From Microcystaceae cyanobacterium (lineage in GTDB: Bacteria; Cyanobacteriota; Cyanobacteriia; Cyanobacteriales; Microcystaceae), in the NCBI GenBank assembly GCA_041746575.1, contig JBGTGT010000079.1:1-14818 (forward strand): 14,818 bases of DNA, in the 5' to 3' direction. This document shows, piece after piece, positions 1 through 14,818 of this stretch (its first letter is position 1; every line of letters starts with the position of its first letter). The position numbers were made by a program, and so were the translations under genes. Below the pieces are notes generated by a model, which worked only from the letters and a program-made list of their open reading frames with translations, searched no databases and was not told the DNA's origin.

Positions 1-1087
1 CATCGATAAAATGGACAATTACACTTGGGAATATATTCAGAAACATCCTAAAGAAACAAAAAGATTATTGGGAATTAATCATGAACAATTAAGACAATTG
101 ATAGAACAAGGAAAACTTCTCCATCCAAGAAAACAAGAAGAAATTGAAAAAAAGAAAATTAGAATTATCAAAGCAGGAGGAGGGAATCATCCAAAACTCT
201 CTAAGGAAGAACAGATTATTTCAATGTTAGTTTATCTGAGACATCACTTAAGTTTTCAATTGTTAGGCTTACTTTTTCAGGTTAGTGAATCATCCGCACA
301 TAAATTGTTTAATTATTGGCAGAAATTATTTCAAGATGAGTTACCCCAAGTCTCTTAGAACAAGTAAAAAAGTCACAAGAAGAACTGGAAAAAATTCGTG
401 AAGAATTAACCCATCATGAATTGATAGTGGATAGTGCCGAGCAAGTCACAGAAAGACCTTCAGATTATGAAACTCAGAAAAAGTATTATTCAGGAAAAAA
501 AAAGACATACTTTTAAAAGTCAATTCATTGTGTTGCCAAAAGCTGAAGATATTATTGATGTAGTAATTGGACAACTCGGACCAATGAGTGATATTAAAAT
601 CGGTCGCCAAACGTTAAGCAAATTCAATTCCCAACAAACTTTTAGTGGAGATAAAGCTTACATTGGGGAAAATCAAATCATAACTCCCTCTAAAAAACCT
701 AAAAATGGAGAATTAACAAATAATCAAATTAAAGAAAATAAAGCTTTATCATCGAATCGGATTTTTGTTGAGCATTTAATTCGAGTTGTCAAAATATTTA
801 AAGTCGTTCAAGAAAGATTTCGTCTGCATAAAAGTCGATATGAATCTGTTCTCTTAACCGTTTGTGGATTAGTTCGTTTGAGAATTGGTTCCCTAATTTT
901 AGAAATAATAAAATCCGAGCAATTAGGCGAAGTAATTGACGTTATAATGAGTCATAATTTTATGCCCAAATTAGATTTCCTATCTTCAAACCCTCATTAA
1001 TTCGTTCTTAGGGCTAAATCTTCTCATTGAGTTTTATCCGCCTGCTTCCATTGCTGTGACTGGGTTATGGATTTTTGGAGATGTCTA
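1..1087 (+). mobile_element. IS5-like (ISL2-group/DDE_Tnp_4-type) insertion sequence; left end lies outside the window
   Basis: Transposase reading frames at 11-1000. TTTTTGGAGATGTCTA at 1072-1087 (reverse complement TAGACATCTCCAAAAA) resembles a terminal inverted repeat I recognise from cyanobacterial IS; its partner repeat is not visible. Confidence 0.8.
11..1000 (+). pseudogene. Transposase with an HTH_Tnp_4-like N-terminus and DDE_Tnp_4-like domain, broken by two frameshifts
   Basis: N-terminal GGG.HPKLS...LVYLRH...LGLLFQVSESSA (11-358). An unlisted middle segment in frame +1 (346-504) reads PSLLEQVKK...LIVDSAEQVTERPSDYETQKKYYSGKKK. The C-terminal part has HTFKSQ, GDKAYIG and RIFVEHLI. 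Junctions fall in a C4 run (344-347) and an A9 run (495-503). Confidence 0.88.
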
Positions 1088-1292
1088 ATATGTTCCTAAA
1101 AAATCATGTCACTGAAATAAATGATAAAGGAAACAACACAAAACGTTATCTTTGTCAAGAGAGCTAATGGCTTTTCTCTGTCAATTTATAAATCAAGCAT
1201 AATGGGGATTGATTGCTAAAAGACAGAAACCTTTTTGGAGGGGACGAATAAAAATAAGTAAATGACAATAATTGCACTTATCAATTGAGGCT

Positions 1293-2138
1293 TTATTTAA
1301 CTTCTATTATTTCTAAGACAGCCTTTTTTCCTGTTAGAATATGCAGAAATCTGACAATTTTAATGAGAGAAGTAATCCCAAAACTACTACTGGAATTATT
1401 CATAATCCAATTGTCAGTTTTCTTAGAAAATCGAGCTTTGTCAATAGCTAAACCCTTGACAACTCTGATTAACGAAGGTCGATATTTTTTGAAGACGCTA
1501 CCACAGCTAGGGGAGGTGTTATCTTGGTGTTTTTTTGCCCATTGTAGGCGATGAGCAATGGGGTTATTGTTAATTTCAGTTTTCTGAAACGTAAAGACGG
1601 CTTTTAGAATTAAGCTAGAGGTTAACCCTGTAAATATTGTTTCTCGATACCCTTTAACAATTTGCACTTTATTAAGAGTTTTAATACAGTTATCCGAGAA
1701 GTCGAAGAAGGTTACACTCTCAACAAAATCATAAATACTCATGTTTCGCCTCCATCCTCGTCCCGCATTCATCGCTAATGCTCCCCCAACCGTTGCAGGA
1801 ACTGAGGCAAGATAATAAAAACAATCGAGGGAATCTTTATAACAATATTTGAGAACATCTATGATTAAGGTGGCAGAAGACACCTCAAACTGAGTTTCAC
1901 CTAATGGCTTGATATATCCTTCTAGCTTATTTTTTAAAATTAATGTTTTTATCTTATCCCTGACAAACAGGGTGTTAGAACCATTTCCCAAAATGTAGGT
2001 GGGTACATGATTTTCCCTAGCCCAATCACAATAGCTACGAAATTCATCTATTGTATGAAATTCTCCGTAGTGTTGAAAATCATGTTTTGTTTTATAAAAA
2101 GATAGACTATTATCAGTCATCGAACTTATTTTAATCAT
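1293..2138 (-). CDS. Divergent MurB-like FAD-dependent enolpyruvyl reductase (probably not the housekeeping MurB)
   Basis: MurB motifs ILGNGSN, LASVPATVGGALAMNAG, GYRETIF, PSCGSVFK and a C-terminal LEII. The usual N-terminal T..IGG.A and S.KHANF motifs are not recognisable. Confidence 0.85.
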   Translation of the reverse strand: MIKISSMTDNSLSFYKTKHDFQHYGEFHTIDEFRSYCDWARENHVPTYILGNGSNTLFVRDKIKTLILKNKLEGYIKPLGETQFEVSSATLIIDVLKYCYKDSLDCFYYLASVPATVGGALAMNAGRGWRRNMSIYDFVESVTFFDFSDNCIKTLNKVQIVKGYRETIFTGLTSSLILKAVFTFQKTEINNNPIAHRLQWAKKHQDNTSPSCGSVFKKYRPSLIRVVKGLAIDKARFSKKTDNWIMNNSSSSFGITSLIKIVRFLHILTGKKAVLEIIEVK

Positions 2139-2249
2139 AGATTTTTAACTCATTTTAAAAATTAATTTTAACTAATAACCAACGTTCGGAGATTTTTTGA
2201 CAAAAGCCCTGACGAATTTTAAGTTAAGTATAGTTAGAATCTATTCTGT

Positions 2250-3383
2250 CTACGTAGAATAGGTCGAAGATATGGAAATAAGCTTTTCTAACCCTTTTTT
2301 TAAATAGGATTGAGACTGGTGAAGTAGCTTTTCCCTTTTCTCGTTTATTGAAGTGTAGTCGATGGAAGCAGACTGCTTTTCTAAAGCGTTGGCGTTATAT
2401 TTATCGGAAAGAATTCTGGAGGTGAGATTAAAAGTTTCTAAAATATCCATCGCCTTATTATTAGTGTTACCATAAGGAATGAAACTAAACTGCTTCTGAA
2501 AAATAATTGAAAATATTACCCCATGATAGCAGTTCGTAATAACATAAGGAGCATGATAGATATACCCCAACCATTCTTGTGGACCAATACCCACTAGGTT
2601 TTTGTTGGCAATTTTACTAGGATGACCCACAGAAATGACAGTCGAAGTATTGAGTCTTTGATTAACTAATTGAATGAGTTCCTTAGATAATGGGTTGACC
2701 ATACCATGGTGACTGTAAATTAGCACATAGTCACTGCTCCGTTTAGGAACAACCATGATGTCCTCATAATTGACCAAAAAGGTAGGATCTAAGACTTTTG
2801 TAATCTTTTTTTTACTTTCTAGTGAGGCATTAACTAATTCAATACTATTTGTATCTCTAATACCAAGCGCATGAAAATCTTGCAACAAGGTACGAATTTG
2901 TGCTTCATATTTACCCCAACTGCGAGTTGGTCCACAACTAGCTGCATAACTAAGTTTTGAGCAGTTTTGTCCATTAACAAAATCAAGAAAATAAGAAGAA
3001 TCAAAGCCTCGAACGGAATTAATACACCAAACTTGATCACTACCTATAATCACAGCGTCATATTGATGATTATATTGGTCAAGATCACTTTTCTGATAAA
3101 ATCTTTGAGGACTCAGTTGGGTATAGTTTTTTGAAAAGTTTCTCATATTTTGTGCCTTCAAAATATATTGTATGAAGACAGTATTAACCCATTCGGTGAT
3201 ATTTGCTCCCTTTCTTCTAATAGGAAGCATTTCTTTTACATAGTGCCAAACAGCTTTATAAGGACGATAATCAATTAATTCAACTTCATGACTTAGCTGA
3301 ATTAAATAACGTTGTAAAGCGTAGGACTGTAATGTTGCTCCGTAGTTAGTTGTGTGATGAAATGTTAGAATACCTATTTTCAT
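2250..3383 (-). CDS. Polysaccharide pyruvyl transferase family protein (PS_pyruv_trans)
   Basis: MKIGILTFH..NYGATLQ.YAL, IGSDQVW, SYAAS, GIRD, VLDPT and VITNCYHG motifs typical of the family. Confidence 0.9.
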   Translation of the reverse strand: MKIGILTFHHTTNYGATLQSYALQRYLIQLSHEVELIDYRPYKAVWHYVKEMLPIRRKGANITEWVNTVFIQYILKAQNMRNFSKNYTQLSPQRFYQKSDLDQYNHQYDAVIIGSDQVWCINSVRGFDSSYFLDFVNGQNCSKLSYAASCGPTRSWGKYEAQIRTLLQDFHALGIRDTNSIELVNASLESKKKITKVLDPTFLVNYEDIMVVPKRSSDYVLIYSHHGMVNPLSKELIQLVNQRLNTSTVISVGHPSKIANKNLVGIGPQEWLGYIYHAPYVITNCYHGVIFSIIFQKQFSFIPYGNTNNKAMDILETFNLTSRILSDKYNANALEKQSASIDYTSINEKREKLLHQSQSYLKKGLEKLISISSTYST

Positions 3384-3494
3384 ATTTTTCTTTTTTAGAC
3401 AAACTTACAAAGCAAAAGTTAAGTTAGAATAAAGCTCTTTAACTCCTTAATAAAGTAATTTACACTGAACTTTTCCAGAAATGATAACACAGGC

Positions 3495-3503
3495 TGTTAT
3501 GAT
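3495..3503 (+). promoter_or_regulatory. Candidate extended -10 promoter (TGnTATGAT) for the glycosyltransferase pair
   Basis: TGTTATGAT about 40 nt upstream of the ATG at 3545, in the divergent intergenic region. AT-rich context weakens the call. Confidence 0.35.
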
Positions 3504-3544
3504 AGTCAAGAAAGTTAATAACTTAAGTAGTAAATTAATACATC

Positions 3545-4501
3545 ATGCTAGATTTTACGGTTGCTATCTGTACTTATAATGGAGAAAAGCGTTTACCTGC
3601 TGTTCTAGAAAAATTAGGAGCGCAGTTAAACACAGAAAACTTTTCTTGGGAAATTATTGTGATAGATAATAATAGTACAGATGGAACAAAAGCGTTGGTA
3701 GAAAACGAGCAAAAAACTTGGGTTAAACTTTTTCCACTGCGTTATTGTTTTGAATTACGTCAGGGACTAGCTTTTGCTCGACGTTGTGCCATAAAAGAAT
3801 CTCAAAGCGAATTAATTGGCTTTTTAGATGATGATAATCTACCTGCGTCTGATTGGGTAGCACAAGCCTATCAATTTGGTCAAGAACACCCTAAAGCAGG
3901 TGCTTATGGCGGACAGATTCACGGTCAATTTGAAAAAGAACCTCCTCCCGGTTTCGGTAGGATTGCTCGCTATTTTGCAATTTTAGAAGGAAACAAAACC
4001 TATTGCTACAATAAACGTTACGAAAAAACTCGAAAAAAACTGTTCCCACCGGGGGCAGGTATTGTGATTCGTAAGCAAGCTTGGCTCAAAAGTGTGCCTG
4101 CCGAACAGCAAATTGTTGGGGTGTCCGGTTCTTCGGTTTTAACTAAATGCGAAGATGTAGAAATGCTATCTTATATTCTCTACGATGGTTGGGAATTATG
4201 GTTCAATAAAGAGATGCACATAGAGCATATTATTCCTCAATCTAGATTAACGCAAGATTATATCGTCAAGTTTTTTCGAGGGGTTGGACTCAGTCGTTAT
4301 AAAACCAGAATGATTGCTTATTCTCCATGGCAACGACCGATAGTAGCAGCCGCTTACTTCGCCAATGATTTGCAAAAATTTTTAGCTTTTTATGCGAAAA
4401 ATAAGAATGTTTTAAAAACGGATACAGTCATGGCAGGAGAAATGGAACTTCTAAGAAGTATTTTATTAAGTCCTTTTCAAGGATTGAAAAAAAATAATTA
4501 A
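3545..4501 (+). CDS. GT2 glycosyltransferase, HpsE-like (hormogonium polysaccharide biosynthesis family)
   Basis: FTVAICTYNG, IIVIDNNSTD, QGLAFAR, GFLDDD, PPGAG, EDVE and RGVGLSRY.TRM motifs characteristic of cyanobacterial HpsE-like GT2 enzymes. Confidence 0.85.
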   Translation: MLDFTVAICTYNGEKRLPAVLEKLGAQLNTENFSWEIIVIDNNSTDGTKALVENEQKTWVKLFPLRYCFELRQGLAFARRCAIKESQSELIGFLDDDNLPASDWVAQAYQFGQEHPKAGAYGGQIHGQFEKEPPPGFGRIARYFAILEGNKTYCYNKRYEKTRKKLFPPGAGIVIRKQAWLKSVPAEQQIVGVSGSSVLTKCEDVEMLSYILYDGWELWFNKEMHIEHIIPQSRLTQDYIVKFFRGVGLSRYKTRMIAYSPWQRPIVAAAYFANDLQKFLAFYAKNKNVLKTDTVMAGEMELLRSILLSPFQGLKKNN

Positions 4502-4527
4502 TTTTAAAAATGCTATTATAAAAAACA

Positions 4528-5583
4528 ATGAAGCTTTTTCATCCCGGTCTTAGAGAACTCTTACATATTAATCAATATTTGAGGAAACATAAGGTTGAGT
4601 TTTTGACCATTGAAACCTCATTGCCTCGGTGGTTTAAGGCTATTAGTAAACAGATTCCTAACTATTCTCTAGGACTACATCTCCGTCGGGAATATCGTCA
4701 TTTAGTTATGGGCTTACAGGCATTAAAACTGAAAGAAATTGATAGTATCTATGTAATGGAAGTTTACAATCAACATCTCTTGCTTTTATTACCTTTGCTA
4801 AAACTAACGGGTAAAAAAGTTTTTTTGGGTTTACATGGTAATCAAACCTTAGCCCAAGAGAATTTTATTAAGAGTTTAGGGTTTCAGTTTCTTAAACGTT
4901 ATCTTGCTGTTTCTCCCCAAACCAAAGCCGTATTATTAGAACTAGATGATGCGCTGATAAATCCTAACTTTCAATTGCCGTCGCATTCTAAAGTTGTCAT
5001 TCCTCATCCGATGATTAGTGAAGTAACCCCCCGTTTACAAAAGAAAGAAAGATTACCCAAGGATAGTCGGATTAAAGTGGGTATCGTGGGGATTATTCGA
5101 GCGGACAAACCGATTGGCAAACTGCTGACGAAACTGATAGATTATGCCTCTAAGCATAATAACTGCGAAATTGTCTTAGGAACCCCTCAAAAACAAAAAA
5201 ATCAAGAAATGGACAATTTGAACATTTCTATTTTAGATACAACTCAAGATAGGGACTACTTTAACGCATTGAAAAGTATTGATATTTTGGTTACCTATTT
5301 TGACAAAGATCGTTATTATTACCGCGCCAGTGGTGTAATCAGCGATGCCGCTTCTTGCGGTTGTTATATCATTGCACCTGACTATCCTTTAATTAAACAT
5401 CAAATCACATGGCCGGTTACAATTGGTTCTACTTTTTCAAGTATAGAAGAACTGGATTCCCTTTTAGGTGCAGCTATTTATAATGTTAGAGAAAATGGAC
5501 AAGACAATCACTGGGAGTGGCGAAAAAAAAGAGGAGCAGAATATATTGCTGAACTTTTATTTACTGATGATTTTCAAGCTTAG
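4528..5583 (+). CDS. Putative GT-B fold (GT4-like) glycosyltransferase
   Basis: VIPHP linker, VGIVGIIRADK and DILV...YYYRASGVISDAASCGCYIIAPD resemble the GT-B C-terminal nucleotide-sugar-binding domain. Starts 26 nt after the GT2 stop. Confidence 0.6.
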   Translation: MKLFHPGLRELLHINQYLRKHKVEFLTIETSLPRWFKAISKQIPNYSLGLHLRREYRHLVMGLQALKLKEIDSIYVMEVYNQHLLLLLPLLKLTGKKVFLGLHGNQTLAQENFIKSLGFQFLKRYLAVSPQTKAVLLELDDALINPNFQLPSHSKVVIPHPMISEVTPRLQKKERLPKDSRIKVGIVGIIRADKPIGKLLTKLIDYASKHNNCEIVLGTPQKQKNQEMDNLNISILDTTQDRDYFNALKSIDILVTYFDKDRYYYRASGVISDAASCGCYIIAPDYPLIKHQITWPVTIGSTFSSIEELDSLLGAAIYNVRENGQDNHWEWRKKRGAEYIAELLFTDDFQA

Positions 5584-5594
5584 CAAAGATTTGA

Positions 5595-6383
5595 CTAATT
5601 AGGATTAAGTCGGGTAAAGATGACCAAAGAAATTTGCTTATTTTCAATATTGCAGTCAAGTATTCTAACGATAAGTCCCTGCTTTTCTGACGTCTTCAAG
5701 CTGAAATTTTCGCTAAATCCATTCAAAAGACGATTGAGAAATCTGGAGGAAACATTTTGTTCATTAATACTGGCTTTGGGTTCTGTAAATTGCAAAGTTC
5801 GTCCTTCTATTATTTTTAATCCAAACTCAATTTTAAAATTAAGTTGCTCAGATTCTATGCCGTCTTCAGTGGTTTGTTCTAATTGAAAGTTAGCACGAAT
5901 TCTTTGATTTTCTAAAAACTCGACCTGAGCATTAATTAATTTAAATTCCGGTGAACCTTCAGGTCGTAAACTATCAATAATCTTTTGAATTTGGGATTTG
6001 ATATTATCAGATGCTAAAGCTTTATTGAGATCATTTTCTTGAATTAATAATCGAATACCTCCCTGTAGCGGTTGACGTAACGATTGACGAATTTTCTTGG
6101 TTTGATTCCAAGTTTCTAGGTCAATCGAGATGGGATCACTTTCTATCTCTAAAGTATCAATTCTAACATTTTTAAGTAGGTAAATTCCTCGACTGGCAAT
6201 CCTCACTTTATCTATTTTTCCCTGCAAAACTTGATAGCTGGGAATATTATCTACTCTGACTTTTAAAACCGCTACTTTCTCAACTTGCTGACGTAAATTA
6301 CTGGCAACTACTTGATCAAGAATTAACCCCGTTGGGGTAATAGCGGCGAGCAGTCCAGCGAGAACAATTGTAAACCATTCCAT
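5595..6383 (-). CDS. DUF2993 (LmeA-like) domain protein with N-terminal hydrophobic anchor
   Basis: Hydrophobic N-terminus, VRVDNIPSYQVLQGKIDKVRIASRG, LEIESDPI and DLNKAL motifs. Confidence 0.75.
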   Translation of the reverse strand: MEWFTIVLAGLLAAITPTGLILDQVVASNLRQQVEKVAVLKVRVDNIPSYQVLQGKIDKVRIASRGIYLLKNVRIDTLEIESDPISIDLETWNQTKKIRQSLRQPLQGGIRLLIQENDLNKALASDNIKSQIQKIIDSLRPEGSPEFKLINAQVEFLENQRIRANFQLEQTTEDGIESEQLNFKIEFGLKIIEGRTLQFTEPKASINEQNVSSRFLNRLLNGFSENFSLKTSEKQGLIVRILDCNIENKQISLVIFTRLNPN

Positions 6384-6504
6384 CAGTATTGAAACGAATA
6401 ATTAGTTTTTATCGTTTTTTATTATAGTCTTTCAAACACAAAAAAGTATAGCCCAGTCTAGAAGCTATACTTAGCCTAAACGCCAACAACGATTAAATCA
6501 AGAA

Positions 6505-7498
6505 TTAAAACGATAGCAAATAATGCTGATATTGGTGATAAACTTGTTCGCCGGGTAATTTAGTTTGAAATTCAGGCGGTTGATGATATTTGATCGGAGA
6601 GTGTCGCCGTCGGATATTTTGAATGACTTGATAAGCTTGTTCCCAATCTTGCAAAAGGGTTAGGAGTTTGCGAAATTGAAAATAATTTGTTTGATGTTTA
6701 GCTCTAAGAGCTAAATATTGTATAATTTTGAGGGGTAGATTTAACGCGGGATATACCAATAATACGACCTAAATTGTCAAACGTTTAGTAATAAGTGGTT
6801 ATCAAATTTAAAACATAATCAAAATCTTTGACCTCTTGGCGACTTAAATAAGTTACAACATCAGACACTTTTCCAAGAATCGAGTAGTCGGTGAGTTGGT
6901 ATTTTTTAAATAAATACAATAATCTCAGTCCGAGTTTGTCTTGCTTGACGAGACTATCTAACTCTTGGACATAAGAACATAGCACATTTTTTGCTTTTTC
7001 GGTTTTAACGAGGGGTAACACTTCGTGGAGTTTTTCGTGAACTTTATTATAGAAAAAGGGTGCACTGACGTTTCTGGATAGTAAATCAAAAACCAATTGA
7101 TAAAGCTCTTGTTGATAGCTATTACGGTACATTGATTCAATTTGTTCAATTCTCAAAAAGCTATTTTTAGCATCAATGGCAACCTTCAATAAACGCAAAC
7201 TTTGATTGAGTCTTTTATGCTCATCAGTACCCTGCAAAAATTTATTTTTTAAATTCAAAAAAAACAGAAATTCTGGTTCTTTAAATTGTTTCTTATCAAT
7301 CGCCTGAGCAATCACACCAATTTGACGAATTTTTCGCAAATTTTCTTTATAAAGATCGATAACATCAGGGTTGATATCCTGCTTCTTTAAAAAGCTGGTC
7401 ATTAACTCTAAAAGTCTTTTGTCTGAATTGTCCTTTTGCGGTGAATTAGAGGGATCGGAATCATTAAAAAACACTGAAGAACAAAAATCTGGATTCAT
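6505..7498 (-). pseudogene. Hypothetical cyanobacterial protein disrupted by an internal stop and a frameshift
   Basis: After TAA at 6787-6785 the same frame continues TFDNLGRIIGISRVKSTPQNY. Near 6722 it shifts into the frame of ORF 6505-6759 (IQYLALRAKHQTNYFQF...PGEQVYHQY), which has no ATG start. Confidence 0.65.
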
Positions 7499-7687
7499 GA
7501 CGGATTCCTTAAAGCATAGCCTTTAATTACTTTTATTATATTCACTAGCTTCTGAAAACCCTTTCGTAAGATCACGGAAATTTAAAGAAAACTTGCATTC
7601 GTTTTCTCGGCAAATCTCTTTTTCTTTGTGAAAATATGGGGCAATTTTGTCTATGATAGAGGAAGTAACAAAACTTCATAAAGTTTT

Positions 7688-9160
7688 ATGACTTTTTCAG
7701 GACTGAATCTCCAGCAAATCAAGGATCATTTCAAAAACACGCTATTTTTTGGCAACGAACCGACTCTAGAGTTATTGGCAATTCTTTGTGTCTATTTTGT
7801 TCAAGGCGTCTTGGGTTTAGCACGTCTAGCAGTGAGTTTCTTCCTCAAAGATGATCTCGGATTAAGTCCTGCCCAAGTGGGGGCTTTAATGGGGATAGCG
7901 GCTATTCCATGGATGATTAAGCCTTTTTTGGGTCTTTTGTCAGATTCTTTACCGATTTTTGGCTATCGTCGCCGGTCTTACCTCATTCTGTCCGGCTTGA
8001 TGGGCAGTTTATCTTGGATTTTCTTGGGGACAAGCGTGAACAATGCCCAAACGGCGATGGCGTGCCTATTGATGACTTCTTTATCGGTTGCCTTGAGTGA
8101 TGTGATTGTAGATTCCCTTGTGGTTGAACGGTCAAGAAAAGAGATGATCGCGAAAGCAGGTTCCTTACAATCGCTAACTTGGGGCTTTTCTGCTCTAGGT
8201 GGCTTAATCACTGCTTATTTGAGTGGTTCATTATTGCAACAATTCGGTAACCAAACGGTTTTCCTCATTACTGCTATTTTTCCTTTATTCGTGGCATTAG
8301 TGGCGGTTTTAGTCGTAGAGCTACCCGTTTCTCTGACTCCGTCTTTATCTTTCTCACAAGGTGTCTCGCCCGAAGTTAAAAATCAATTTAAGTCAATTTG
8401 GTCAACGATTCGCCAAAAATCTATTTTGTTACCGACTTTATTTGTTTTTCTTTGGCAAGCAACCCCTAGTGCTGATTCTGCCTTTTTCTTTTTTACTACC
8501 AATGAATTAGGCTTCGAGCCGGAATTTTTGGGACGTGTTCGTTTAGTCACCAGTTTAGCCGCTTTGGTTGGAATTTTTGTTTATCAAAAATACCTAAAAT
8601 CCGTCTCCTTCCGTCATATATTGGGGTGGAGTATGGTTTTGTCAACTTTACTCGGCTTGACTTCCTTAATTCTCGTCACTCATGCCAATCGTACCTTAGG
8701 GATCGATGATTATTGGTTTAGTTTAGGGGATAGCTTGATTTTAACGGTGATGGGACAAATTGCTTTTATGCCTGTTTTAGTTCTTTCTGCCCGTTTATGC
8801 CCTGATGGCATTGAAGCAACCTTTTTTGCTCTATTGATGTCTATTTGGAATTTAGCAGGGCTATTATCCCACGAATTCGGCGCATTACTGACCCAATTAC
8901 TAGGGGTGACGGAAACAAACTTTGACCGTCTTTGGTTATTGGTTTTGGTGACAAATTTATCCAGTTTACTTCCCTTTCCCCTATTGGGATGGCTACCTCA
9001 AGGAGATCCTCAGAAATTAGCGTCTTTCTCGCAGAAATCCGAGAATTTGCCTCCTTCTGAACTCTTTGAACATCATACACTGGGATCTGCCGTTGATGCG
9101 TCTTTATTGCCTGAGGTCGCCCCTGAATTTGTTACTTTTTCGGCTTCCTCTGAAGACTAA
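7688..9160 (+). CDS. Folate-biopterin transporter (BT1/FBT family, MFS)
   Basis: VYFVQG..GLARLA, PWMIKP..GLLSD.LPIFGYRRRSY, SDVIVDSLVVER, WQATP and ARLCP.GIEAT.FALLMS; multiple transmembrane segments. Confidence 0.93.
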   Translation: MTFSGLNLQQIKDHFKNTLFFGNEPTLELLAILCVYFVQGVLGLARLAVSFFLKDDLGLSPAQVGALMGIAAIPWMIKPFLGLLSDSLPIFGYRRRSYLILSGLMGSLSWIFLGTSVNNAQTAMACLLMTSLSVALSDVIVDSLVVERSRKEMIAKAGSLQSLTWGFSALGGLITAYLSGSLLQQFGNQTVFLITAIFPLFVALVAVLVVELPVSLTPSLSFSQGVSPEVKNQFKSIWSTIRQKSILLPTLFVFLWQATPSADSAFFFFTTNELGFEPEFLGRVRLVTSLAALVGIFVYQKYLKSVSFRHILGWSMVLSTLLGLTSLILVTHANRTLGIDDYWFSLGDSLILTVMGQIAFMPVLVLSARLCPDGIEATFFALLMSIWNLAGLLSHEFGALLTQLLGVTETNFDRLWLLVLVTNLSSLLPFPLLGWLPQGDPQKLASFSQKSENLPPSELFEHHTLGSAVDASLLPEVAPEFVTFSASSED

Positions 9161-9229
9161 CCGTTCATTGATACGGTAAATGTAAATTTTTCCTCAAAAT
9201 CGCTTTTTCATAGAAATTTAGGTAAAGAA

Positions 9230-10714
9230 ATGACTAGCACGTTAGATAAGTCCGCCCTTTCTCCCTCTTTTTCCCGTGAAGATTGGCTGAAAGGTTACCA
9301 ATCCCAACCGAATGAATACAATTACTGGATAGAAGACATTGAAGGGGAAATTCCCTCTAATTTACGGGGAACACTCTTTCGTAATGGGCCGGGGTTACTA
9401 GATATTCAGGGTATTCCCTTAAATCACCCCTTTGATGGTGATGGTATGGTGTCAGCAATATCCTTTACCGGAAACGGGAAGGTACACTTCCAAAATCGCT
9501 TTGTGCGAACTGAAGGTTATGTTGCTGAACAAAACAGTGGCAAAATGCTTTATCGGGGGGTTTTTGGGACTCAAAAGCCCGGTGGCTGGTTAAATAACCT
9601 ATTTGATGTAAAAGTAAAAAATATCGCTAACACCAATGTTATTTATTGGGGAAATAAGTTATTAGCCCTCTGGGAGGCGGCACGTCCTTATCGTTTGAAC
9701 CCTGCCACCTTAGAAACGGAGGAAATTGAAAGTTTTGCTGGATTATTAGAGGAAGGGGATTCGATTTCCGCCCATCCTTGGGTTGATCCCTGTGCGCCGT
9801 GGGATCAGAGTAAGCCTTGTTTGGTAAATTTTTCGGTAAAACCCGGAATTTCTAGCAAGATTACTATTTATGAGTTTGATACGTCCGGAAAACTATGTTG
9901 TCAACATAGTCACAGTGTACCGGGGTTTTCTTTTATGCATGATTTTGCGATTACGTCCAATTATTGTCTCTTTTTGCAGAATTCTGTGACTTTTAATCCT
10001 TTGCCTTTTATTCTAGGTTTACGAGGGGCGGGGGAATGTGTGCATTTTGCTGAAAATGCACTGTCAAAATTGATTATTGTTAGTCGTAAACCTCCTTATG
10101 ACCAAATAATTATATCGGATGTGGATGCTGGCTTTGTTTTTCACCATGCCAATGCCTTTGAAGTCGGAAACCATTTGTATTTAGATTCCATTTGCTATCC
10201 AACCTTAACGCAAATTCGCCCCGGTGAAAGTTATCAGGATACGGATTTTAGTCAGGTTGCTCCCGGACAATTATGGCGATTTACTGTTAATTTGAGCGAT
10301 AAAATAGTGGAGAAACAGCTTATAGAGCCTCGTCCTTGCGAATTTCCCACTTTACATCCCGATAAGGTGGGTCGTCCTTATCGTTATCTCTACATCGGGG
10401 CAACTGATCATTCTCGCCAAAATGCCCCTCTTCAGGCTATTTTAAAACTGGATTTAGAAACGGGCGATCGCTTTTTACATTCTTTTGCGCCACGAGGATT
10501 TGCGGGAGAACCCGTTTTTGTGCCGAAACCTGACGCTCATGCTGAAGACGACGGATGGCTACTGGTATTGAAATACGACGCCCAATACCATCGCAGTGAT
10601 CTGGTGATTTTAGACGCAAAACAGATTGAAGAATCCCCCATTGCCGTTTTACACTTAAAAAATCATATTCCTTACGGTTTACACGGCAACTGGACTGAAA
10701 ATTGCTTTATTTAG
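9230..10714 (+). CDS. Carotenoid cleavage oxygenase (apocarotenoid-15,15'-oxygenase-like, RPE65 family)
   Basis: GTLFRNGPG, HPFDGDG, NIANTNV, EFP and GEPVFVP motifs, plus four Fe-ligand His contexts (SAHP, FMHDF, FHHAN, GLHG). Confidence 0.93.
   Translation: MTSTLDKSALSPSFSREDWLKGYQSQPNEYNYWIEDIEGEIPSNLRGTLFRNGPGLLDIQGIPLNHPFDGDGMVSAISFTGNGKVHFQNRFVRTEGYVAEQNSGKMLYRGVFGTQKPGGWLNNLFDVKVKNIANTNVIYWGNKLLALWEAARPYRLNPATLETEEIESFAGLLEEGDSISAHPWVDPCAPWDQSKPCLVNFSVKPGISSKITIYEFDTSGKLCCQHSHSVPGFSFMHDFAITSNYCLFLQNSVTFNPLPFILGLRGAGECVHFAENALSKLIIVSRKPPYDQIIISDVDAGFVFHHANAFEVGNHLYLDSICYPTLTQIRPGESYQDTDFSQVAPGQLWRFTVNLSDKIVEKQLIEPRPCEFPTLHPDKVGRPYRYLYIGATDHSRQNAPLQAILKLDLETGDRFLHSFAPRGFAGEPVFVPKPDAHAEDDGWLLVLKYDAQYHRSDLVILDAKQIEESPIAVLHLKNHIPYGLHGNWTENCFI
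10464..10471. repeat. HIP1 octamer GCGATCGC
   Basis: Exact palindrome; a common cyanobacterial repeat. Confidence 0.9.
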
Positions 10715-10722
10715 CTTACTTG

Positions 10723-10752
10723 GGTAGAGATACTTGCCAAAATGTCTCTACC
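10723..10752. repeat. GTAG-type REP-like hairpin just after the oxygenase stop; possible 3' stabiliser or terminator
   Basis: GGTAGAGATA-N10-TGTCTCTACC, a 10-bp stem with one G-T pair, resembling cyanobacterial GTAGAGAC...GTCTCTAC repeats. Confidence 0.65.
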
Positions 10753-10901
10753 GTGTCAAGTACATAAAATTAATTGATAAAAAAAGTAAAATTATATTTG
10801 TATTTTTAAACATTATTTCTTTGAATCTACAGCTCAAAATCAGCGAAAAAGTAGCAAAATTTCGGAATTTAAAAAAGATCTGTATGACGAGAAAATAGGG
10901 G

Positions 10902-10931
10902 TTGACAAGCCCATACTACTAAACGTAAAAT
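10902..10931 (+). promoter_or_regulatory. Candidate sigma70-type promoter with no downstream plus-strand CDS
   Basis: TTGACA (10902-10907), 18-nt spacer, TAAAAT (10926-10931). Confidence 0.4.
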
Positions 10932-11083
10932 AAGAACAATTTTAAAATATATGGTGGTTTCCCCGTGTCAATTTTTATGAGTGCAAAACAAAATTGAGCC
11001 TTTCTTAAATATTTGGGGTACCTCATAATCGCGTTGCACCTTTAGGTGGACAGCCGAGCTAACTGAGTCATCGACGGGTAACA

Positions 11084-11848
11084 TTACAAATTAAATGGCT
11101 GTAATGAAGCTTCAATTAAGGATGGCAACGTTTTTTGTAACTCACTATTGTTTTTGAACGATAATCGTCGATGTGTCGGTATATCAAAAGGAAATTGACC
11201 CTGAAAATCGCTTCTTTCCATATTTAATAATAAAATCTGACCCGGACGTTTACATTGTATGGCATATCCCATTTCTGCACAAACCGCAGAACTGAGCAGA
11301 AGGTGGGGTGTTTCTTCAGGAGTCACCTGAGAAATCGGCGTACCATCGGCGATATAAAGCAGACTTTTGCGAATTTTCCGCAGTTGACTGTCACTGAGGC
11401 GAAGCGGCGTATTTAGTGGACGGGAAGCTTCTTCTAGCCTGAGGAGTAAACGAGAACGCTGATTAATCTTTTCGAGGGTTTCTGTTAAAATCGCCCGAAT
11501 CGAAGTGGAAGCAGAAGTATATTCAACCTGAGAACTGAAATAAATCACAGGATCAAGGTTTGCCGTGATATCCTGCTTGTCGAAGTAAATTTCGTGAGAA
11601 ATTAAATCAATATTAGCGATCGTATAACCGCCACTGCCTTCAATATAAAAATCGACGGTTTGTCCTTCTAAGTAACGCTGAAACCAGAGAGATGTTTCAA
11701 CCTCGGCACCATCGTCTAAAAAGTCAGCCCTTAACCCCGATTTTAAGAGACTATTACGACTGAGGCGCAAATCTTGGGGACGTTTAACCACTTCCCGAAT
11801 GGGTTCATATTTCTCTAAATACCAAGCTTTGAGAGGGATAATGGCCAT
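11084..11848 (-). CDS. Hypothetical protein with possible nucleoside-deoxyribosyltransferase/TIR-like C-terminal domain
   Basis: 254-aa ORF. KIRKSLLYIADGTP...AVCAEMGYA resembles the KI...IFIADVT...NV..ELGYA pattern. Confidence 0.7.
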   Translation of the reverse strand: MAIIPLKAWYLEKYEPIREVVKRPQDLRLSRNSLLKSGLRADFLDDGAEVETSLWFQRYLEGQTVDFYIEGSGGYTIANIDLISHEIYFDKQDITANLDPVIYFSSQVEYTSASTSIRAILTETLEKINQRSRLLLRLEEASRPLNTPLRLSDSQLRKIRKSLLYIADGTPISQVTPEETPHLLLSSAVCAEMGYAIQCKRPGQILLLNMERSDFQGQFPFDIPTHRRLSFKNNSELQKTLPSLIEASLQPFNL

Positions 11849-11890
11849 TTTTTACCCGTCCCTTGTGAAATAAATTTTATGCTATCTATT

Positions 11891-12238
11891 TTAGCAATAT
11901 TGCTGAATATCTTCACCACAGTCATCGGCAAGATAACATAATGCCCGAAAACGGAGAAAAACAAATTCTTCATAAAGAGGGTTAAGTTTGCACAGGGGAG
12001 GAATCGTGAGAATTTTGTAATCCAATAGAGTAATCGTACGAGCAAAAGGACATTGTGCCGGAATTAAGCGACAAATCCGATGAGCAAGAGTGGGATTATT
12101 GATAGTTAATTCATCGCACCAACGACGGATAGGGCGCAAAAAATTAGAAATTTGCAAGAAATCAATTTTGGGTTGAAAAAAAGAGGAAATTGTCCCTTGA
12201 TTAATGATCGGTTTAACGTTTATTGCAGAAATATTCAT
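11891..12238 (-). CDS. Mo-dependent nitrogenase C-terminal-domain (Mo-nitro_C) family protein, function unknown
   Basis: ICRLIPAQCPF.R...IPPLCKLNPLYE...LRFRALCYLAD.CGEDI..YC signature. Confidence 0.85.
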   Translation of the reverse strand: MNISAINVKPIINQGTISSFFQPKIDFLQISNFLRPIRRWCDELTINNPTLAHRICRLIPAQCPFARTITLLDYKILTIPPLCKLNPLYEEFVFLRFRALCYLADDCGEDIQQYC

Positions 12239-12465
12239 GATAATTGACCTAAGCGAGTGAGTGTTTTGCTAAAGAGAACTACACTGAGGCTGTCAGATTT
12301 TCCGAAGGTTTGATCATTTGGTAACATTCGACCCTTGCCCCATCTTAATCGTTCCCTAATTCTCCAAAAAGGACGTGGGGAAAATTACTCAATTTATAAG
12401 AAATATTAAGACCATCGATCAGAGATAGCACGGAAACGAGCCAGGATACTTAACTTATTCAAGAT

Positions 12466-13278
12466 TTATTCAATGCCTTCAGGTGCTTTTACGCTCAAAT
12501 TGCCCTGAGCATCCGTAGTAATTTGACCGCCTAATGCTCGAATTTCTGTTAAAGCGCGTCGAATTGTTCTTTCATCGGATGTACTTGAGATGACCATCGT
12601 CCATGCGCCAATTTGAGCGACCTTACTACTCGGATGATTTTCTAAAAATTGAGCCGTTTGGCGAACACGCTGGGCCGTTTGTTGAGCTTTGGGTGTATTA
12701 TATTGATCTGCCCACTGACCGGCCATCAAATAGGAGCGATGGGCGGCTTGGGAATCTCCCATAAATAATAATTCGTTGACACCTTTTCCCATCCAAAGAT
12801 AATAAGGTTCGATGTTATTGCCCTTCATTTTGGCAGGAATAACGGCTAAACTTTTTTCATAGGATTTAATAGATGTCTGTGGATCTCCCCCAAAGATAGA
12901 TGTTCCTGCATCGAGCTTAATAAGCGCATCTACAAAACGAGGATCTTTATCAACCACGGCGGTCATATAATCAGAAGAAAGAACATAACCCGTTGCTTCT
13001 CTTCCTTCAAGATCGCCAAAATACTGAATATATTGTAGGTATAACCAATCAGCAATGATATTACGAAATCCTAACGATGGAATGTTTTTGATAAGTTGTA
13101 GTCGCAGTTTTTCCGCTTCTTCCTGTATCAAATAATCGGCTTTTGTGAAGGCCGTCTCTTGAGGTTTCATCTGATGTTGTTGAAGACGAATAATGCCCAA
13201 AAGACAGGCTAAAATTAAACCACCACTGGCGAGGAAACGATACGTAGTAGGGGTCAGTTTCAGCATACCTTGATTCAT
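12466..13278 (-). CDS. Membrane-anchored, helical cyanobacterial hypothetical protein
   Basis: N-terminal hydrophobic segment, PSLGFRNIIADWLYLQYIQYFGD...TGY, DPRF and AQIGAW motifs. Confidence 0.75.
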   Translation of the reverse strand: MNQGMLKLTPTTYRFLASGGLILACLLGIIRLQQHQMKPQETAFTKADYLIQEEAEKLRLQLIKNIPSLGFRNIIADWLYLQYIQYFGDLEGREATGYVLSSDYMTAVVDKDPRFVDALIKLDAGTSIFGGDPQTSIKSYEKSLAVIPAKMKGNNIEPYYLWMGKGVNELLFMGDSQAAHRSYLMAGQWADQYNTPKAQQTAQRVRQTAQFLENHPSSKVAQIGAWTMVISSTSDERTIRRALTEIRALGGQITTDAQGNLSVKAPEGIE

Positions 13279-13361
13279 CCCAATTCTCTGTTTCTATTAT
13301 GCCCTAAATATCTGTCAAATTGGAGGTGAGACACAAGAGGGGAAACGCAATGGGTTACGAA

Positions 13362-14279
13362 TTACCCAAAATGAGTCGTTAACCATCCTAAGAGATGAGA
13401 ATTAAAGATTTCTGGGCATTCATCATGGGGACAATGACCGACATTCTTTAATTCGATGAATTGAAGTTGAGGGTTTAACCGAGCAAATTGGGGAGCCAAA
13501 AAAGCCGGTACCATGCGATCCTTTTGACCCCAAATTAGAAGAATGGGTAAGTCTAAATGCGGTAATAGGTCTTTGACCGCTCTAGCAAAGTCAGGTCGAA
13601 TAACTGAGCGAAATATAGCATTAAATGCTTTTTCAGCGTCTTTTTCTTGGGCTGGAGCGGACAAGATATTGACCAGTTCATCATCCACAACTGTTTTATT
13701 TTCGTAGGCAATTCCTGCCCAACGACGAATAATCGCAGGTTGGCGCACAAAATAAAATAAAAGGGGTAATAAGCCGGATACAGCAAACAAATTCTCAATT
13801 CTTCTAACGATAGGCTCTACAAACTTAGGTAACATCTCTTGACGGGCGTTCACGTCAGGTAAACTCAGCATCACCAGTCCCTGCACCATCTCAGGATGAG
13901 TTGCGGCAGCAGTTAAACTCACAAGAGAGCCAATCGAATTACCCACTAACACGACAGGACAACCAATCACCGTGCGCCAAAAATCATAAACTTGCTCAAC
14001 CCACAGATTGAGGGTGTAGAGGGTAGCCGCTTTTTGAGATCCGCCAAATCCTAGAAGATCAAGGGCGTAAACGGCTGAATACTGACTTAAAAAAGAAATA
14101 TTGTGGCGCCAATGTTCAATGGAAGCTCCAAAACCATGCAGAAGGACAATAGGAGGCTTGCTTATCGAATTTTCCGCAGAATTGAGGGTAAAACTATAAC
14201 GAATAATCCATCCTCGCCAAATCCAATCCCGTTGACGGCCAATTCGACTTTGCCAATGGGAAACGGTAACTGTCTGCAT
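13362..14279 (-). CDS. Alpha/beta fold hydrolase
   Basis: LLHGFGAS..HW, DLLGFG, nucleophile elbow GNSIG, WGQKD and GHCPHDE. Confidence 0.92.
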   Translation of the reverse strand: MQTVTVSHWQSRIGRQRDWIWRGWIIRYSFTLNSAENSISKPPIVLLHGFGASIEHWRHNISFLSQYSAVYALDLLGFGGSQKAATLYTLNLWVEQVYDFWRTVIGCPVVLVGNSIGSLVSLTAAATHPEMVQGLVMLSLPDVNARQEMLPKFVEPIVRRIENLFAVSGLLPLLFYFVRQPAIIRRWAGIAYENKTVVDDELVNILSAPAQEKDAEKAFNAIFRSVIRPDFARAVKDLLPHLDLPILLIWGQKDRMVPAFLAPQFARLNPQLQFIELKNVGHCPHDECPEIFNSHLLGWLTTHFG

Positions 14280-14467
14280 AGTAAATTTTAAGTAGCTTTA
14301 ATATTTTTCAGGATAACTCAGTCAGGGAAAGGTGTGTAGTTCGGACTTTTATCTTGGGAAGGATAAGGTTCGAGGAAACGTCTTGAACAGTGAAAGGAAA
14401 AATTGCCCTCTTGTCAACAAAAGCGAAAGAATTCAGTAAAATTACCCGTGAGATAATACCTTATGTA

Positions 14468-14684
14468 TTAACTATAAATTACGGTTAGGACAATTTCACC
14501 TTCACCAACTTCTTTCATCTTGGCTTCAAAGTCTTTAAAGCGATCGCTACTGAGGACAATACAACCGAGGCTACCCTCTACATTGGCATCCCGATGAATC
14601 CCAAAATCTCCCCGATGACCGCCTTTATCGGTTTTGACATCAAAGGGTAGAATTTTATAAAAATTCCCTTCAACGCCCTTTAAC
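14468..14684 (-). pseudogene. 3' part of a YkuD/Tlde1-like (L,D-transpeptidase fold) gene truncated by the adjacent element
   Basis: Manual translation: KGVEGNFYKILPFDVKTDKGGHRGDFGIHRDANVEGSLGCIVLSSDRFKDFEAKMKEVGEGEIVLTVIYS*. It has an H...SxGC motif, and no ATG start lies upstream before the frame closes inside the element. Confidence 0.7.
14540..14547. repeat. HIP1 octamer GCGATCGC
   Basis: Exact palindrome. Confidence 0.9.
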
Positions 14685-14818
14685 TTTTGAGGGGTTCGGG
14701 GAGCTATAAGTCCCGCGCTGTACCTGAAAGGTCAGCGTCGGGATACATGGACTCCCCGCGTCGATTAAGGGGTTCAATGCCCCGAAAATCGACATACTAT
14801 CTATTAGTTCTAACAAAA
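14685..14818 (+). mobile_element. Probable left end of an IS200/IS605-family element, continuing beyond the window
   Basis: Imperfect hairpin TCCCG-CGCTG-T-ACCT-GAA-AGGT-CAGCG-T-CGGGA (14711-14743), preceded by TAAG and followed by TACA, as in the IS608 left end (AAAG-hairpin-GGGATACA). Candidate target tetranucleotide TAAC at 14681-14684. The junction is uncertain by about 2 nt. Confidence 0.65.

Follow-up and report, generated by a model that had tools for sequence, protein, structure and literature searches.

A pyruvyltransferase and a paralogue of the peptidoglycan enzyme MurB are encoded side by side in a Microcystaceae cyanobacterium. We think it quite probable, judging from their sequences, that together they put a lactyl ether on a surface glycan: the pyruvyltransferase (PT) would transfer an enolpyruvyl group and the MurB paralogue, a flavoenzyme, would reduce it. 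PTs of this kind are mostly accompanied by, or fused with, a flavin reductase of one of three unrelated types, and the one known product is a lactyl ether, so we believe the enol-ether route is the best explanation. The window analysed is the whole stretch of 14,818 nucleotides from contig JBGTGT010000079.1 (assembly GCA_041746575.1).

The gene pair and its surroundings

The features that matter here are these.

11..1000, plus strand: transposase of an IS, occupying two reading frames, at the end of the contig (HTH_Tnp_4 and DDE_Tnp_4)
1293..2138, minus strand: MurB paralogue of 281 aa, predicted to use FAD in reducing the enolpyruvyl ether of a non-peptidoglycan sugar (from fold, residues and its own clade)
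2139..2249, minus strand: intergenic spacer of 111 nt between PT and MurB paralogue (from sequence)
2250..3383, minus strand: PF04230 polysaccharide pyruvyltransferase, 377 aa; predicted enolpyruvyl transferase (PF04230 98 bits, cut-off 25)
3545..4501, plus strand: HpsE-type GT2 glycosyltransferase, divergent from the pair (NF038302 equivalog, 450 against a cut-off of 300)

A preliminary description of this DNA placed the PT gene 111 nt upstream of a co-oriented MurB-like gene, and both reading frames do lie on the minus strand at these coordinates. The two likely share one transcript, as far as the nucleotide sequence can tell. There is no terminator-like site in the 111-nt gap, and promoter-like matches around the pair are at chance level (9 against 10.4 expected). 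The window was also said to hold no further mur or division gene, and none is present among the 14 ORFs scanned. The statement that glycosyltransferases adjoin the pair is correct for one recognised GT2, the divergent gene at 3545-4501; the ORF at 4528-5583 has no match in Pfam or NCBIfam. No flippase lies beside the pair within the window. The HpsE match, together with the named homologues, marks the host as cyanobacterial. The HpsE-type GT2 and its next gene are present in a congener, and neither the PT nor the MurB paralogue was found in the 12 kb fetched from it. The first 141 nt of the window are repeated at the ends of two contigs (C59 and C19).

The MurB paralogue

The preliminary reading supposes that the genome has a separate canonical murB, and it does. 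The host genome is 99.8% complete and encodes a 326-aa MurB (MurB_C 129 bits) on contig C48, directly after a Mur-ligase ORF that we read by eye as murC. The paralogue in the window is 27% identical to this protein. It scores 40 bits for FAD_binding_4 and a weak 22 bits, under the cut-off, for MurB_C. All seven NCBIfam murB models that it matches leave it under their cut-offs, and the equivalog models do not recognise it as canonical MurB (TIGR00179, 91.5 against 144.5; PRK13905, 105 against 259). Many members of the paralogue group carry the database name UDP-N-acetylmuramate dehydrogenase.

Over its full length the structural model of the paralogue (pLDDT 94) agrees with MurB structures. All of the top 15 rows listed by Foldseek are MurB entries, with TM 0.72-0.83, and the model has the three-domain FAD fold of MurB (3tx1, E 4e-20, TM 0.81; 1hsk, TM 0.82). 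MurB uses an Arg, a Ser and a Glu as the catalytic set for reducing the enolpyruvyl group, by hydride addition to an acrylate-type double bond. In an alignment with S. aureus MurB (1hsk), R165 and S214 of the paralogue correspond to positions 188 and 238, and E276 falls on the C-terminal Glu when the paralogue is aligned with the canonical MurB of the host. R165, E276 and S/T214 are each conserved in 78 of 78 sequences in an alignment of close relatives; among 116 full-length distant representatives the Arg is found in 115, the Glu in 116 and Ser or Thr in 112. The title of PDB entry 1uxy names a Ser229Ala mutant with enolpyruvyl-UDP-GlcNAc. Near the active site the paralogue has QD for QP, T for H and W for F relative to canonical MurB, and systematic differences at further positions fit a changed substrate.

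We placed the paralogue in a quick MurB tree of 110 rows, from which a broken gene (locus L041) and two plasmid MurBs (L216, L217) were left out. It belongs to a separate, long-branched clade of 22 rows (SH-aLRT 100) whose members come from cyanobacteria, one planctomycete, one lentisphaere and one Peribacteraceae genome. The canonical MurB of the host groups with the copies of its congeners. The paralogue neither falls in this housekeeping clade nor lies near mur genes. The rows from Natrinema, Cetobacterium and Novosphingobium are long branches and their placement is unsure.

The pyruvyltransferase

The window's PT is a member of PF04230 by its Pfam score and by its two-domain GT-B-like fold. 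The model (pLDDT 87) is GT-B; the first Foldseek ranks are generic GT-B proteins, and Pvg1p (5ax7) stands at rank 12 among GT-B proteins with Z 16.0 and rmsd 3.7 over 256 aligned residues. Since the model is GT-B and Pvg1p-like, the PT is no MurA homologue. The earlier proposal that it acts like MurA must be given up as to fold, which is predicted to be the GT-B fold of Pvg1p, and it stands in the sense of chemistry, as a prediction. The PT has no PF00275 domain and so is not a MurA/EPSP-synthase member. We also considered a MurA paralogue as the transferase of this module and rejected it: the genome has just two PF00275 matches, on contigs C133 and C44, and neither is near the pair. We take these two to be aroA and murA.

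By sequence the PT is distant from the ketal-forming enzymes compared. The genome has a second PT on contig C75, labelled CsaB-type from its sequence, and the window's PT has no significant match to it; on the CsaB model TIGR03609 the window's PT scores 25 against 213. A profile built from the window's PT gives 196 bits to the PT of the E. coli O124 cluster, 12 to ExoV, 4 to WcaK, 2.5 to the genome's own CsaB-type PT and -1 to the O149 PT. These controls are one lactyl-positive and four ketal-type enzymes, with WcfO and the pneumococcal ketal PTs left out; we take ExoV and WcaK to be ketal-forming. The four ketal-type PTs fall outside the tree group of the window's PT, on long branches. Measured against these four controls and TIGR03609, the window's PT is not a member of the ketal-forming group by sequence. 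It shares with CsaB, WcfO, Pvg1p, ExoV, WcaK and the O149 PT the Pfam family, the fold and the presumed PEP donor. Passages of PMC7685785 describe a 4,6-pyruvate on the O149 O antigen, and no reductase gene is present in the O149 cluster or in the exo stretch fetched. All three characterised PF04230-type enzymes described in passages of PMC6801904 form ketals, and PEP is used. The residue H287 of the window's PT is invariant in the PT alignment and may correspond to H339 of Pvg1p. The PT subfamily has no match among PDB sequences, which means little since the ExoV control has none either.

Conservation of the pair

The PT adjoins the paralogue in 21 of the 22 clade rows and the remaining row stops at a contig edge. 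In a GTDB scan, which covered 10 of 64 database parts and kept 80 of 581 matches, 14 of 15 clade loci have an adjacent PT and the 15th stops at a contig edge. Within the DNA fetched, no PT lies near any of 84 other MurB loci (19 of them with only about 1.5 kb flanks), nor near any of the 85 rows that make up the canonical part of the tree. The paralogue is patchily distributed. It is found in 0 of 60 relatives, in 2 of 400 genomes of the phylum and in 10 of 251 genomes of one cyanobacterial family. In all 10 of these the PT adjoins the paralogue or is one gene away, and all 10 fall within the 21 of 251 genomes that have this PT subfamily (hypergeometric 1.5e-12, a figure that is overstated because related genomes are not independent). 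The preliminary description proposed testing whether this MurB clade goes with PF04230 genes. It does, in 21 of 22 rows and 10 of 10 genomes, and the pairing is conserved elsewhere, natural fusions included.

The pair also occurs well outside the Microcystaceae. Nostoc commune NIES-4072 encodes at least the paralogue, 56% identical to the one in the window, which links it to nosturonic acid at the level of the species. Most of the Nostoc loci fetched have a flippase-like gene ahead of the pair, as judged from ORF lists and checked against Pfam in L228 only; this arrangement suggests a Wzy-type repeat unit. The pair of the haloarchaeon Natrinema is flanked by a GT2, a flippase and aglF; according to PMC10117817, archaea lack murein. 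Ten plasmid neighbourhoods, drawn from 103 records, have a MurB-like partner in three (Novosphingobium, Cetobacterium and the archaeon Natrinema), a nitroreductase in three (one fused), an FrhB-like partner in three and a MurB remnant in one. At two loci, L041 and a plasmid of N. flagelliforme, an intact PT lies beside a broken paralogue.

Interchangeable reductases

The reductase partner of this PT subfamily comes in three types, and MurB is just one of them. The MurB-like, nitroreductase-like and FrhB-like types each occur fused to PT. One natural PT-MurB fusion (P0407) has 656 aa, with PT at 1-359 and the MurB-like part at 405-654, and its cluster has 3 full-length members. An 845-aa PT-MurB protein is encoded beside glf on plasmid pAES7 of Paracoccus aestuarii. 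A search for longer relatives with the close-relative alignment of the paralogue had no PT-MurB fusion among its 61 matches. There is also a PT-nitroreductase fusion, and PF04432 is present in 106 of the best 120 long PT matches by hand count and in 120 of 120 by our own profile. The partners are not strictly exclusive, since a singleton (P0430) fuses FrhB-like and MurB-like domains.

Of the 21 PT genomes in the 251-genome sample, 10 carry the MurB paralogue and 7 a nitroreductase, which is adjacent in 6 and lies elsewhere in 1; the other 4 have neither, and three of these 4 belong to one genus. None of the 251 genomes has both the MurB paralogue and the nitroreductase, and one (G588) has a nitroreductase without a PT at the threshold used. 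A prospective test for an alternative reductase in 11 PT-only genomes found the predicted partner in 7. In the host genome itself (G000) our profiles find no dedicated nitroreductase-type or close FrhB-type partner.

Among PT loci from metagenomes, the best 80 of 576 have an FrhB-like partner in 46, a MurB-like partner in 5, a nitroreductase in 3 and none in 26; many of the 80 are near-copies or truncated, and one FrhB match is a weak edge fragment. Two reductase types never occur at one locus among these 80. Around the 26 partnerless loci the three types are absent from the 58 of 124 neighbours that were Pfam-scanned, and 8 of the 26 have about 5 kb on both sides. In a PT tree of 62 rows the partner switches repeatedly, and even near-sisters can differ: L035 has MurB and L227 a nitroreductase, with support of 100.

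Lactyl glycans and their gene clusters

We arrived at the E. coli O124/O164-family cluster by following DNA similarity from a plasmid match. Its order is wzx, an FrhB-like gene, PT. The window's PT is 33% identical to the O124 cluster PT over 397 columns (E 8e-40), and it falls in the WfeP-like subfamily, for which there is one positive control. According to passages of PMC7685785, E. coli O124 carries lactyl-glucose and O164 is without the lactyl group through a frameshift in wfeP, a gene tied there to making UDP-D-GlcpLA. The O124/O164-family PT is annotated as two pieces in 3 of 6 genomes, and we infer from this split that wfeP is the PT gene of the cluster. In one aligned pair of genomes from the family there is a single-base difference over the FrhB-like and PT genes, and it lies within the PT. 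The preliminary description knew of no genes assigned to lactyl-ether sugars; that claim does not hold, as wfeP has been assigned in E. coli O124/O164 in these passages of PMC7685785.

The O124 module and the pair in the window are alike in having a PT of the same subfamily and an adjoining reductase-like gene, which is MurB-like here instead of FrhB-like, and the O124 product is a lactyl ether. They differ in that the O124 partner is FrhB-like (PF04422/PF04432), that the cluster makes an enterobacterial O antigen and that the assignment, in the passages available, is genetic. MurA and MurB (EC 2.5.1.7 and 1.3.1.98) have in common with the pair the two-step logic, which is predicted here, a fold at TM about 0.8, the FAD-binding motifs and the Arg/Ser/Glu set. 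They differ in that MurA is of the EPSP-synthase family, whereas the transferase in the window is a GT-B protein of PF04230 in a surface-glycan-cluster context.

The capsules of Klebsiella K22, K37 and K66 contain lactyl ethers. Passages of PMC4616057 report PT genes in K8, K22, K37 and K66 though these capsules are not pyruvylated, and the survey as a whole lists 2 nitroreductase genes and 1 F420-hydrogenase gene. In E. faecalis the lactyl-Galf capsule (diheteroglycan) is tied to cps in passages of the literature, where cpsG is listed as a 'MurB family protein'; those passages state no link between CpsG and the lactyl group. This cps locus resembles our pair as a lactyl-glycan locus with a MurB-family gene, and it has glf, as does pAES7; CpsG is compared by description only. 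A second E. faecalis cluster (L214) has a PT, a flippase and a nitroreductase. [quoted passage not shown] Lactyl-ether sugars are further reported, in passages of the literature, from the EPS of Nostoc commune and of Vibrio, several O antigens of E. coli, the capsule of E. faecalis and the LOS of Odoribacter.

Proposed mechanism and alternatives

In the chemistry of this kind of transfer, C2 of PEP is attacked by a hydroxyl of the sugar. The adduct can then go two ways: displacement of phosphate by another hydroxyl yields a ketal, and elimination of phosphate yields an enolpyruvyl ether, the course taken by MurA. The PT would transfer enolpyruvate from PEP to a single sugar hydroxyl. The PEP adduct would lose phosphate with no ring closure by a second hydroxyl, and the PT would stop at the enol ether. 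The MurB paralogue would reduce this enol ether as MurB does, using FAD and probably NADPH. No second enzyme is required for a ketal and an acrylate enol ether is what MurB reduces, so a reductase partner fits the enol-ether route. The product of MurB is (R)-lactyl, and the lactyl (1-carboxyethyl) ether made by the pair would likely be in the (R) form too. The nosturonic acid of Nostoc commune is (R)-configured in the passages that describe it. The acceptor would be cytoplasmic and probably undecaprenyl-PP-linked. Overall the interpretation offered in the preliminary description is supported, as a separate murB exists, the pairing is conserved and the PT groups with that of O124.

One alternative concerns the acceptor. 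The pair could be a full analogue of MurA and MurB working on a nucleotide sugar, making a lactyl-sugar donor (a UDP-lactyl-hexose or an isomer of muramic acid) for a glycosyltransferase. The role given to wfeP in PMC7685785, cited above, favours this, and the natural MurB substrate is a UDP-sugar. However, passages of PMC6801904 report that CsaB and WcfO reject nucleotide sugars and require lipid-linked acceptors, and by analogy the acceptor here may be lipid-linked instead of an NDP-sugar. In O164 plain glucose is transferred at the corresponding site, consistent with a modification that follows transfer. We consider a nucleotide-sugar acceptor unlikely, although it departs from our reading in the acceptor only and part of its probability is shared. 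A more distant possibility is that the PT alone makes a ketal or other end product and that the paralogue has a redox role of its own within that glycan pathway, for instance on a different nucleotide sugar. Partnerless PTs in 4 of 21 genomes and at 8 well-flanked loci of 80 can be cited for this, as can the two loci where the paralogue was lost while the PT was kept. We still find it improbable: the paralogue was never found without the PT where flank existed, three unrelated reductase folds are each fused to PT and, by the genetics of O124/O164, a PT relative is connected with a lactyl ether.

It could also be argued that the PT forms a cyclic ketal, which the flavoenzyme then opens reductively to the lactyl ether. 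The characterised PF04230 enzymes do form ketals, and the PT shares their fold and keeps H287. But a ketal is no acrylate-type acceptor and the paralogue retains the Arg/Ser/Glu set of MurB; the PT is also distant from the ketal enzymes tested. We regard this route as very improbable. Finally, the MurB-like gene might be a spare or alternative peptidoglycan enzyme that lies beside a PT by chance, as its best curated matches (murB models) and the names of its relatives in the databases would suggest. We reject this. A canonical murB is present, a relative of the paralogue occurs in a haloarchaeon, the context is that of a glycan cluster, and the distribution is patchy (as counted above for relatives and phylum) within a separate long-branched clade.

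Implications

In the literature covered, which included few subscription journals, we found neither a link between a MurB paralogue and a pyruvyltransferase nor genes for cyanobacterial lactyl sugars. Knirel 2017 or Liu 2008 may have put forward transfer followed by reduction in enterobacteria before us. The genetics of E. coli already point to such a module, and the pair is probably a variant of it with a MurB-type reductase. The enzymology of lactyl-ether sugars goes no further than a gene name in the passages covered, and the pair offers candidate enzymes, two small and likely soluble proteins, for lactyl sugars such as nosturonic acid. A proposed effect of nosturonic acid on the rheology and water flux of Nostoc colonies is described in passages of the literature.

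We tentatively offer a broader proposal, while thinking it somewhat more apt to fail than to hold in full. A large subfamily of PF04230 would be enolpyruvyl transferases, a third fold with MurA chemistry, into which any one of three unrelated flavin reductases plugs; the choice of reductase would set the (R) or (S) form of the ether. Cyanobacteria, gut bacteria and haloarchaea would commonly carry lactyl ethers, predictable from their genomes, and in Nostoc the MurB-type pair would serve as nosturonic-acid synthase. Copies of the paralogue type annotated as 'murB' are probably not cell-wall genes, and should be flagged as misannotated. If our reading of the pair is true, PF04230 would gain a new chemistry, a peptidoglycan enzyme would have been turned to other glycans, those of an archaeon included, and lactyl decoration would become predictable from gene clusters.

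MurB gene pairs without a pyruvyltransferase

Another MurB paralogue is found next to a different candidate partner. Directly after it, within an EPS cluster, lies a PF00275 (MurA-like) gene:

L008:1378-3562 and L246, genome G011: MurB paralogue, then PF00275 gene
L045:7893-10069, Oscillatoria sp. CS-180: MurB paralogue, then PF00275 gene

These clusters also encode an ABC exporter, a hexapeptide acetyltransferase and GT2 glycosyltransferases, and none of them contains a PF04230 polysaccharide pyruvyltransferase (PT). In our tree the MurBs of G011 and Oscillatoria sp. CS-180 form a separate clade with support of 100. The pair is likely a second route, apart from the PT-MurB pair, and its product is likely a muramic-acid-like sugar or a lactyl ether for a cyanobacterial glycan.

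Two fusion proteins contain a MurB-like part. One protein of 476 aa (P0333, from a cluster of 14) joins the MurB paralogue to a formyltransferase domain, which points to a sugar both formylated and lactylated. The other, a singleton of 674 aa (P0430), joins a MurB-like domain to ferredoxin and FrhB-like domains; the FrhB part may feed it electrons, or the fusion may be accidental.

Pyruvyltransferase loci in other bacteria

L121, E. coli IAI1, galF-gnd region: flippase, FrhB-like gene, PT, EpsG, GT2 and galE
L117:3995-6470, Sinorhizobium meliloti pSymB: PT and FrhB-like gene

The E. coli cluster is matched in 8 E. coli chromosomes, and its glycan is predicted to carry a lactyl ether. No glycan cluster is visible around the Sinorhizobium pair, and Sinorhizobium accounts for 66 of the 103 plasmid records that match PT. 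The IS-rich E. coli plasmid p30COLEC-2 (L110), with relatives in two further strains, holds a glycan cluster with a nitroreductase and two PTs of the subfamily.

Among the PT loci with no known reductase partner are these five:

L162:3211-5001, L176:6100-7884 and L182:2037-3809: thiamine-diphosphate enzyme
L178:2-1291 and L181:3544-5001: PF01663 phosphodiesterase-family gene directly upstream of PT

The thiamine-diphosphate enzyme, accompanied by an SDR or epimerase in two of its three loci, is possibly a fourth partner type or part of a branched-sugar pathway.

The remainder of the window

4528-5583, +: 351-aa protein, no match in Pfam or NCBIfam
6788-7498, -; 11087-11848, -; 12469-13278, -: ORFs of 237-270 aa, no match in a Pfam scan

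The 351-aa protein has relatives in two congeners (69-71% identical) and was not found in three other genomes of the family; in the congener G002 its counterpart likewise follows an HpsE-type gene. ORFs in 1-7498 have a G+C of 31-38%; the genome stands at 40% and most later ORFs at 42-44%. This low G+C, together with the IS, suggests that 1-7498 is a variable or acquired glycan region.
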